Source: a bacterium
Lineage (GTDB): Bacteria > 4484-113 > JAFGCY01
DNA: 64,000 nucleotides
Assembly (NCBI GenBank): GCA_016932385.1
Contig: JAFGCY010000095.1
Location: 59,306-123,305, forward strand
Reading direction: 5' to 3'
The position numbers were made by a program, and so were the translations under genes. Below, piece after piece: positions 1-64,000 of the stretch. Every line of letters begins with the position of its first letter. Position 1 is the first letter of the stretch. Below the pieces are notes generated by a model. It saw only the letters and a list, made by a program, of their open reading frames with translations, was not told the origin of the DNA and did not search any database.

Positions 1-2373
1 AATCGCGAAATAAATATCGATCTCGGGCGACTCCTCCGTATTGTAAACAATCGCCGGCCGGCCGTTGATTTCGGCAATCCATAAGCGCGTGCTACCGAAA
101 GCGTTGTCAGTGACCAATTCCGCCGTTTCCGGCCAGTCGCTACCGGTAGCATCCAAGGCTCGTTTGTAATATAGGTCCTTCTTACCTGATGTGTTATTCG
201 GGCCTCCAGTATAAGCCACAGCGGGCTTTTCGTTGATTACTGCCATTCGGTAGTCCGACAAGATAAACTGGAGTGAATCTAATAGGATCCTATTTTCAGA
301 ATCCCAGGATGAGCCGGAGGTATCCTCAGCGCGAAGGTAATACAGGGGGCGGACGCTCTCCGGCAGAAAATCGGAATACAAAATCGCCGGCCGGCCGCTG
401 ACCAATTGTAGTGTAGGGGAGTATGCCAGTTCGATTCCAGTATCAACCGTCGTCTGGTGCCAGGTTGATCCGAAGGCATCATCAGCCCAGCAATAGGATA
501 GGCAGCCGCCATTGGACGGGTCCTTGTAGCATAGGCCGGGCGCGTTGTTGATATTGGCTAAGTCAAGTATCGTAAAGTTGTTTTCGTTGATTTGCATAAG
601 ACTCGACCAGACCGCGCCAGTATTATCGTTGGCCCTTCGGTAGACATGACCGGTCGGTGTGCCCGACGTGCCGAAGCTGACGGCCGGGCTGCCATCGATG
701 AAAGCGGCGCCATACTCGTAGACAGGCCCTTCAGGCTGTCCGGCCGACACGGGGGTTATCCAACTGGTGCCGTTAGCATCGGTGGCTCGGACATAGAGCA
801 ACCCCCCCTCGCCGAGATAGACAATTGCCGGCGGCCCACATGTCTCCAGGGTTTTCATAAATACGGACATGTAACCGCCGACTGTTTTGGGCGTTCCTGA
901 CCAACTGCTTCCAAGACCATTGTCAGCGCGCAAGAAGCGAACCTCGCTGGCCGTATTATCGTAATAAAAAATAGCTGGATAGCTTCCAGCACTTGTGAGC
1001 ATTGGATCAAACACATCTTGGTCCAGGATCACCGGGTAGACATGCCACTCGGGGCCGGTCCCGCCAACAACCAGGATCTTAGTGCCTGTATCCGTCGCGC
1101 CCAAGTCATCGGTGACGCGCACGGTCGGCTGGTAGGTGCCGGAGTTGTAGGTGTGATCCGCGGTGGCCGTGGTGCCGCTGTCCAGGTCGTAGGTGCCGTC
1201 GCCTTCCCAGTCCCATTCGTATTTCTCGATCGTGCCGTCAATATCGCTGCTGAGCGAGGCATCCAGCGACACGGCCAGCGGCTCGTCGCCGGAAGTGGGA
1301 TCGAGGCTCAGGCTGGCGACCGGTGGATCGTTACCCGGATTGGTCACGGTGACGGTGGCAAACTCGTTGTCCGTCGCGCCCAGGTCATCTGTGACGCGCA
1401 CCACCATGTTGTATGTTCCCGGCGTATCGAAGGTGTGATCGAACGTGGGCGTCGTGCCCGTGTCCGTCCACTCCCAGCCGGGGGCGAAGCCCGTCCACTC
1501 CCATTCATACTTGACGATCGAGCCATCGGGATCGTAGGAGCCGCCGGCATCGAAGGAGACATTCAGGGGAGCATCGCCGAAGTCCGGGGCGGCCGTGATA
1601 GCGGCGACCGGCGGTGTGTTGCCCGCCATGGGCACTTCGGCCCGTGAGCTGGGGGTGCCTTCCGTCGTGCCGTCGGTCGGCCGCACCCAGACGGAGGCAC
1701 CGGCGTTGAGCTGGGCAGCCTGGTAGCTGAACTGCTTGCGCGTGGTGCCGCCACCCGTGGCGGCGCTGAACGCCACCGTATCGATGAGCGTGGCCTGGCC
1801 GTTGCCGTCACCGGCGCTATCGGGATAATCACCGATGTCCGGACTCGTATAAAGGTTGTAGCCGGTGACGCTGCGGCCGAAGGCCTGGCCGATCGGGGTG
1901 ATGTCGTTGACGGTGATGAAACCGTCCTGGTTGCCGTCGACGCAGCTCAGCGCCGAGGAAGCAGCGAACGGTCCCGCCGCGCCGAAGTTCTGGCCCAGCG
2001 GCGTAATGTCGTTGACGGTAACGAAGCCGTCCTGGTTGTAGTCGCCGGTGCTGTAGTAATACCAGGTCAGCGTCAGGGTGCTTGCGTTAATGGATAAGGT
2101 GGTAGCGGAACGGTTGTCCTGGGGCGGTTCACTGGCGATCTTGCCTGCCGGATAGCCGGCCAACACATCGGCGAGCTGGCGCTTCAGCCCGGCGAACAGC
2201 TCGGGATCGACCCCCGGCGGGGTAGTGAGGTTCGCCAATTCCGCAGTCTCTGAATCAACCGTCAGCTCAGGCCGCTGGTTGTCCAGCGAGGCTGTCTGCG
2301 AATGCTGCCCTCCGCCCCCGCAGGCTGCGAGTAACATGCTGACTACGAACAATGCTGCCAGTTTCAGCCGCAT
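1..2373 (-). CDS. Secreted lipoprotein (partial, runs off the window start). It carries two dockerin-type repeats, PKD-like domains and beta-propeller-like repeats.
   Basis: My own reverse translation from the ATG at 2373 gives MRLKLAALFVVSMLLAACGGGG, a signal peptide with a lipobox. Two copies of NQDGF(V/I)TVNDITP(L/I)GQ(N/A)FG are dockerin type I Ca-binding repeats. DGSIVKYEWEW and DGTIEKYEWDW are PKD-like motifs. Repeated xGxPAIxY segments suggest propeller blades. The frame stays open to position 1. The ORF is absent from the track because there is no in-window stop. Confidence 0.6.
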   Translation of the reverse strand, partial: MRLKLAALFVVSMLLAACGGGGQHSQTASLDNQRPELTVDSETAELANLTTPPGVDPELFAGLKRQLADVLAGYPAGKIASEPPQDNRSATTLSINASTLTLTWYYYSTGDYNQDGFVTVNDITPLGQNFGAAGPFAASSALSCVDGNQDGFITVNDITPIGQAFGRSVTGYNLYTSPDIGDYPDSAGDGNGQATLIDTVAFSAATGGGTTRKQFSYQAAQLNAGASVWVRPTDGTTEGTPSSRAEVPMAGNTPPVAAITAAPDFGDAPLNVSFDAGGSYDPDGSIVKYEWEWTGFAPGWEWTDTGTTPTFDHTFDTPGTYNMVVRVTDDLGATDNEFATVTVTNPGNDPPVASLSLDPTSGDEPLAVSLDASLSSDIDGTIEKYEWDWEGDGTYDLDSGTTATADHTYNSGTYQPTVRVTDDLGATDTGTKILVVGGTGPEWHVYPVILDQDVFDPMLTSAGSYPAIFYYDNTASEVRFLRADNGLGSSWSGTPKTVGGYMSVFMKTLETCGPPAIVYLGEGGLLYVRATDANGTSWITPVSAGQPEGPVYEYGAAFIDGSPAVSFGTSGTPTGHVYRRANDNTGAVWSSLMQINENNFTILDLANINNAPGLCYKDPSNGGCLSYCWADDAFGSTWHQTTVDTGIELAYSPTLQLVSGRPAILYSDFLPESVRPLYYLRAEDTSGSSWDSENRILLDSLQFILSDYRMAVINEKPAVAYTGGPNNTSGKKDLYYKRALDATGSDWPETAELVTDNAFGSTRLWIAEINGRPAIVYNTEESPEIDIYFAI

Positions 2374-2506
2374 AAACCCATCCTCCACATCAGTACCGAC
2401 GCATGAGATTATAACCAGATAACTGCTTTCCTTATCACTAGCAGAAAGAACGTAAGCCACGCCCGGCGTAGCCGCTGCCTGATGATCAATCTTTAAGTGA
2501 TCGCAA

Positions 2507-4480
2507 TTAGTAACGGACGAAGAACCGCGCCTCGCCGGAGTTCGGGTAATCACCATAGGTGATGGAAATCATCGGCCGTCCGGCGTTGGTCACCAGCGAC
2601 AAGCCGTCCAGGTCTTCCACTTCATCGCTGAGGCAGTACGGAGTCTGCCAGGTACTGCCGGCGGCGTCACTCGCTTCCATGTACATGAGTTCTCTTTTGT
2701 TGCCCTCTGAACAGCCATAGGCGATAACTGGAATGCCATTCAAGACACCCGCTGCGAGGTTGTGGATGCTGTCCTCTACCACCGTAACCGGCGTATTCCA
2801 GGTTTGTCCTTCGGCATCCGCGGCGCGGACGAGTTTTACGCTGGTGGGAAGCATTTCGTGGTAAAGCGCGAACAGGATCGCAGGAAAGCCATCCGCGTTG
2901 ATCAACGATGCAAAGCAGACATTGCCAGCTTCGCCATCGACGGCGGTAACCGGTGCATACCAGTTGTTGCCGTAATTGTCCTGGGCTTGCGAGTAGTGCA
3001 GATCGGAGTCCGCCCAACAGATCGCCGGATTGCCGTTGATGATTTCCAGCGCGTGCACGTAGGTTCCCGAGGTCTCGGTCAATACGCTGTACTGCGACCC
3101 CTGCGGCCATTGCTCGCCAAGGTCGTCGGTTGCCCGCAGGTAGTGCAGCCCGGACTCGTCGCTACGCGCATAGGCTATCGCTGGATGGCCGTTGACGACC
3201 GCCAAGCTCGCCGAGTAGGCATAGGCGAAACCCGTGGCCCGCGATGTGATCAACACAGGCTCATTGAACGTTGTGCCATGCACCCGGGCAGCGTGCGTAA
3301 ACAGCAAGCTGTTGCCGGTGAAGCTTTCGATCAGCATACCCAGGCAACCATTCAGGGCACATAGATCGTATTCATTGAAGAATGGTTCGTAAGGCGCATA
3401 AGAAGGCGCGGCAGTGGGAGCCCAGGAAGTGCCGCTGTCGTTCAGCCCGTACTTGATCCGCATGCCCGTGATGTTTTTAGTATTGGCAAAGACGGGCTCG
3501 CTGTTTACCACGGCTAAGGCACCCGGATACCAGCCCTGGATCATGTCGATTTCCACCCAGTCGCCGGGAGCCGGCGGATCATTGATCGATAAGGATACGT
3601 ACGCTTCGTCGGTTGCGCCGTCGTCGTCCGTCACGACCACGCGGACGATGCCCGTTTCGCTGGTCGAAGCAAACATGTGCGTGATGACCGGGTCGGTCGT
3701 GGTCTGGTCGATTCCGCCGTCGTTATGGATATCCCAGGCGTATTCGACGATCGTGCCGTCGGTATCCGTGCTGGCGCTGGCATCGAAGGTGACCTCCGTT
3801 GGCACGGTGATGTAGCTGTGGCTGGCGGTTATTGCCGCTTCCGGCGGCCAGTTTGGCTCGTCACCAACGCACAGGTAGTACAGCCATGGCTGGGTGTCGC
3901 CGCAGACCTGAACCACCACGTACATTTCGTCATCATCGTTGAAATACGGCTCGGGCGCCGTTGGCATGACAGGCTGGCCCGTGATGTACTCAAACCAGTC
4001 CCATTCGTCATTGGCATAATTGGCCAGGCCGATCCAAGTACTCCCGGCCGCCGGCTCGGTGTACCAGTTGAAGCGCAAGGCGAAGTTCCCCTCGTATTCC
4101 GTGGGCAGGAAGCTGTAGTGGCAGTAAGCTGAAACATTTTCCTCCGCTAAGAAGTTGAGGCATGAGCCGAGTCGGTCGACATTCGCGTACGGCAGTTCCT
4201 CCAGATAGTCACTGCCGTAGCGGAAGGTGATTGGCTCGTCGTCGGATGCCGTGCGCACCAGGCCCGTCAGGTTAGCAGGATTAGTATCAGCGATGGTTCC
4301 GCCGTTGGCCTCGCCGGTGGTGTCACCCAGCGTCGTGTGGCCCCCACCACAGCTGACACAGGCGATCATCCCGAGCGCAGCCAGGATCGCCATAATCCAC
4401 GGGAATCTCGCGGCAGCAACCGCGTGCGTACCTACCGCCTGGTTTCCCCAGTAACTCCCTTTAAGCATATGAACCCCCAT
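2507..4480 (-). CDS. Secreted or lipoprotein PKD-domain protein with beta-propeller-like repeats; a paralog-like neighbour of the upstream dockerin protein.
   Basis: 657-aa ORF. The N-terminus has the hydrophobic segment MAILAALGMIACVSCGGG. The PKD-like motif FDASASTDTDGTIVEYAWD is present. Repeated NGxPAIxY/ARSDESG segments resemble the propeller repeats of ORF 1..2373. The true start may be an internal Met near 4393. Confidence 0.6.
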   Translation of the reverse strand: MGVHMLKGSYWGNQAVGTHAVAAARFPWIMAILAALGMIACVSCGGGHTTLGDTTGEANGGTIADTNPANLTGLVRTASDDEPITFRYGSDYLEELPYANVDRLGSCLNFLAEENVSAYCHYSFLPTEYEGNFALRFNWYTEPAAGSTWIGLANYANDEWDWFEYITGQPVMPTAPEPYFNDDDEMYVVVQVCGDTQPWLYYLCVGDEPNWPPEAAITASHSYITVPTEVTFDASASTDTDGTIVEYAWDIHNDGGIDQTTTDPVITHMFASTSETGIVRVVVTDDDGATDEAYVSLSINDPPAPGDWVEIDMIQGWYPGALAVVNSEPVFANTKNITGMRIKYGLNDSGTSWAPTAAPSYAPYEPFFNEYDLCALNGCLGMLIESFTGNSLLFTHAARVHGTTFNEPVLITSRATGFAYAYSASLAVVNGHPAIAYARSDESGLHYLRATDDLGEQWPQGSQYSVLTETSGTYVHALEIINGNPAICWADSDLHYSQAQDNYGNNWYAPVTAVDGEAGNVCFASLINADGFPAILFALYHEMLPTSVKLVRAADAEGQTWNTPVTVVEDSIHNLAAGVLNGIPVIAYGCSEGNKRELMYMEASDAAGSTWQTPYCLSDEVEDLDGLSLVTNAGRPMISITYGDYPNSGEARFFVRY

Positions 4481-4539
4481 ATGATTGCCGGCAATTTTCT
4501 GTATCTAAATTGTACCAGCACATCAGGGGTGACGGGCGT

Positions 4540-5988
4540 TTATTGCGGCCGTTCGTCCACGATGCGCGCTTCCTTGGGCTTGGTGTCCATGCCCAGCAGC
4601 TCGCTCAGCTCGGTGCGCCCGTAATGCTCGACCCGGTCCAGGCTGACCTCCGTCAGTTCCTTGAAGCTGCGCTTGATCGCATCTTCGAAACCAGCCTTGT
4701 CGGCATCGTCGGCCAGCGTTACGCGCAGGGTGATGATGTCGTTGCCCAGCTCCTGGCCGTCCGGCTTGGACAGCACCAGCTGCCAGTCGACGATCTCACG
4801 CTGGCCGTTGAAGAAGGAGAACATCTCGTTGAAGTCGACCAGCGTGCCTTTGACCTTCTTGATCTCGCTGACGCGGTAGAGCCCGGTGCCCAACAGCGGC
4901 AGGATCAGGCCGGTGTAGGGGCACTTGTCGTAGATCAGGCCTTCCTTGACGCGGTCGCCCGTGCGGTAGCGCAACACCACCGAGCCCGCGCCGCTGAGCT
5001 GCGTGAAGACGATCTCGCCGGGCTCGCCCTCGCCGACCGGCTCGCCCGTGTCCGGGTCGATGATCTCGAAAATCTCAAGGTCGGGATAGGTGGCGAACCG
5101 GCTGTCCGGCTCGTCGGCGGTTTCCGCCCAGGCATGCTTGGCCTCGGTGAAGCCGTAGATGTTGTGGATCTTGACGTCGGCGCAGCCGATCCGGGCGTAC
5201 TGCTCGCGCAGCTTGACCTTATGCTCCTCCGCGACGCGCTCCGCGCCGAGGATGATCTTGCGGATCGTCGTGATGCGGATACCCATCTCCTCGGCCAGCT
5301 GGCCCAGGTGCATGATGTAGCCGGGCGTGCCAACCAGGAAGGTCGGCTTGGTCCGCTCGCCGATTCGAAGCTGCGCCTCGCTGCCCATCACGCGCCCGCC
5401 GCCGCTGTGCAGCAGCATCAGGCCGACCTTCTGGCTGGCGTGGACCACCTGCCAGAACGCCAGGTGCGGCGCGAACGGCATCGCGTTCAGCCCGCGGTCG
5501 TGAGTACGCTCCAGCCCGACCATCCGGAACATGCGCTCGCCCGCGATCTGCAGCGCTTCCAGGTCGCTGATCGTGTAGACGAACGGGGTCGGCAGGCTGG
5601 TCCGGCCCGTGGTGAACGTGATGTGCACGGGCAGGTATTCGTCGAGTACCTGATCCTGGATTGTGCGCAGGAATAGCTTGCTCTTGGCCCACAGCGCGAT
5701 TTTGTCGGTGATTGTCAGGTCGTCGCGGATCTGAGCCGTGCTGGGCTGGAGGATGATGTCGCGATAGCGGTCTGGCTCCTCCTTGGAGGGCACGATATCC
5801 GCCTTCGTGGTGAACGGCAGCCGGCGCAGATCTTCCAGCTTGCGGATCGAATCCGGCTTGATTCCGTGCTGGTCGAACACGCGCTGGTAGTACGGGCAGT
5901 ACGGATAAACCTTTTTGGATAGGAACTGGTGCAGTTTACGTCCCTGACGTTCCTTGATCTCAGCAACCGGTATGTGGCCCCATGTCAT
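4540..5988 (-). CDS. Phenylacetate-CoA ligase family adenylate-forming enzyme (PaaK / coenzyme F390 synthetase-like).
   Basis: 482 aa. The N-terminus MTWGHIPVAEIKERQGRKLHQFLSKKVYPYCPYYQRVF and the overall length match the PaaK-like acyl-adenylate ligase family. The + strand ORF 4510..5676 is low-complexity antisense. Confidence 0.7.
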   Translation of the reverse strand: MTWGHIPVAEIKERQGRKLHQFLSKKVYPYCPYYQRVFDQHGIKPDSIRKLEDLRRLPFTTKADIVPSKEEPDRYRDIILQPSTAQIRDDLTITDKIALWAKSKLFLRTIQDQVLDEYLPVHITFTTGRTSLPTPFVYTISDLEALQIAGERMFRMVGLERTHDRGLNAMPFAPHLAFWQVVHASQKVGLMLLHSGGGRVMGSEAQLRIGERTKPTFLVGTPGYIMHLGQLAEEMGIRITTIRKIILGAERVAEEHKVKLREQYARIGCADVKIHNIYGFTEAKHAWAETADEPDSRFATYPDLEIFEIIDPDTGEPVGEGEPGEIVFTQLSGAGSVVLRYRTGDRVKEGLIYDKCPYTGLILPLLGTGLYRVSEIKKVKGTLVDFNEMFSFFNGQREIVDWQLVLSKPDGQELGNDIITLRVTLADDADKAGFEDAIKRSFKELTEVSLDRVEHYGRTELSELLGMDTKPKEARIVDERPQ

Positions 5989-6035
5989 ACCTTGTAGTGT
6001 AGCAGTTGGCGGCCCGGGTGTGGTTCACCCGCGGA

Positions 6036-6665
6036 CTATTCCGAGCGCGAGTGCGAGCGATTGCGCAGCTTGTCCAACCCCAAGGTGGAGTCGGCAAAGC
6101 CGCTGTCGATCGCCTGATCGATCAGATCCTGCATCGTGGTGATATAGGCCGGCCCGAGGATGTCGCACCAGCCGACCAGTTCGCCACCGGGGGCGAAGAC
6201 GTAGGTTGTCGGCCAGCCTTCTTCGAGGTAGCCATCACCGTATTCGCCGCTGTCGCCGATCAGGACCGGCAGGTCGAGCTCCCGTTCCTCGAGGAATTCG
6301 CGGACCTCGTCGGTCGAGCCGGTCACACTGAGCAGCATGTAATTGACTTTGTCGAGGTCCAGCTTGTCGTACAATGCCATCGCGTAGGGCATGTGCACGC
6401 GGCAATGCGGGCAGTCCGGGCCCCAGACGTGGACCACCAACGGCATGCCGTTGGTCAGGTCCGCCAGGGTCAGCACCTCGTCGGAGTACATTTCCGTCAA
6501 CTCGAAGTCGTAGTCGTCGGAATCCGCCACGGCCGGAGCGACGCCGACCAGCAGCGCGGCCATGGTCAGGATGAGCAAACCGCCTATTCCCGTTACATTT
6601 CTCATGTGAATCACAACCCCAAAGGTTACCAGATGGAAGCGAGGACTACCGATAGGTTTACCCAT
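6036..6665 (-). CDS. Secreted thioredoxin-fold thiol:disulfide oxidoreductase (TlpA/ResA-like).
   Basis: N-terminal hydrophobic signal. The CPHC active-site motif sits in VVHVWGPDCPHCRVHMPY, and the ~200 aa size fits a periplasmic redoxin. Confidence 0.6.
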   Translation of the reverse strand: MGKPIGSPRFHLVTFGVVIHMRNVTGIGGLLILTMAALLVGVAPAVADSDDYDFELTEMYSDEVLTLADLTNGMPLVVHVWGPDCPHCRVHMPYAMALYDKLDLDKVNYMLLSVTGSTDEVREFLEERELDLPVLIGDSGEYGDGYLEEGWPTTYVFAPGGELVGWCDILGPAYITTMQDLIDQAIDSGFADSTLGLDKLRNRSHSRSE

Positions 6666-6707
6666 TTTTAGTCAGTTTACTACTCAGCCGATGCTACAAT
6701 TTGCGCC

Positions 6708-8240
6708 ATGTTCAAACGAATCCTGGTCGCCAACCGCGGCGAGATTGCGATGCGCATCATTCGCACCTGCCGCGAGCTTGGTATCGAGTCCGTGGCGCTG
6801 TTCAGCGATGCGGACGCCAACGCCGTGCATATCGTCATGGCGGACTTCGCGGAAAACCTGCCGGGCAACTCGCCGGCGGAGACGTATCTCAACATCGATC
6901 TGATCATCGACATCTGTAAAAAATATAAGGTAGACGCCCTGCACCCGGGCTACGGATTCCTGGCGGAGAACGCCGATTTCGCCCAGGCCTGCGCCGACAA
7001 CGGCATCGTATTCATCGGTCCCAGCCCGCAGGCAATCCGCGACCTGGGCAACAAACTCAAGGCCAAGGAGATCGCCAGGGCCGCTGGCACGCCCACGGTA
7101 CCCGGCACCGAATCCGCCCTGACCGACGTCAAGGACGCCGAGGCCTTTGCCAAGGAGGCCGGATTTCCGCTGATGCTCAAGGCCGCCGCGGGCGGCGGCG
7201 GGCGCGGCATGCGGATCGTGCGCAATTTGGAGGAACTGCCCAAGCTGTTCACGAGTTGCCAGAACGAGGCCCGCGGCGCTTTCGGCAGCGACGAGATCTT
7301 CATCGAACGCTATATCGAGAAGCCCAAGCACATCGAGTTCCAGATCCTGGCCGATGAGCATGGCAACTGCATCCATCTCGGCGAGCGCGACTGCAGTATC
7401 CAGCGCCGCCACCAGAAGCTGATCGAGGAAGCCCCCAGCCCGGCCCTGACGCCGGAACTACGCGAGGAGATGGGGGCGACGGCGGTGGCCCTGGCCAAGG
7501 CCGCGGGCTACTCCAACGCGGGTACGGTGGAGTTCCTGCTCGACCAGGAGAACCGCTATTACTTTATGGAGATGAACACGCGGCTGCAGGTCGAACACCC
7601 GGTCACCGAGATGGTGACCTTCGTCGATCTGGTCCAGGCGCAGCTCCTGATCGCCGCCGGCAACCCGCTGCATATCAAGCAGGAGGACGTGCAGATCCGC
7701 GGCTGGGCGTTCGAGGCGCGGATCAACGCCGAGGACCCGCTACGCGGCTTCGTGCCCGACATGGGCACCCTGAAGCGCTACCTGCCGCCGGCCGGCGGCG
7801 GCATCCGGCTGGACAGCGGCGCCTATGAAGGCTATACGATCCCCAGCCACTACGACAGCATGGTCGGCAAGCTGATCGCCTTCGCCCGTACGCGCGAGAA
7901 GGCGATGGCCAAGATGCTCCGCGCGCTGGACGAGTACGTGATCACGGGCGTGCGCACGACCATCCCGTTCCACAGCTACGTATTCAAGCATCCCGCCTTT
8001 ACCAGCGGCAATTTCCATACGGGTTTCATCGAGGAGCACTTCAGCGACGAGAAGATCAGCGAGTTGATGAGCGGCTCCGGCGAAGGCGAGTCCAACGAGC
8101 ACATCGGCCTGGCCGCCGCCCTTCAGTATTACATGGAACGCACGGCGCTGATCACGACCAACGAGCAGCAGGATGAGGAAGCCTCCTTGCGCTGGAAGCT
8201 CATCCACCGCCTGGGATCGACTTCCTACCTGCCGAGGTAA
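6708..8240 (+). CDS. accC: Biotin carboxylase (ATP-grasp), the acetyl/propionyl-CoA or pyruvate carboxylase biotin carboxylase subunit.
   Basis: MFKRILVANRGEIAMRIIRTCRELGIESVALFSDADANAVH is a canonical AccC N-terminus, followed by an ATP-grasp core; 510 aa. Confidence 0.9.
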   Translation: MFKRILVANRGEIAMRIIRTCRELGIESVALFSDADANAVHIVMADFAENLPGNSPAETYLNIDLIIDICKKYKVDALHPGYGFLAENADFAQACADNGIVFIGPSPQAIRDLGNKLKAKEIARAAGTPTVPGTESALTDVKDAEAFAKEAGFPLMLKAAAGGGGRGMRIVRNLEELPKLFTSCQNEARGAFGSDEIFIERYIEKPKHIEFQILADEHGNCIHLGERDCSIQRRHQKLIEEAPSPALTPELREEMGATAVALAKAAGYSNAGTVEFLLDQENRYYFMEMNTRLQVEHPVTEMVTFVDLVQAQLLIAAGNPLHIKQEDVQIRGWAFEARINAEDPLRGFVPDMGTLKRYLPPAGGGIRLDSGAYEGYTIPSHYDSMVGKLIAFARTREKAMAKMLRALDEYVITGVRTTIPFHSYVFKHPAFTSGNFHTGFIEEHFSDEKISELMSGSGEGESNEHIGLAAALQYYMERTALITTNEQQDEEASLRWKLIHRLGSTSYLPR

Positions 8241-8243
8241 GCC

Positions 8244-8777
8244 ATGAATATTCTCAGCCAAGTCAACGAAGAAAACTTCGATATCGAGATCGCGATCGAT
8301 CCGAACCGCGAGAACTGCTTCTGCGCCACGATCGACGGCCGCGAGGTGGAACTGAAGATCATCGAGGCCAAGCCCTCCAGCCTGACGCTGTCGATCGACG
8401 GCTGCGTGCGCTTCTACGAGTTCTACAAGGAGAAGGGCCGGATCAATACCGTCGCCCACGACAACCGCTTCTTCAAGGTCCGCCTGCGCAACCGCCAGCA
8501 GGACCAGCTGGAGCAGCTCCTGGAGGAATTCGGCGCCGGCATGGGCGGCACCGCCACCGATACGCGGATCATGGCCCCGATGCCCGGCAAGATCCTCGGC
8601 CTCAACGTCAAGGCAGGCGACAAGGTCCAGCTGGGCCAGGTGGTGCTGGTGCTCGAGGCGATGAAGATGGAGAACGAGATCAGCTCGACCGTCGAAGGCA
8701 AGGTGACCAAGATCAACGTCAAGGTTGGCGACATCGTCAACAACGGCGATATCATGATCGAGACCGAGCAGCTCTAG
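8244..8777 (+). CDS. accB: Biotin carboxyl carrier protein / biotinyl-domain protein.
   Basis: The C-terminal biotinyl domain carries the EAMKMENEI biotin-attachment motif (AMKM). The gene lies 3 nt downstream of accC. Confidence 0.8.
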   Translation: MNILSQVNEENFDIEIAIDPNRENCFCATIDGREVELKIIEAKPSSLTLSIDGCVRFYEFYKEKGRINTVAHDNRFFKVRLRNRQQDQLEQLLEEFGAGMGGTATDTRIMAPMPGKILGLNVKAGDKVQLGQVVLVLEAMKMENEISSTVEGKVTKINVKVGDIVNNGDIMIETEQL

Positions 8778-8779
8778 GC

Positions 8780-9349
8780 TTAACCCGCCTCGCCGTCGTC
8801 CGCGATGAACCCGGTCCGGTAGGCCGTGCCGGTGATGAACGCGCGGGCGACCTTCTGGTATTTGTGCGCCCAGGTGGCCAGGCTTGCGCTGACCTCCGCC
8901 GGCAGTTCCTTTTTGAGCTTGGCCGGCACGCCGGCAACCAGGCTGCCCGCCGGCACCTGCATGCCCTCCGGCACCAGCGCTCCCGCCGCGACAATGCTGC
9001 CCGCGCCGATCACCGCGCCGGTCAGCACGATCGCGCCCATGCCGATCAGGCTGCCGTCCTCGACCACGCAGCCGTGCAGGATCGCGTTGTGGCCGACGGT
9101 GACGTGGCGCCCGACGAGGCAGGGGTAGCCGTCGTCGACGTGCAGCATCGAGAGGTCCTGGATGTTGGAACCGGCGCCGACCTCGATCCGGTTGATGTCG
9201 CCGCGCAGCACGCAGTTGTAGAACACACTGGCGTTTTTGTGGACCTTCGTCTCGCCGATCACGACGGCGGTCGGGGCGATGAAGGCCGAAGCATGGATCT
9301 CCGGCCAGGTCTCGCCGTAGGGCAGGATCACGGGTTCAGGCTTGCTCAT
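8780..9349 (-). CDS. Gamma-class carbonic anhydrase family / left-handed beta-helix hexapeptide-repeat protein.
   Basis: MSKPEPVILPYGETWPEIHASAFIAPTAVVIGETKVHKNASVFYNCVLRGDINRIEVGAGSNIQD...HGCVVEDGSLIGMGAIVL is the typical gamma-CA/PaaY signature. The track ORF extends to 9409, but the Met at 9349 fits the family N-terminus. Confidence 0.75.
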   Translation of the reverse strand: MSKPEPVILPYGETWPEIHASAFIAPTAVVIGETKVHKNASVFYNCVLRGDINRIEVGAGSNIQDLSMLHVDDGYPCLVGRHVTVGHNAILHGCVVEDGSLIGMGAIVLTGAVIGAGSIVAAGALVPEGMQVPAGSLVAGVPAKLKKELPAEVSASLATWAHKYQKVARAFITGTAYRTGFIADDGEAG

Positions 9350-9476
9350 GGCGGGATAGAATACCAAACGCGGCGGGGGATTATTGCCTGGCATCATCTT
9401 CGATAACACATACCGGCACCGTGAAAGGTATTACTGACTAGACAGGCATTGCTAGTTGCTGCAGGAGGTACTGAAT

Positions 9477-10238
9477 ATGGAAAGTCGGATCGCCCAGGCA
9501 ATTAACCTGGAGACTCAGCCGGTGGCGGTGCTACACACTAACGAGATGCCGGCGGGAGCTTTGCGCTTCAGTAAAGGTAAGTGGGGTTGCGTCGTCAGCA
9601 TGTTCGCCGCCGCCGCCCAGGGCCGGATCGTTGGCTTCGACAGCGAGACCCACGGCTGCAACATGGGTGGGGTGGGCTTATGTTTGCGTAACCGGGTCGT
9701 CGAGCCGCCGGGTGGCCTGGATTATTACTTAAGCCACGGGCGCGGTGACGGCTATCCCGCCGACGAGCGCTTTCCCGAAGGCGAGTACTACCTGAAAACG
9801 CCGCAACTGGCGCGCTCGTTCATCAGCGGCCTGCCGCTGTTTCAAATCGCGGAGCCCTACGTCGTGCTGATGCCGCTGATCGCGCTGCAACCTGAGCTGG
9901 ATATGCCGGTGATGGTAGCTATGTTTGTCGACGCCGACCAGCTGTCGGCGTTACACTTTTTGGCCAATTACGGGCGCGAGGGGATCGACAATGTGATCAT
10001 GCCCTGGGGAGCGGGCTGCCATACATTGAGTCTCTACCCGTACCAGGAAACCCTGCGCGAGGTGCCGCGCGCCGTTGTCGGCGGGTCCGACCTGTCCGCA
10101 CGGCCGTACTTCGACAAGCGCACACTCAGCTTCTCCGTGCCTTGGCGGATGTTCTTGGAGATGGAGGACAATGTACCCGGCAGTTTCCTGCAGCGCGATT
10201 CCTGGCAGAAGATTCTCGCCCGCCGCGCGCGGGGCTAG
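9477..10238 (+). CDS. Uncharacterised protein, probably DUF169 family.
   Basis: AGGAGG lies 8 nt before the ATG at 9477. The ~250 aa protein has conserved Cys/His-containing segments (KGKWGCVVSMF, HGCNMGG) reminiscent of DUF169. The assignment rests on memory of family features, not on a search. Confidence 0.45.
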   Translation: MESRIAQAINLETQPVAVLHTNEMPAGALRFSKGKWGCVVSMFAAAAQGRIVGFDSETHGCNMGGVGLCLRNRVVEPPGGLDYYLSHGRGDGYPADERFPEGEYYLKTPQLARSFISGLPLFQIAEPYVVLMPLIALQPELDMPVMVAMFVDADQLSALHFLANYGREGIDNVIMPWGAGCHTLSLYPYQETLREVPRAVVGGSDLSARPYFDKRTLSFSVPWRMFLEMEDNVPGSFLQRDSWQKILARRARG

Positions 10239-10258
10239 GCTAGCGCTACAATCACTGA

Positions 10259-11473
10259 ATGGAAAACGGGGGCGTGATCCGCACGCGCGAGAAGCTGGAG
10301 GAGCAGGAACGGCAGGTGCTGGCGCCGTATGCCGTGCTGAGCGGCACGGTCGGCGCCGACGGGCGCGAGCACAGTGAGGACCCGCCGCAGGACCGCACGC
10401 ACTTCCAGCGTGACTGGCACCGCATTACCCACAGCCGCGCCTTCCGCAAGCTGGAATACAAGACGCAGGTGATCGTCTTCGGCGAGGGCGGCGAGATGGG
10501 CGACGTGATCAGAAACCGCCTGACCCACACGCTGGAGGTCAGCCAGATCGCCACCAGCATCTGCCGCACGCTGGGGCTCAACGAGGACCTGGCCAACGCG
10601 ATCGCCCTGGCGCACGACCTGGGGCATACGCCCTTCGGCCACAGCGGCGAGTACAAGCTGCGCGAATTGGTCTCGAGCTTCAACCACAACGACCACAGCC
10701 TAAAGATCGTGCGCCAGCTGGAGCACCGCTATCCCGGTTTCGACGGGCTGAACCTGACCAAGCACACGCTGGCCGGCATCGAGAAGCACGACACGCCCTA
10801 CGACAAGACGCACAGCAATTACTTCTATCCGGACCAGGGCGCAAGCCTGGAGGCGCAGGTGGCCTCGATCGCCGACCAGATCGCCTACCGCAGCCACGAC
10901 GTCGAGGACTCGATCACCGCCGGTGTCCTGACGCTCGACGATTACCATCAGGCCGGCCTGCAGCTCTGGAACGAGGTCTGGTCCGAGATGGGCGAGATCA
11001 GCGATGCGCGCGTGCGCCTGCCGCAGGTGACGCGCCGGCTGATCAACCGCATGGTGACGGACGTGCTGGCCGAAATTGCGCGGCGCATTGCCGCCAACGG
11101 CATTCAGTCGGTGGACGATGTTTACACGGCGCGGGCCGTCCTGGCCGATTTCAGCGACGCCCTGAAGCCGCTCAACGACGCGCTGGGCGCGTTCCTCTAC
11201 GAGCATTTCTATTTCGACTACCGCGTGCGGCGCGGCACGGCCAAGGGGCAGATGATCATCGAGCGGCTGTTCCACCACTTCGCCGAACACTCCAAGCACG
11301 ACGTCAACCTGCTGCCGCCGGTCGAGGCCGCCGATTACGCCCAGGCCAGCCGGCAGGGCTTAGACCGCCTCGGCCGCGAGCCGCTTCGCGTGATCGTCGA
11401 CTACATCGCCGGCATGACCGACCGCGAGGCCTACAGCCTGTATGTAAAGCTGTTCGAGGTGGGGCACGGGTAG
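10259..11473 (+). CDS. dgt: dGTP triphosphohydrolase-like HD-domain protein.
   Basis: FQRDWHRITHSRAFRKLEYKTQV plus NRLTHTLEVSQIATSICRTLGLNEDLANAIALAHDLGHTPFGHSGE are the HD-domain Dgt signature blocks. Confidence 0.85.
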   Translation: MENGGVIRTREKLEEQERQVLAPYAVLSGTVGADGREHSEDPPQDRTHFQRDWHRITHSRAFRKLEYKTQVIVFGEGGEMGDVIRNRLTHTLEVSQIATSICRTLGLNEDLANAIALAHDLGHTPFGHSGEYKLRELVSSFNHNDHSLKIVRQLEHRYPGFDGLNLTKHTLAGIEKHDTPYDKTHSNYFYPDQGASLEAQVASIADQIAYRSHDVEDSITAGVLTLDDYHQAGLQLWNEVWSEMGEISDARVRLPQVTRRLINRMVTDVLAEIARRIAANGIQSVDDVYTARAVLADFSDALKPLNDALGAFLYEHFYFDYRVRRGTAKGQMIIERLFHHFAEHSKHDVNLLPPVEAADYAQASRQGLDRLGREPLRVIVDYIAGMTDREAYSLYVKLFEVGHG

Positions 11474-11498
11474 GCTTCACGTTAATGCTGATGAGGGA

Positions 11499-11520
11499 TG
11501 AGCTGCAGGGGCTGGTCTAA
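11499..11520 (+). terminator. Perfect 9-bp stem-loop immediately downstream of dgt (gggctggtc-taa-gaccagccc); no U-tract.
   Basis: Inverted repeat read directly. It lacks a T-run, so an intrinsic terminator is uncertain. Confidence 0.3.
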
Positions 11521-11553
11521 GACCAGCCCTGGAGCGGGTTGGCGGCGATGGAC

Positions 11554-11726
11554 AAGTTTAAGTAGTAAGTTTAAGTTTAAGAAGAAAGCCGATAGGCGTG
11601 TCAGCTATACCATGGGCTTCGTGTTGTACGGATCGGCTTTGAAACGGCGTCGGGGACGCCTTACACATAGAACTTATTGACTAGAAGCGAATCAACGCGC
11701 TGATACTTAAAACTTAAACTTAAACA
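11554..11726. repeat. Low-GC structured element of about 170 bp bounded by GTTTAAG-rich inverted repeats; candidate MITE-like element or structured ncRNA.
   Basis: aagtttaagtagtaagtttaagtttaag (11554-11583) is the reverse complement of cttaaaacttaaacttaaac (11707-11726). A nested perfect inverted repeat aaagccgat / atcggcttt and a small gcgtc-gggg-acgcc hairpin lie inside. GC content is far below the flanks. Confidence 0.35.
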
Positions 11727-11801
11727 GCCCGGGCGGAAGAGGCGATCGCACTTCGGAACAGGGATGCGGACGAGGGCGTCCGCGCTCCAAAAAAACGATG
11801 C

Positions 11802-12737
11802 TTACTCCGGGCGCCAGAAATCGAGCAGGTATTCGAACGTCACGCCCATCGTGATGTAGTTGCTGGGCCAGCCGAAGATGCCGATCCGGTTCACGATGTT
11901 CGTGCGGTCCCAGATGATGATGTTTCTCAGTTCATAGCCGCGCCGGCGCAGTTCCTCGATCACCGCCACGTGGATCGTGATGCGCTCGTTCTCCCACCAC
12001 ATGTCCGGCACGTTGACCACGCAGTGCCCCTTGGGGCGCAAGAGTGGCAGCAGCCCGGCGAAGATCCCGCCGATCTGCTCGGTGTAATCGTCCAGCGCCA
12101 GTGTGCCCAGATCGCGCGGGTCCTGGCTGTACTGCTCCACCTGGCCGAGCTGCTCGTTGTCGCGCCGGCGCCGCGACTTGTTCTTGCGCTGGCGGTTGAG
12201 CAGGTTGGCATAGGGCGGGCTGGTCCAGATCAGCGCCAGGCTGTCCTCGTCCAGATAACGCGAGATATTGCGCGCGTCGTCCGCCACGGCGACCTGCCGC
12301 GTCCCGGGATCCACCGGTTCACTGCCGTCCGGCCCGGTCGCGGCATCGGTCAGCCGCTGTTCGCTGAGCCGGATGTAGTCGGCGTTCAGGTCGAAGCCGG
12401 CGGCGTTGCGGCCGCAATCCCGCGCGGCGATCAGCGTTGTGCCGCTGCCGACGAACGGGTCGAGCACCAGCTCGCCGCGGTGGGTGAACAGCTCGATCAC
12501 CTGACGGGCCAGGCTGAGCGGGAAGGTCGCCGGATGCAGTTTTTTATCGCGGATATCGCGTTTCTCGTAATAGAACTCCCAGACGCCGACCTGGCGTTTG
12601 AGCCAATCCTTGGCGGTCAGGCAATTGAGGTGGCTGGGTTTGCAGTCGCAGGTGCGGAGGTTGGGCAGGAGCAGGGGTTGGCCGTGCCGAGCATCGCCGG
12701 CGTAAATGGCAACGGGCGGCCCACGATCTTCCAGCAT
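11802..12737 (-). CDS. Site-specific DNA methyltransferase (N4-cytosine or N6-adenine amino-MTase; SPPY catalytic motif), with no partner endonuclease visible.
   Basis: The AdoMet-binding block LDPFVGSGTTLIAARDCGRNAAGFDLN precedes the catalytic motif IWTSPPYANLL. An HPATFPLSLARQVIELFT block lies upstream of motif I. The order X-I-IV-then-C-terminal-region is a gamma-like arrangement. Confidence 0.8.
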   Translation of the reverse strand: MLEDRGPPVAIYAGDARHGQPLLLPNLRTCDCKPSHLNCLTAKDWLKRQVGVWEFYYEKRDIRDKKLHPATFPLSLARQVIELFTHRGELVLDPFVGSGTTLIAARDCGRNAAGFDLNADYIRLSEQRLTDAATGPDGSEPVDPGTRQVAVADDARNISRYLDEDSLALIWTSPPYANLLNRQRKNKSRRRRDNEQLGQVEQYSQDPRDLGTLALDDYTEQIGGIFAGLLPLLRPKGHCVVNVPDMWWENERITIHVAVIEELRRRGYELRNIIIWDRTNIVNRIGIFGWPSNYITMGVTFEYLLDFWRPE

Positions 12738-12803
12738 TGCGCTTGACTCAGCCAGTACGCGCCTCCTTTTGCGGAGCTGACCAATTCTAGCGCAGCCTGA
12801 CGG

Positions 12804-13217
12804 TTAAAGCGAGAACCGCTCGGGCAACAGCTCATCCAGATTCCAGGCGCCGACTTCCTTCTCCTGCATCGTTTCCGAGATGATCAGGCAGTTGTCGGCC
12901 GCGAACTCGGCGATCACCTGCAGGCAGGCGCCGCAGGGTACGATCGGCTGTTGGGTGTCGGCGATCACCGCCACCGCCTCCAGTTCGCCCGGCCGCATAC
13001 CGTCGGCGACGGCCGCAGCGATCGCGTTGCGTTCGGCACAAACCGTCAGCCCGTAGCTGGAGTTCTCAACGTTGGCGGCCGCGTACATGCGGCCGTCGAT
13101 GCGGCGTACCGCCGCCCCCACGGCGAAATTGGAATAAGGGCAATAGGCGTTGGTGCGAGCCTCCATCGCCTGAGCCAACAGTTGGCAGTCTTTGGGTTCA
13201 ACGTTTTCCGGACACAT
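12804..13217 (-). CDS. cdd: Cytidine deaminase (zinc-dependent CDA family).
   Basis: AYCPYSNFAVGAAV...CAERNAIAAAV...PCGACLQVIAEF carries the zinc ligands C-A-E and PCGxC typical of a homotetrameric Cdd; 137 aa. Confidence 0.85.
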   Translation of the reverse strand: MCPENVEPKDCQLLAQAMEARTNAYCPYSNFAVGAAVRRIDGRMYAAANVENSSYGLTVCAERNAIAAAVADGMRPGELEAVAVIADTQQPIVPCGACLQVIAEFAADNCLIISETMQEKEVGAWNLDELLPERFSL

Positions 13218-13289
13218 GTAAAACGAATCCCCTTATCGGTTCCTGGCTGCTATTACCCGTAGCAGTGCCGGGCTATTTTAGTCCCCGGG

Positions 13290-13895
13290 TTATTCTGCCG
13301 GTGGGCTGAATTCCCTGAGCAGTTCCTCCAATCGAACCCGGAAATCCGGGTTGGTCCAGGCCAGCCGGCCGACTTTCATCATGAACTGCATGAACTCCGG
13401 GTCCATGTTTGGCGGCACCTGCTGGAACATTTCGGCGACTTCGGGATTGAAGCCCGGCCTGGGCGCATCGGGCATCTCCGGCCACGGCATGCCGTGGCCG
13501 CCGAAGCGGTGCTCGCCCCAGCCCGGGAATGCCAGCGGCCGGCGCGGGAAACGTGCTTCGTCCGGCCCGTCGCGCTGCATGCCGCGTTGGCGCAGCAGGT
13601 CGACGAGCTGGTGGGCGATCTCGGTGCCGCCGTCATTCTCTTCCTTGTAGGTCAGGTCACCGACGTCGATGTTGAACACGATCTCGTCGATGTTAATCAC
13701 GGTGTTGCCCGTGCCGTCGACGATCGATGGTTCCAGCGTCTCGGCCTTGACGGTAATCTCGTCGCCCACGCTATCCAGCCAGGCGGAGAGCAGGTGCATC
13801 AGCATCCGGCCCCGCTCGGACTTGGCGCCGTCACCGGCGAACGCGGGTACGCTGATCATGAAAGACAACAGAATCGTTAGCCACAGAACACGCAT
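13290..13895 (-). CDS. Secreted hypothetical protein.
   Basis: Cleavable signal MRVLWLTILLSFMISVPAFA. No recognisable domain. It is divergent from the Cys-rich gene pair. Confidence 0.5.
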   Translation of the reverse strand: MRVLWLTILLSFMISVPAFAGDGAKSERGRMLMHLLSAWLDSVGDEITVKAETLEPSIVDGTGNTVINIDEIVFNIDVGDLTYKEENDGGTEIAHQLVDLLRQRGMQRDGPDEARFPRRPLAFPGWGEHRFGGHGMPWPEMPDAPRPGFNPEVAEMFQQVPPNMDPEFMQFMMKVGRLAWTNPDFRVRLEELLREFSPPAE

Positions 13896-14064
13896 TTTCT
13901 CACCTCGAATGGAGAAATCCGGCCAATCAACCTGGGTAGATTGTACCAGTCGGCAATTACCGGGACAGGGTCACTTAAATGTTGATAAAATGTGAATACT
14001 TGCTCATTGTCGCCTCTGGGTAGTATAATTGCGGGACCAAACAACAAACCCAGTGGAGGGTGGA

Positions 14065-14829
14065 ATGCGGAAGCTGATGATAGCCGCGCTGTTCGTGCTG
14101 GCGTTGGGGTGCTTCGCCGGGGCCAGTCTTGCCTATGCGGGCGACTGCTGTAAGCCGAAATGCAAGCAGGAAACCTGCACCAAGGAATGCAAGCCCAAGT
14201 GCAACCCCTGCAAGCCGAAATGCAATCCTTGCAAGCCGAAGTGCGATCCGTGCTGCAAGCCGAAGTGCGATCCGTGCTGCAAGCCGAAGTGCGATCCGTG
14301 CTGCAAGCCCAAGTGCGAGCCTTGCAAGCCCAAGTGCAAGTATGACCTGTGCAGTGATTGCAAGCCCAAGTGCAACCCCTGCAAGCCGAAGTGCAATCCG
14401 TGCAAGCCCAAGTGCGATGCATGCAAACCGTGCTGCAAGCCCAAGTGCAAGCCCTGCTGCGAAGGCAAGTGGGTGGGCGATTACAACGCCTGCTGCCCGC
14501 CGAAGGCTCCGCACGCGTGCTACACGGTCGATCCGTGCACGGTCGGCGCTTACAAGCACCCTTACGAGGCGTGCTGGGCCGGTGATGGCATGCTCTGCGA
14601 CACGGGCTGCTGCGGCACCTACCTGCCGTGCAAGACCAAGTGCATGACCTGCGAGACCATCTGCAAGTGCGTCGAGGTTTGCGATCCCTGCAACCCGTGC
14701 AAGTCGAAGGTCAAGTACGTCTATGAGACGGTCTGCCACGAGATCGAGCGCCCGACGGTGATCCCCTGGTGGTTCAACGAGCGTGGTGCCGGCAATATTT
14801 ACATCGAAGAAGAGAGCGCCGAGGAATAG
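14065..14829 (+). CDS. Secreted, extremely cysteine-rich repeat protein (CKPKC(D/N)PC repeats), resembling keratin-associated proteins or metallothioneins.
   Basis: GGAGGG RBS before the ATG at 14065. Signal peptide MRKLMIAALFVLALGCFAGASLAYA. It is followed by more than 20 near-identical C-K-P-K-C-(D/N/E)-P-C(C) units and then a C-rich tail (CYTVDPCTVG..CCGTYLPCKTKCMTCETICKC). A paralog lies immediately downstream. Confidence 0.7.
   Translation: MRKLMIAALFVLALGCFAGASLAYAGDCCKPKCKQETCTKECKPKCNPCKPKCNPCKPKCDPCCKPKCDPCCKPKCDPCCKPKCEPCKPKCKYDLCSDCKPKCNPCKPKCNPCKPKCDACKPCCKPKCKPCCEGKWVGDYNACCPPKAPHACYTVDPCTVGAYKHPYEACWAGDGMLCDTGCCGTYLPCKTKCMTCETICKCVEVCDPCNPCKSKVKYVYETVCHEIERPTVIPWWFNERGAGNIYIEEESAEE
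14143..14460 (+). repeat. Tandem 21/24-nt coding repeats (tgc(tgc)aagccgaagtgcgatccg and variants) encoding CKPKCDP(C) units.
   Basis: Three perfect consecutive copies of tgctgcaagccgaagtgcgatccg at about 14254-14325, flanked by diverged copies (aac/gat/gag third-position variants). Confidence 0.7.
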
Positions 14830-14903
14830 CCACCGCTGTCCTTGCGCATCGTAGTAGGGCTTAGGCCCGATAGTGTTACGATTTGTAAGCCCGGGAGGGT
14901 GAG

Positions 14904-15293
14904 ATGCGGAAACTGATGATCGCGAGTCTGCTGGCGGTGCTGTGCCTGGGATTCTGGACCGCGGCGTTCGCCGGGGATCGGGTTGAGTTCACGGGCAAGA
15001 CCTATGTCGGCTGGTCCGGCTGGCATGAGTATTCGACTTGGGAGTGCTGCAATCCGTGCTTCACGGCCTGCTACAAGTGCTGCAAGCCGAAGTGCGACCC
15101 TTGCTGCAAGCCGAAGTGCGAGCCCTGCTGCAAACCGTGCAAGCCCTGCTGCAAGCAGGAGATCTGCACGCCGGTTTGCTGCGAGCCCAAGCCGACGAAG
15201 TGCTGCCCCACGCCGGTCTGCGAATATCCCAACGCCTGCAAGGAAGGCGAGGGTGAGTTCGATCGCAACGGTGTCAGCCGCCAAGGCGCTTAA
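14904..15293 (+). CDS. Secreted cysteine-rich repeat protein, a shorter paralog of 14065..14829.
   Basis: RBS gggagggtgag precedes ATG. Signal peptide MRKLMIASLLAVLCLGFWTAAFA nearly matches the upstream paralog. It contains CCKPKCDPCCKPKCEPCCKPCKPCCKQEIC repeats. Confidence 0.7.
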   Translation: MRKLMIASLLAVLCLGFWTAAFAGDRVEFTGKTYVGWSGWHEYSTWECCNPCFTACYKCCKPKCDPCCKPKCEPCCKPCKPCCKQEICTPVCCEPKPTKCCPTPVCEYPNACKEGEGEFDRNGVSRQGA

Positions 15294-15310
15294 CTGACGA
15301 AAACACTGGG

Positions 15311-15347
15311 AAAACTGCCGGAGCCGTTCTGCGGTTCCGGCAGTTTT
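15311..15347. terminator. Bidirectional intrinsic-terminator-like hairpin between the convergent Cys-rich gene 2 and acyP.
   Basis: aaaactgccgga...tccggcagtttt is a perfect 12-bp stem with T-rich flanks on both strands. Confidence 0.5.
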
Positions 15348-15398
15348 GCGCTTATCGGGGACCGGGGGGAATTATCGCGACCGGCGGCCGGTGGATTG

Positions 15399-15716
15399 CT
15401 ACTTATGGGGGACGCGGTCACGCCAAGGGCTGGCGTGGCGAATCTCAAACGCCATGAATTGCTCGTTTGCTTTGAGCGGAGTAACGTTCACTTCATCCAC
15501 GCGTGACGCCGGCGGACCGTCACGCAGGAGCGTCAACAAGTCGCTGAGCACACCCGCGTCGGCGTGTTGGATCACCGCCTGGACGCTGCCGTCACGCTCG
15601 TTCTGCACCCAGCCCGTAACCCCCAAGCGCTTGGCGGCACTAACGGTATGCGCCCGGTAGTACACGCCCTGAACGCGCCCGATAATGCTGACGTGCCATG
15701 TGTTCAGAGGTGTCAT
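15399..15716 (-). CDS. acyP: Acylphosphatase.
   Basis: VSIIGRVQGVYYRAHTVSAAKRLGVTGWVQNERDGSVQAV carries the V-x-G-x-V-Q-G-V-x-F-R and GWVxNxxDGSV acylphosphatase signatures; about 100 aa. Confidence 0.8.
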   Translation of the reverse strand: MTPLNTWHVSIIGRVQGVYYRAHTVSAAKRLGVTGWVQNERDGSVQAVIQHADAGVLSDLLTLLRDGPPASRVDEVNVTPLKANEQFMAFEIRHASPWRDRVPHK

Positions 15717-15771
15717 GCCCGCGACCTATCAGATTATTACGCAAAGGCAGAGGGAATTACAACCGGATTGG

Positions 15772-17247
15772 CTAATTTAACCGATTAATCCAGGGCTTGA
15801 CCCGGCCCAGGACCGTCTCGCGCCCCAGGACCACCAGCAGGTCAAAGAAGCCGGGGCTGATCTTGTCGCCGGTCAGCGCGACCCGCCAGGGCTGCATCAC
15901 CTTGCCCTTGCCCAGGCCCAGGCGCTCGCACAGCGCGTCGACCGGCGGGGCCAGATGCTGCTCGTCCCACTCGTCTTCACTAAGCGCACTGAACTCGGCG
16001 AACAGGTCGCCGAGGATCGGACCGGCCTCGTCGTTGCTGGTCAGGAATTTCGCCACGGTTGCTTCGTTGTAATCGGTCTCCTGGGGATCGCGGAAAAAGT
16101 ACCAGGCGTTACCTTCGATCTCATTGAGGAAGGTCAGTTTCTCCTGGTACAACGCAACCACCCGTCCCGCGTATTCTTCGCCCCGAAATTCCAACCACTC
16201 GGCCGGCATGAACGGCTTGAGGCGCGCGAGCAACTCCGCCGGTGCCAGCGACCGGATGTACAGCCCGTTGAAGTGATGGAGCTTCTCGGGATTGAACGCG
16301 CCGGCGGCCTTGTTGATATCGGCGGGATTGAAGTAGTCGAGCATCTCCTGGCGCGTGAACAGTTCCTTGTTATCCTTGGGCGCCCAGCCGATCAGCAGGA
16401 GGAAGTTGACCATCGCCTCGGGCAGGATGCCCATCTCGCGGTAGGCGCCGACCTGCGTCGCGCCGTGGCGCTTGGATAGGCGCGCGCCGTCCATGCCGAC
16501 GATCAGCGGCGCATGGCCGAAAAGCGGCGGCGTGAGTCCCAGCGCGCGGTAGAGCATGATCTGCTTGGGGGTGTTGGAAATATGGTCCTCGCCGCGCAGC
16601 ACGTGCGTGATCCGCATGTCCGCGTCGTCGCAGGTCACGGCGAAGTTGTAGAGCGGCAGGCCGTTGCTTTTCACGAAGATGAAATCGCCGATCTCGTCGC
16701 TTTTGAAGCTGACGCGGCCGCGCACGACATCGTCCCAGGCCACCTCCTTACCGAGCGGGCACTTGAAGCGGATCGGCAGCTGGCCGCCGGCGGCCGCCAG
16801 CCTCGCCTGCTGCTCCTCCGGCGACAGGTCGCGGTAAGGGCTCAGGTTCTTTTTCTTGCCGTCGGCGTCGGTCATTTCCTCGGCCGTTGCCGGGCAATAG
16901 AACGCCTGGCCCTCGGCCAGCAACTGCTTGACCAGCTCCAGGTGGCGCTCGGCGCGCTTGCTTTGGAAGTACGGGCCGCAGTCGCCGATCGATTCGCCGA
17001 AGCGCGCCGGGTCCGCATCCGGACCCTCGTCCCAGTCGAGGCCCAGCCAGCGCAGGCCGTCGAGGATCTTTCTGGTGGATTCCTCGGTGCTGCGCAGTTC
17101 GTCGGTATCCTCGATGCGCAGGATGAACTGCCCGCCGGACTGCTTGGCCCAGAGCCAGTTGAACAGCGCCGTCCGCGCGCCGCCGGTATGCAGGTAACCG
17201 GTCGGCGACGGCGCAAAGCGTACGCGTATCGTGTCAGGGGTAGCCAT
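15772..17247 (-). CDS. gltX: Glutamyl-tRNA synthetase.
   Basis: The HIGH-region motif is PSPTGYLHTGGARTALFNWL. The KMSKS-like motif is LSKRHG. Length is 491 aa. Confidence 0.9.
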   Translation of the reverse strand: MATPDTIRVRFAPSPTGYLHTGGARTALFNWLWAKQSGGQFILRIEDTDELRSTEESTRKILDGLRWLGLDWDEGPDADPARFGESIGDCGPYFQSKRAERHLELVKQLLAEGQAFYCPATAEEMTDADGKKKNLSPYRDLSPEEQQARLAAAGGQLPIRFKCPLGKEVAWDDVVRGRVSFKSDEIGDFIFVKSNGLPLYNFAVTCDDADMRITHVLRGEDHISNTPKQIMLYRALGLTPPLFGHAPLIVGMDGARLSKRHGATQVGAYREMGILPEAMVNFLLLIGWAPKDNKELFTRQEMLDYFNPADINKAAGAFNPEKLHHFNGLYIRSLAPAELLARLKPFMPAEWLEFRGEEYAGRVVALYQEKLTFLNEIEGNAWYFFRDPQETDYNEATVAKFLTSNDEAGPILGDLFAEFSALSEDEWDEQHLAPPVDALCERLGLGKGKVMQPWRVALTGDKISPGFFDLLVVLGRETVLGRVKPWINRLN

Positions 17248-17280
17248 GCGCAGATTATAAGGGTTGCGCTCGATCAGCGC

Positions 17281-17871
17281 TCAGATATCGCCGTGCTCCC
17301 GGGCCATTTCGATGTATTCTTCGGCGGTCGGGAAATCGGTCGGCGTAATCTCGCGGTCGGACTGCCTGGCCATCCGCTTGAAGTCCTGCAGGTACTGGAA
17401 GGCCAGCCGTGGCTGGCGTGTCTGCTTGACAATGCCCAGTGTGCGCTGGAGCAACTCGGCCCGGGCGGCATCGCTGGTGTTGAGTTCCGGCTGGCCGGGC
17501 GCCAAGGCCTGCTGCAGCAGCTGGTTCAACTCCTGAACCACATCGGCCATCGCGTTAGCAGCTACGGCGCCGGAGAACTCGTTTTTGGTTTCCAGCAGCG
17601 GGACATGCCGGTAAGTACGCAGGATGAACCAGTCGGCCGGTTCTGCCGGCTGGTCCAGGTAATGGCAATAATGCTCGTACAAGATGGTGTTGCGCGTCTG
17701 GCCCGTGATGACCTGTAGGCCGATGTAGGAACGGTAGGAGCGTTCGCGACCGGAATTGAGATCGATCAACTCGCCGTATTCGCAGGGCAGGTTCGCCAGC
17801 AGCCAGGGGCTGGCGGCCAAGGTGACCAGGGCCGCCACGGTCAGGGCCAGCAAGGGGAACCGCTTACGCAT
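17281..17871 (-). CDS. Secreted hypothetical protein.
   Basis: The internal Met at 17871 gives the signal peptide MRKRFPLLALTVAALVTLAASPWLLA. The track ORF extends to 17982. No domain recognised. Confidence 0.45.
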   Translation of the reverse strand: MRKRFPLLALTVAALVTLAASPWLLANLPCEYGELIDLNSGRERSYRSYIGLQVITGQTRNTILYEHYCHYLDQPAEPADWFILRTYRHVPLLETKNEFSGAVAANAMADVVQELNQLLQQALAPGQPELNTSDAARAELLQRTLGIVKQTRQPRLAFQYLQDFKRMARQSDREITPTDFPTAEEYIEMAREHGDI

Positions 17872-18039
17872 CACTGCTGAGCATACCAGCATGCCTGCCA
17901 GACGCAAACCGAGCCGAGGAGGTTTACCGTGGTCTCGCGAAATACTTGGGCGGGTTCTGGGTAAAGTACACGGTTTGATCACTTGTAGATTCGAGATTGG
18001 TACACGTACAATAGGTGCAAGTTGCTAGGGAGGCTAAGC

Positions 18040-21000
18040 ATGTTCCCATTTGCTATGAAGCTGGTTCGCGGCGCTGTTTTGTTGGTTGTCCTGATTGGCC
18101 TGGTTACCGCGGCGCAAGCCCTGCCGGCCGTACCGGGTGGCGGGAGCGTCCGCGTCCACTTCACCGCCGATCCGATGATCGGTTATGCCCCGCTGGATGT
18201 GGTGCTGGACGCCACGGACGACATGACGGCGGACTTCTATTCCTGGGATATCGACTGGGACGGCGACGGCCTGGTCGATGACGAAGGCAATGACGATCCG
18301 GTGTACGAGGTCACCTACGAGGAGCCGGGGCGCTATTATCCCGTGTTCCGGCTGTTCAACAATGACTTCGGTTTGATCGCGCGGGTCGTGACCGAGGTGA
18401 TCGTCAACAATCCCGAGGAGGATTCCGGCGGCGACGATATCTACGGCGGGATCGATCCCGGTTACGGGACGCCGACCTATAACGCAATCCTGCACTGCGA
18501 GCCGCAGACCGGCGAAGCGCCGTTGACGGTGTACTTCACGGGCGAGGGTGTCGACAAGCAATACTACTTATATTGGGAACTTGATTACGACGGCGACGGC
18601 ATGGCCGACGAAGAAGGCAATGACGAACCGGAAGGGGAGTACGAGTACACCGCCGCCGGCACGTACTACCCGCAACTCACGTACTACAACGACGACTACG
18701 GCGTGGTTACCCAGGCGCAGACGACCGTGCTGGTCACGGCGCCGGCGGGCGGCGAGGATATCGGCACGCCGGGGCTGACCGGTCCCCGCCTGGTCACCCT
18801 GATGGCCGATCCGGAGGCGGGCGATGCCCCGCTGCCGGTCGAGTTCGAGGTCGACGGGATCGATGAGGACGAGTACACGTCCTGGGCACTCGATGTCGAC
18901 GGCGACGGCGCCGCCGACATGGACGACTACGGCGAGTTCGCGGCCGCGATCACCTACGGTCAGCCCGGCACCTACTACCCGGCAGTGGCGTTGTTCAACG
19001 ACGACGGCGGAACGGTCGGCATGGGGGGCTGCGAGGTGGAGGTGTACGTCAATGCCGACGTGGAAATGCTCGATCCGGGCAAGGTATACCTGCAGCCCGG
19101 CCAGCTGACGGATACACTGGCGCCGGAGAGATTCGAGCCGGTGCTGACGGCGCTGCCGGATTACGGCTTCGCGCCGTTCAACGTCAACTTCGCGGTGTCC
19201 GGCGTCGAGATCGATGATTATGCCTATTGGGAGCTGGACTGGGACGGCGACGGCCAGTACGACGGCGGCGACAAAGGCGCAGTGATCTGGCTGGTGACCT
19301 ACGACACCCCGGGCCAGTACAACCCGACGGTCTGGTTCTACGATGACAACCAGCAATTGCTGGGTGAAGCGACCACCGAGGTCTATGTGGCGGATCCGGA
19401 CCAGGCCCGGTTGATCGACGACGCCTTCCCATTCGACGGCGATCCCGAGTATCTGGCCGAGAAGTGGATACCGCGCGTCGACAATGTGAAGCAGCTTACC
19501 CTGACCGCAACCCCGGCCAAAGGGGATGCGCCGTTCGAACCGGAGTTCACGGTCAGCGGCGTGGACTTCAATTACTGGCTGTGGGAGTTGGACTGGGAGA
19601 GCGATGGCACCTGCGACCGCGCCAGCCAGACCTGGAATGGCAAGGTCGAAGGGTACTACTCGATGCCGGGCAAATACACAGCGAAACTCACATTCTATAA
19701 CGATAGCAACCAAGTGATCGCTGAAGGCGAGACACCAGTCGAAGTGACGGGCGCGATGGCTGTTGAACCGCACGATGGTCCACAAAACGCCGTGGCGCTG
19801 AAAGCCTTTCCAACTTCGGGCTTTGCTCCATTGACGGTGGCCTTTGATGCCCGCGAGATTGAGCCGGACAACTGGTATGCCTGGGGCTTCGACCAGGGAG
19901 ATGGAGTCACGTTGTATCCAGAGGGTCGGCCGGTGCCGCAGGCGACGTACAACACGCCGGGGAAATACCGGGCCAGTATCACGTTCTACGATGTGGCTTA
20001 CAAACAGCTTGTTTATGCCGTGGCGGAAATCGAGGTTAAACCCGGTCCCGGCCAGAACAGCTTTCCGCCGCAGGATGTGGTGGCAGATTTGCGCGTGGAG
20101 TATTTCCCTCAGAACAAAGCCCCCTGGACGGTCATGTGGGATGCGCGCAACAGCTATCCATTTGGCGATATCCGCATGTTCCGGTGGGATACCACGGGCG
20201 ACGGCGGCTATACCATTCAGCTGTCAGACAAATATACGCACGAAGCCAAGTATGACCGCCCCGGCCGGTATACGGTCGGCTTGGAGGTCGAGGACAAGAA
20301 CGGCAAGAAGGACCAGGCCGTGCGTACGATTGTCCTGGGCGAATGCTATGCCGATTTGAGCTGCTATCCAGTGCGCGGTACGGTGCCGTTTACCATCCGG
20401 TGCGATGCTTCAGGGTCATGGTCGGCGCAAGGGATCAAGCGCTATTACTGGAAAACGTTCCTGGAAAGCGAGACCAGTATTGCCGACAATGAGTATTACG
20501 TGACGGATTCAACATCGCCGTATTGGGAGCACACGTTTACCGCGCCGGGCAAATACAAAGTTGTCGTTGCCGTCAATGACGGCCAATTCACGGATATGGG
20601 AATGCCGAAGGCGTACATCCCGATCGAGGTCGTCAGCAGCGGCAGCGCACCGAGCGCTGTGTTGTACGCAGATGCTACCGGCGGGCCTGCGCCCCTGCAT
20701 ATCTATTACGGGGCCGGGAGCAGTCGAGATCAAGATGGCTCCATCGCGTCCTACACGTGGGATGGTGATATCAATGACAATGTGCCACCGACGACCAAGG
20801 TTCAGGGCGGCGACCGCTTCGATTACATCTACGAAACACCGGGGAAATACACGGCAGCGTTGTATGTGACCGATAACGACGGTTTGTCCTCGGAAATCGA
20901 AACCGTCGAGATTGTCGTACATTCACCCAGCGGAGGGCCTCCCACGGCCAAGCTGACCGCTACGGTCGCCAAGGGCACCGCGCCGTTCACAGTCGATTTC

Positions 21001-21549
21001 GATGCAACCGGTAGTTTCGACACAGATGGGACGGTCGACAGCTATTTACTGCGACCGGATAACACGGCCCCTTCGATTGTGTTACAGAACACCACGGGCA
21101 AGTTCCAGTACACGTATAAATACAGCGGTACGTATTCCGCCACGCTTTGGGTGCAGGATAACGACGGGTTTGGCAGTACCAACGAGGCCAAGGTCAGGAT
21201 TACCGTTGAGCAAAGCGCCCAAGGCTCCCCCGATAAAGGCGGACCGATTCCGGTTGTGACCTTTACCGCCGGGTCGGGCCTGGATTCGCTGACAGCCAAT
21301 TTCGATGCCACGGCCAGTTATGTCCTCGACCAGTTGGGGGCGAAAGATCCGCAAGGCAAGATCACCACAGTCTATTTCGATCCCAACTTCCGGGATACGC
21401 GCGATGGCTATGTGGTGAAAGGCATGCTCTGGAGCCATACCTACGGGTATGAGGGCACGTACTATGCCGCCGTGATTATGCGTGATGCTGTAAACCGCCG
21501 CAGCGAGCCGTATATCATCAAGGTTGTCGTCAAGAAACCCGCTGGCTAG
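18040..21549 (+). CDS. Giant secreted protein built of about 7 diverged PKD-like modules with DxDGDG-type acidic (likely Ca-binding) loops, plus C-terminal canonical PKD domains.
   Basis: GGGAGG RBS before the ATG at 18040. Signal MFPFAMKLVRGAVLLVVLIGLVTAAQA. Recurrent about 115-aa units contain WDIDWDGDG, WELDYDGDG, WALDVDGDG, WELDWDGDG, WELDWESDG and ...PGxYYP...YND... Later units have DGSIASYTWDGD...YIYETPGKYTAALYVTDNDG, a PKD consensus. Confidence 0.75.
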   Translation: MFPFAMKLVRGAVLLVVLIGLVTAAQALPAVPGGGSVRVHFTADPMIGYAPLDVVLDATDDMTADFYSWDIDWDGDGLVDDEGNDDPVYEVTYEEPGRYYPVFRLFNNDFGLIARVVTEVIVNNPEEDSGGDDIYGGIDPGYGTPTYNAILHCEPQTGEAPLTVYFTGEGVDKQYYLYWELDYDGDGMADEEGNDEPEGEYEYTAAGTYYPQLTYYNDDYGVVTQAQTTVLVTAPAGGEDIGTPGLTGPRLVTLMADPEAGDAPLPVEFEVDGIDEDEYTSWALDVDGDGAADMDDYGEFAAAITYGQPGTYYPAVALFNDDGGTVGMGGCEVEVYVNADVEMLDPGKVYLQPGQLTDTLAPERFEPVLTALPDYGFAPFNVNFAVSGVEIDDYAYWELDWDGDGQYDGGDKGAVIWLVTYDTPGQYNPTVWFYDDNQQLLGEATTEVYVADPDQARLIDDAFPFDGDPEYLAEKWIPRVDNVKQLTLTATPAKGDAPFEPEFTVSGVDFNYWLWELDWESDGTCDRASQTWNGKVEGYYSMPGKYTAKLTFYNDSNQVIAEGETPVEVTGAMAVEPHDGPQNAVALKAFPTSGFAPLTVAFDAREIEPDNWYAWGFDQGDGVTLYPEGRPVPQATYNTPGKYRASITFYDVAYKQLVYAVAEIEVKPGPGQNSFPPQDVVADLRVEYFPQNKAPWTVMWDARNSYPFGDIRMFRWDTTGDGGYTIQLSDKYTHEAKYDRPGRYTVGLEVEDKNGKKDQAVRTIVLGECYADLSCYPVRGTVPFTIRCDASGSWSAQGIKRYYWKTFLESETSIADNEYYVTDSTSPYWEHTFTAPGKYKVVVAVNDGQFTDMGMPKAYIPIEVVSSGSAPSAVLYADATGGPAPLHIYYGAGSSRDQDGSIASYTWDGDINDNVPPTTKVQGGDRFDYIYETPGKYTAALYVTDNDGLSSEIETVEIVVHSPSGGPPTAKLTATVAKGTAPFTVDFDATGSFDTDGTVDSYLLRPDNTAPSIVLQNTTGKFQYTYKYSGTYSATLWVQDNDGFGSTNEAKVRITVEQSAQGSPDKGGPIPVVTFTAGSGLDSLTANFDATASYVLDQLGAKDPQGKITTVYFDPNFRDTRDGYVVKGMLWSHTYGYEGTYYAAVIMRDAVNRRSEPYIIKVVVKKPAG

Positions 21550-21741
21550 TCACCACTAATCCGGCTTGCGCAAAAAAGTGAAATGCCAACCTGGCCGTCG
21601 TTCGACTGACCGATCGACGGCCAGGTTTATAACTTGTGGATAAATACCTGGCAGGGTATCGAAAAATATGCTATAGTACGCGCGCGAGGGTTTGGGTTTC
21701 ACTACCAACTAGGGGCTCAAGATGAAACGGAGGTTGTGCAT

Positions 21742-22524
21742 TTGCGCGCAATAGCTGTATTACACGCGTGCGTGGTGTTCACGCTGACATTGACGATGGC
21801 GGCCTGGGCCGCCGACCACCCGGCCAACGGGCGCGAGATCGCCGAATTGCCCAGCGATTACGGCACGGCTGAGTTCAGCTTGCCGGCGGGCTGGTCCTAC
21901 GGCGACCTGACGTTCGGCGGGCCCTTCCCGGCCGCCAATGAACTGATGCCGCCGGAGAAGTACATGCTGGCCGGCACCAAACCGACCAGCGACAAGGCCA
22001 ACGACGCCCTGCCGGCCTGGATCGATGCCGTGGCCGAATTCTGCCTGGATTATCACCAGGCCTTTAATACGGTACCGGCCGTGCTGAGCGAGGACGTGGT
22101 CGCTCAGCTTTGCCAGCAGCAGGGCCGCAATTTAGCCGCGGTGGACAAGACGCTGTCCTTCAATCCGCTGACCGGCAAGGCGCCGCGACTGGACGCTCAG
22201 CTGCAGTCGCCGGGCGACTTGTATGTACGTGCGCTGACGGCGGACGAGATGCAGTACTACGCCCAGCGGCGCCCGGCGCTGTTCGACGCCTGGTACGGCG
22301 GCCTGACCACCGATCCGGCGACCGGCCGGCAGAGCCGCGTGCGGCTGCTGACCGGCGTGCTCTACATGCGCGCCTATGGCAGCACCGGCGTGGTCTACGA
22401 AAACCTGGTCTACCGGGTCAGCGAACCGGAGTACGTGCCGCAGCAAGTGCTGGCGCAGTCCAATCGGCCCGTCCAGACGCAACAGGCCTGGAACCTGGAC
22501 GGCTGCGATTCCACCAGTGGTTGA
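21742..22524 (+). CDS. Secreted hypothetical protein.
   Basis: GGAGG lies 8 nt before the TTG at 21742, giving LRAIAVLHACVVFTLTLTMAAWAADHP as a signal peptide. The start is uncertain because the track ORF begins at 21634. No domain recognised. Confidence 0.45.
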   Translation: MRAIAVLHACVVFTLTLTMAAWAADHPANGREIAELPSDYGTAEFSLPAGWSYGDLTFGGPFPAANELMPPEKYMLAGTKPTSDKANDALPAWIDAVAEFCLDYHQAFNTVPAVLSEDVVAQLCQQQGRNLAAVDKTLSFNPLTGKAPRLDAQLQSPGDLYVRALTADEMQYYAQRRPALFDAWYGGLTTDPATGRQSRVRLLTGVLYMRAYGSTGVVYENLVYRVSEPEYVPQQVLAQSNRPVQTQQAWNLDGCDSTSG

Positions 22525-22737
22525 AGCCGCTGAACAACGGGCCGGGTCCGGCCTGTCCACTCGCTAGCAAGCGAATAATTGACAACCGCCCGTTCGCCGG
22601 TGTGTGATTTCCGGCGGCCGGGCGGTATAATGTATCGCCGCCTGGAGCATTTGACCGGGACGGCAGTGGGATGGGTTCCTTGATCGGGACACTCACGGTA
22701 TGAATCGGGACCGGGCAACCGGCCTGAAGTCAAAGGA

Positions 22738-23601
22738 GTGAGTATGTCGGAGTTTTTGCTTTCGCGGCTGCGCAAGTGCGCTAAGCACGGGCGGCCGATT
22801 GTCTCCATTACCGCCTACGATTACTTCACCGCCTTGCTCGCCAAACACGCCGACGTTGACTTCGTGCTGGTCGGCGACAGCTTGGGCAATGTGGTGCAGG
22901 GCGCGGCGACGACAGTCGGCGTCTCCCTGGACGACGTGATCTACCACACGCGCATCGTCTGCCGGCATTTCCCGGCGGAGCGCGTGATCCTGGACATGCC
23001 GTTCGGCACGTTCAAGCTGGAGGCTGAGCAGACCGTCGAGAACTGCGTACGGGCGTTCAAGGACGGCGGTTGCGGCGGTGTGAAATTCGAAGGTGCCAAT
23101 AACGAAAACCTGTTCGCGACGCGGATCCTGACCGAGGCCGGCGTGCCGGTCCTGGGCCACCTGGGGCTGCTGCCGCAGCGGGTTTACGCCGAGGGCGGCT
23201 ACAAGGTCCAGGGCAAGACCAAGGCCCAGGCCGAGCAGCTGCTCAAGCAGGCCAAGGCCCTGGAGCAGGCCGGCGCTTTCGGCATCGTGTTGGAATGCGT
23301 CGTGTCGGAGGTCGCCGCACGGATCACGCACGAGCTGTCCATCCCGACGATCGGGATCGGTTCCGGCAACGGCTGCAGCGGCCAGATCATCGTGGTCCAC
23401 GACATTCTGGGCATGCTGCCCGGCGAGGCACCCAGCTTTGCGCGGCAGTACGCGGACCTGTTCGGTACCGCCACCCAGGCCGTGGCTGCATACTCCGCCG
23501 ATGTACGCCAGGGGCTGTTTCCGGATCTCGCGATGCCGGAGGACCAGGCCAGTCTCTATGGTGGTGACAAGGCGGCCGATAAAGTAGGACCCACGGTATA
23601 G
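22738..23601 (+). CDS. panB: 3-methyl-2-oxobutanoate hydroxymethyltransferase (ketopantoate hydroxymethyltransferase).
   Basis: IVSITAYDYFTALLAKHADVDFVLVGDSLGNVVQG...ILDMPFGTF is the canonical PanB signature. Confidence 0.9.
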   Translation: MSMSEFLLSRLRKCAKHGRPIVSITAYDYFTALLAKHADVDFVLVGDSLGNVVQGAATTVGVSLDDVIYHTRIVCRHFPAERVILDMPFGTFKLEAEQTVENCVRAFKDGGCGGVKFEGANNENLFATRILTEAGVPVLGHLGLLPQRVYAEGGYKVQGKTKAQAEQLLKQAKALEQAGAFGIVLECVVSEVAARITHELSIPTIGIGSGNGCSGQIIVVHDILGMLPGEAPSFARQYADLFGTATQAVAAYSADVRQGLFPDLAMPEDQASLYGGDKAADKVGPTV

Positions 23602-23608
23602 TAATTGC

Positions 23609-24496
23609 ATGGAAGTAGCAACGACACGCGATGCACTGCGCCGACTCCGCCGTGATCTGGCGGTCAGCCACCATGACAAGCACTTCGAGCGTCCCCTGAT
23701 CGGCTTGACCCCGACGATGGGCGCGTTGCATGCCGGTCACCGAGCGCTGATTGAGCGCATGGCGGACGAAAGCGACGTCAGTATCGTCAGCATTTTCGTC
23801 AATCCGCTGCAATTCGGCGCCGGTGAGGACCTGGAGCGCTATCCGCGCACGCTGGACAGCGACCTGCAGATTTGCCAGGTGGCCGGGGCCGATCTGGTCT
23901 ACGCCCCGCCCGTGGACGAGGTTTACGCGGAGAACTTCACCACCAGCGTGGCCGTGGCTGAGCTGACCGAGCGCTGGTGCGGCGCCGGACGCCCAGGCCA
24001 TTTCCAGGGCGTGACCACGGTGGTGGCCAAGCTGTTCAACGCCTGTGATCCCGATCGGGCCTACTTCGGCGAAAAGGACTACCAGCAGTTGTGCGTTGTG
24101 CAGCGCATGACCCGCGACCTGGAGTTCGACGTGGAGATCGTGGCCTGCCCAACGGTGCGCGAGCCTGACGGGCTGGCGATCAGCAGCCGCAACCAGTACC
24201 TGTCCGCGTCCGAGCGCGACGTGGCGCCCAAGCTGCATCAAGCACTGCAGCGCTTGGCGGCTTGCTTCAGCGGCGGTGTGCAAGATGCCGAGTCGTTGAT
24301 CATCGAAGCCAAGCACGTGCTGGCTGAGTGCCGGACGGTGGAGTTTGAATTGGAATACCTGGCCGTGGTCGATCCGCGGACGCTGGCGCCCCGTGAACGG
24401 GCCGAGCGTGGCGACCGCGCGCTGATCGCCGCGAGGATCGGCAGCACCCGGCTGATCGACAACCTCGCGCTGACCGGCGGTGAGCCGGCCGACTAA
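23609..24496 (+). CDS. panC: Pantoate--beta-alanine ligase.
   Basis: The HIGH-like motif is GLTPTMGALHAGHRALI. SIFVNPLQFGAGEDLERYPRT is also present. Length is 295 aa. Confidence 0.9.
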   Translation: MEVATTRDALRRLRRDLAVSHHDKHFERPLIGLTPTMGALHAGHRALIERMADESDVSIVSIFVNPLQFGAGEDLERYPRTLDSDLQICQVAGADLVYAPPVDEVYAENFTTSVAVAELTERWCGAGRPGHFQGVTTVVAKLFNACDPDRAYFGEKDYQQLCVVQRMTRDLEFDVEIVACPTVREPDGLAISSRNQYLSASERDVAPKLHQALQRLAACFSGGVQDAESLIIEAKHVLAECRTVEFELEYLAVVDPRTLAPRERAERGDRALIAARIGSTRLIDNLALTGGEPAD

Positions 24497-24513
24497 TCTA
24501 GTTGGATGCTGTG

Positions 24514-24867
24514 ATGAATGTGACCTTATTGAAATGCAAATTGCACAACGCGGCGGTGACCGCCGGCGACGTGAACTACCAGGGCAGCCTGGGTGTCAGC
24601 CGCGAGCTGATGAAGGCGGTCGGCCTGCTGCCTTACGAGAAGATCCTCGTTGCCAATCTCACCAACGGCGAACGGCTGGAAACCTATGCGATTGTCGAGG
24701 AAACGCCCGGTCAGATTGTCCTGAACGGAGCGGCCGCCCACCGCGGCCAGGTCGGCGACCGCGTGATTATCATGAGCTTCGCCCAGTTGACGGTCGAAGC
24801 AGCCCAGGCGCATCAGCCGCGGATCGCGATCCTCAACGAACACAACGAAATAATCGAACTGAAGTAA
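24514..24867 (+). CDS. panD: Aspartate 1-decarboxylase (pyruvoyl-dependent).
   Basis: MNVTLLKCKLHNAAVTAGDVNYQGSLGVS has the G-S processing site. NGAAAHRGQVGDRVIIMSF is the C-terminal signature. The track ORF starts 12 nt earlier, at 24502. Confidence 0.85.
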   Translation: MNVTLLKCKLHNAAVTAGDVNYQGSLGVSRELMKAVGLLPYEKILVANLTNGERLETYAIVEETPGQIVLNGAAAHRGQVGDRVIIMSFAQLTVEAAQAHQPRIAILNEHNEIIELK

Positions 24868-24894
24868 GCACTGCTGATTTTGCGGGGTGGCCAA

Positions 24895-25320
24895 ATGGAA
24901 CGCCTGCCAATAAGCCATACGGACTACCTGTGGTTCAACGCGCCGCGGCGCAAGCACCTGTACCACATCACGGATGAAGTCCGCCGCGTAGTCCGCGACA
25001 GCGGCGTGCGCGAGGGATTCTGCCTGGTCGGGGCGATGCACATTACCGCGGCAATCTGGGTCAACGACAACGAAAGCGGTTTGCACCAGGACATCGATGC
25101 CTGGTTGGAGCAGCTGGCCCCGCTGGGACCGGACTACCACCACCACCGGACGGGCGAGGACAACGGCGACGCGCACCTGAAAGCGCTTTTACTGGGCCGG
25201 CAGGTGCTGCTGCCCGTGACCGACGGCGAGCTCGACCTGGGGCCGTGGGAGCAGGTGTTTTATCACGAATTCGACGGCCGCCGGCGCAAGCGTGTGATTA
25301 TCAAGGTCTGTGGGTTCTAA
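24895..25320 (+). CDS. yjbQ: YjbQ/UPF0047 family protein (secondary thiamine-phosphate synthase-like).
   Basis: [52 protein letters not shown] matches the conserved YjbQ C-terminal half. Confidence 0.7.
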
Positions 25321-25380
25321 CTGAACCAAGACCGGGAGTACAAAGCGGAAAATCCCGAATTTCGCCGAATTGCTTGCGGT

Positions 25381-25431
25381 ATTTTGTGTATATGATACAA
25401 TAATTACGGATTTAGTGTAATATATACACTT
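25381..25431. promoter_or_regulatory. AT-rich promoter region with a terminal inverted repeat GTGTATAT...ATATACAC upstream of nadA; candidate repressor operator.
   Basis: gtgtatatgatacaataattacggatttagtgtaatatatacac has perfect 8-bp inverted ends. It is the only strongly AT-rich stretch in this part of the window and sits about 55 nt upstream of the nadA start. Confidence 0.3.
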
Positions 25432-25484
25432 ATGCCATGGGGCTGCCGACGGGTCAAACCGTCCCCGCCCCCAAGGAAACGAGA

Positions 25485-26531
25485 ATGACAACGCCGATCA
25501 ATTTGGCCGAGACGCTGACCAGGGAGCAGACGCTGGAACTCGAGGCCAACCGACTGCATGAACGCCTGGCTGTGGTTGGCTGGAGCATGCTGGAGTGCGA
25601 GCTGATCGCGCCCTTGACCGCCGAGATCAACGCGCTCAAACGCAGGTTGAACGCGGTGGTGCTGGCGCACAGCTACCAGACGCCGGATGTGATCTACGGC
25701 ATTGCCGACCACGTAGGCGACAGCCTGGGCTTGAGCACCGAAGCTGCGCACACCGATGCGGAAGTGATCGTATTCTGCGGGGTCCGCTTCATGGCGGAGA
25801 CCGCGAAGATCCTCAGTCCCGGCAAGCGCGTGCTGTTGCCGGCGCCGGACGCCGGTTGCAGCCTGGCGGACAGCATCACTGCCGAGGAGGTTCGCGAACT
25901 CAAGCGCCAGCACCCCGGCGTGCCGGTCGTTTGCTACGTCAATACGAGTGCCGAAGTCAAGGCGGAATGTGACGCCTGCTGCACCAGTGCCAATACGCTG
26001 GCCGTGATCGAGGCGATGCCCGGTGACGAGCTGATCTTCGTGCCGGACAAGCTGATGGCGGCCAACATGCAGCCGCACACCAAGAAGCGGCTGATCACCT
26101 GGGACGGCAGCTGCATCGTGCACGAGGATTTCGGCGAGGCCGAGTTCCGCGCGTTCAAGGAGCAGTACCCGCAAGCGGCGCTCCTGGCGCATACCGAGTG
26201 TATGCCCAGCGTTGTCGAGATGGCGGATATGGCTGGCAGTACCAGCGGGATGGAACGGTTCATCGCCGCCCACGACGAGATCAAGCAGTACCTGTTGGTC
26301 ACGGAGTGCGGCATGACCGACAAGCTCAAGGTGGCTTTCCCCGACCGCGACTTCGTCGGGTCCTGCGTGCTGTGCCCGTATATGAAAAAGGTCGAACTGC
26401 GCAACGTGCTCCAGGCGATGACCGCACCCCGTCCAAAGCAAGAAATCACGCTGTCCGAGGACGTGATCAAGGGCGCGCGGCGGGCGCTGGATAAAATGCT
26501 GGAAATCGGCCGCAGCGAGCGTGTGAAGTAG
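25485..26531 (+). CDS. nadA: Quinolinate synthase A.
   Basis: The RBS aaggaaacgag precedes the ATG at 25485. VIVFCGVRFMAETAKILSPGKRVLLPAPDAGCSLADS and VVCYVNTSAEVKAECDACCTSAN are NadA Fe-S cluster motifs. Confidence 0.9.
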   Translation: MTTPINLAETLTREQTLELEANRLHERLAVVGWSMLECELIAPLTAEINALKRRLNAVVLAHSYQTPDVIYGIADHVGDSLGLSTEAAHTDAEVIVFCGVRFMAETAKILSPGKRVLLPAPDAGCSLADSITAEEVRELKRQHPGVPVVCYVNTSAEVKAECDACCTSANTLAVIEAMPGDELIFVPDKLMAANMQPHTKKRLITWDGSCIVHEDFGEAEFRAFKEQYPQAALLAHTECMPSVVEMADMAGSTSGMERFIAAHDEIKQYLLVTECGMTDKLKVAFPDRDFVGSCVLCPYMKKVELRNVLQAMTAPRPKQEITLSEDVIKGARRALDKMLEIGRSERVK

Positions 26532-26700
26532 CTTGATTCCATCGGTCTTCAAACGTTGAAATCATCGTTAGACCTGATCAGTATTGGGCTAACTCACATG
26601 ACGATATCGCGATAATATCCATCTGTTACAATGGGCCCCCCGTAACCCGGACACGGAGTGTATCGCGCGCTTGGTAGCAGCTGGGTTGCACTGGACTGCT

Positions 26701-27171
26701 ATGGCAGACAATACGCAAAAGCAAACCGGACTCCAGTTCATAAAAATCCGCGCCGCCACCGATTTCCCCGGCTGGTTGCCGCGACCGACCATCGTGAGTT
26801 TTTTTCACGAAACGATGAAGCCGTATGAGGACAAGCCGGCTGATATCGAGGCCGCCCTCGACTACGCGTTCTCCGACAGCGAGTACGCGGGCGGATTTCT
26901 GATGGTCACTCATCGGGACGAGCAGCTGGCCGGCGCACTGCTGATGCTCAACTCGGGGATGCGCGGCTACATTCCGGAGAACATCCTGCTGTTCGTCACG
27001 GTGAATCCCGAAATGCGCGGGCAGGGAATCGGAGCGCAGCTGATCGAGCGCTGCGTCGCGGAATGTGATGGCGACGTCAAGCTGCATGTCGACTTCGACA
27101 ACCCGGCCAAACGCCTGTACGAGCGGCTGGGTTTCAAGCATTGTTACGCCGAGATGCGGCTGAAGCGATGA
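26701..27171 (+). CDS. GNAT family N-acetyltransferase.
   Basis: The acetyl-CoA binding motif is MRGQGIGAQLIERCV...NPAKRLYERLGFK. The gene's stop overlaps the next gene's start (ATGA). Confidence 0.7.
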   Translation: MADNTQKQTGLQFIKIRAATDFPGWLPRPTIVSFFHETMKPYEDKPADIEAALDYAFSDSEYAGGFLMVTHRDEQLAGALLMLNSGMRGYIPENILLFVTVNPEMRGQGIGAQLIERCVAECDGDVKLHVDFDNPAKRLYERLGFKHCYAEMRLKR

Positions 27172-28322
27172 GCCAGCTGACGATCAACCTGGACGCCCTG
27201 CGGCATAACATCGAGCAGATCAATCTGTGGATGGACCGCCACGGGGCGCACTGGACGTTGGTAACCAAGGTGCTGTGCGGCCACGCCGACAGCCTGCGGG
27301 CGCTCCAGCAGCTGGGCGTGCGCAGCATGGGCGACTCGCGCCTGGAGAACCTGCATGCGATCGAGCGCGTGATCGATTCCTTCGAAGCCTGGTACCTGCG
27401 ATTGCCGCATCTGACGGCAGTCCATGAGATTGTCGCGGCTTCGGACGTCAGCCTGAACAGCGAGATCGAGATCATCCAGCAGCTCAACGAAGAAGCCCGC
27501 CGGCAGAACAAGGTGCACCGCGTCATCATCATGATCGAGTTGGGTGACCTGCGTGAGGGCATCCTGCCGGGCCATCTGGTGCAGTTCTACCAGGATATTT
27601 TCGGGCTCGATCATATCGAAGCGCTGGGGATCGGCGCGAACCTCGGCTGCATGTCGGGGACCGTGCCCAGCATCGATCAAATGATGCAACTGGCCTTGTA
27701 CCGCGAGCTGTTGGAGTTGAAGTTCGAGCGCCCGTTGCCGATGATTTCGGCCGGCTCGACCATCATGATTCCGATGCTGTTGGCCGGGCAGGTGCCCAAA
27801 GAGATCAACCACTTCCGGATCGGCGAGGCTGTTTTCCTGGGAACGGACCTGATCAACGGGGATACGCTGCCGGGTCTGCGCAATGACGCGATGATCCTCA
27901 ATGCTGAAATTGTCGAGATCAAGGAGAAAAGCCTAACGCCACTCGTCGAGACTTCGGCTTCGATCCGCCCGTTCGAATCGTTCGAGGGCGAGGATGCCGA
28001 GATTCCCGGCCAGCGCGGTTATCGGGCCTTGGTGGCGGTCGGCCAGTTGGATACCGACGTAGCCGGCCTGAGTCCCGTCAACAGCACGTTCAAGATCAGC
28101 GGCGCCTCCAGCGACCTGACCGTCGTCAACATCGGCGAGGACCGGGCGGGCTTGAATATCGGCGACCAGATCAGTTTCCATGTGAATTACAGCGCGCTGC
28201 TCAGGATCATGAGCAGCAAGTACGTCACGAAAGCTGTGACTCCCAAGTTGAGTAGTTTTCCGGAGCCCGATAGCGCACCGCTGCCGTCCGAGGTTCCGCC
28301 CGTGCTGGAATCTGAAGAATAG
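27168..28322 (+). CDS. Alanine-racemase-fold PLP-dependent enzyme (predicted amino-acid racemase family).
   Basis: The N-terminus MSQLTINLDALRHNIEQINLWMDRHGAHWTLVTKVLCGH resembles the Ala_racemase_N domain of YhfX-like or ornithine/alanine racemase-like proteins. The specific substrate is unknown. Confidence 0.6.
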   Translation: MSQLTINLDALRHNIEQINLWMDRHGAHWTLVTKVLCGHADSLRALQQLGVRSMGDSRLENLHAIERVIDSFEAWYLRLPHLTAVHEIVAASDVSLNSEIEIIQQLNEEARRQNKVHRVIIMIELGDLREGILPGHLVQFYQDIFGLDHIEALGIGANLGCMSGTVPSIDQMMQLALYRELLELKFERPLPMISAGSTIMIPMLLAGQVPKEINHFRIGEAVFLGTDLINGDTLPGLRNDAMILNAEIVEIKEKSLTPLVETSASIRPFESFEGEDAEIPGQRGYRALVAVGQLDTDVAGLSPVNSTFKISGASSDLTVVNIGEDRAGLNIGDQISFHVNYSALLRIMSSKYVTKAVTPKLSSFPEPDSAPLPSEVPPVLESEE

Positions 28323-28634
28323 GCTGCCGGTTTCGTTGGTAATGCCATACACCAACTGGTCGAAAATGGGATATAGGATCTCCGGCAAATTGGTCAAGGT
28401 TGTACCGATCACTACGCCGTACAGCAAAATCAGTGCCTCTTGGCGGCCGACAACCTGGATAAGAGAAGTTACTTTCATTGATCATCTACTTGGCATGTGC
28501 TAACTGGATTGGAATTGATACGCGGTGTAAGGATAAGCGGATTATAACATTCGCGGGAAATGGTCTAAGAAATTGTCGTTTACGGTGCAAGTAAGGGCCG
28601 CCTGTTTTTTACGGACGAAATGTAATCAGGCTTA

Positions 28635-29045
28635 TTAACGCGGTTGTTGCCGCAAGGCGGCTTGTCGTTTAAGGCACCGGATTTCCTCCAGACTGAATTG
28701 CTGTCCGCAGACCGAGCAGCGTCCACGCTCAATCTCGGCGATTGTCAGCTCGGAACGGCCGCAGGGGCACATGACGCCGCTGAGCATATTGCCCTGGACG
28801 ACCATGGGTGGCAGGGACTGACCGGAAATCCGCATCCGGTCGCTGGCGGGACGCAGTCCACTGGCGCAGAGCGCGCACAACTCGCCAGAACTAGCCGGCG
28901 GAAGCGGTTTCAGACATTGTTTACACTTTCTCACAGGCATCTTTGGGCCTTCCAAGTAAAACTGTCGCCGTTGTTCACGGATTGCCCGTGGCCATCGGCA
29001 CGATCCCCCCTGCTTGATAGACCAGTCTGCAAGCAGTTTGTTCAA
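28635..29045 (-). CDS. Double zinc-ribbon protein (4 CxxC pairs); paralog A.
   Basis: CKQC..CALC..CPC..CSVC. It aligns along its length with the neighbouring ORF, sharing SGV-CP-C-ELT-A and C-S-CG-F-S-E blocks. The real start is possibly MPVRKCKQC (about 28938). Confidence 0.5.
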   Translation of the reverse strand: MNKLLADWSIKQGGSCRWPRAIREQRRQFYLEGPKMPVRKCKQCLKPLPPASSGELCALCASGLRPASDRMRISGQSLPPMVVQGNMLSGVMCPCGRSELTIAEIERGRCSVCGQQFSLEEIRCLKRQAALRQQPR

Positions 29046-29102
29046 ATGGCTGGACCGCGGGTCAGGAAGAGACGAGCAGGCGGCAGCTGTTCAGCGTAAG
29101 TG

Positions 29103-29474
29103 CTACCAGATCGGAGCGTCCTCGGGCCAGCTTTTTTCCCCTAGCCCGGTATCGCGGAACGGAGTCAAGGTAAGTTTACTGCGGTCTAACTCGGCCTGGC
29201 GGATTAACTCGTTCATCTGCTCGGCGGAGAATTCAAAGCCGCAAATGCTGCATTCCAGATGCTTGAGATCTGCCAATGTAAGCTCGGCATCGCAATGCGG
29301 GCAGGTCACGCCGCTCAGCTTGCGTCCCTCGCTGACGACTTCGATCCGTTCGCTGCTGATTTCCAGTGGTTCACGCTCGACCGGTACTAAACCGATGGCG
29401 CAAAGGCTGCACTTGTCTTCGGCAAAACCCGCAGGCAGTGATTTGCCGCATAACTTACATACTTTCTCTTCCAT
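29103..29474 (-). CDS. Double zinc-ribbon protein; paralog B, immediately downstream of clpP.
   Basis: MEEKVCKLCGK...CSLC...LSGVTCPHCDAELTLADL...CSICGFEFSAEQ. It is co-directional with clpP and 105 nt downstream of it. Confidence 0.55.
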   Translation of the reverse strand: MEEKVCKLCGKSLPAGFAEDKCSLCAIGLVPVEREPLEISSERIEVVSEGRKLSGVTCPHCDAELTLADLKHLECSICGFEFSAEQMNELIRQAELDRSKLTLTPFRDTGLGEKSWPEDAPIW

Positions 29475-29579
29475 CTTCCTTCACCAACCAAGGCTGGATG
29501 CATTCAAGCGCACGCAACCGTGCCCACCCCTACCAGGTAAATCATACCAGAATCCCTTGCTCAGGGGTAAACCCGCGGT

Positions 29580-30191
29580 CTACTGGTCCTTGGGCTCCTT
29601 TGCCGGTTCCTCGGGCTCGATGATCTGGTCGATCAGACCGTATTTCTTCGCCTCGATGGGATCAAGGAAATTATCGCGGTCGGTATCCCGCTCAACGGTC
29701 TTCAGGCTCTGGCCGCTATGTTTGGCCAGCAGGCTGTTCAGCCGCTTTTTCGTAGACAACATCTCACGCGCGTGGATCTCCACATCGCTGGCCTGGCCAC
29801 GGAACCCGCCCCAGGGCTGATGGATCATGATCTTGGCATTCGGCAGGGCGTAACGTTTGCCGGCGGCACCGCCCGCGAGCAGGATCGCGCCCATCGAAGC
29901 CGCCAAGCCGACACAGATCGTGCTGACCTGCGGGCGGATCAACTGCATCGTGTCATAGATCGCCAAGCCGTCGACCACGCTGCCTCCGGGGCTGTTGATA
30001 TAGATATCGATGTCCTTCGTGCTGTCTTCTTTCTCCAAAAACAGCAACTGGGCGACCACGGAGTTGGCGACGAGGTCGTTGATCTCGCTGCCGATGAAAA
30101 TAATCCGGTCCTTCAGCAGGCGGCTGTATATATCGTAGGCGCGCTCACCGAAGTTGCTCTGCTCGATAACCATTGGAACGTAATAGGCCAT
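29580..30191 (-). CDS. clpP: ATP-dependent Clp protease proteolytic subunit.
   Basis: The GGAGGG RBS lies 7 nt before the ATG at 30191. The sequence [33 protein letters not shown]...[32 protein letters not shown] includes catalytic Ser and His. Confidence 0.9.
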
Positions 30192-30302
30192 ATTTCTCCC
30201 TCCAGCCATTATGCTACCACGCGCGGCTGAGAATCCTGTCAATTCCCCGGCTTGTTACACCCGCTAAATCGCGTCTTCACACAGGCAGGTTACAATGGTG
30301 CC

Positions 30303-31202
30303 ATGAAGCGCAAGGATTTCACCAAACTGAACCTCGGCAACCGTGAGCGGCTGACCGGTGGATTGACTGATCACGAACATCCCGTGGTCTCACCGGATGG
30401 CCAGTGGGTTGCCCATTACTCCGGTGAGTACGGCTCGCTGTGCGTGATTGTGACCGACCGCCGGGGGCGGTTCGGCCGTCGCGCTTCACCGCACGGTGGC
30501 AACAATACCCAGCCAGCCTGGGATCCGACGGGGAAACGGGTGGCTTATCGCCACCAGCCGGACACCGAACATAACTGGGAAATCTGGGAAACGGTACTGT
30601 TGCCCCAGGCCCAGCCCGAACTGGTGCTGGGCGATGCGCGCTGGAATTACAAACATCCAAGCTATCATCCCACCGCAGCGCGGCTGGCCTACTTCAGCGA
30701 TGAGGGCAGTGCCGAGATCTACCATCTCTGGGAACTGGACCGGACCACGGGGCAGTGCCGGCAGCTGACGTTCGGCGATTCGCAGAACCACTGCCATCCG
30801 GTCTACAGCCCCGACGGCGCCCGGATCGCCTTTCACGCTTACGAGGGTGTAGACCAGCGGGAACCCGCGGTGACCAACCTGTACGAGCTGACCCTGGAGG
30901 ACGGCGCGACCCGCCAGCTGACCAGCGGGGAGGACCAGTACAAGCATCCGTTCTATCTGACTAACGATGTGATTACTTACCACCATGAGCGCAATACTGA
31001 TGGCCTGCGCTGGCTGGAAGCCATGCATCTGAAATCCGGCGATCTGATTCAGCTGACCAGCGGCAAGAACAATGACAAGCATCCCCATCCCTGGCAGGCT
31101 AAGGGCCGGTATTACCTGGCTTGGTCGAGTAAAAGGCTCGGACCGGAACTGGAAGATGAGCCGGCGACCTATGACATCTTTGTCGCCGAATTGAAGTGCT
31201 AA
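30303..31202 (+). CDS. PD40/WD40-like beta-propeller repeat protein (TolB-like repeats, no obvious signal peptide).
   Basis: Repeated VVSPDGQWVAHYS / PAWDPTGKRVAYRH / PVYSPDGARIAFHA blocks are typical of PD40 repeats. Confidence 0.6.
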   Translation: MKRKDFTKLNLGNRERLTGGLTDHEHPVVSPDGQWVAHYSGEYGSLCVIVTDRRGRFGRRASPHGGNNTQPAWDPTGKRVAYRHQPDTEHNWEIWETVLLPQAQPELVLGDARWNYKHPSYHPTAARLAYFSDEGSAEIYHLWELDRTTGQCRQLTFGDSQNHCHPVYSPDGARIAFHAYEGVDQREPAVTNLYELTLEDGATRQLTSGEDQYKHPFYLTNDVITYHHERNTDGLRWLEAMHLKSGDLIQLTSGKNNDKHPHPWQAKGRYYLAWSSKRLGPELEDEPATYDIFVAELKC

Positions 31203-31482
31203 CTGCTAGTATGTCGGCCGGTGGGAGGGGATGGCGAAAGCATAAGCGAACGACCACGCGCTGACCGGTGCCGGTGTCTGGGCCACCAACTGCTGGAGCC
31301 GGCGATGGTGCTCGGCGCGATGATATGTCTGCTGCTGGCGCAGGTTGTACAGCCGGCTGGCGGTGATATTCAACTCCAGCGGCCCGTCCGCGGGAAGCTT
31401 GTTGTGATTGCCGTTATCCACGTTTATTAGATCGGCAACCACAGGCTGCGCTTGATGGGCTGGGGCGTAAAATCCTGATTGC

Positions 31483-32616
31483 CTAGTCCAGGGGCAGTTC
31501 TTCGGCGTCAGGCAGCTCGTCCAGGTTGATCCGGCCGTGCTGCGGTCCCTCGATCTCGATCAGGATTTTTTCGCCGTCGCGCGTGACCGTGATCACCTGG
31601 CCGGTATAGAAGCTGCTTTGATAGGTAGCCCGAGGCTCACCCTGGGCGCGGTATACCTGGTTGCGCAGATCGGCCGTGATGGTCTCCGCGCTCAGGCTGA
31701 ACTCGCGGACGGGATCGTTGATCCAGACATTGTCCATGGCCGAAGCCAGCTGCGTTTCCAGCTGGAATTCCACCAAACCCGCATCCAGCGTCATGCCCGT
31801 GGCACTGTCCTCAATATGCGGGGAATCGAAGGCCGTCAGCATTTGCTTGCTGAGATCGGCGCTCAATTGGCCGCAACAAAGCTTGATCTCGCCGATCGAA
31901 GCCTGCAGGCCGTCGGTGACGGTCAGCGTGCGTTCTGCCAGGTTGAGTTCACAACGCTCGGCCTTGACGGAAACCAGCGGCAGATCGGCCTGCTGGAACT
32001 CCGCCTCGATGTTGCCGCGGGCCAGGGCCCGGCTGGTCAGCGAGTCCAGCAGCAGGCGGTCGGCGGACAGGTGGGAGACTTCCCCCGTGACCGGGTCATT
32101 GTGTGAAACCGTGCTGCGCCCCGTCGCGGCCCACGACCGCCCGCCGTCCGTGCTGACCAGCTCCGCCGTCGCCAGGACGATACCGTTGGTGCTCTCGATG
32201 CGCACGTCACCGGCGGCGCCGACGCGCCGGACGCTGTTTTCGGAGAACCGCGCGCGCGGCAGCTCCAACTCACGGGCCATCTCCGCGATCGCCTGGCCGG
32301 GATCACGCGAGATCCGCTCGGTGTCGGTGGGCATCTGGGGCAGCTTGATCTCGGATTCCTGCCAGGCGTCGCTGGTAATGACATCCAGTTCCACCGTCTC
32401 AGCGGTCAGGCTAAAGGATTCACCGCGCACGGTTACGCCGTCGGAGAAACGCAGATAGGTCGTCTCCTCACCGGGCGTGATCTCGAGACGGTCGCCGGTC
32501 AGGGTCAGGTTGCGCGTGCTGAGCTCGATCTCTGGTGTCTCCGGCGGCGGGGTGGCCGCCAGCGCCAGCAGGCAGGCCGCCAGGAGCAATCCGGCTATCG
32601 GTAGATTGCGTCGCAC
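31483..32616 (-). CDS. Secreted hypothetical protein with repeated beta-strand-rich segments (possible OstA/LptA-like fold).
   Basis: Signal MRRNLPIAGLLLAACLLALAA. Repeated LTLTGDRLEIT / SFSLTAETVELD / LTVTDGLQASIGEIKL segments are present. The family assignment is speculative. Confidence 0.35.
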   Translation of the reverse strand: MRRNLPIAGLLLAACLLALAATPPPETPEIELSTRNLTLTGDRLEITPGEETTYLRFSDGVTVRGESFSLTAETVELDVITSDAWQESEIKLPQMPTDTERISRDPGQAIAEMARELELPRARFSENSVRRVGAAGDVRIESTNGIVLATAELVSTDGGRSWAATGRSTVSHNDPVTGEVSHLSADRLLLDSLTSRALARGNIEAEFQQADLPLVSVKAERCELNLAERTLTVTDGLQASIGEIKLCCGQLSADLSKQMLTAFDSPHIEDSATGMTLDAGLVEFQLETQLASAMDNVWINDPVREFSLSAETITADLRNQVYRAQGEPRATYQSSFYTGQVITVTRDGEKILIEIEGPQHGRINLDELPDAEELPLD

Positions 32617-32625
32617 GCTGCTATT

Positions 32626-34536
32626 CTAGCGCTCCGCCGCCGGTTCGAATTCAGTGACGGGTTTGATCTTCTGCTTGATCAGCTTCAGCTCCTGAAACAG
32701 CGCGGCTTGCCGCTCTTCGTCCCGGGCGGTGATGGCCCGGCGCAACTCGGCCGAGATCACGACCTCGCGCCGTTGGTAGTACAGATTGCGGTGCCGCGTC
32801 AGCAGCTGTTCAGTGCTGTCCAACAACGGCTCGGCGGCCAGCAATTCGCTAAGCAGCTGTTTGTGCTCCTCACTGTGCACAACCTGCTGAATATCGGCGC
32901 CGCCGGCGAGTAACTCGAAGATTGCTCGCATCTGGGAATCGGCGAACCATTCCGCCACCGGCTCCTCCAGAGCCAGGGCCAGATAAACAAACCGAAAAGC
33001 GTCGTGAGCCACCAGCCGGCGCGTTACTTCGCGCTCGGTCGTCAGTGGGTGCGTGCTGATGCTCAGGTGGCGAGCCAGGTTGCGCTTCTGGGCTTTGTCG
33101 ATTTCCTGGCGAGTCAGCAGCTCTTCCGACAACTCGCCATCCCGCGCATACAGCACATTGGCATTGAGCTCCCGCGGAGAGAAGCCGCGGCGGGCCTTGT
33201 AGTCACGTTTCAGCTTGACCGCCGTCGGCCCGATCGGCGCCGCCCCGCGCAGCAGTGCCCCGACTTCTTCGGCGCCGAGTCGCAGGGCGTTGGCGACTTC
33301 CCTGAGCATTTGCTGGCGCGACAATTCATCCGGTACGGATGTGTACAGCGGCGAAAGCTGCTGGACCCATTTGCGTTGCCGCGGCAGGTCGGGCTGCGGG
33401 AACTGCTCCTGCTGGTAATCGAGCCAGAAGCGGACGGGATTGACCGCCTCGCTCAACAGCCCCAGCCAGGCCTCGCGCCCGCGCTCGCGCACCAGGTCGT
33501 CCGGATCAATGCCGCGCGGCAGCGCGATCACGCGGACGTCGTGGCCACCACGCAGGAACAACATGCCCGCGCTCCAGGCCGCGCGCACCCCCGCCTCGTC
33601 GCCGTCGAAGGCCAGGAAGAAGCGGTCGGTGTAACGGGCCAGCAGCTTGACGTGCTGCTCGGTCAGGGCCGTGCCACAGGTGGCGACGGCGTTTTCCACT
33701 CCCGCGCGGGCCAGGCCGATGACGTCCATGTAACCCTCGACGATCACCGCGCCCTCGTCGCGCATCACGCCCTTGGCCCGGTTCAGGTTGTAGAGCACGC
33801 TGCTCTTGTCGTAGAGCGGTGTATTGGTCACGTTCAGGTATTTCGGGTTGTCCTCGTCGCTGAGGGCGCGGCCGGCAAAGCCGATCACCCGCCCGGTTAC
33901 CCCGCGGATCGGGAAGATCAGGCGGTGGCGGAATGCGTCGTAGAAACCGCGGCCTTCCCCGCCGCCCGGGCCGTCGCTCTGGCGTTGCTTGATCAGGCCG
34001 AGAGCCACCAGTTCGCTGGACTTGGCTCCCTTGCTCAACAGCAGGTCCGTCAGCGCTTGCCATTCGCGCGGGGCATAGCCCAGGTCGAACTCGGAAGCCT
34101 GGCGTTCGCCGATCTCCCGTCGTTCCAGGTACTTGGCGGCGGTTTCGCCCTCGGGTTTTTTCAGCGAGGTCCGGAAGAACTTCAGTGCCGCCTCGTTGAG
34201 TGAATAAAGGCGTTCCTTGACGCCCTGTTGGTGGTGCTGGCCCGCCGACTTGGGTACCTGGATACCGTATTTATTGGCAAGCCATTCCAGCGCGTCGACA
34301 AACTCAAGGTTTTCGATGCGCATCACGAAGTCGATGACGTTGCCGCCCGCCTTGCAGCCAAAACAGTGGAACAGACCTTTATCGGTGTTGACGTGGAAAC
34401 TGGCGGCCTTTTCGTCGTGGAACGGGCAGCTGCCCTTGAGCTCACGGCCGGCCATGGTCAGCGCGACATACTGGCCGATCACGTCCGCGATGTTGACTTG
34501 GGAAAGAATGGCCTCCTTCAGATCCACGGGCATCAT
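32626..34536 (-). CDS. dnaG: DNA primase.
   Basis: The CHC2 zinc finger is CPFHDEKAASFHVNTDKGLFHCFGCKAGGNVIDFVM. The TOPRIM region is VIVEGYMDVIGLARAG and LAFDGDEAG. Length is 636 aa. Confidence 0.9.
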   Translation of the reverse strand: MMPVDLKEAILSQVNIADVIGQYVALTMAGRELKGSCPFHDEKAASFHVNTDKGLFHCFGCKAGGNVIDFVMRIENLEFVDALEWLANKYGIQVPKSAGQHHQQGVKERLYSLNEAALKFFRTSLKKPEGETAAKYLERREIGERQASEFDLGYAPREWQALTDLLLSKGAKSSELVALGLIKQRQSDGPGGGEGRGFYDAFRHRLIFPIRGVTGRVIGFAGRALSDEDNPKYLNVTNTPLYDKSSVLYNLNRAKGVMRDEGAVIVEGYMDVIGLARAGVENAVATCGTALTEQHVKLLARYTDRFFLAFDGDEAGVRAAWSAGMLFLRGGHDVRVIALPRGIDPDDLVRERGREAWLGLLSEAVNPVRFWLDYQQEQFPQPDLPRQRKWVQQLSPLYTSVPDELSRQQMLREVANALRLGAEEVGALLRGAAPIGPTAVKLKRDYKARRGFSPRELNANVLYARDGELSEELLTRQEIDKAQKRNLARHLSISTHPLTTEREVTRRLVAHDAFRFVYLALALEEPVAEWFADSQMRAIFELLAGGADIQQVVHSEEHKQLLSELLAAEPLLDSTEQLLTRHRNLYYQRREVVISAELRRAITARDEERQAALFQELKLIKQKIKPVTEFEPAAER

Positions 34537-34607
34537 TGTCTCCGATTATCGGAAACAACGCAACAAATGTTTATAGTTTTGATGGTGTTTAAGCTGCGTG
34601 GATAAAT

Positions 34608-34650
34608 CGCCAAGGAAAAAAAGAAAAGCGGCCTTCATTGCGAAGGCCGC
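34608..34650 (-). terminator. Rho-independent terminator for the 34699..36153 gene.
   Basis: On the minus strand the gcggccttc-gcaat-gaaggccgc hairpin is followed by TTTTCTTTTTTTCC. Confidence 0.55.
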
Positions 34651-34698
34651 TGTCTGTTCAATGTCCTTGGCACGGCCACAGCCGTACCGGCGATTGCA

Positions 34699-36153
34699 TT
34701 AGCCCTTACCGGGAACCTCGATGACTTCTTCCGGTTCTTCCTCTGGCTCGGGGAAATAACCGAAATCACTCGGCGGGGCGGGCGGAGCCATCGGCGGAGT
34801 TACCACCGCCGGAACTTCAACCGGAGTCTCCACCGGATAATCCCAACCCACACTCGGCATGGCCTCGCAATTGCCATCGCACGCGGGCAGCGGGCAATCG
34901 CAGCACTCCATGTCGAACGGCAGGTTGCCGGCCGGCCAGACGTTACCCCAGGTGTTGGGATCCATCGCCGCGCGGATGTCGCGGGTCAGCTTCTTGTCCA
35001 GCTCAACATGGGCATACCAGGTCGGATCGCTCAGCACTAGCGCGAAGTCGATATGCTGGCCATAGCCGCACATCATCTTCATCCAGTCAACCTCACACTC
35101 ATTGAAGCGCCACGCGAACTTCCAGCGATAGGCCTGGGCGAGGGGATCGTAGGTGATGTCCTCGATCACGACCTTGCGCGGATAGTACAGGTAATGCTTG
35201 TTGAAGTCGATGTCGAAGCCCTTGTAAGCGAAGTCCGTACACCAGGGCTGCTCGTCACCGGGCTTGGTCCACGGCTCCGGGCATTTCTTGCAGTCGAAAC
35301 AGCCGGTCACCATGTCGCAGTTGCCGCAGTCCTGCTCGACCGTGCAAACGCCGACGGGCGCGTCGCCGCAACCCGAGCACTTCGTGCAGCCATCGGCCTC
35401 GGCGGCGCAGGGATCGCAAGTGCAGGTGCGCTCCTTGAACTCCGGGCCGCAGACATGTTTAGCCCGATCACGGTACTGATACAGGAACTCGCGGACGTGC
35501 TCGTCCTCGATATCCTGGGCCTTGGGCAGGCCGAACTCGAGGTAGAACTTGTCCTTGAAGTTGCTCAGATAACGCGTGAAATAGCGGTTCTCGAACCGGT
35601 CGGGCGTGTAATGGCCCTTCTTGTCCACGGAGAACCAGACCCAGGTGATCGCCTCGCCGCACTGCGGCGTGACCTCGGCGTAGTAATCGATGACCTGCTG
35701 CAGCACGTCGGGCTCGCAGATGTAGTACTCATCGATCAGGCGCTGAATGTGATCGCGGATCATGTCGCGCGTGAAGAAGAATGCCGTTATCGTGTAGTTA
35801 TGGCATTTGCTGTGCCATACCGTTACCGCATGCTTCGGATAATACAGGCGCTCGAAGTTGAACTCTTTATCCGTCCGCTTGACCACGGGGAAACGGAAAT
35901 CCTCCAACGTCAGAGGACTGTAGCCCACCTCGTCAACGGGACGATGCTGGAAGCTGTGGAATTCCGGCGGGACATTGTCGATGTCCGCCGCAGTCACGTC
36001 CAGCGAGTCATACTCCGGACCCTGGTACAGCGGAATGCCGGTCACCTCGTACTTGGTATCGACAGCCCCGCTTTCATCTGCTGCTTCATCCTGCGCAAAT
36101 GCTACCGCGCAAGCGAGCAAGCTCATCATCAACCCTACTAACAGATAGCGCAT
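34699..36153 (-). CDS. Secreted cysteine-rich hypothetical protein.
   Basis: RBS ggagcg precedes the Met at 36153, giving the signal MRYLLVGLMMSLLACAVAFAQ. The cluster ERTCTCDPCAAEADGCTKCSGCGDAPVGVCTVEQDCGNCDMVTGCFDCKKCPEPW and a Pro/Glu-rich C-terminus are present. No domain recognised. Confidence 0.5.
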   Translation of the reverse strand: MRYLLVGLMMSLLACAVAFAQDEAADESGAVDTKYEVTGIPLYQGPEYDSLDVTAADIDNVPPEFHSFQHRPVDEVGYSPLTLEDFRFPVVKRTDKEFNFERLYYPKHAVTVWHSKCHNYTITAFFFTRDMIRDHIQRLIDEYYICEPDVLQQVIDYYAEVTPQCGEAITWVWFSVDKKGHYTPDRFENRYFTRYLSNFKDKFYLEFGLPKAQDIEDEHVREFLYQYRDRAKHVCGPEFKERTCTCDPCAAEADGCTKCSGCGDAPVGVCTVEQDCGNCDMVTGCFDCKKCPEPWTKPGDEQPWCTDFAYKGFDIDFNKHYLYYPRKVVIEDITYDPLAQAYRWKFAWRFNECEVDWMKMMCGYGQHIDFALVLSDPTWYAHVELDKKLTRDIRAAMDPNTWGNVWPAGNLPFDMECCDCPLPACDGNCEAMPSVGWDYPVETPVEVPAVVTPPMAPPAPPSDFGYFPEPEEEPEEVIEVPGKG

Positions 36154-36273
36154 ACAATCGCTCCGGACGTTTTTAACGCTACGTTCAGAAGTGCTCATTC
36201 TACCATATCTAATATGTATGGCAAAGGGAATCGGCTCCGAGGCCTGCGACCCTTACCGCCGTAGAAGTTACAC

Positions 36274-37830
36274 TTACGGAATTATCCCACTCAGACGTGC
36301 ATCTTTCAACCAGTCCAGGTCGCTTTGGTACAGGTCTTTGATGCTGTTGACATTGTAGATCGCCATCGCCAGGCGCTCCAGGCCGCCGCCCCAGGCCAGC
36401 ACCGGCACCTTGCAGCCGAAGGGTTCGGTGACCTCGGGTCTGAACACGCCCGCGCCGGCCATCTCGAACCACTGCCCGCCCCACTTGATCTGCACCCCCA
36501 CGCTCGGTTCGGTGTAAGGGAAGAAGTCCGGCTTGAACGCCACCTCGGGAATGCCCATCCGGTGGTAGAAGGTTTCCAGCGTGCCCAGCAGCGAGGCGAA
36601 GCTGGCTTTTTCATCGATGATAATGCCGTCGACCTGCATGAATTCAGGCAAGTGCTTGTAATCGACGGTCTCGCGCCGGAACACGCGGCCGATGCTGAAG
36701 ATTTTCTGCGGGGCGTGCGGGTTGCGCGCGATGGCCTCGATGCTGGAGGCCGTCATGTGCGTGCGCAGCACCACCTGCGCCGCGCGTTCGGGCGACCACT
36801 TGTAGCGCCAGCCACGGCTGCCGGTCTCCCAGCCATCCTCGTGCGTTTGGCGCACGCGCTCGACGATCTCCTGGTCGGGCAGCGGATAGCTGGACGGCGT
36901 CTTGCAGTAGAAGGTGTCTTGCATCTCGCGCGCGGGATGGTCCTGCGGCTGGAACAGCGCATCGAAATCCCAGAACGCCATCTCCGCCATCGGGCAGCTG
37001 GCCTCGGTGAAACCGAGTTCCAGGAAGGCCAGGCGCGTTTGCTCGATTACGCGCACCAGCGGGTGCGACTTGCCGGGTACGGCTTTCTCCGCGCTCAGCG
37101 AGACGTCGTACTGGCGGAACTGCATCTTGCGCCAACTGCCGTCGCTCAGCATTTCCGGTGTCAGCTCGCTGGCCTCGATCAACTCGGTGATCGTGCCGCC
37201 GGCAACCTGGGCCGCCAGCAGTTTGCCTTCGTAGGTCAGCGAAACGTATTTACGGCTGCGGTCCCGGGCGACCAGGAGTTCCTTGCGGCCCTTTAAGCGC
37301 TTGACGCCGGAGAGGATCCGCGGGTCGGACTTGCTGTCGATGTTCATCACGCCGCCGCTGACGTGCACCGCCGTGAGTGCGGCTTCGATGTCGCAGGCCG
37401 AAGGTTCCTGGTTTTCCGCACCGTTGATCAGAGTCAGCGTGCCTTGATCGAACGTGGCCCAGTTCAGCTCGACGAGTTTCTTGGCAAACTTGCCGGGCTG
37501 GATGCCGGCGTCGACCAGCTTCTTATCGTCCATCAGGTCCTTGACCGTGGCGGAACCTTGACGGACCAGGAGTGCCCGTGCCAGCAGCCGCTCCGGTAAC
37601 TCGGCTTCACCACGGCCGATCGCCGCGCCCAGTTCGCCGAGCCGGAGTTCCGTATACGGCTGCTCCTCGATCTCGGTATAGCCTGCACTGGCCAGCTCGA
37701 CCGCCGCGGCGCTGATCAGCGCCTGGTCCACGCCGGACAGCGCCACGAGCTGTTCCACGGTCGTTTTATCCCCACCAGTACCCAGCGCTTTGATCAGCCG
37801 GTACTGGTGCGGCGGCAGTTTCTCTATCAT
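36274..37830 (-). CDS. pheS: Phenylalanyl-tRNA synthetase alpha subunit, long archaeal/eukaryotic-type form.
   Basis: Class II motif 2 is GRVFRRETVDYKHLPEFMQVDG. Motif 3 is LAWGGGLERLAMAIY. At 518 aa, with an N-terminal extension of about 200 aa, it is archaeal/eukaryal type, unlike the ~340-aa bacterial type. No pheT is adjacent. Confidence 0.85.
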   Translation of the reverse strand: MIEKLPPHQYRLIKALGTGGDKTTVEQLVALSGVDQALISAAAVELASAGYTEIEEQPYTELRLGELGAAIGRGEAELPERLLARALLVRQGSATVKDLMDDKKLVDAGIQPGKFAKKLVELNWATFDQGTLTLINGAENQEPSACDIEAALTAVHVSGGVMNIDSKSDPRILSGVKRLKGRKELLVARDRSRKYVSLTYEGKLLAAQVAGGTITELIEASELTPEMLSDGSWRKMQFRQYDVSLSAEKAVPGKSHPLVRVIEQTRLAFLELGFTEASCPMAEMAFWDFDALFQPQDHPAREMQDTFYCKTPSSYPLPDQEIVERVRQTHEDGWETGSRGWRYKWSPERAAQVVLRTHMTASSIEAIARNPHAPQKIFSIGRVFRRETVDYKHLPEFMQVDGIIIDEKASFASLLGTLETFYHRMGIPEVAFKPDFFPYTEPSVGVQIKWGGQWFEMAGAGVFRPEVTEPFGCKVPVLAWGGGLERLAMAIYNVNSIKDLYQSDLDWLKDARLSGIIP

Positions 37831-37866
37831 GCTGGAATTATACAGTGCCGAGTTGCTGGTCAGCCG

Positions 37867-38790
37867 CTATCCCCGCGCTTCAGGCTTGCCCTCGGTCCGG
37901 TTGTCGTAGAACCGCGTCGTGGGATAGGCGAAGTCGATGTCGGGACAGGCACCGAAGGCATCCAGGATGGCCTCCCAGATCGCCTGCTCGTTGCCGCGCC
38001 GCTGGCGGGCCTTGGTCAGAAACCGCATCGTCAGCAGTACGCCGCAGTCGCGCACCGTGGTGTAGACAATCGGCGTCAGCTTGCCGGCGATGATCATGTA
38101 ACGCTGCGCGGTCTTGCGCAACTGGCGCTCGGCTTCGGGAGTGAAGGCCTCGCAGTGCGTACGGGCGATGTTCTCCAGCAACTCCTTGGCCTTGCGCCAG
38201 TTGCTTTCGAATGTGACCAGCACGGGTACCTCGTCCCAGATGTACTCGAAGCCCGTCGTGAAGTTGGCGATTTCCTCGCGCAGCACCTTGCTGTTCGGGA
38301 TATGGACGATGCGGCCGGTGGACTGGTCGGCGTCCACCCAGTTCTTGATTTCCACGATCGTGAACTGGAAGGCGCGGATGTCCACCACATCGCCGGCGAA
38401 ATGGTCGATCTCGATCCGGTCGCCAAGGATGAACGGCTTACGGGTGAGAATGAAGATAAAGCCGGCCAGGTTGCTGACAGTGTCCTGCAGAGCAATCACC
38501 AGGCCGGCGCTGACAATGCTGATATAGGTTGCCAACTGCCGCGCGCCGCTGATCCAGATCAGCAGCAGCGCAATGATCACGGTCGCGCTCATTGTGTAGC
38601 GCAGGATCACTAGGCTGCGATAGGCCAAGGTCGGATCCTTGGCGCGCCGCCGAACGATGGTCAGGATAATCCAGGTGGCGATCGGGGCGATGATCAGGAT
38701 CGCCAGCGTGGCGATCAGCTTTTCCACCGTGACGGTTTCCAGGCCGGTGACTTGGGCGATAGACTCAAGCAGTTCCGCAAACGAACCCAT
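37867..38790 (-). CDS. mscS: Small-conductance mechanosensitive channel (MscS family).
   Basis: N-terminal TM helices (TLAILIIAPIATWIILTIV...), then the MscS beta-domain block GDRIEIDHFAGDVVDIRAFQFTIVEIKNWV. Confidence 0.8.
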   Translation of the reverse strand: MGSFAELLESIAQVTGLETVTVEKLIATLAILIIAPIATWIILTIVRRRAKDPTLAYRSLVILRYTMSATVIIALLLIWISGARQLATYISIVSAGLVIALQDTVSNLAGFIFILTRKPFILGDRIEIDHFAGDVVDIRAFQFTIVEIKNWVDADQSTGRIVHIPNSKVLREEIANFTTGFEYIWDEVPVLVTFESNWRKAKELLENIARTHCEAFTPEAERQLRKTAQRYMIIAGKLTPIVYTTVRDCGVLLTMRFLTKARQRRGNEQAIWEAILDAFGACPDIDFAYPTTRFYDNRTEGKPEARG

Positions 38791-38860
38791 GCGCTAATCG
38801 TAGCCTAATACCGGCCCAGGCGTGAAGCCGCCTCTGACCCGGCAGCCAGCGTGCCAGGAA

Positions 38861-39739
38861 TCACTTCTTCAGCGTCAGCTCGATGAATACGTCGCTGAGC
38901 ATCCCGGCCTCGATGATCTGCTGGACCACCTGTTCGTCCATTTTCTGGCCCTTGGCCACGATCAGGTTGCCGCTCTCAGTCTGGATGTCCCGGTGGGCTT
39001 TGCGGTTGAGCAGGTAGTCGCGCTTCTTCTCATCGAACTTCGACAGGTCGGTTTTCGGCGCGGCGTCCTCGAACAGCGCATCGTTGGCCGTCGGGTCGCT
39101 ATCGTCCTCCGGGTCGGTCTCAGGCCCCACCGTCGGCGGCGGCACCGATTCCGGTGCCGCGGAGAGCTTGGTTTCTACAGCTTCGGTCGGCTTGTATTCC
39201 GCGGGCCGGTCCACGACCACCGGTGGTTTGGGTGGCGCGACCGGATGGTCACCGTCCGTGTCGAGCTGGCCGCGGTCGATGACGATGTAGTCGCGTCCGA
39301 TCGTGCGGATCGACAGCACCGGAACCTTGCTGCGCTTGTCGCTGTCGCCCAGCACGACCAGGTCGATGATCCGCCCGTCCTCCAGGCTGAAGGAAAAGTC
39401 GGTCAGGATCCCCAGCAACTCACCGTCATGTTGCAGGACCTGCTTACGCAGCAGCCGGTCGCCCGTCAGGGAGAAAGTATCGGTGCCGTCCGGAGCGAAA
39501 TCGGCCAACGCGGCGCTGTCTTCGATACAGATCCGGTCGATATGGACACTGGCAATCGCCGCCGGCGCGATCCCGCGCCCACCCTCGTACCAGGCAGTCG
39601 GCAGGACGCCGATCAATTCGACCATTCCATTGCGCGTCAGGATGAAATCGATGATCCGCCCCGTGACCTGTCCCGCGGTCAGATCCAGTACTTCGCGGTT
39701 CAGCAATTCCTGCGCCAAGATTTTATCGGGTTTGGGCAT
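38861..39739 (-). CDS. Tandem PRC-barrel domain protein.
   Basis: RBS gagaggaag precedes the Met at 39739. Two segments, REVLDLTAGQVTGRIIDFILTRNGMVELIGV and LGILTDFSFSLEDGRIIDLVVLG, are PRC-barrel-like. The track ORF extends to 39874. Confidence 0.5.
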   Translation of the reverse strand: MPKPDKILAQELLNREVLDLTAGQVTGRIIDFILTRNGMVELIGVLPTAWYEGGRGIAPAAIASVHIDRICIEDSAALADFAPDGTDTFSLTGDRLLRKQVLQHDGELLGILTDFSFSLEDGRIIDLVVLGDSDKRSKVPVLSIRTIGRDYIVIDRGQLDTDGDHPVAPPKPPVVVDRPAEYKPTEAVETKLSAAPESVPPPTVGPETDPEDDSDPTANDALFEDAAPKTDLSKFDEKKRDYLLNRKAHRDIQTESGNLIVAKGQKMDEQVVQQIIEAGMLSDVFIELTLKK

Positions 39740-39989
39740 GTCTTCCTCTCGCTCCAGTAAATTCGCGTGAATCATTATACGTGCTTGAATTCCGATTTGA
39801 CTAATCGCCGGCGGGTGACCGCCGGAACAGCTCACGGGCCGGCGACACGAGATCGAGAATCTGCACCATTTCATCGCCAGCGGTACATAGATGTGATAAG
39901 ATAATTGTTCCCCACCAGGCGTGAGTTCAGGGGCACCGTCTGGATTCAGGGTTTGCCCCTGTGACGAGCTAAAGGAGCATTAACGATCG

Positions 39990-40076
39990 ATGAAAGGACG
40001 CAAGGCAAAGCGCGCGAAGATTCGCAAGCACAAGTATAAGAAGATGCGCCGCCGCATGAGGCACAAGCGCAAGTAG
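39990..40076 (+). CDS. 28-aa ultra-basic mini-protein (MKGRKAKRAKIRKHKYKKMRRRMRHKRK); possible bS22-like ribosomal protein.
   Basis: aaaggag lies 12 nt upstream of the ATG. The sequence is 75% Lys/Arg/His. A strong intrinsic terminator follows 60 nt downstream. It resembles the short Arg/Lys-rich bS22 (AURKAIP1/COX24-like) proteins of Actinobacteria and Bacteroidetes. It is too short for the 60-aa ORF track. Confidence 0.4.
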   Translation: MKGRKAKRAKIRKHKYKKMRRRMRHKRK

Positions 40077-40140
40077 TCCGGAACCGTCGGCCGGCCAGAT
40101 GGCAGGCTGAGGTTCCGGATGCGCGACGGCAGACAATCGA

Positions 40141-40187
40141 CCCGCGTACACCCTTCAGAGTGAAGGTGTGACGCGGGTTTTGCTTGC
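40141..40187 (+). terminator. Rho-independent terminator downstream of the mini-protein gene.
   Basis: cccgcgtacacccttca-gag-tgaaggtgtgacgcggg followed by ttttgcttgc. Confidence 0.5.
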
Positions 40188-40230
40188 ATGGCGGTCGAAG
40201 GCGTCGACTGAGCAGCGGATTCAGGTCCGG

Positions 40231-40515
40231 TTAGACGACGATGTCAACATGCGGTGCGTCATCGTCATTCTCGGGCCGGGGCAGGTCATCACGCTCGCGA
40301 CGCGGTCGGCCCTGCCGCGGATCGTCATCGCGGATAGTCCGGCCGCGTGCTTCCTCGCGTTCCGTGACTGTGGTTTGGTAGATATCCTTGGCTTTCTCGG
40401 TATCGCGTTCCTGCCTGAGCTGGGCGATTGCGGCCTCCCGCTGGGCAGTCTGCAGCATCTCCAGCGCCGTTTGCACCTGGGACAAGCTGAGAATGCCTTC
40501 GATCGGCCGAACCAT
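40231..40515 (-). CDS. Hypothetical protein translationally coupled to the 3' end of fliA.
   Basis: Its ATG overlaps the fliA stop. The protein is charged, with a Pro/Arg/Asp-rich C-terminus. It has no similarity to FlgM that I can recognise. Confidence 0.35.
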   Translation of the reverse strand: MVRPIEGILSLSQVQTALEMLQTAQREAAIAQLRQERDTEKAKDIYQTTVTEREEARGRTIRDDDPRQGRPRRERDDLPRPENDDDAPHVDIVV

Positions 40516-41246
40516 CAGACTTCTCCTTGCCAGTCGCGGAGCAGGCCGCGCAGCCGGACCACCGCGCCGGAGTGGATCTGGCAGATCCGCGATTCGCTGA
40601 GATCGAGTACGTCGCCGATTTCCTTCAGCGACAGCTGGCGGCGGTAATAAAGGTCGAGCACGAGCCGTTCACGGTCCGGCAGCTGGTCGATGTTCTGGGC
40701 CAGGCAGCGGACGAAGTCGCGGCGCCGGGCTTCGTCTTCCGGTTCGTCGCGCATCCCGCGCAACTGAAATTCGCCTTCGCCTTCCTCCAGGTCGCGGAAA
40801 GATAGCACATTGAGCACGCTGATATCGGAAAGCGTCTGGCGGAATTCGGTCAGCTTCAGGCCCATGCGCTGGGCGACCTGCTCATCGCTGGGGGGCAGGC
40901 CCAGGTCCTGCTCCAGTTCCATTTCCACCTGGCCGATCTCGCGTGCCCGTTGGCGCAGGCTGCGCGGCGCCCAGTCCAGCTTGCGCAGGTAATCAACAAT
41001 CGCACCGCGGATCCTGATTGAAGCGTAGGTTTCAAACTTGACCTGTTTGTTGGGGTCGTAGCGGTTGATTGCATCGATCAGGCCGATGCAGGCTTCACTG
41101 ACCAGGTCATCGCGGTCCACACTGGCCGGCAGGTCCACCAGCAGGCGCTGCACCTGGTAATCGACCAGGTGGCGATAGGCGATCACGAGCTGCTCCAGCA
41201 CCGGCTCACGTTGTCCCATGCCATACTGTTGCCACGGTGTCGCCAA
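40515..41246 (-). CDS. fliA: Flagellar sigma factor sigma-28 (SigD/FliA).
   Basis: Region 2 is LVIAYRHLVDYQVQRLL...IGLIDAINRYDP. Region 4 is LYYRRQLSLKEIGDVLDLSESRICQIHSGAVVRLR. Confidence 0.9.
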   Translation of the reverse strand: MATPWQQYGMGQREPVLEQLVIAYRHLVDYQVQRLLVDLPASVDRDDLVSEACIGLIDAINRYDPNKQVKFETYASIRIRGAIVDYLRKLDWAPRSLRQRAREIGQVEMELEQDLGLPPSDEQVAQRMGLKLTEFRQTLSDISVLNVLSFRDLEEGEGEFQLRGMRDEPEDEARRRDFVRCLAQNIDQLPDRERLVLDLYYRRQLSLKEIGDVLDLSESRICQIHSGAVVRLRGLLRDWQGEV

Positions 41247-41265
41247 GTTCTATCTGCTCCTTAGC

Positions 41266-41613
41266 CTAGCTTCCCTGCTCAGGCTCAACCGTATCGACGT
41301 CACTCGAGGGCGTTTCCTCAACCAGGCCCTGTTCCTCCAGCATCAGACGCTGCTGGTTCAGTAAATCCTCGTGCATCACTTGCACCCGTATGGCGACAAC
41401 CTTGAACCAGACGTACGCCAACAGGTCTCCGGCGATATAAAACAGGATGGCCGCCAACCAGGGATAGAAGTGCAGTCCCGGGCGGCTGAGTTGTCCTTCG
41501 TAAAGCAACAATCCGTAGGTGGCGGCCAGGACCATGATGGCCAGCACCGCGCCGGTTAGGAAGCGGCTGCGCCGTTCCAGCCAGGCCAGTTGTTGTTTTA
41601 CTCGCGAGTCCAC
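41266..41613 (-). CDS. Small two-TM membrane protein, hypothetical, lying between cheD and fliA.
   Basis: The hydrophobic helices are FLTGAVLAIMVLAATYGLLL and WLAAILFYIAGDLLAYVWF. Confidence 0.4.
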   Translation of the reverse strand: MDSRVKQQLAWLERRSRFLTGAVLAIMVLAATYGLLLYEGQLSRPGLHFYPWLAAILFYIAGDLLAYVWFKVVAIRVQVMHEDLLNQQRLMLEEQGLVEETPSSDVDTVEPEQGS

Positions 41614-41662
41614 TTCTTCCCTGAATTATAACCGAGCCCTGAACAGAATTATTGCGATTCGG

Positions 41663-42151
41663 TTAAAGCTCAACTTCGCCACGGCCAACAACCTTCACCG
41701 TGAATCTCAGCGTATCAAGGTCGACTTCAAATGTGCGACCGTGCGTCCCGCCGCAATCTTCGCGGTCAATTCGCAGGTTCAATTCTTTCAGGTGTTCTCG
41801 GACGGCTTCGGCATTACGCGTTCCGACGGCCAGCTTGGGGGCGTTTTGGCCCGCAAACGAGAACATTTCCGCGCCGCCGGCAAGTTTGACGATCAACCTT
41901 GATCTGATGGCGCCGGCTCGCATCACTTCTTCCAGCAACAGCGGCACGCCGGTATCGGCGAACTTGGCAGGGGTGGGTTTCTTGTCCCGGCTGACCGAGG
42001 AATGTGGCAGCATGACGTGGACCATTCCACCGACGTGGGTGACTTTGTCGACCAGCACCAGGCCGATGCATGAGCCGAGGCCGAGGGCCTGCAGCCGGTC
42101 ACCGGGCTTGCCGATCTTGAGCTCCGCCATTCCCACTCGGAGTAAAGCCAC
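41663..42151 (-). CDS. cheD: Chemoreceptor glutamine deamidase CheD.
   Basis: LGLGSCIGLVLVDKVTHVGGMVHVMLP is the conserved CheD Cys-His core. Confidence 0.85.
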   Translation of the reverse strand: MALLRVGMAELKIGKPGDRLQALGLGSCIGLVLVDKVTHVGGMVHVMLPHSSVSRDKKPTPAKFADTGVPLLLEEVMRAGAIRSRLIVKLAGGAEMFSFAGQNAPKLAVGTRNAEAVREHLKELNLRIDREDCGGTHGRTFEVDLDTLRFTVKVVGRGEVEL

Positions 42152-42157
42152 GCGCGC

Positions 42158-42793
42158 TTAACCCCCAACACCCAGTGAGGATAGGATCGTCTGCAGCGCA
42201 CCCGGCTCGGGCACGAAAACGCACAAGCCGTTGATGGTCTCGCTGCCGATGTGAAACTCAGTCTGCACGATCACCAGCTGTTCGGTGATTTCGTACATAC
42301 TGGCGACGATGTAGGTCAGGATACTGCCGGCGAAATCGACGGCCACCGCGGGGACGGTCGGCAAGAGATTCAACCGCGTCAGATCAGACAGGCTTCGTAA
42401 AAAGCTGGAAGACAGGATATTGCCGATTTCTTGGATCGCTGACCGCGCCATCTCGTCTTCCATCACATCCAAGGGTGTTCCGGGCGCGATCAATTCGATC
42501 AAGCGGTGCGCGTCATCGGTCTGGTACGCGAGTACCAAATGGCCACGGGCCTCACCAACCACTTGCACATAGCTGGCCGCCACGGGGACTTCCTCGCCCC
42601 CCATCATTAAGGCGATATCCGCAACGTCCACGATATCAGCGCGGGGGACCGTAATGTTCACCGCGCTACTGACCATCTGGGACAGCGCCGTGGCGGCGTT
42701 TCCCATGCCGATGTTACTAATCTCGCGGATCGTATCGATCTGCAATTCCGTGAGTTTGTCCACCGACTCACCCATTGGATCCCTCCCGCACAA
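42158..42793 (-). CDS. cheC: CheC-family CheY-P phosphatase.
   Basis: LTELQIDTIREISNIGMGNAATALSQMV is the CheC/FliY signature (E-I-x-N-I-G-x-G-x-A-A-T-A-L). A second pseudo-repeat is IQEIGNILSSSF. Confidence 0.8.
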   Translation of the reverse strand: MCGRDPMGESVDKLTELQIDTIREISNIGMGNAATALSQMVSSAVNITVPRADIVDVADIALMMGGEEVPVAASYVQVVGEARGHLVLAYQTDDAHRLIELIAPGTPLDVMEDEMARSAIQEIGNILSSSFLRSLSDLTRLNLLPTVPAVAVDFAGSILTYIVASMYEITEQLVIVQTEFHIGSETINGLCVFVPEPGALQTILSSLGVGG

Positions 42794-42813
42794 AGTTTCG
42801 CGAAAACTGCATA

Positions 42814-43323
42814 CTAACTAGTCCTGGCCTTGCCGTCCTCCGCCAACAGCGGCGGCAGTCTGAGCAAAGAAATCAGCCGATTGCCCAGGCTTACGGTGCC
42901 CTCAATGAATTTGCTGCTATGTTGGTTGCCAATGCGGCTGGCCGTGTGGTTGATGTCCTCGACGGCCAGCTTGACGACATCCGTAACGCGCGTAACCAAC
43001 AGGCCGGCTTCGTTGCCTTCCGACTCGACGACCATGATTGTCAGATGCTTGACTTCCTCGGCCTCCGGTTCGGTCAGGTTGAGCCGGCGGAACATGCTGA
43101 AGATCGGGATGATTTTGCCGCGCAGGTTGATGACACCGTCAATGTACTTGTTGGAGTTAGGGACTCTGGTTGTGCTGCGGTTGCGGATGATTTCCCGCAC
43201 CGTACTGGCCATCAGTCCGTATTCCTGGCCGCACAGCTCGAAGACCACGAGCAGGTCAAAGGTGTTGTGTTGCGCATCTTCGACATGAACCAATGCTTGC
43301 TCTTGTGCTTTTGCCAGATCCAT
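42814..43323 (-). CDS. cheW: Chemotaxis coupling protein CheW.
   Basis: FELCGQEYGLMASTVREIIR...IDGVINLRGKIIPIF is the CheW domain. Confidence 0.85.
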   Translation of the reverse strand: MDLAKAQEQALVHVEDAQHNTFDLLVVFELCGQEYGLMASTVREIIRNRSTTRVPNSNKYIDGVINLRGKIIPIFSMFRRLNLTEPEAEEVKHLTIMVVESEGNEAGLLVTRVTDVVKLAVEDINHTASRIGNQHSSKFIEGTVSLGNRLISLLRLPPLLAEDGKARTS

Positions 43324-43340
43324 TTAAACCTCCGGGCTGC

Positions 43341-44414
43341 TTACGAGTAATCTCGGTTCAGGCGTTCCAGAATGGCGGTTGCCATTTTATCCAACGGCAC
43401 TGTTTGATCGTGTAGGTTGTTTTCTACCACGCTCTTAGGCATACCATATATCAACGCCGTTTCTTTACTTTCAACTAGGATTTTACAGCCACGATTGCGC
43501 AGGGCCCGGCATCCGGCCGTGCCGTCGCGGCCCATTCCGGTCAGCACGACCCCCATCGCACGGTTGCCGAAGACGGAAGCGATAGTCTGGAACGTCACGT
43601 CCGCACAGGGCCGCAGGCCGCCGATCGGCGGATCCTTGGTCAGCCGGATGCACTCGTCACGCGTGACTTCGGTATGCACGCCACCAGGGGCAATCAGGCA
43701 CAGACCGGCTTTTAGCTTGTCGCCGTCCTCGGCTTCCTTGACCCGGAATTCGCTGCTGCGGTCCAGCCGGTCGGCCAGCAGCTTCGTGAAGGTGGCCGGC
43801 ATGTGCTGAACGATCAGCATGGCGGCCGGCATATCCTTGGGAATCTGCGGGATCAGGCTGGCCAGGGCCTTGGGGCCGCCGGTTGAGCTAGCCACGGCGA
43901 CCAGCAGCAGGCTGCCTTTGTATGTGGTGAATCTTTCCGGGATAGCCAGGACTGCCGGGTGCAGATCCTTGGTCGGTGGCCGATGGACGATGCCCGGGCG
44001 GGGCATCGCGCACTGGGTGGCGCTTTCCAGAATTAGCAGCAGCTGGTTGCCAACCTGGTCGAATTCCAGGGATATCGCTCCGCCGGGCTTGGCGATGAAA
44101 TCAACCGCACCGTACTCCAGGGCCTGCAGCGTTTCCCGGGCCCCGTCGGTCGTCAGGCTGGAGACCATCACCACCCGGCGCGGGTGCTTTTCCATGATGT
44201 TGCGCAGGCAGGTCAGGCCGTCCATCCCCGGCATCTGGATGTCGAGTGTCACCAACTGGATTTCGCGCTTGTGCTGTTCCAGTGTTTTTAAGGCATCATT
44301 TCCGTCACGGGCGGTTGCGACGACATAAAATTTCTCCGAATCATTGATTATTTGGGAGATTATTTTTCGCATGAACGCGCTGTCATCAACAACCAACACG
44401 CCCGTCTTTTCTGC
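43341..44414 (-). CDS. cheB: Chemotaxis response regulator protein-glutamate methylesterase.
   Basis: REC domain VLVVDDSAFMRKIISQII...LDIQMPGMDG. Methylesterase domain IASSTGGPKAL...GMGRDGTAGCRALRNRGCKILVESKETALIYGMP. Confidence 0.9.
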   Translation of the reverse strand, partial: AEKTGVLVVDDSAFMRKIISQIINDSEKFYVVATARDGNDALKTLEQHKREIQLVTLDIQMPGMDGLTCLRNIMEKHPRRVVMVSSLTTDGARETLQALEYGAVDFIAKPGGAISLEFDQVGNQLLLILESATQCAMPRPGIVHRPPTKDLHPAVLAIPERFTTYKGSLLLVAVASSTGGPKALASLIPQIPKDMPAAMLIVQHMPATFTKLLADRLDRSSEFRVKEAEDGDKLKAGLCLIAPGGVHTEVTRDECIRLTKDPPIGGLRPCADVTFQTIASVFGNRAMGVVLTGMGRDGTAGCRALRNRGCKILVESKETALIYGMPKSVVENNLHDQTVPLDKMATAILERLNRDYS

Positions 44415-44507
44415 CATAAATTCCGTCCTCACGCTTGGTTGGCGGCGGCTCGATGTTTCCCGGCATACGGAAACAGCCCCTGGCTCCGGTGGGTCGAAGC
44501 TTTCAAA

Positions 44508-45383
44508 TTATCGCATAGAATTAAGTAGTCGGGCAAAGAAGCCTTCTCCGCGCCGCGGAACATCCATGCCGATTGTCTCCATAAACACAGTGGCGATGCG
44601 CCGTAGTTCACGTGAGATCGTGGATTGCGGCCGCGCCAGGAAGAACGGCGTGTGGGCCTTAACGCAGCTGCTGACATCCTCGTCACGGGGCAGGCTGCCC
44701 AGCCAATTCAGGTTCAGCCCCAGATAGCTGTGTGCGACCGTAGACAGCGACTTGAAGAACTTAGCGTCGTCGCCGCGCCGTTCAACCATATTCACGATCA
44801 GATGGAGCCCGCTCTGCAAGTTGCCCTGTTTGAGCGCTTTCATCAGGCCGTAAGCATCGACCATGGAGGTCGGTTCGGGCGTCGAGACGATGATGACATC
44901 GTCCGCCGCCAGGGCGAACCGCGTCACCAGCTGTCCGATACCGGCTGCCGTATCGATGACCAGTACATCGTGATCCCGCTCCAACGAGCGCAGCAATCCC
45001 AGCAGGCGCACGATATCCAATGCGTTCAAATTGGCTAGCTCCGGCAGACCCACGCCGCCGGGCAGAACGCTTAAGCCAAATGGCCCGTTAAGGATGATTT
45101 CCGGCAGTGTCACTTGTTGATTGAACACGTGCTGCAGCGTGTACTGCGGATTGAGTCCCAGCACTAGATCGACGTTGGCCAGGCCTAGGTCGCCGTCCAG
45201 GAGCAGCACTTTAGCCCCGCAATCACCCAGGGCCAGGCTGAGATTGACCGCCACGTTGGTCTTGCCAACGCCGCCCTTACCGCCCGTGACCGCCAGCACG
45301 CGGCACATCTGCTTGCCGTTGACGGCGCGGCGCGCCTGGTGCTGTTGAGCCGCGGACCGCAGGTTGTCGGCCTGGTCGTTCAT
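44508..45383 (-). CDS. flhG: MinD/ParA-type flagellar number regulator ATPase (FlhG/YlxH).
   Basis: The deviant Walker A is VLAVTGGKGGVGKTNVAVNLSLAL. The gene is positioned between flhF and cheB. Confidence 0.85.
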   Translation of the reverse strand: MNDQADNLRSAAQQHQARRAVNGKQMCRVLAVTGGKGGVGKTNVAVNLSLALGDCGAKVLLLDGDLGLANVDLVLGLNPQYTLQHVFNQQVTLPEIILNGPFGLSVLPGGVGLPELANLNALDIVRLLGLLRSLERDHDVLVIDTAAGIGQLVTRFALAADDVIIVSTPEPTSMVDAYGLMKALKQGNLQSGLHLIVNMVERRGDDAKFFKSLSTVAHSYLGLNLNWLGSLPRDEDVSSCVKAHTPFFLARPQSTISRELRRIATVFMETIGMDVPRRGEGFFARLLNSMR

Positions 45384-46981
45384 CAGCTGATCCGCCCCTG
45401 CTCGATCCAGGTCTGGACGAATTTCAGGTTGGCCGTGCGGATATCCTCGGGGACGCTTTGGCCGATTGTGAAGTAGCTGATCGGCAACGGGCAGTGCTTG
45501 ACCAGGTTGAACAGCGTTCCCAGGCTGCGCGTTTCGTCCAGCTTGGTGACGATGACATGGTCGTAGGAAAGAGGCTCGAAGTCCTGCAATAACATGCGCA
45601 GGTCATCGCCCTTGGTACTGGCGGAGATCACCAGGTGCACTTCGTCCGGCGGGTGCGCGTTGAAAATCTCGCGCAGCTGATAAATCTGCTTCGTATTCGT
45701 CGGCGCGCGCCCGGCCGTGTCGATCAGCACCAGGTCGTTTTGCCGGCGCTCGGTCAGCACCTGGTCGAATTCCTCGTGGCCAAAGACTATGTCGATTTCG
45801 ATCCCCATGATCTCCGCATAGGTCCTGAGTTGCTCGGCGGCGGCGATGCGGTAGTTGTCCAGACTGACCAGGCAGACGCGCTTGCCATGCTGGAAGGCGA
45901 ACTGGGCTGCCAGCTTGGCGATGGTCGTCGTCTTGCCGACGCCAGTGGCGCCGACCAGGGCCACGGCTTTGCCCGGCGGGGTGGAGCCCAGCTTGATCCC
46001 ACCGCTGAGGAGTACGTTGCGGCAGATGTTATTGCCAATCGCCTTGAGCAGGCTGTCGCGATCGACCTCGGCCTGCTCGTCAAAACCGGCCAGCGCCGTG
46101 TTGATCAGGTCCAGGGCATCGAAAGCGCCGATGTTCCAGTCCAGCAAGCGGTCATAGACCTGTTTCTGTACATCCGGTAACGTCAGGCTCGGATCGAGCG
46201 CCACCGGATCAACCACGCTGCCTGGCGACATCGTGCGCCCAGACGAGGGTAGGTGCGAGACCGTATCGACCACGTCCAGCGGCTTGTAGCCGGGCAGGGT
46301 CATCACGTCGGGTTTGGCTGGGGCCGTATCGCGATCGGCGTCGGATTCCGTCGCCAACTGTTTGATGGTCAGCAGTTGGATCGTGTCGCGCAATTCGCTG
46401 ATCGTGGCCCTTAGCTCGTGGATTTCCTCGGCGGTCGAATCGCCGTTCTGCCCGCTCGCGGCAATTGATTCCTTGATCGGGGGCAGCGGCGCTTGTTGGG
46501 GAATCGACTGAACGGGTTCCCTGGTCGGCTCAGGTTCCGCCATGGGTGGTTCCGCCGGAACCGGCGGGGCCACCCGCAGCGGCTGTTCGGCGTCGGCCAT
46601 CCCCTGCGCGTCCGCATAGATCCTGGCTTCCGCCGACGGATGCGGCGGAACTGAGATCTCCGCGTCCGCGCTGATGTCGACATGCTGGGCGGCGGCAAGC
46701 TGTGCCTGTGGCTCAGGTTCCGGGTCGAGGGGGGCGGTGGTGGCAGGTTCCGTTGGCTTGGGGATCCGCACGGCGGCGGGTGTTACCGGCTTCTGGCCAT
46801 CAACCTGCAGGATCGCGACCACCTCGATCATGCGCTCGCCACCGAATAGCCCGAGGAAACGCCGCCGCCGGAATTCGCGGGTTTCCAGCTCGGCGTCCGG
46901 GCCCATCTCTTCTTCGATGCGGGCAAGCAGCCTGTCGAGTTCGACGAGCGGGGCCTCATAGCGTTTGATGCGTGTTGCCAT
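45383..46981 (-). CDS. flhF: Flagellar biosynthesis SRP-type GTPase FlhF.
   Basis: The G-domain has VALVGATGVGKTTTIAKLAA, then LVSLDNYRIAAAEQLRTYAEIMGI and DLVLIDTAGR. A long Pro/Glu/Ala-rich linker follows the N-terminal B domain. Confidence 0.85.
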   Translation of the reverse strand: MATRIKRYEAPLVELDRLLARIEEEMGPDAELETREFRRRRFLGLFGGERMIEVVAILQVDGQKPVTPAAVRIPKPTEPATTAPLDPEPEPQAQLAAAQHVDISADAEISVPPHPSAEARIYADAQGMADAEQPLRVAPPVPAEPPMAEPEPTREPVQSIPQQAPLPPIKESIAASGQNGDSTAEEIHELRATISELRDTIQLLTIKQLATESDADRDTAPAKPDVMTLPGYKPLDVVDTVSHLPSSGRTMSPGSVVDPVALDPSLTLPDVQKQVYDRLLDWNIGAFDALDLINTALAGFDEQAEVDRDSLLKAIGNNICRNVLLSGGIKLGSTPPGKAVALVGATGVGKTTTIAKLAAQFAFQHGKRVCLVSLDNYRIAAAEQLRTYAEIMGIEIDIVFGHEEFDQVLTERRQNDLVLIDTAGRAPTNTKQIYQLREIFNAHPPDEVHLVISASTKGDDLRMLLQDFEPLSYDHVIVTKLDETRSLGTLFNLVKHCPLPISYFTIGQSVPEDIRTANLKFVQTWIEQGRIS

Positions 46982-47007
46982 TGGCGGTTCCCTCTATCGA
47001 CCTGCTT

Positions 47008-49182
47008 CTATTCCTCACCTTCCTTTTTCGTACCCTCTGGATCCATGATTGTAGCGATAGTTCTGATATCGATCTCGCCAACAATTTCACCATAGCTCAG
47101 CATGACCAGTCCCGGGAAGACCTTAGCCAGAATCTTCCGCAAATACGGGCGCACCCGCGGGCTGACCAGGAAAATCGGCGTCAGGCCCTTGGCGATCGCC
47201 GCCTGGACATGCCTGGTGCAGGAACCGACCAGTTCGCGCAGGTACTTCGGCGCTAGCACCGGAATGGTTCCCGTGGTGGTCTGCTGCAGGCTGCTGGCGA
47301 CTCTTTCCTCTACGCGCGGATCGACCGTCAGCACCGTCAGCTTGCCTTCGTCGTCCAAGTAGTCGGCGATGATCTGGCGCCCCAGGTTGATCCGAACGTA
47401 TTCCGTCAGGATCTCGGGATCCTTGCTTAAGCCGGCGTTGTCGCCCAGGGTTTCCAGGATCACCGGCAGGTTGCGGATGCTGACCTTTTCGCTCAACAAC
47501 AGCTGTAGCACACGCTGGATATCGCCGACGCTGAGCTTGTCCGGCACGAGATCACTGACCACCGCGGGGTATTTGCCCTTGATCATATCGATCAGCTCCT
47601 GCACGGCCTGGCGGCTGAGCAGTTCCGCGGCATTGTTGCGGATCACTTCGGTCAGGTGGGTGGCGAGCACGGTGGCCGGATCGACGACGGTGAATCCCTC
47701 CGTTTCGGCGCGGGTCCGGTCTTCGGTGCTGATCCAGAGCGCGGACAAGCCGAAGGCGGGTTCCTGGACCTCGATACCCTCGATTTGTGTATCCGCACCC
47801 AGGGGATTCATCGCCAGGTAGCGGTCCAGCATCAACTCGCCTTTGGCGACGACGCTGCCCTTGATCTTGACGTGATACTCGCCGGGTTTGAGCACGATGT
47901 TATCGCGAATCCGCATCGGCGGCACGATGAAGCCCAGGCTGATCGCCACCTGCTTGCGAATATTGTTGACGCGCTCCAGCAGGTCGCCGCCCTGATTTTT
48001 ATCAACCAGCGGGATCAACCCGTAGCCGATCTCCAACTCCAGCAGGTCGACGCTGAGCAGCTGTTCCAGGTTGCGCCGGGCTTCTTCCTCCGGTGACAGC
48101 CGTTCGACGGGCTCACCCGGCGCGCCCGGTCCACCCGCAGCACCCGGCAGCGCTCCTTCGGGCAGTCCGGCGACCTGGTCAGCCAATTCGCTGCGCCGCT
48201 GCGACCAGGCCAGGAAGCCCAATACCGCGCAGGAGCTCCAGATGAACAGCTTTGGCATGCCGGGCACCAGGCTGATCACGAACAAAAACGCGGCGCTAAT
48301 CGCCAGCGCCCGCCACTGCGAAGTCAGCTGTGTGATCACGGACAGGCCGACGGTCTCGTCGGTAGCGGCCTTGGTGACCATGATGCCCGTGGCGGTGGAG
48401 ATCAGCAGGGCCGGGATATTGGCGACCAATCCGTCACCCACCGTCAGGTTGGTGAATGTCGTCAGGGCTTCGCCGGCGGCCATGCCCTTTTGCAGCATGC
48501 CGACCGCGAAGCCGGCGCCGATGTTGACGATGATCAGGATGATGCCCGCCATCGCGTCACGTTGGACGAAGCGGCTGGCACCGTCCATTGCGCCGAAGTA
48601 GTCCGCTTCGCGCTCCAGCTGCCGCCGGCGCTGGCGGGCCTGCTCTTCATTGATGATCCCGGCGTTGAGATCGGCGTCGATGCTGATCTGCTTGCCGGGC
48701 AAGGCGTCCAGGGTGAAACGTGCCGCCACCTCACCGATGCGCTGGGCGCCGTAGGTGATAACAACAAAGTTGATCACCACGATGATGATGAAGATCACCA
48801 GCCCGACAACGGGATTGCTGCCGGTCACGAAGGTGGCGAAAGTGTTGATCACGTGGCCGGCGTTGGCGTTGCTGAGGATCGACCGCGTGGTGGCGACATT
48901 GAGAAACAGGCGGTAGATCGTGGTAAACAGAATGACCGTCGGGAAGATCGAAAAGTCCAGCGGGGCGCGGACGTACATCGTAGTCAGAATGATCAGGACG
49001 CCGGTGATCAGGCTGAAAATCACGAACAGGTCGAGGATGCCGGGCGCGAACGGGATAACCAGCATCAGCACCGCGGCCAGCACCAGGAAGGGAATCAGCG
49101 CCTCCATCTGCTCGCGCCTGAGCGTCAACCGCCCTAACAGGCCCAGTGCACCGGTGCTTGCCCGTTGTTGCTGAACAGCCAT
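47008..49182 (-). CDS. flhA: Flagellar type III export apparatus protein FlhA.
   Basis: 724 aa. N-terminal TM region LVLAAVLMLVIPFAPGILDLFVIFSL... FHIPVTL-like export-gate blocks and a cytoplasmic domain GIPLVDKNQGGDLLERVNNIRKQVA are present. Confidence 0.9.
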   Translation of the reverse strand: MAVQQQRASTGALGLLGRLTLRREQMEALIPFLVLAAVLMLVIPFAPGILDLFVIFSLITGVLIILTTMYVRAPLDFSIFPTVILFTTIYRLFLNVATTRSILSNANAGHVINTFATFVTGSNPVVGLVIFIIIVVINFVVITYGAQRIGEVAARFTLDALPGKQISIDADLNAGIINEEQARQRRRQLEREADYFGAMDGASRFVQRDAMAGIILIIVNIGAGFAVGMLQKGMAAGEALTTFTNLTVGDGLVANIPALLISTATGIMVTKAATDETVGLSVITQLTSQWRALAISAAFLFVISLVPGMPKLFIWSSCAVLGFLAWSQRRSELADQVAGLPEGALPGAAGGPGAPGEPVERLSPEEEARRNLEQLLSVDLLELEIGYGLIPLVDKNQGGDLLERVNNIRKQVAISLGFIVPPMRIRDNIVLKPGEYHVKIKGSVVAKGELMLDRYLAMNPLGADTQIEGIEVQEPAFGLSALWISTEDRTRAETEGFTVVDPATVLATHLTEVIRNNAAELLSRQAVQELIDMIKGKYPAVVSDLVPDKLSVGDIQRVLQLLLSEKVSIRNLPVILETLGDNAGLSKDPEILTEYVRINLGRQIIADYLDDEGKLTVLTVDPRVEERVASSLQQTTTGTIPVLAPKYLRELVGSCTRHVQAAIAKGLTPIFLVSPRVRPYLRKILAKVFPGLVMLSYGEIVGEIDIRTIATIMDPEGTKKEGEE

Positions 49183-49527
49183 CCGTCTTTCCGCGTTAAA
49201 TCAGGCGAACTACGTTCCAGCGCGGTCCGCATCGCAACAATACTCGTCTACAGCAACGTACCATAATTCGCGGCGCGTTGCTGCGCCCATTCACGCGCCG
49301 TAGGTCCGGCTGCGTTATCGCACCTTATTATTGCATACATTGTGGAAAACTATCCACAATATGTTGATAAGTGGAGTGCTGACGGCCGGGCTGGTTGAAT
49401 TATCCAGTATCCAGCTCGCCGGGCTATTTGGTGTGGGGATTAATAGGCCAAAAAAGAGGCGCCGGTGGGTCCACTTCCACCGGCGCCCAGTCGCTGTGAC
49501 GACCTATTATGTTCTACCCACAACAGC

Positions 49528-53160
<3,633 letters not shown>

Positions 53161-53267
53161 GTATGTACTCCTCTTCCATCTGGATAGGTTCGTTACACAG
53201 CCCACCGGATGACGCGACTCCGCCCGCGCGTTATGGCAGACTATTGCCCCACGTTTCAGACGTCTAA

Positions 53268-53296
53268 ATTATCCCCCCCGCGCCCAGGGCTGTCAA
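53268..53296 (-). promoter_or_regulatory. Sigma-70-type promoter for nifJ: TTGACA, a 17-nt spacer, then GATAAT.
   Basis: The minus-strand reading is cgaTTGACAgccctgggcgcgggggGATAATttag. The -35 lies at 53291-53296 and the -10 at 53268-53273, giving a leader of about 100 nt. An adjacent near-palindrome cgtattt..aaatacg lies upstream. Confidence 0.45.
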
Positions 53297-53401
53297 TCGT
53301 ATTTCCGCATATCCGAATACGATAACGTATTGGGAATGAGTCTCAATAGGTGGGGGCTGCCGGTGCCCGGGCAGGTTCAAAATAGCTGTTGTGAGTCGTG
53401 G

Positions 53402-54187
53402 TTATTGCTCGACGTACTTGCTTCTGACGGCTTCCAGTTGGGCGATGCCGAACAGGGCGTCGTCCTTGGTCTTGTCATCCTGCGCCTGCTCGCTGAATGC
53501 AGCGATCGCCTGCAGGTATTGCGCCTGGCCATCATCGTCACCGGCTCGCCATTGGGCCAGGCCCAGATAGCCCGTGCCGAGGATCACCGGGAATGTACCG
53601 GCGGCGGAGATATCCGTTGCTAGACCGGCATTGGCGGCATCCTTTCGCGCTAAATCCAGGCTCTGCTGGAAACTGTCGATCGCCGCCTGTTTCTTGCCCA
53701 GGCAGAATTCGTGGATGCCCTTGAGCCACCAGGCCATCGACAGCGGTCCCGCGGGCTTTTTCAGTTGTTCGCGCCAGCGCAGGCATTCCTCTCCGGCTTG
53801 CGCGCCGCGCAGGAAATGACGTACCTCGCGCGGCTGGTCGTCACCGGGCCAGCAATCCGCCAGGTCGGCTCCCAGGTTGAAGCTGATTACGTTGGCGGCG
53901 TCGATCCGCTTGTCCCTGGTCTCCGGGTCCTTGGTGCCTTCGGATTGACGGATCAACTCCGCGATACCCGCGTCGGCGACCTCGATCAATGCGTCGAAAC
54001 TCTTGCCCTGCCAGTCATCCATCGCCAGTCCCTGGCGGGCGAACATGAACAGCACGCGCCGTTCTAACTCGTCTTCGAACCCGAGAATAAATTCGCTAAC
54101 GGCCTTACCTCCGCCGGCTTCCGCGGCCGCTTTCATCGCCGGCCAGTGCGCGTTGTAAAACGCCGCCTGTTCGTCGTAAGTCTGCAT
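53402..54187 (-). CDS. Hypothetical protein.
   Basis: 261-aa ORF with GC-typical codon use. The sequence is helical and low in hydrophobicity. No domain recognised. Confidence 0.4.
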   Translation of the reverse strand: MQTYDEQAAFYNAHWPAMKAAAEAGGGKAVSEFILGFEDELERRVLFMFARQGLAMDDWQGKSFDALIEVADAGIAELIRQSEGTKDPETRDKRIDAANVISFNLGADLADCWPGDDQPREVRHFLRGAQAGEECLRWREQLKKPAGPLSMAWWLKGIHEFCLGKKQAAIDSFQQSLDLARKDAANAGLATDISAAGTFPVILGTGYLGLAQWRAGDDDGQAQYLQAIAAFSEQAQDDKTKDDALFGIAQLEAVRSKYVEQ

Positions 54188-54234
54188 GGATTACCTGCCT
54201 TAATAGCTGAGATTCAGGATCAGCGGAGTGGCAA

Positions 54235-54480
54235 CTATTCCACTACCTCATAGCGGTAACGGCGGGCGTAGCGTTGCTGCTGGACGCGGTTGTCGAACTC
54301 CGGATAGGCCGTGCCGAACTCGGGATAGAGCATGAAATTGAAGTGCTCGTCGCCGTCGCTCCAGACGAAAATACGGTCTTTGCCGTTGCGCGTCATGTCG
54401 TCGGCTTTCAGCACCGCAACCTCGTGCAACAGGTGCTCGTGCGCCTCGTCTTCCCAGTCGAATAAGCGGATTGCTTTCAT
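54235..54480 (-). CDS. Small hypothetical protein.
   Basis: 81 aa (MKAIRLFDWEDEAHEHLLHEVAVLKADDM...). It is the plausible first gene of a minus-strand unit upstream of nifJ. No domain recognised. Confidence 0.3.
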   Translation of the reverse strand: MKAIRLFDWEDEAHEHLLHEVAVLKADDMTRNGKDRIFVWSDGDEHFNFMLYPEFGTAYPEFDNRVQQQRYARRYRYEVVE

Positions 54481-54587
54481 GTGCCTTTCCTTCCGTTGCG
54501 TAGTAGTATATCAAGCAATCCAAGCCAGGTGGAACCCGGTGCTGCTGGCGCCGGTCGGAATGGCAGCCCGAACAGGCGGGAGTTGAA

Positions 54588-55340
54588 ATGAGCAAAGATC
54601 CGTGGAAGCGCGCGCATGATTTGCAGCGGCTCAAGCAAAGCCAGTTGCCGCCGGCGCCGGTCAGCCGGCAACCGGGTTATGAACCGCTGCCGCGCCGCGG
54701 TGTAAGCACCGGCGTGATCGCGCTGATCATCATCCTGGTCGTTCTGGCTGCGGGCGCCGCCGTGCTGTACTTTACGCGGGAGATCTGGTATCCCAAGGTC
54801 GACGACAAGCTGCCGCCGGCGGTCGCCGAAGTCGTGGAGGAAGTTGCGCCGCTGCCCGAGCGCACGGTCGATTGGCACGCTGTCGACAAGGGGCTGGGCG
54901 CCGACCTGCGCCTGTTCGGCGACTACCTGGATTTCGTCGGCGTGACCGGTGACTGGGGGACGGAGGTCACGTTGATCGCGACCGGCGAAGGCCGCTGGCG
55001 CTTAAGCGCGCCGGGGCTGTTGATCTACGTCCACGACGGCATGATCTGGACCTACGAACTGGAGCTGGCCAAGATCTACGGCGACGAGCGCTGGCGGAAG
55101 TGGTGGCCAGAACTGGAAAAGGCCGGCCTGACGATGGACCTGACCTGGGAGGACGTGACGGGCGATCCCAATCCGCCGCGCGGGGCGACGGAGTACCCGA
55201 TGCGCCGCGAGCCGGCTACGCGGCTCAAGGAAGGCTGGGCCTACCCCGTGTACATCCTGCACTTCAGCAACGGGCAGTTGGCCAGCGTGGAAGGCGGGAT
55301 CGACTTCGGCGTGACCGAGCAGGCGGACGCACCCAAGTAG
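54588..55340 (+). CDS. Single-pass membrane-anchored hypothetical protein.
   Basis: A charged N-terminus is followed by the TM helix VIALIIILVVLAAGAAVLYF and then a globular domain of about 180 aa. Confidence 0.4.
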   Translation: MSKDPWKRAHDLQRLKQSQLPPAPVSRQPGYEPLPRRGVSTGVIALIIILVVLAAGAAVLYFTREIWYPKVDDKLPPAVAEVVEEVAPLPERTVDWHAVDKGLGADLRLFGDYLDFVGVTGDWGTEVTLIATGEGRWRLSAPGLLIYVHDGMIWTYELELAKIYGDERWRKWWPELEKAGLTMDLTWEDVTGDPNPPRGATEYPMRREPATRLKEGWAYPVYILHFSNGQLASVEGGIDFGVTEQADAPK

Positions 55341-55382
55341 CCGGCAAGGCGAGTCCTGATCCGCGAAACTCTCGTTGCGGCT

Positions 55383-56279
55383 CTATTCAGCCGGCAGTAC
55401 GGTCAGTGTGAAGGACCGGCTGTCCTCGTTGATGTAATTGCGGATGTTGGCTGAGCAGCTGTAAATCCCGGGTTCGCCGGGCATGATGGTGATTTTCCGG
55501 TTGTTGAACCGATCCCAAGAAAGGAAATAGCCGGCGCCGCCCAGGTCCCACTCGACTTTGTACGGCTCGGAAGTGTCGACCACCAGCTCAATGGTTGTCT
55601 CCTGGCCGCTGACCACCTCGTCCGGTGTTACGGTTTGGATAATCGGGCCCCGTTCCGGCCCGATGTGGATGTAGCCAAACCCGGTGCTGTACGGGTAATA
55701 GGTGACCACCGCGCAGTACAGCAGGCCCGACTCATCGCAACGCGACTTCAGATCTGCCTCGACAATGTAATTGCCCGGCATCTCGAACCAGTCCCAACAT
55801 TGAGTGTTCATATTAGAGACGCCCAGCCACACGCCGGGCACTGTCTCGTCCTGGCCCACGATGCCGTCTCGGCCCAGCGAAACGTATTCATAGCCATCGT
55901 AATTGGATAGGTCGAATCCATAGATTGCGAAACCGCACTCAGGCGAGCCGGTGTCGGGATCCTGACCGGGATCGATGTAGATCATTGACTGATATGAGAA
56001 CCTGTCAGTCACAAGCTGGGCGTACATCGGAAAATCAATCCCGCTGCCCATCAAGTATTCGTTGGCCACATAGCCCAGGCCGTACTCGTCCGGCCCTGAG
56101 AGCGGGAAAAGCGCGGCCAGTTTGGTCGGGTCGTCAGGGAACTGAACTTCGTTTTCGGCGGGAACGACTCCTTCATCTGTATTGCTAATGATGCCGGAGC
56201 CCTGGCAACCGCCCGCGATAACGAGCAGAATGGAGATAACCGCGAAAATCGAACCTAACCGGTAGACGTTCCGTAACAT
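55383..56279 (-). CDS. Lipoprotein, hypothetical (with an Ig/PKD-like C-terminus).
   Basis: The Met at 56279 gives MLRNVYRLGSIFAVISILLVIAGGCQG, a lipobox. Confidence 0.45.
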   Translation of the reverse strand: MLRNVYRLGSIFAVISILLVIAGGCQGSGIISNTDEGVVPAENEVQFPDDPTKLAALFPLSGPDEYGLGYVANEYLMGSGIDFPMYAQLVTDRFSYQSMIYIDPGQDPDTGSPECGFAIYGFDLSNYDGYEYVSLGRDGIVGQDETVPGVWLGVSNMNTQCWDWFEMPGNYIVEADLKSRCDESGLLYCAVVTYYPYSTGFGYIHIGPERGPIIQTVTPDEVVSGQETTIELVVDTSEPYKVEWDLGGAGYFLSWDRFNNRKITIMPGEPGIYSCSANIRNYINEDSRSFTLTVLPAE

Positions 56280-56399
56280 CTCATGCTCCCACAAACAATA
56301 ATGCTAAAAACAATAAATCGAATCCGACAGACTCACATAATTCTAACGCAGGATTGCCGCGTTTGTACCGGCGTCAAATTACAATCACGGCACTGCTAA

Positions 56400-56618
56400 A
56401 AACTGATCGACCGATTGGGGCGGCGCGGGTATAATCAGGCATCATGCTCAACACAGGAGACAGGCGGCAGCGGCAAGCCCTGACACGGCGGGCGCGCGTC
56501 GCCCGGGCGGTCGTAGGCTGATCCACGCGCCGACCGATCCTTCCCGCAGACCGAGGCATCCGGCCCAGGCGTGGCTATAATGGGAAGCTGCAATTCCGGT
56601 GAGATGTGTTGAGTAATC
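56400..56618 (+). promoter_or_regulatory. Long GC-rich leader upstream of valS with two TATAAT boxes and a cgggcg-cgcgt-cgcccg hairpin; possible regulatory leader.
   Basis: gggTATAATcagg (about 56428) and ggcTATAATggg (about 56575). No annotated gene occupies the 325-nt gap. Minus-strand ORFs in the gap are arginine-rich GC artefacts. Confidence 0.25.
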
Positions 56619-59366
56619 ATGGATTATCCAAAGCCGATCAAGAGCATTGACGAGTTGCCCCAACGGTACGAGGGCCTGGAGCGCGAACGCTACTGGCAGC
56701 AGTACTGGATGGCGTCGGGCGTCTACAACTACGACCCCGCCCGCCCGCGCGCGGAAGTCTTCAGCGTGGACACTCCGCCGCCGACGGTCTCCGGCGCGCT
56801 GCATATCGGCCACGTCTACAGCTATACGCAGACGGACTTCTCGGTGCGCTACCAGCGCATGGCCGGCAAGCACGTGTTCTATCCGTTCGGGTTCGACGAC
56901 AACGGGCTGCCCTCCGAGCGGCTGGTCGAGCGCGTGACGGGTAAGCGCGCGCACGAAGTGGGCCGCGAGGAGTTCATCAAGCTGTGCAAACCGATCCTTG
57001 AGGACGCCGAGCAGCAGTTCAAGGACCTCTGGCAGAGCCTGGCGCTGTCCTGCGACTGGAGCCAGTTCTATACGACGATCGACGAGCGCAGCCGCGCGAT
57101 CAGCCAGGCCAGCTTCATCGACCTCTATCACAAGGGCTATATCTACCGCAAGGAAGCGCCGACGATGTGGTGCTGGGCCGACCAGACCGCGATCGCCCAG
57201 GCCGAGATCGAGGACAAGGAGATCGCCGGCCACTTCCACGACATCACCTTCCACTTCGACGACGGCAGCGGCAACCTGACGCCGGTCACGATCGCCACGA
57301 CGCGCCCGGAGCTGATTCCGGCCTGCGTGGCGGTGTTCGCCCATCCCGACGACGAGCGCTACAAGCACCTGTTCGGCAAGCAGGCGATCACGCCGCTGTT
57401 TGAAGTGGAGGTGCCGATCCTGCCCAGCGTGAAGGCCGATCCCGAGAAGGGCACCGGCATCCTGATGTGCTGCACCTTCGGCGATACCGACGACGTGGAG
57501 CACTGGGAGCAGTTCAACCTGCCGACGCGCGTGGTGGTGGACCGCGACGGCCGTATCTTCGATTTCACCGCGCGGTTCGTGCCGGCGGCGGAGCGCAACG
57601 CGATCCCCAAGGACCCGGCTGGTTACTGCGACGATTGCCGCCTGGACTTGGGCAACCGCTGGCCCAGCCGTAACCCAGAGAAGGCCGCCGGCTTGGCTGC
57701 CGAGATGGCCGGGCAGAAGATCAAGGCCGCCCGCACGTGGATCCGCGAGCAACTTGAAGTAGCGGGGTTGTTGACCAAGGTCGAGGACATCACGCACATC
57801 GTGCGCCATTCCGAGCGCGGCGGGGTGCCGATCGAGATCATCGTCACGCCGCAGTGGTACATCAAGCTGCTGGAGAACAAACAGGAGTTGATCGCCCAGG
57901 GGCGCAAGGTCAAGTGGCATCCCGAGTATATGTTCAAGCGCTTCGAGCACTGGGTGGAGGGGCTGAACCAGGACTGGTGCATCAGCCGCCAGCGCTACAA
58001 CGGTGTGCCGTTCCCGGTGTGGTACGACGCCGACGGCGGCATCGTGCTCGCCAGTATCGACCAGCTGCCGGTCAACCCGCTGTCGGACCAACCGGCGGAG
58101 CTGCCATCTGGAGTGGTCGCTGACCAACTGGTTCCCGAGGCCGATGTGATGGACACATGGGCGACGAGCTCCGTGACGCCGCTGTTGAACACGCACCTGC
58201 GCATCGGCGCGGACAATCCGGAGATCCAGCAGCGGCACGACCGCATCTTCCCGTACGACCTGCGGCCGCAGGCGCACGACATCATCCGCACCTGGGCGTT
58301 CTACACGATCGCCAAGGCGTACTACCACTTCGGCGAGATCCCCTGGGAGCATATCGTGATCAGCGGACACGCCCAGGACGCCGGCCGCCAGAAGATCTCC
58401 AAGAGCAAGGGCCACGTGGTGACGCCGGCGCAGATGGTGGAGAAGTACACCGCCGACAACCTGCGCTACTGGGCGGCGGGCTGCAAGCTGGGCACGGACA
58501 CGATCTACGACGAGAAGAACCTGACCGAGGGCAAGCGGCTGATCACCAAGATCTTCAACGCCACCAAGTTTGCGCTGAGGCACCTCATGGACTTCGATCC
58601 GGTAGGGGTCGCACTGGGTCGACCCGAGGGCGGCACAAGTTCCGCTCCTACATACGATATCGACGCGCTGCTCAAGCTGGTCACCTATCCGACGGACCGC
58701 TGGATGCTGGAACGGCTGAGAAAGACGATCGAGCGCGCCACCAAGGCCAACGCGGATTATGAGTTCGGCGATGCCAAGCAGGCCGCCGAGGACTTCTTCT
58801 GGGCGGATTTTTGCGACAACTACCTGGAGCTGTCCAAGGGCCGGCTGTACCGCGACGAGATCGCCGTGTCCGCGCACGCCGATCTGGCGGCTGACGAGAT
58901 GCGGGTCTCGGCCCAGGCCGCGCTGTTCCTGGGCTTAAGCGCCGTGCTGAAGCTGTTCGCCCCGACCCTGCCGCACATCAGCGAGGAGTGCTGGAGCTGG
59001 TATCACGCGCAGTGCACGTCCGGTCGCAGCATCCACGAGGAGCCTTGGCCGCCTTGCGATAAGCCGGCGGGCGAGGAGCGCGATTATAAAGACGGGCAGT
59101 TGTTGGTAGAGGTAGTGGCCGCGGTGCGCAAGTGGCACTCCGAGCACAACGTGTCGGTGAAGAAGCAGAAGCACCTGATCACGATTCGCGGACTGGCTGT
59201 CAGCGCGGACGACACGCCGGAAGCCTGGGCCAAGCGCGTCGGCGCTGACCTGCTGGCGACCTGCAACACCTCCGCCGTGGAGTTCGCGCCGGCCGAGCCG
59301 GTGGCGGACGACGCCAAGCCGGCGGTCACCGTCGAGTGCGAGCTGGCCGAGGAAGCGGAGGAGTAG
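56619..59366 (+). CDS. valS: Class I aminoacyl-tRNA synthetase, most consistent with archaeal-type valyl-tRNA synthetase.
   Basis: The HIGH region is PPPTVSGALHIGHVYSYTQTDF. It is followed by YPFGFDDNGLPSERLVE. The DWCISRQRYNGVPFPVWY block is present. The KMSKS motif is KISKSKGHVV. Length is 915 aa. The PPPTVSG and FDDNGLP forms match my recollection of archaeal-type ValRS, not bacterial PPPNVTG. Confidence 0.8.
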   Translation: MDYPKPIKSIDELPQRYEGLERERYWQQYWMASGVYNYDPARPRAEVFSVDTPPPTVSGALHIGHVYSYTQTDFSVRYQRMAGKHVFYPFGFDDNGLPSERLVERVTGKRAHEVGREEFIKLCKPILEDAEQQFKDLWQSLALSCDWSQFYTTIDERSRAISQASFIDLYHKGYIYRKEAPTMWCWADQTAIAQAEIEDKEIAGHFHDITFHFDDGSGNLTPVTIATTRPELIPACVAVFAHPDDERYKHLFGKQAITPLFEVEVPILPSVKADPEKGTGILMCCTFGDTDDVEHWEQFNLPTRVVVDRDGRIFDFTARFVPAAERNAIPKDPAGYCDDCRLDLGNRWPSRNPEKAAGLAAEMAGQKIKAARTWIREQLEVAGLLTKVEDITHIVRHSERGGVPIEIIVTPQWYIKLLENKQELIAQGRKVKWHPEYMFKRFEHWVEGLNQDWCISRQRYNGVPFPVWYDADGGIVLASIDQLPVNPLSDQPAELPSGVVADQLVPEADVMDTWATSSVTPLLNTHLRIGADNPEIQQRHDRIFPYDLRPQAHDIIRTWAFYTIAKAYYHFGEIPWEHIVISGHAQDAGRQKISKSKGHVVTPAQMVEKYTADNLRYWAAGCKLGTDTIYDEKNLTEGKRLITKIFNATKFALRHLMDFDPVGVALGRPEGGTSSAPTYDIDALLKLVTYPTDRWMLERLRKTIERATKANADYEFGDAKQAAEDFFWADFCDNYLELSKGRLYRDEIAVSAHADLAADEMRVSAQAALFLGLSAVLKLFAPTLPHISEECWSWYHAQCTSGRSIHEEPWPPCDKPAGEERDYKDGQLLVEVVAAVRKWHSEHNVSVKKQKHLITIRGLAVSADDTPEAWAKRVGADLLATCNTSAVEFAPAEPVADDAKPAVTVECELAEEAEE

Positions 59367-59556
59367 CCGGTTCCTCTCAGAAGGCGATCTCTGACTAGCA
59401 GTGGGGCGGGCTTTCATCCTGCCACCATTAAATGTCGTAGTCACGCCGAAGCGTGACTGCGCCACTGCATAGCTAGAGTCCAAATGTGAGAGGAATCCTT
59501 GCGCTATTCGTTCACACAAGCAGGGGCGCTTGTCCTGCTGGATCAGGATGGACGAA

Positions 59557-60261
59557 TTACGGTGCCGAGATTTCGATCGGCAGGCTGTCGGCGAAGAGGA
59601 TCCGGTCCTCGATATCCTGAAGCAGGCACCGGATCACAAATACGCTGTCCTGCCCGGGCTGCAGTTCATAGCGGTGGCAGGCGGACAGGAACCGGGTTGA
59701 ACCGTCGGTTTCTCCGAGTTGCAGCGTGCCGTCGCGGAACGCCCAGGCGCAATACCGCGGCAATCTCAGGTTGACCGGCGTGCTGGGCACGATCTCAAGG
59801 CGCAGGGCGACCTCCGCAAAGCTTCCGGATTCATCGGTTGTCGCCGTGAGAATATAGTGCTCTTTCTTCTCATCAAGCGGCGCATCAACTTTGATTGCGA
59901 TCATGTACGGCATACCGCCGATCTCGCCCGGCTCGGGAGCGTTCTCCGGATCGTTGGCCCATGCCGGCGGAGTGAGATAGGGCTGGTTCCAGAAGGGATT
60001 GGCCAGGAGCTCCTGCCAATACGGAGGCAGGTTGCCGAGATCCTGTTCGGTGATCAGCATCGCCGTTTGCGATGAGGGATCAGCCGGCTCCGGCGAAGGT
60101 GTATCCGGCACCGTGTGACCGGCTGCATTGGATCCGGCGTGATTTGTGCCGTGATCCGGTTTTGTAGCTGGCGTTGGTTTGTTCAGCATGTATGTGAGGT
60201 AAACGCCAAGAGCTAAAAATAAAGCTGCGCCAAAGATGAGCAGGACAGTCTGAGTTTTCAT
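59557..60261 (-). CDS. Membrane-anchored or secreted hypothetical protein.
   Basis: RBS gagagg precedes the Met at 60261, giving MKTQTVLLIFGAALFLALGVYLTYMLN as a signal anchor. The stop of the upstream acpS abuts this start. Confidence 0.4.
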   Translation of the reverse strand: MKTQTVLLIFGAALFLALGVYLTYMLNKPTPATKPDHGTNHAGSNAAGHTVPDTPSPEPADPSSQTAMLITEQDLGNLPPYWQELLANPFWNQPYLTPPAWANDPENAPEPGEIGGMPYMIAIKVDAPLDEKKEHYILTATTDESGSFAEVALRLEIVPSTPVNLRLPRYCAWAFRDGTLQLGETDGSTRFLSACHRYELQPGQDSVFVIRCLLQDIEDRILFADSLPIEISAP

Positions 60262-60620
60262 ACCTGCCTCTCGCAGATGCAGATCGCCACGGCGCATTCG
60301 CGGTCGTGGGTCAGGCTCAGGTGGACGCGGCGGTCACCGAGCTGCGCGCGGATTTCATCCGTCAGCACGTAATACGGCTCGCCGGACTCCTTCTGCGCCA
60401 CGGAGACGCGCTGGCGGTCGTACCAGATCTGGGTGGCCTTGAAGAACGCCTCGCGCGCGGCGAAGCAGGCCGCCAGGTGCTCGTAGGGCGCGCGGGTGCG
60501 CTGGGCCGCCCGGTCGCGCTCCAGGCGTGTGAACATCTTCTCGGCAAAGCGCGGGTTATTCTCGCATTTCTCCCGGACGCGCGCGATCTCGATGCTGTCG
60601 ATACCGATGCCGGTGATCAT
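60258..60620 (-). CDS. acpS: Holo-[acyl-carrier-protein] synthase (4'-phosphopantetheinyl transferase).
   Basis: MITGIGIDSIEIARV...AAREAFFKA...HLSLTHDRECAVAICI is the AcpS signature; 120 aa. Confidence 0.85.
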   Translation of the reverse strand: MITGIGIDSIEIARVREKCENNPRFAEKMFTRLERDRAAQRTRAPYEHLAACFAAREAFFKATQIWYDRQRVSVAQKESGEPYYVLTDEIRAQLGDRRVHLSLTHDRECAVAICICERQV

Positions 60621-60642
60621 GCGGCGATTGTAGCCGACCGCG

Positions 60643-60912
60643 CTAGAGGATGTCCTTGGTTTTCATCACCAGGTACGTGCAGAAGGCGGTGACGAAACTC
60701 AGCAGGATGAACCCGCCGACGCAGCCCACGGCGAAAATCTCGCGGAAGTTCATGATCTCGCCGCTCTTCGCCAGCTGTTTGGAGTGCTCGCGTTTTCGAA
60801 ACAGGTAATGCAACTGGAACAGGAAGACGATGAACCAGACCAGCCAGATCTCGATCAGCGGATGGGGAAAGCTGTAGAAGATCCTCACGATTAACGGTGC
60901 GGCTGCCAACAC
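60643..60912 (-). CDS. Small membrane protein, hypothetical.
   Basis: Two hydrophobic helices, IEIWLVWFIVFLFQLHYLF and FAVGCVGGFILLSFVTAFCTYLVM; 89 aa. Confidence 0.35.
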   Translation of the reverse strand: MLAAAPLIVRIFYSFPHPLIEIWLVWFIVFLFQLHYLFRKREHSKQLAKSGEIMNFREIFAVGCVGGFILLSFVTAFCTYLVMKTKDIL

Positions 60913-60941
60913 GCGTTGATTATATCCGCGCGGCGGCGCGG

Positions 60942-61421
60942 CTAGTTATCCGCGACGCAGACCAGCGGCTCGATCGCCGCCAACTTGGCCTCGCCGATGC
61001 CGTCCACCTTGAGCAGGTCCTTGACGCGCTTGAAATCGCCATGTTGCTCGCGGTATGCCACGATGCGCTCGGCCAGCACCTCGCCGATTCCCGGCAGCGT
61101 TGTCAACTCATTCCGGCTGGCGGAGTTAATGTCCAGCTTCACGGCTTGCTTTGTGGAATGCGCCGGCGGATCGGTGTGGCGGTCGGTGGATTCTTTTTTC
61201 GCATGTTGGCGGTCACGTTCGGCGCGGTCGGCTGAGCCCGCTGGCTGCTCGGTTTCCTTCGCCGCGGCTTGCCCGTCATCGCCGGCTTGGGCCGCAGCGT
61301 TGGTGTCCCAGGGGCGGATTGGAACACGGGCCGCAAGCGTGTGCCAGCGGATGCCGAGGATCACCACACAGATGACCAGAAAGAACAGGATCAGCCCCGT
61401 GATGTACCACTTGTCACGCAT
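60942..61421 (-). CDS. comEA: ComEA-family helix-hairpin-helix DNA-binding protein.
   Basis: An N-terminal TM anchor is followed by the C-terminal tandem HhH block LDINSASRNELTTLPGIGEVLAERIVAYREQHGDFKRVKDLLKVDGIGEAKLAAI. Confidence 0.75.
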   Translation of the reverse strand: MRDKWYITGLILFFLVICVVILGIRWHTLAARVPIRPWDTNAAAQAGDDGQAAAKETEQPAGSADRAERDRQHAKKESTDRHTDPPAHSTKQAVKLDINSASRNELTTLPGIGEVLAERIVAYREQHGDFKRVKDLLKVDGIGEAKLAAIEPLVCVADN

Positions 61422-61466
61422 CCTGACACGATTATGCCATATGGTGATAATGCTTGTTAATCGAAG

Positions 61467-62120
61467 CTAGTCCGTTCGCTCTGCGGCGTCCAGTGCCTCG
61501 ATTTTCACGGTGCCGTGGGTGCGGTCGGTCAGCGCCGACTGGAGCGCTTCCGCCTGTTCCTCCGGTACGCGGAGTTCGTGGCGCACCACGTCGGCGAACT
61601 CCTCGTTGTCAAGTTGTACCTCGAACTCCGGATAGAGGCGCTTGATTGTCTCGACGTGGCAGTAGTCCAGCGTGACGGCCAGCCGTTGCCAACTGATGCG
61701 CTCGGTGCGCTCTGCGGCGTTGACGGCCAGTTTCACCGCGCCGGCGTAGGCGCGCACCAGCCCGCCCTTGCCCAGCTTGATCCCGCCGAAGTAGCGCGTC
61801 ACGACCACCGCCAGGTCGCCCAGGCCGCAGGTGAGCAGCACGTTGAGCATCGGCCGGCCGGCGGTGCCGTGCGGTTCGCCGTCGTCGCTAAGGCCGATAT
61901 GCGCCGTCGAGCCCGGTTCGCCGATCAGAAACGCGGAGCAATTATGCGTGGCGTCGGGGAATTCGGCGCTGATCCGTGCGATGAACTCGCGCGCGGCGTC
62001 GATGCTGTCTACCGGCGCCAGGGTGGCGATAAAACGGCTGCGCTGGATCACGTCCTCGACTCGGACCTCGCCGGCGGGCACGGGATAGCGCGATTTAGCC
62101 ACGCCTATCTTGTAGCACAC
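61467..62120 (-). CDS. yigZ: YigZ/IMPACT family protein (UPF0029).
   Basis: RSRFIATLAPVDSIDAAREFIARI...HNCSAFLIGEPG...SDDGEPHGTAGRPMLNVL...VVVTRYFGGIKLGKGGLVRAY are the conserved IMPACT-domain blocks. Confidence 0.8.
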   Translation of the reverse strand: MCYKIGVAKSRYPVPAGEVRVEDVIQRSRFIATLAPVDSIDAAREFIARISAEFPDATHNCSAFLIGEPGSTAHIGLSDDGEPHGTAGRPMLNVLLTCGLGDLAVVVTRYFGGIKLGKGGLVRAYAGAVKLAVNAAERTERISWQRLAVTLDYCHVETIKRLYPEFEVQLDNEEFADVVRHELRVPEEQAEALQSALTDRTHGTVKIEALDAAERTD

Positions 62121-62181
62121 GTCTTGGCGCAGCGCGGGGCGATTGTGTTAAAGTAAGCGCCGCCAAGGAGGCTTGGGAGAG

Positions 62182-63789
62182 ATGGGCGTACTACTCGCAG
62201 TATCACCGGTTGTCGTCATTTTGCTGTTGATGACCGTCTTTAAACGCACCGCCGACGTCGCGGGCGCGATCGGCTGGATCTACACGGCGCTGATTGCCTG
62301 GGCGTTCTTCGGCACGGACTGGCCCGTGATCCTGATCGCCTCGCTGGCCGGCCTGGTGGCGAGCTTCCCGATCAGCCTGATGGTGATCACCTCGATCTTC
62401 CAGATCAACGTGATGGAGGAGGCCGGCGCGATCAAGCGACTCGTCGTGTTCATGAAAACGCTGGCCAGCGAGAACCGCGCGGTGCAGGTGATGCTGATCA
62501 ATGTCGGCATCGGCACGCTGCTGGCGGCGCTGGGCGCGACGCCGGTTTCGATCCTGCCGCCGATCATGCTCTCCCTGGGCTACTCAGCCTTCGTCGCCAT
62601 CGCCCTGCCGGCGATCGGCTATGACGCGCTATGCACTTACGCCCTGTTGGGCGTACCGGTGGTGGTGTTCGCCGATGTGGTATCGCGGATCACCGGCCAG
62701 ACCATGAGCCCGGCCGAGGTGGGCCTGTTCTTCGCGCAGTACATGCCGGTCGTGACCTCGCTGATCGCCTTGTCGATGCTCTGGCTGACCGGCGGCTGGG
62801 CCGAGGTTCGCCGCGGCTGGCCCGCGGCCGTCGTTACCGGCCTGGTGGCGGGTTTCACCGCCATCGGCATGAACTACGCCGGCCTGCCGACGCTGACCGG
62901 CGTGGTTGCCGGCGTGATGGTTGTCGGCGCCATGCTGCTCTATCTCAAGCTCTCCGGTAAGAAGCTGATCGAGCGCGCCAAGCTCGACGACGCGGACAAA
63001 CAGCAGGAACGCAAGATGGGCATCGCGCTGGCGGTGCTGCCCTGGATCCTGCTGGTCGCTTTCTCGATCCTGACCAACTTCAAGGCAATCGGCGTCTACG
63101 AGGTGCTATTTACCAAGATCTCGATGCCGGTTTCCATCATCCCCGGCGCTAAGCCGGAAGTACTGCGGATGCTCTGGCATGCCTATACCTGGGTGCTGAT
63201 CGCGACGCTGATCGCGATCCCGTTCTACAAGATGGGCAAGGACAAATTCGGCGCGGCGTTGAGGAAGACCGCGCGCCGCGTGCCTCGGCCGGCCTTCGCT
63301 GCCGGAATCTATTTCGCCATCGCCTATGTGCTGAACCATTCCGGCAAGGTGGTCGGCGTTGCCGGCTGGGCGCCGAGTAACACAGGCGCGAACATGGTGA
63401 AGGTGGTCGCCGACGCCTCCGCCAACGCCTTCCAGGGGGCTTACGCCGGCGTGGCGGCGTTCCTTGGCCTGCTCGGCGGCTTCATCAGCGGCTCCGAGAC
63501 ATCCAGCATCGTGATGTTGTCCAAGCTGCACTTCGACACGGTCGACGTGATCTACGCCACGGCGGGGGATGAGCGCATCCGCGCGATTGCGCTATTGGTC
63601 GCCGCGGTCAGCGGCATCGGCGGCGGACTGGCCAGCGTGATCAGCCCGGCCAAGCTGCAGAACGCCGCGGCGGTGATCGACCAGATCGGCATGGAAAGCA
63701 AGGTGATCAAGAGCACCGTGGTGATCAGCCTGATCATGACCAGCGTCGCCGCCCTGCTGACGTTCGTCTTCCTGAGCTGGCTGAAGTAA
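62182..63789 (+). CDS. lctP: L-lactate permease (LctP family).
   Basis: AAGGAGG lies 10 nt before the ATG at 62182. The protein is polytopic and matches LctP throughout (VVILLLMTVFKRTADVAGAIGWIYTALIAW..., ...SGSETSSIVMLSKLHFDT...). Confidence 0.85.
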   Translation: MGVLLAVSPVVVILLLMTVFKRTADVAGAIGWIYTALIAWAFFGTDWPVILIASLAGLVASFPISLMVITSIFQINVMEEAGAIKRLVVFMKTLASENRAVQVMLINVGIGTLLAALGATPVSILPPIMLSLGYSAFVAIALPAIGYDALCTYALLGVPVVVFADVVSRITGQTMSPAEVGLFFAQYMPVVTSLIALSMLWLTGGWAEVRRGWPAAVVTGLVAGFTAIGMNYAGLPTLTGVVAGVMVVGAMLLYLKLSGKKLIERAKLDDADKQQERKMGIALAVLPWILLVAFSILTNFKAIGVYEVLFTKISMPVSIIPGAKPEVLRMLWHAYTWVLIATLIAIPFYKMGKDKFGAALRKTARRVPRPAFAAGIYFAIAYVLNHSGKVVGVAGWAPSNTGANMVKVVADASANAFQGAYAGVAAFLGLLGGFISGSETSSIVMLSKLHFDTVDVIYATAGDERIRAIALLVAAVSGIGGGLASVISPAKLQNAAAVIDQIGMESKVIKSTVVISLIMTSVAALLTFVFLSWLK

Positions 63790-63881
63790 TAGGCGCAACC
63801 TGTAAGCATGCTGCTGGGCCAGCCCGGTTCCATCAGATAAACTAGTACGATCCGTATCGCGCATGCAGGTGAGGTGGATTG

Positions 63882-64000
63882 ATGCGTTCGTTGATCGTCT
63901 TCTGTTTGGTAACTGTGGCTCTCTTCTGCGCCCTGCCGGCCCAGGCGGCCCGCGAGGTCAAGAACATCTCGACGCCGGCCATCAGCGCCGACGGGCAGAC
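63882..64000 (+). CDS. N-terminal fragment of a secreted protein (partial, runs off the window end).
   Basis: GAGGTGG RBS precedes the ATG at 63882. Signal peptide MRSLIVFCLVTVALFCALPAQAAREV. Confidence 0.4.
   Translation, partial: MRSLIVFCLVTVALFCALPAQAAREVKNISTPAISADGQ

Follow-up and report, generated by a model that had tools for sequence, protein, structure and literature searches.

A conserved gene pair for cysteine-repeat proteins in uncultured planctomycetes, most likely an envelope cross-linking or metal-binding system

What might a bacterium do with two neighboring genes whose products both carry tracts of short Cys-Lys-Pro repeats? The question is raised by a planctomycete contig (GTDB 4484-113; JAFGCY01), of which a stretch of 64,000 nucleotides, hereafter the window, was analyzed. 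Two adjoining, co-directional genes, A and then B, lie on its + strand, together with the following elements.

13975..14739, - strand: antisense open reading frame (ORF) of 254 aa, rich in Ala, Leu, Arg and Gly, in exact antisense register with A
14024..14029, + strand: perfect TATAAT hexamer, read directly from the sequence, 35 nt 5' of the A start codon
14055..14063, + strand: Shine-Dalgarno-like element of A, GGAGGGTGG, with GGAGG at 14055-14059, five nt 5' of the ATG
14065..14829, + strand: gene A, an ORF of 254 aa (signal peptide, Cys-Lys-Pro repeat tract, conserved C-terminal domain)
14830..14903, + strand: A-B spacer of 74 nt, with the ribosome-binding site of B, GGGAGGG, at 14893-14899
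14904..15293, + strand: gene B, an ORF of 129 aa (signal peptide, GKTYVGWSGWH motif, Cys-Lys-Pro repeats, conserved C-terminal motif)
15309..15348, no strand assigned: strong hairpin with an A-run on one flank and a U-run on the other (-32.3 kcal/mol, z -6.4, matched by 0 of 200 shuffles)

Both A and B are genuine + strand genes. Over six orthologues of A, substitutions at + frame codon positions 1/2/3 numbered 118/90/278, and in the nine CKPKCxP units nucleotide variation outside the x codon falls exclusively at third positions, i.e., the units vary synonymously only; because of this bias and this pattern of repeat variation, the + frame is taken as the coding frame. In one orthologue comparison, the sense frame held 11 synonymous vs. 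9 non-synonymous changes, and the antisense frame 1 vs. 19. Orthologue differences in the antisense ORF are nearly all non-synonymous, and its length is not kept in locus L003; it was rejected as a gene and is regarded as a by-product of repeat composition. Comparison of orthologues shows both A and B to be under purifying selection. The first-pass annotation of this DNA had named two possible objections, antisense-only coding and frame-breaking changes in repeat number; selection was found on the + frame and not on 13975..14739, and every length change found was in frame. The reading in which the + strand is a non-coding tandem repeat, or 13975..14739 the real gene, might appeal to the long open ORFs in several frames on both strands and to a related contig (L006) in which a public gene caller chose the antisense over the cysteine-repeat ORF, but it is already contradicted by the data: besides the codon-position bias and the near absence of antisense synonymous changes, between-strain indels are all multiples of 3 and of whole units, conservation extends to the signal peptide, the C-terminal domain and the ribosome-binding site, and an Rfam scan of the window found no family. 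We give it a negligible chance.

The start of A is almost certainly ATG 14065, as GGAGG lies five nt upstream and every homologue opens with MRK; the first-pass annotation had placed both ORFs correctly, and its 14029 is just the mechanical TTG start. The TATAAT hexamer is a possible -10 element. A consensus promoter scan found no good -35 to pair with it, and its sole report was GGGACA-18-TAAAAT at 13962-13991. B is preceded by a nearly identical Shine-Dalgarno-like element, GGGAGGGTG, and the DNA of the two genes hardly differs over the ribosome-binding site and the first ~24 nt. The signal peptides, earlier called near-identical, are identical over their first seven residues and not beyond. 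A and B are probably co-transcribed, since the spacer holds no strong terminator (the fold of 14828-14903 was not better than shuffles; z -1.5), and the hairpin at 15309..15348 is a probable bidirectional terminator, common to the B side and a convergent acylphosphatase gene.

The two proteins contain the following parts.

14065..14139, + strand: A signal peptide, MRKLMIAALFVLALGCFAGASLAYA then GD, of Sec type and without a twin-arginine motif
14140..14463, + strand: A repeat tract, residues 26-133, CKPKC(N/D/E)PC(C) units interrupted by CKQETCTKEC and CKYDLCSDC
14230..14309, + strand: three perfect consecutive 24-nt units in A, TGCAAGCCGAAGTGCGATCCGTGC, with perfect periodicity ending at 14309
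14464..14556, + strand: A linker, GKWVGDYNACCPP...CYTV..., delimited by alignment
14557..14802, + strand: A C-terminal domain, HPYE...CDTGCCG...LPCK..CxTCETxCK...DPCxxC...YVYETVCHEIERPxVIPWWFNExGxGNIY
14641..14742, + strand: predicted long beta-hairpin, residues 193-226 (AlphaFold2 pLDDT about 70-83, two independent runs)
14803..14826, + strand: A acidic tail, IEEESAEE, whose length and sequence differ across the family
15078..15156, + strand: B repeat array, CCKPKCDPCCKPKCEPCCKPCKPCC, TRF period 24, 3.4 copies
15201..15290, + strand: B C-terminal motif, CCPTPVCEYPNAC...GEFDRNGVSRQGA, CCPxPxCEYPDxC…GEFDRNGxSR

In A, the predicted A-x-A then GD cleavage site, placed from the motif, is conserved throughout the family alignment. 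A lipoprotein reading was rejected because the Cys of LALGC is not conserved (it is replaced in homologues P0006, P0010 and P0017), and a Tat/Fe-S reading because there is no RR motif and the N-terminus is MRK. From their N-terminal sequences, we infer that A and B are exported.

In the A tract, Cys makes up 31.8%, Lys 27.1% and Pro 20.6% of 108 residues, one of which is aromatic, and the pI is 8.9. The 25-30% cysteine first attributed to the proteins suits this tract and not the whole chains (A 20.5%, B 17.8%; mature chains 22% and 21%). The three perfect consecutive 24-nt units were confirmed from 14230, and TRF reports a 24-nt array at 14208-14337 (5.7 copies, 90% matches) or, as an alternative, 21-nt units at 14188-14426 (11.2 copies). 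The sequence TGCAARCCNAARTGC occurs 13 times in the window, always within A or B, and 0 times in 100 shuffles. Repeat number changes in frame between strains. Thus, alleles 98-100% identical elsewhere hold 3, 4 or 5 CKPKCEP units, near-identical alleles differ by exactly one 7-aa unit, and in a 94% identical strain indels of 3, 15 and 3 nt are the sole differences in length, which bears out the ongoing repeat expansion and contraction proposed earlier. B has one 8-aa unit fewer in L009 (94% identical strain) and in P0054 (121 vs. 129 aa).

Across the family, the A tract ranges from 70 to 152 aa, and in the N-terminal tract Cys keeps to 14-29% whereas Pro drops from 20% to as little as 2% and Lys from 28% to as little as 4%; distant homologues with 2-4% Pro keep their Cys density. 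Since Cys is held while Pro and Lys fall, selection would act on thiol density, and the family comparison shows that what is conserved in the tract is cysteine density only, not repeat sequence. C-x3-C (302) and C-x2-C (218) are the dominant Cys spacings, with C-x-C in distant members, and some lineages have His inserted in the units (CHSC, CKHKC). The total number of Cys in mature A homologues is odd in 17 and even in 15, a mix that speaks against all disulfides being closed within one chain and permits intermolecular ones. B repeats find their best match in A of the same genome in three of five genomes, so that a concerted-evolution test was partly positive; a repeat-only query left 7 B-like proteins after bias correction. 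At least four other architectures bear the same cysteine module, at either their N- or their C-terminus, and one of them (P0035) shares an assembly with an A-B pair. In addition, a third tandem paralogue (P0041, P0042, P0044; L001) carries a Met/His-rich tail, e.g., MPMDHPGMQPMNDHDVMPMGFHGEHHHGHH; Met/His-rich motifs mark periplasmic Cu-binding proteins. Pfam scans of P0035, P0042, P0043 and a neighbor protein gave no matches.

While the tract turns over rapidly, the cysteine-rich C-terminal domain of A (~85 aa) is conserved about as well as the neighboring GltX, as judged by eye; over 23 sequences its columns are on average 70% identical, with Y, C, T, C, C, R, P, P, W, W, F, G, N and Y never replaced. 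Conserved positions in the domain include six Cys as well as His and Glu. The domain has no relative in Pfam, NCBIfam or the PDB, where a sequence search with its profile gave 0 matches at E<=10. In the two AlphaFold2 runs (mean pLDDT 50 and 60), the hairpin was the sole confident part, the tract stayed at pLDDT <50, and no helices were predicted outside the A signal peptide; a Foldseek search of the model against the PDB found nothing better than a meaningless E of 6. An EF-hand/dockerin-like Ca-loop reading of NEKGDGNIY was rejected because the liganding positions are not conserved. In the linker, a W...CCPP motif is kept in about half of the family.

B homologues (P0054-P0064, P0045, P0047) share a C-terminal motif in which, by alignment, C100, P109, C112, R121, S125 and R126 are invariant and P102, E107 and Y108 at least 90% conserved, and this conservation extends to the distant loci L017 and L018. 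A B-type gene lies directly 3' of A in 14 distinct loci, which include members at 37-47% identity with proline-poor repeats. This distribution shows the A-B pairing to be ancient, and its retention in distant members fits a two-subunit assembly.

A-B is a new family and a conserved gene pair not described before. A search of 5.8 billion clusters gave 53 A homologues, none of them eukaryotic; about 40 were full-length, all starting with MRK, and the A of the window was 100% covered, at 42-94% identity, by about 45. Members of the A family combine a signal peptide, a Cys-dense tract and a domain of the form HPYE...CDTGCC...CxTCET...RPxV(I/V)PWWF...GN.Y; those of the B family combine a signal peptide, a Cys-dense tract and C.P....E(Y/F)P(D/N).C......R(N/D).xSR, directly downstream of A. 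The family is very rare: the A C-terminal domain accounts for 11 true clusters among 1.84 billion representatives, and the family occurs in 2 of 185,579 species genomes, both labeled uncultured Planctomycetales. Near-identical contigs are present in samples such as Ga0180429, Ga0180431 and Ga0180436. An exact-sequence look-up found A not on record, and a literature search on CKPKC returned irrelevant matches only. The conserved neighbors (acylphosphatase, gltX and an S8/PKD protein) represent housekeeping synteny, and A-B sits beside acylphosphatase and gltX in the core genome across genus-level divergence, not in an accessory island. Gene-neighborhood analysis revealed no functional partner besides B, and no Dsb-type or other envelope-assembly gene is linked to the A-B loci. 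An upstream secreted protein of 201 aa was rejected as a member of the system, being only locally syntenic and only mildly Met-rich. The window also encodes a pyruvate:ferredoxin oxidoreductase (PFOR), a hint that the host is anaerobic and that its exported thiols might remain reduced. The A C-terminal domain, the B C-terminal motif, the deep conservation of the pair and the module in other proteins are all absent from the first-pass annotation.

To which known systems might A and B be compared? At E<=10, the only match of hmmscan against Pfam-A was Trypan_PARP for A (E 1.6), B having none, and an NCBIfam scan of both gave nothing meaningful. The kinship to keratin-associated proteins, SPRR proteins or metallothioneins suggested at first sight thus found no Pfam or NCBIfam match at E<=10, and the resemblance is compositional only. 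Keratin-associated, late cornified envelope (LCE) and SPRR proteins, which are proposed disulfide cross-linkers, likewise have Cys/Pro-rich short tandem units (CPPKC-like) and unit-number size polymorphism, but they are eukaryotic, intracellular, without a signal peptide and Ser/Arg/Gln-rich, whereas A and B are Lys-rich. The Keratin_B2, KRTAP, LCE and Cornifin Pfam models did not match at E<=10; judged from sequence composition, the likeness is convergence only. In the PVC superphylum, chlamydial OmcA and OmcB are an exported Cys-rich envelope pair, small and large, encoded side by side and forming a disulfide cross-linked shell. A and B resemble them as an adjacent small/large Cys-rich pair with predicted export; however, the Omc proteins contain a far smaller share of Cys and no short tandem repeats, one of them (OmcA) is a lipoprotein, and the Chlam_OMP3 and Chlam_OMP6 models gave no match to A or B at E<=10.

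A link to planctomycete YTV proteins had also been proposed from a CYTV motif in the longer paralogue. Planctomycete cell-wall preparations yield cysteine-rich YTV proteins (PMC8567305, PMC12673574), which carry multiple YTV motifs (PMC12673574). The single CYTV copy does exist in A, but it is retained only in the closest relatives (the window, P0001 and L009) and replaced in most homologues, e.g., by VCIDNC in P0002; B has none, PF07639 did not match at E<=10, and the link was abandoned. YTV (PF07639) proteins are exported, cysteine-rich and lineage-restricted within Planctomycetota, as A and B appear to be, and by this analogy A and B could play a similar envelope role; they differ in that YTV proteins lack CKPKC repeats, the A C-terminal domain and the A-B pairing, with no sequence relationship. 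Being restricted to a narrow uncultured lineage, the A-B family is no wall component of planctomycetes in general, a point against the cross-linking reading given below.

A-B is most likely an envelope cross-linking or metal-binding system. Of these, we tentatively favor, with somewhat less than even confidence, a disulfide cross-linking envelope module, and on sequence grounds we infer both the cross-linking and the envelope location. A and B would be co-expressed proteins of the envelope or periplasm, exported by Sec and sharing one plan, i.e., a signal peptide, a cationic tract of about 30% cysteine that evolves fast, and a C-terminal part that is specific to the family and evolves slowly. 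The cysteine tract would serve as a multivalent thiol module that forms intermolecular disulfide bonds, tying A, B and other module-bearing proteins into a cross-linked extracytoplasmic layer, a functional analog of keratin-associated, chlamydial Omc or planctomycete YTV proteins. The hairpin/PWWF domain of A and the EYPDxC...DRNGxSR motif of B would give specific assembly or anchoring. Replication slippage or recombination would set how many repeats there are, and their number would tune valency or length. The occurrence of the module on at least four other architectures means that it behaves as a portable anchoring or cross-linking module. The recovery of cysteine-rich proteins from planctomycete cell walls (PMC8567305, PMC12673574) is likewise in keeping with this reading.

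Known bacterial metallothioneins are cytosolic, whereas A and B have signal peptides. The strongest competitor of cross-linking, possible although rather unlikely, is an exported metallothionein-like sponge or buffer, in which reduced Cys arrays in an anaerobe's periplasm would bind soft metals (Cu(I), Zn, Cd, Ni) in thiolate clusters, repeat number would set capacity, and the C-terminal parts of A and B would oligomerize, anchor or hand over metal. The A tract resembles metallothioneins (OdiMT2, SmtA/BmtA) in having about 30% Cys, many Lys, almost no aromatics, C-x(1-3)-C spacing, predicted disorder and a population-variable repeat number, and the lack of a predicted tract fold is as expected of apo-metallothionein. 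Together with the His within units, these traits would count against cross-linking, as would the Met/His-tailed tandem paralogue, the lack of a linked Dsb-type gene and the PFOR hint of anaerobiosis. There are also precedents: in Oikopleura metallothioneins, metal capacity scales with the number of repeats, which differs from population to population (PMC8283569), and Csp1 is an extracytoplasmic Cys-rich protein that stores many Cu(I) ions (PMC7558416). However, Csp1 is a pre-folded four-helix bundle exported by Tat, whereas A and B have Sec-type signals, disordered tracts and no predicted helices; neither a Cys-lined four-helix bundle nor a Tat signal was found in A. Moreover, the Sec signal peptide targets a normally oxidizing compartment, metal-wrapping metallothioneins do not usually have units with 20-37% proline, neither a gene for metal resistance nor a metal-sensing regulator lies near any examined locus, and no metallothionein family matched in Pfam or NCBIfam at E<=10. 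The metallothionein composition (Cys about 30%, C-x(1-3)-C, few aromatics) is confined to the repeat tract; instead of being small, cytosolic and wholly Cys-rich, mature A is a much larger chain of 229 aa, proline-rich, with a highly conserved, aromatic-containing and presumably folded C-terminal domain, and the obligate A-B pair is not readily explained. Were it nonetheless right, for which we see only a modest chance, this would be the first extracytoplasmic metallothionein-like bacterial system, a two-protein Sec-exported thiol array capturing or buffering thiophilic metals in an anaerobic planctomycete, its capacity tuned by gain and loss of 7-8-residue units and its module grafted onto other periplasmic proteins, including the Met/His-tailed paralogue.

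An improbable third possibility is a rigid spacer or tether, a Lys-Pro, disulfide-braced, TonB-like stalk that would position the C-terminal domain off the membrane or wall, the cysteines only stiffening it. The periplasm-spanning segment of TonB has Pro/Lys repeats like KPK, which the A units resemble, and both the variable tract length and the confinement of strong conservation to the C-terminal parts would suit a stalk. Yet the mature N-terminus has no membrane anchor or lipobox, the proline-poor, Cys-dense tracts of distant homologues are unexpected for a polyproline rod, and the module occurs also C-terminal to other domains. Less probable still is a secreted cationic Cys-rich effector, whether antimicrobial or bacteriocin-like and acting with a partner, or adhesive in the manner of a holdfast: the mature regions combine a cationic, Cys-rich composition with predicted secretion, repeats vary rapidly as in surface or antagonistic proteins, and a secreted Cys/Tyr-rich ORF in one locus (L013 1672..1959) loosely recalls adhesive proteins, but the pair sits in conserved core synteny, immunity, transporter and processing genes are not linked, and the A C-terminal domain is under strongly purifying, not diversifying, selection.

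Under either the cross-linking or the metal reading, the locus is a clean example of three things: a coding microsatellite that differs in unit number among alleles otherwise nearly identical, a cassette of two genes kept while its repeats are wholly rewritten, and a region where public gene callers at times choose the wrong strand. If A and B bind metal, they would be the first exported metallothionein-like bacterial system, with relevance to metal homeostasis in sulfidic sediments and to bioremediation. If they cross-link, as we favor, an uncultured planctomycete lineage would have used a portable repeat module to make a disulfide matrix resembling that of keratin-associated proteins, which would provide an independent case for the long-debated protein-rich, cysteine-rich planctomycete envelope.

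The two cysteine-rich repeat genes, A and B, are adjacent and co-directional and are followed by a hairpin:

14065..14829, plus strand: gene A, an ORF of 254 aa
14904..15293, plus strand: gene B, an ORF of 129 aa
15309-15348: strong hairpin downstream of B (-32.3 kcal/mol, z -6.4)

The start of A at 14029 in the first-pass annotation was merely a mechanical TTG; we instead place it at the ATG at 14065, which sits five nt after GGAGG and begins the MRK that opens all homologues. Since folding detected a strong hairpin after B and none in the A-B spacer, the two genes probably form one transcript.

Four observations support the plus frame as the coding frame of A. Six orthologues were compared over 49 ungapped codons of the A C-terminal domain: codon positions 1, 2 and 3 of this frame carried 118, 90 and 278 differences, respectively. 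Many changes were synonymous in the sense frame and almost none in that of ORF 13975..14739 (minus strand), which runs exactly antisense. When the nine CKPKCxP units within A were compared, all nucleotide differences outside the variable x codon were third-position and synonymous. The only indels in L009, a related contig with 94% DNA identity, were 3, 15 and 3 nt long, and three alleles, 98-100% identical elsewhere, had 3, 4 or 5 CKPKCEP units, giving proteins of 187, 194 and 201 aa. Thus, neither of the outcomes that the annotation had named as telling against A, a real gene on the antisense strand or frame-breaking variation in repeat number, was observed, and a non-coding feature is excluded. 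The antisense ORF was rejected as a gene, being an Ala/Leu/Arg-rich by-product of repeat composition. At locus L006, downstream of an A homologue, the public gene call (969..1454, minus strand) is an Ala/Leu/Arg-rich 161-aa antisense ORF, opposite which lies a Cys-rich 108-aa ORF with a signal peptide (1038..1364, plus strand). Because gene callers apparently mis-strand such repeat genes, protein databases may list fewer members of the family than exist.

We then analyzed repeats and composition. TRF located 24-nt and 21-nt arrays within A (14188-14454) and a 24-nt array within B (15078-15156); A has three perfect 24-nt units from 14230, with perfect periodicity up to 14309. TGCAARCCNAARTGC occurred 13 times in 64 kb, every time within A or B, and never in shuffles. 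Cysteine accounts for 20.5% of the residues of A and 17.8% of those of B. Four segments make up protein A: a Sec-type signal peptide whose AYA|GD site is conserved, the repeat tract (residues 26-133; 31.8% Cys, 27% Lys and 21% Pro; cationic, pI 8.9), an optional linker (W...CCPP), and a highly conserved C-terminal domain of ~85 residues (HPYE...CDTGCCG...LPCK..CVTCETVCK...DPCTGC...YVYETVCHEIERPxVIPWWFNExGxGNIY) with an acidic tail. AlphaFold2 did not give the tract any fold (pLDDT below 50) and modeled, confidently in two runs, one long beta-hairpin at residues 193-226. Neither a Foldseek comparison of the A model with the PDB nor an HMM search of PDB sequences with the C-terminal domain returned a match. 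Protein B is also four-part: its signal peptide is followed by an N-terminal segment that varies (close relatives have GKTYVGWSGWH), by a short repeat tract and by a conserved C-terminal motif, CCPxPxCEYP(D/N)xC...GEFDRNGxSRxxA.

Across 32 A homologues, Cys in the N-terminal tract was held at 14-29% with short spacings (x3, 302; x2, 218; x0, 58; x4, 57; x1, 47), while distant homologues had as little as 2% Pro and 4% Lys, down from 20% and 28%, respectively. Total Cys counts were odd and even equally often. Unusual unit variants were often common to A and B within one genome (GESKCHSCKPKCDPC in L005, CKPVC/CCNPC in L003, CCKPKC(D/E)PC in the window); a 6-mer sharing test of this same-genome likeness was positive in only three of five genomes.

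Searching 5.8 billion protein clusters with A gave 53 matches, all metagenomic and none named. Its C-terminal domain profile retrieved only 11 genuine clusters from 1.84 billion representatives, and the domain was present in 2 of 185,579 species genomes, both labeled uncultured Planctomycetales bacterium; a metagenome scan added 11 further loci. A B-type gene lay directly 3' of A in 14 distinct loci, including L017 and L018, two loci with only 37-47% identity in A and with proline-poor repeats of the CGCNKCNSC type. A and B are a real, previously undescribed pair of protein families from an uncultured planctomycete lineage.

In Pfam and NCBIfam, neither protein matched a YTV, metallothionein, keratin-associated, LCE/SPRR or chlamydial Omc model at E<=10. 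YTV proteins, found in cell-wall preparations, are defined by multiple YTV motifs (PMC8567305, PMC12673574), whereas A has a single, non-conserved CYTV, and the link proposed earlier on that motif falls away. The suggested kinship with keratin-associated proteins and metallothioneins reduces to a likeness in composition. Csp1 is a Tat-exported four-helix bundle (PMC7558416); A and B are neither. In composition, the two are analogous to cysteine-rich proteins with known structural or metal-binding roles; they belong to none of these families.

The pair lies within conserved core synteny: upstream are genes for a secreted protein and cytidine deaminase, and downstream come convergent acylphosphatase and gltX, followed by an S8/PKD protein. 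Relevant features of the window are:

13290..13895, minus strand: secreted 201-aa protein, divergent, slightly enriched in Met (6-9%; segments HGMPWPEMP and MDPEFMQFMM)
15399..15716, minus strand: acylphosphatase gene, convergent to B, probable terminator hairpin common to both
18022..21549, plus strand: protein of 1175 aa; three PKD domains, weak match to Excalibur
45383..46981, minus strand: SRP54-type GTPase, read as FlhF from its position beside FlhA
47008..49182, minus strand: flagellar FlhA
49528..53205, minus strand: single-chain pyruvate:ferredoxin oxidoreductase (PFOR)

The 201-aa protein, which has no Pfam match, keeps its position in L002, L003 and L009 but not in more distant loci. 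The acylphosphatase is the most widely conserved neighbor (seven loci: window, L002, L003, L004, L005, L009 and L013) and has no obvious functional link to the pair. S8 peptidases of 899-976 aa fill the position of the PKD protein in syntenic L001, L002 and L003. Among the genes linked to the pair, none was for Dsb, metal resistance, regulation, transport or modification. The window also encodes DnaG, PheS and a class I tRNA synthetase. With PFOR, FlhA and the presumed FlhF, this gene content marks it as chromosomal and its host as possibly motile and anaerobic, a point relevant to the redox state that exported thiols would have.

Related genes and fusions of the repeat module were found at other loci:

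L001 9399..9833, plus strand: P0042, third tandem paralogue, immediately 5' of A in one lineage (also P0041, P0044)
L007 6001..7134: CKPKC/CKQxTCT module fusion
L008 151..873: CKPKC/CKQxTCT module fusion
Proteins P0051 and P0053: module C-terminal to cytochrome P460 (PF16694)

The third paralogue, without a Pfam match, has a signal peptide, CKPKC repeats and CYCCP...KPFGY, and then a tail rich in Met and His, MPMDHPGMQPMNDHDVMPMGFHGEHHHGHH, that looks like the copper-binding motifs of periplasmic proteins. The module, CKQxTCT punctuation included, is also found C-terminal to a 250-aa unknown domain (P0035 type, encoded in the assembly of the L002 pair) and N-terminal to another (P0043 type). 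In P0052, whose gene adjoins murC-ftsA-ftsZ, it precedes an unknown domain ending GPGGCPRMVLF. In L013, 1.3 kb upstream of the A-B pair, a 95-aa ORF (1672..1959, plus strand) with a signal-peptide-like start is extremely Cys/Tyr-rich (28% Cys, CCC and YYYYY runs; ...CDCCCPSYSYCCNDCCCGCYYYYYPCCCNYCYYDCCC...) and, judged by its sequence, looks like another secreted hyper-cysteine protein.

Together, these comparisons show a thiol-dense two-protein module, exported by predicted signal peptides, with conserved, specific C-terminal parts and a fast-resizing tract. Two mechanisms fit, and our tentative first choice is that the cysteine tracts would form intermolecular disulfides, cross-linking or anchoring the proteins in the envelope. 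We rank it first because both proteins are predicted to be exported, the module is portable, occurring N- or C-terminal to unrelated domains, the obligate pairing of A with B is reminiscent of systems with major and minor subunits, the parity of Cys counts is random, and the PVC group offers precedent for cysteine-rich envelope proteins. Second, and ranked only slightly lower, is an exported metallothionein-like metal sponge. In its favor are the metallothionein-like composition and spacing of the tract, its predicted disorder, His within the units of some lineages, the Met/His-rich tail of one paralogue, the possibly anaerobic host, and the scaling of metal capacity with repeat number in metallothioneins (PMC8283569). 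Less likely are a tract serving as pure spacer and an antimicrobial or adhesive role for A and B. Envelope cross-linking thus leads this ranking, and the conserved cassette, population-level unit polymorphism and portable module make the system well worth experimental follow-up.

Follow-up and report, generated by a model that had tools for sequence, protein, structure and literature searches.

To our knowledge, adaptors and regulators of the Clp protease have been described in few model phyla only and for the most part have no kinship with one another, and each new one is another way in which the choice of substrates is wired into a universal protease. SspB, the tethering adaptor of ClpX in E. 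coli, binds cargo with a folded body, from which a flexible linker leads to a short conserved peptide; this peptide lies at the extreme C-terminus and attaches SspB to the protease complex. McsA, encoded in the ctsR-mcsA-mcsB-clpC operon of Firmicutes, is the zinc-finger activator of the arginine kinase McsB. ClpX itself carries a C4 zinc module for the recognition of substrates and adaptors in a ClpP-dependent protease. In other proteases short conserved C-terminal peptides insert into pockets between ring subunits: on HslV the C-terminus of HslU, and on the 20S proteasome the HbYX or GQYL tails of PAN, Mpa and PafE/Bpa. The AAA+ partners of ClpP reach it with internal IGF/LGF loops, and we know of no protein ligand that reaches it by such a C-terminal tail.

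The locus considered here is part of a 64,000 nt-long stretch of bacterial DNA, the whole of which we call the window. In this locus clpP is followed, after exactly 105 nt, by the gene of a 123-aa double zinc-ribbon protein (ZR1) and then by that of its paralogue (ZR2), an order predicted beforehand from the sequence that holds (Table 1). ClpP is canonical: it matched the CLP_protease family (Pfam PF00574, E 2.5e-83) and the equivalog model TIGR00493 of NCBIfam (320.5 bits; cutoff 308.6), and the Ser-His-Asp triad motifs GLAASMG, MIHQP and DRDNF are present in its translation. As the original prediction had stated, no clpX lies in the window, nor does any other AAA+ gene (Pfam search of the large ORFs; tblastn with an E. 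coli ClpX query); the same query found no clpX in the related loci L001-L024, and no Clp ATPase is encoded in the ~10 kb of contig that extend beyond the window on one side. That the zinc-ribbon genes take the position where clpX normally sits is nevertheless a weak argument, since the adjacency of clpP and clpX is common but not universal, the clpP of Bacillus subtilis standing alone.

Table 1. Features of the clpP locus, with positions in the window
Feature	Position	Strand	Description	Basis
ZR2	28635..28940	-	101-aa tail-less paralogue of ZR1	
ZR1-ZR2 intergenic region	28941..29102	-	162 nt	
Conserved core of the ZR1-ZR2 intergenic region	28996-29043		~48 nt, GAACAAA..GGTCTA..AAGCAGGGGGATCGTGCCG	near-identical in L003
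ZR1	29103..29474	-	123-aa double zinc-ribbon protein with C-terminal docking-type peptide	
ZR1 C-terminal octapeptide	29106..29129	-	WPEDAPIW, residues 116-123, after disordered linker	tail alignment
ZR1 alpha-helix	29169..29225	-	residues 84-102	DSSP on AF2 model, pLDDT 79-88
ZR1 second ribbon	29241..29303	-	residues 58-78, C58/C61/C75/C78, preceded by EGRxLSGV	pLDDT 79-88
ZR1 N-terminal ribbon	29400..29459	-	residues 6-25, C6/C9/C22/C25, CxxCxKxLP..CSLCAIGLxP	alignments; pLDDT ~70
clpP-ZR1 intergenic leader	29475..29579	-	105 nt	
clpP	29580..30191	-	canonical ClpP proteolytic subunit, 203 aa	Pfam and NCBIfam
Propeller	30303..31202	+	stand-alone cytosolic TolB/PD40-type beta-propeller, divergent from clpP	

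ZR1 and ZR2 proved to be paralogous as claimed, with 41% identity over 97 residues (BLASTP, E 1e-20), far above chance, and with the blocks LSGVxCP..ELTxA..CSxCGxxFSxE in both. The four CxxC pairs that had been attributed to both proteins are found in ZR1, whereas ZR2 has three CxxC and one CxC, its third pair being CPCG instead of the CPHC of ZR1. In the alignments C6, C9, C22, C25, C58, C75 and C78 are invariant (C58 and C75 throughout the 32 family members) and C61 is nearly so, the ZR2-type copies having CxC. The paired knuckles are thus conserved among homologues, and each of them is flanked by short strands in the models of ZR1 (AF2, pLDDT 69.8) and ZR2; conservation and models support the zinc-ribbon character of both proteins, for which zinc binding is predicted.

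Neither protein reached the Pfam gathering threshold of a described zinc-ribbon family: ZR1 scored 20.5 bits with DZR PF12773 (cutoff 27.3), 18.3 with DZR_2 PF18912 (27) and 21.3 with Zn_Ribbon_YjdM PF08274 (30.8), and ZR2 scored 16.1 bits against a cutoff of 27. Searches in Pfam, NCBIfam, PADLOC and PHROGs returned only generic zinc-ribbon matches below threshold; the PDB profile search returned only generic ribbons, with McsA at E 0.24, and the second ribbon, helix and tail of ZR1, used as a separate query, had no match. The resemblances of the family are to zinc ribbons such as those of YjdM/PhnA, LysW and RPB12. A role in anti-phage defence or as a phage protein was rejected, the best PADLOC and PHROGs matches being weak and generic (E 0.003 and 0.0005) and IMG/VR holding 0 relatives, and the HxxxCxxC motif of anti-sigma ZAS domains was absent or unconserved in the family alignment.

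Like McsA, which is encoded in a Clp operon as an accessory factor, ZR1 is small and has four Cys pairs, making up two predicted zinc modules, with a helix after them. The McsA match (8gqd_E), which covers the second ribbon and the helix, is not significant; no UVR-domain or McsA model of Pfam or NCBIfam matched ZR1, no mcsB or clpC lies near it in the window, and McsA is without the WPxDAPLW tail. The zinc domain of ClpX, to which the original prediction had likened the two proteins, shares with them the C4 zinc module, but the analogy did not extend to sequence: neither protein matched zf-C4_ClpX PF06689 at E ≤ 1 in Pfam, the PDB profile search returned no ClpX zinc-binding-domain chain at E ≤ 10, and the Cys spacing of the ZR proteins, x2-x12/13-x2, is not that of E. 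coli ClpX (x2-x18-x2).

The best-conserved segment of the family, overlooked by the original prediction, is the extreme C-terminal octapeptide of ZR1 (WPEDAPIW in the window). Its consensus, W-P-[ED]-D-A-P-[LI]-W, is nearly invariant: among 29 distinct tails the successive positions are W in 27, P in 27, E/D in 22, D in 24, A in 26, P in 26, L/I in 25 and W in 23. The tail follows a linker of ~13-20 residues predicted to be disordered (pLDDT 54-56 for linker and tail in the AF2 model), and a conserved tail on a linker of this predicted kind is a layout typical of docking motifs. In its folded body, flexible linker and conserved terminal peptide ZR1 resembles SspB, from which it differs in being a zinc-ribbon protein, in having WPxDAPLW where SspB has the basic tail LRVVK, and in being encoded beside clpP; no homology to SspB was found in Pfam, NCBIfam or the PDB, and the two have no fold relationship.

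The family is tiny. The first database search gave five relatives of ZR1, and a search of 1.84 billion cluster representatives gave 37 hits, the family numbering about 30 of these representatives; it has no model in Pfam or NCBIfam. Relatives' clpP neighbourhoods had been set in advance as a test able to refute the association, and in them ZR1 lies directly 3′ of clpP, on the same strand, in 8/8 lineages, the count covering those in which the member is full-length and sufficient sequence 5′ of its gene is available. ZR1 is therefore linked to clpP, and the linkage is kept in L021-23 and L025, where the ZR protein is only ~31% identical. L021-23 have a wholly different set of flanking genes, and there clpP and ZR1 are separated by 37-43 nt. 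As for the duplicated pair that had been proposed as the partner of clpP, ZR1 alone is conserved beside it, and the pair was seen only in the lineage of the window and L003 and in L016. In the comparison with L003 both ZR genes are under purifying selection (dN/dS 0.13 for each; 0.03 for clpP). The arrangement was said to be undescribed, and this agrees with our searches: no curated model matched, and we found no paper on clpP-linked zinc-ribbon adaptors or ATP-independent ClpP activators that describes it.

ZR2 has an orthologue in L003/L004/L011 (84% identical), and its predicted secondary structure is that of ZR1 up to and including the helix, with no tail after it. Tail-less copies are found in only two lineages among the fetched loci, the second being L016, and in a NJ tree ZR2 clusters with the other tail-less copies.

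The clpP-ZR1 leader is constrained: it is 87% identical to that of L003 with 0 indels, at a difference of ~50% in synonymous sites. On the gene strand of this spacer in the window there is no terminator-like site and no sigma-70 consensus promoter; the leader contains, at 29541-29549, TGGTATGAT, which is similar to an extended -10 promoter element and may be a promoter. The predicted RNA fold of the leader is not significant (z-score -1.29), no intergenic region matched Rfam or yielded an RNA element, and over the wider clade the spacers between clpP and ZR1 cannot be aligned. The ZR1-ZR2 region is 57% identical to that of L003 overall, around the core given in Table 1. The proposed co-transcription with clpP is supported for the window in that no terminator-like site on the gene strand precedes ZR1, but in its strict form it is not general, because some relatives have terminator-like hairpins between the two genes. 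These hairpins suggest a lower production of ZR1 than of ClpP, a ratio more in keeping with a regulator than with a stoichiometric subunit.

Our preferred reading, which we put forward tentatively and by analogy, is that ZR1 may be a lineage-specific accessory protein of the Clp machine, similar to a tethering adaptor, and that ZR2, which has no tail, would act as a competitor or anti-adaptor. The tail would dock ZR1 onto the Clp machine, either on the ClpP ring or on the N-domain of an unfoldase encoded elsewhere; the zinc-ribbon module would bind cargo or a partner, following the logic of SspB; ZR2 would bind the partner of ZR1 without delivering it. This reading is supported by the linkage in all eight lineages, including those with ZR proteins of only ~31% identity, by the purifying selection on both ZR genes, by the octapeptide on its disordered linker, by the same-fold tail-less ZR2, which recurs in L016 and is grouped in the tree, and by the constrained leader together with the lack of a gene-strand terminator in the window. 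It is weakened by the lack of sequence or fold similarity to known Clp adaptors or to the ClpX zinc-binding domain, by the hairpins of some relatives, by the synteny of the core clade, so that the linkage may be partly inherited, and by the single-ribbon short forms P0041 and P0048, which retain the second ribbon and have the same tail away from clpP.

The last two points can also be read as the absence of any functional link, ZR1 and ZR2 having another role (e.g. nucleic-acid or ribosome binding) and lying beside clpP by inherited gene order in a narrow clade, which we consider unlikely although deserving of attention. In the core clade propeller, clpP, ZR1 and nadA form a syntenic block in this order, ClpP is 77-95% identical across all loci, so that the clade is not very deep, and the family matches only generic zinc ribbons. 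Against inherited order stand an adjacency that survives the replacement of both flanks in L021-23 and persists down to 31% identity of the ZR protein, and the invariant terminal peptide, which points to one particular protein as its partner.

Somewhat less credible to us is that ZR1 is a dedicated substrate or sensor of the Clp protease, the tail being a degron, so that its levels report spare ClpP capacity and regulate, for example, stress or protease genes, with ZR2 as a stable version. Degrons of the ClpX type sit at the extreme C-terminus, and a precedent for this logic exists in PopR/ClgR of Streptomyces and in anti-sigma factors degraded by Clp. The motif is indeed terminal and has a hydrophobic end, the gene is linked to clpP, tail-less paralogues exist, and the gene of one short-form member immediately precedes that of an ECF sigma factor. 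Against this, eight near-invariant residues, with two Trp, two Pro and two acidic ones, exceed what known terminal degrons need; the protein has neither a DNA-binding motif nor the anti-sigma motif and no Pfam match, and no sigma factor gene adjoins the full-length members.

The divergent gene raises a further possibility, which we regard as improbable: the tail would bind the adjacent cytosolic propeller, and ZR1 and ClpP would belong with it to a single module in which the propeller is a platform for recruitment or gating. The propeller matched PD40 (Pfam, E 9.6e-12), and among solved structures TolB propellers are its nearest relatives (E 1.5e-11); it is without the TolB N-domain, and no signal peptide was found at the N-termini of its orthologues. 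In colicin E9 a disordered peptide is anchored in the canyon of TolB by W39 and P45-W46, within 35-DGSGW-39 and 43-NNPW-46 (PMC2821528), and this TolB box, with two Trp seven residues apart, an acidic/polar middle and Pro before the last Trp, is similar to the W-x6-W of the ZR1 tail, which has an acidic middle and Pro two residues before the last Trp. The likeness is a short pattern and not homology, and colicin E9 belongs to a periplasmic system of unrelated function. The core clade (L003/4, L006-10, L012, L018, L020) keeps the divergent arrangement, and there it is possible that the propeller belongs to a clpP-ZR1 module, but no propeller was found in the fetched flanks of L001, L021-23 and L025, which keep the tail or at least W-x6-W.

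Quite improbable, finally, is a direct docking of the tail in hydrophobic pockets of the ClpP ring. It would make ZR1 an ATP-independent natural ligand of ClpP that opens the gate, serves as a cap or competes with the AAA+ unfoldase, possibly with the propeller and tuned by ZR2. As in the protease-activator tails the conserved peptide is short, terminal and with an aromatic residue near the carboxylate, but the AAA+ partners of ClpP use internal loops, and such docking is hypothetical.

What the family would mean depends on the partner of the tail. If it binds ClpP itself, ZR1 would be the first protein outside the AAA+ class to serve as a natural ligand of the pockets that ADEP antibiotics target and, by direct docking into the ring, the ClpP counterpart of the proteasome activators with HbYX/GQYL tails or of the HslU tail; if it binds the N-domain of an unfoldase or the propeller, it would provide a new adaptor route; if none of these readings holds, the family is one more lineage-specific small zinc protein. 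The family, compact at ~120 residues and absent from curated libraries, stays beside clpP in an uncultured lineage, its named members coming from MAGs labelled UBP7. The eight-residue tail is a testable handle, and the natural tail-less paralogues are built-in controls.

The genes znuABC for zinc uptake lie ~6 kb from clpP in L001 and L021-23; none is in the window, and these genes were dropped as evidence that the locus serves zinc regulation. The ZR1 gene of L018 has an in-frame TAG, which is a single-base difference from L017 and was rejected as a feature of the family. For ZR2 we considered the ATG start, which with its GGAAGG ribosome-binding site is common to the window and the L003 orthologue, and the extension to a 136-aa form from a TTG start was without support. 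No database protein corresponds to ZR2 in the public records, and at its locus in L003/L004 the gene callers annotate an ORF of the opposite strand in its place.

The clpP gene of the window is followed by two genes for small zinc-ribbon proteins, ZR1 and ZR2. The clpP product scored 320.5 bits on TIGR00493, against a cutoff of 308.6, and its translation shows the catalytic Ser, His and Asp motifs. Since ZR1 and ZR2 are 41% identical across 97 residues (E 1e-20), sequence comparison marks them as paralogues beyond doubt. The pair of the original prediction, with its 105-nt gap after clpP, is confirmed with small corrections. The four CxxC pairs claimed for both proteins hold for ZR1 (C6/C9, C22/C25, C58/C61 and C75/C78) and not for ZR2, where three are CxxC and the remaining one is CxC (CPCG in place of the CPHC of ZR1). 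The proposed length of up to 136 aa for ZR2 was abandoned in favour of 101 aa: the longer form, starting at TTG, is unsupported, as the orthologue in L003 shares the ATG start and its GGAAGG ribosome-binding site, and the sequence 5′ of the ATG has diverged. ZR2 has no public annotation and no matching protein was found in the database search; in L003 and L004 (80%-related contigs) the gene callers took a 176-aa opposite-strand ORF overlapping ZR2 (L003 2127-2657). Despite this missing annotation, ZR2 is a real gene: its protein is 84% identical between the window and L003, with a dN/dS of 0.13 (0.13 for ZR1 and 0.03 for clpP).

Features of the clpP-ZR region, of the ZR proteins and of related loci
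Feature	Position	Strand	Description
clpP	30191 to 29580	minus	canonical ClpP; Pfam CLP_protease 2.5e-83; NCBIfam equivalog TIGR00493
ZR1	29474-29103	minus	123 aa; start exactly 105 nt 3′ of clpP
ZR2	28940-28635	minus	101 aa; 162 nt after ZR1
Propeller	30303-31202 (ORF listed from 30252)	plus	about 300 aa; stand-alone, cytosolic, PD40/TolB-type; divergent from clpP
N-terminal knuckle pair			predicted, ZR1 and ZR2; pLDDT about 70-78
Variable linker	residues about 32-50		predicted disordered in both models
Second ribbon and following helix	residues 53-102		confidently predicted, ZR1 and ZR2; pLDDT 79-89
Stretch ending WPEDAPIW	after helix		predicted disordered; ZR1 alone
Zinc-uptake genes	L001 1393-3978; L021 1-1539; L023 1-1626		
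Single-ribbon short forms	L024 751-975; L027 5001-5222		72-74 aa; ribbon 2 and WP[EP][ED]ALLW tail; not clpP-adjacent

We fetched 27 related loci (L001-L027) and grouped the window and the full-length loci by ZR1 identity into about nine lineages (window/L003-5/L011; L012-13; L001-2; L014-15; L016; L017-18; L006-10/L019/L020; L021-23; L025-26). In L014-15 the upstream sequence was too short to judge linkage; in all eight assessable lineages clpP lies directly upstream of full-length ZR1 on the same strand. The original interpretation is partly supported: the clpP link is real and conserved, and it concerns ZR1 alone, ZR2 being an occasional tail-less paralogue. In the core clade the order is a divergent propeller gene, clpP, ZR1, optionally ZR2, and a convergent nadA nearby. 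Because this wider block is also syntenic, part of the linkage there could be inherited gene order; that the adjacency is altogether inherited and without function we consider unlikely. The informative cases are L021-23 and, less so, L025, where the ZR protein is only about 31% identical and still clpP-linked. The neighbours in L021-23 are wholly different (isochorismatase upstream, a radical-SAM gene downstream), with a clpP-to-ZR gap of just 37-43 nt; the L025 contig is short, its flanking genes are small and uncharacterised, and its gap is 193 nt. These gene orders are the strongest evidence suggesting a functional link. The single-ribbon short forms P0041, P0044 and P0048, which carry the same tail away from clpP (P0041 beside M14 peptidase genes, P0048 directly upstream, by 110 nt, of an ECF sigma factor gene), count against an obligate one.

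AlphaFold models of ZR1 (pLDDT 69.8) and ZR2 (73.3) agree in their predicted elements and in the order of these. From the alignment, the C-terminal octapeptide of ZR1, W-P-[ED]-D-A-P-[LI]-W, is the best-conserved part of the family: among 29 distinct tails the successive positions are kept in 27 (W), 27 (P), 22 (E/D), 24 (D), 26 (A), 26 (P), 25 (L/I) and 23 (W). Ribbon 2 and the tail are the core, which the short forms have kept as well. The tail was absent from the first account of this region. ZR2-type copies, which follow ZR1 in the window lineage and L016, end in a basic stretch in place of the tail; further representatives are P0013, P0015 and P0022, with CPCG common to the last two. Their clustering in a neighbour-joining tree, where the whole group is without strong bootstrap support, suggests a single older duplication whose copies were retained patchily. 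In L018 (1487-1498) codon 4 of ZR1 is TAG versus AAG in the otherwise identical L017 (470-481), which would be either a nonsense variant or faulty assembly of one sample.

Tethering adaptors such as SspB combine a folded module with a flexible linker and an invariant terminal peptide, and the ring-docking tails of HslU and of HbYX activators share the terminal-peptide layout; ZR1 is alike in module, linker and terminal peptide. As this layout is combined with persistent clpP linkage, we tentatively favour, by analogy, ZR1 as a Clp accessory protein. Precisely, we infer an adaptor mechanism in which the tail would dock onto the Clp protease complex, the zinc-ribbon module would bind a partner and the tail-less ZR2 would compete with ZR1. 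The interest is moderate, and would be sharply higher only if the tail docks on ClpP itself. Foldseek and PDB sequence-profile searches returned generic ribbon matches only, the nearest Clp-related one, McsA (8gqd_E), being non-significant (E 0.24). That the conserved tail is a degron, with ZR1 a sentinel substrate or regulator, is unlikely. It is quite improbable that the tail binds the adjacent propeller, a protein of PD40 repeats that is closest, among solved structures, to TolB propellers (E 1.5e-11) and has neither signal peptide nor TolB N-domain; the divergent propeller-clpP pair is kept in most core-clade loci (48-79% identity), and not in L001, L021-23 or L025. The W-x6-W acidic tail resembles, as a pattern-level lead only, the extended TolB box of colicin E9, a disordered peptide that W39 and P45-W46 fix in the canyon of TolB (PMC2821528).

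The window contains neither clpX, in agreement with the original prediction, nor any other AAA+ gene; none turned up in L001-L024, checked by tblastn, or in the 10 kb past one window edge. In many bacteria clpP and clpX are unlinked, so this absence does not show ZR1 replacing ClpX, and no similarity between ZR1 and the zinc-binding domain of ClpX was detectable.

The clpP-ZR1 spacer (29475-29579, 105 nt) is 87% identical to that of L003 and free of indels, against a difference of about 50% at synonymous sites, and is therefore a constrained leader. On the gene strand of the window it holds no terminator-like site and no consensus sigma-70 promoter; it contains TGGTATGAT at 29541-29549, which may be promoter-like, being similar to an extended -10 element. 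An Rfam search of the intergenic regions gave no family match, and the leader fold is not unusual (z -1.29). Right after clpP in L007 we read a strong GC hairpin with T5 behind it; in L009 an 8-bp hairpin, its tail rich in T, sits 30 nt ahead of the ZR1 start. Given these hairpins, the co-transcription with clpP that was first proposed is not general in a strict sense. Read-through from clpP or a start in its own leader probably drives ZR1 expression, at a level unlike that of ClpP. The ZR1-ZR2 spacer has diverged from L003 save for a near-identical core of about 48 nt (28996-29043), which holds a small hairpin (CTGCTTG...CAAGCAG) and has no Rfam match.

A word-indexed search of 5.8 billion proteins gave only five relatives of ZR1, and 1.84 billion cluster representatives searched with a profile yielded 37 matches (E <= 1e-3), about 30 of which, small proteins, we judged to be true members. 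Pfam, NCBIfam, PADLOC and PHROGs gave no significant model, only generic zinc-ribbon models, all sub-threshold, and no ZR1 relative was found in viral contigs. In a genome scan, five species-representative MAGs had members of the family: four bear the UBP7 label and the fifth just 'Planctomycetales bacterium'; ZR1 of the window is NCBI JW859_12275, its source labelled unclassified 'bacterium'. Within the libraries and literature searched the family is undescribed, and the supposed novelty of the arrangement was borne out; we would class these proteins as a new family, probably of Clp accessory function.

Other neighbours were also recorded. Between ZR2 and nadA the window encodes, on the plus strand, an ornithine-racemase-like PLP enzyme (27141-28322; NCBIfam racem_Orr 1.8e-87, below the model cutoff) and a GNAT acetyltransferase (26671-27171); L001, L016 and L018 have no room for them, since no more than about 100 nt separate the last ZR gene from nadA. 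A DUF2089 zinc-ribbon/HTH protein in L001 (6196-6591) matches ZR1 ribbon 2 weakly by tblastn (E 5e-4), probably generic ribbon similarity. Zinc-uptake genes were not found in the window or in L006-L010; two lineages that otherwise share no synteny carry znuA/znuC (with znuB in L001) some 6 kb upstream of clpP-ZR. In L016 (1-171 and 246-875) the ZR-linked clpP is directly preceded by a second, partial clpP paralogue (61% identical), giving the order clpP-clpP-ZR1-ZR2.
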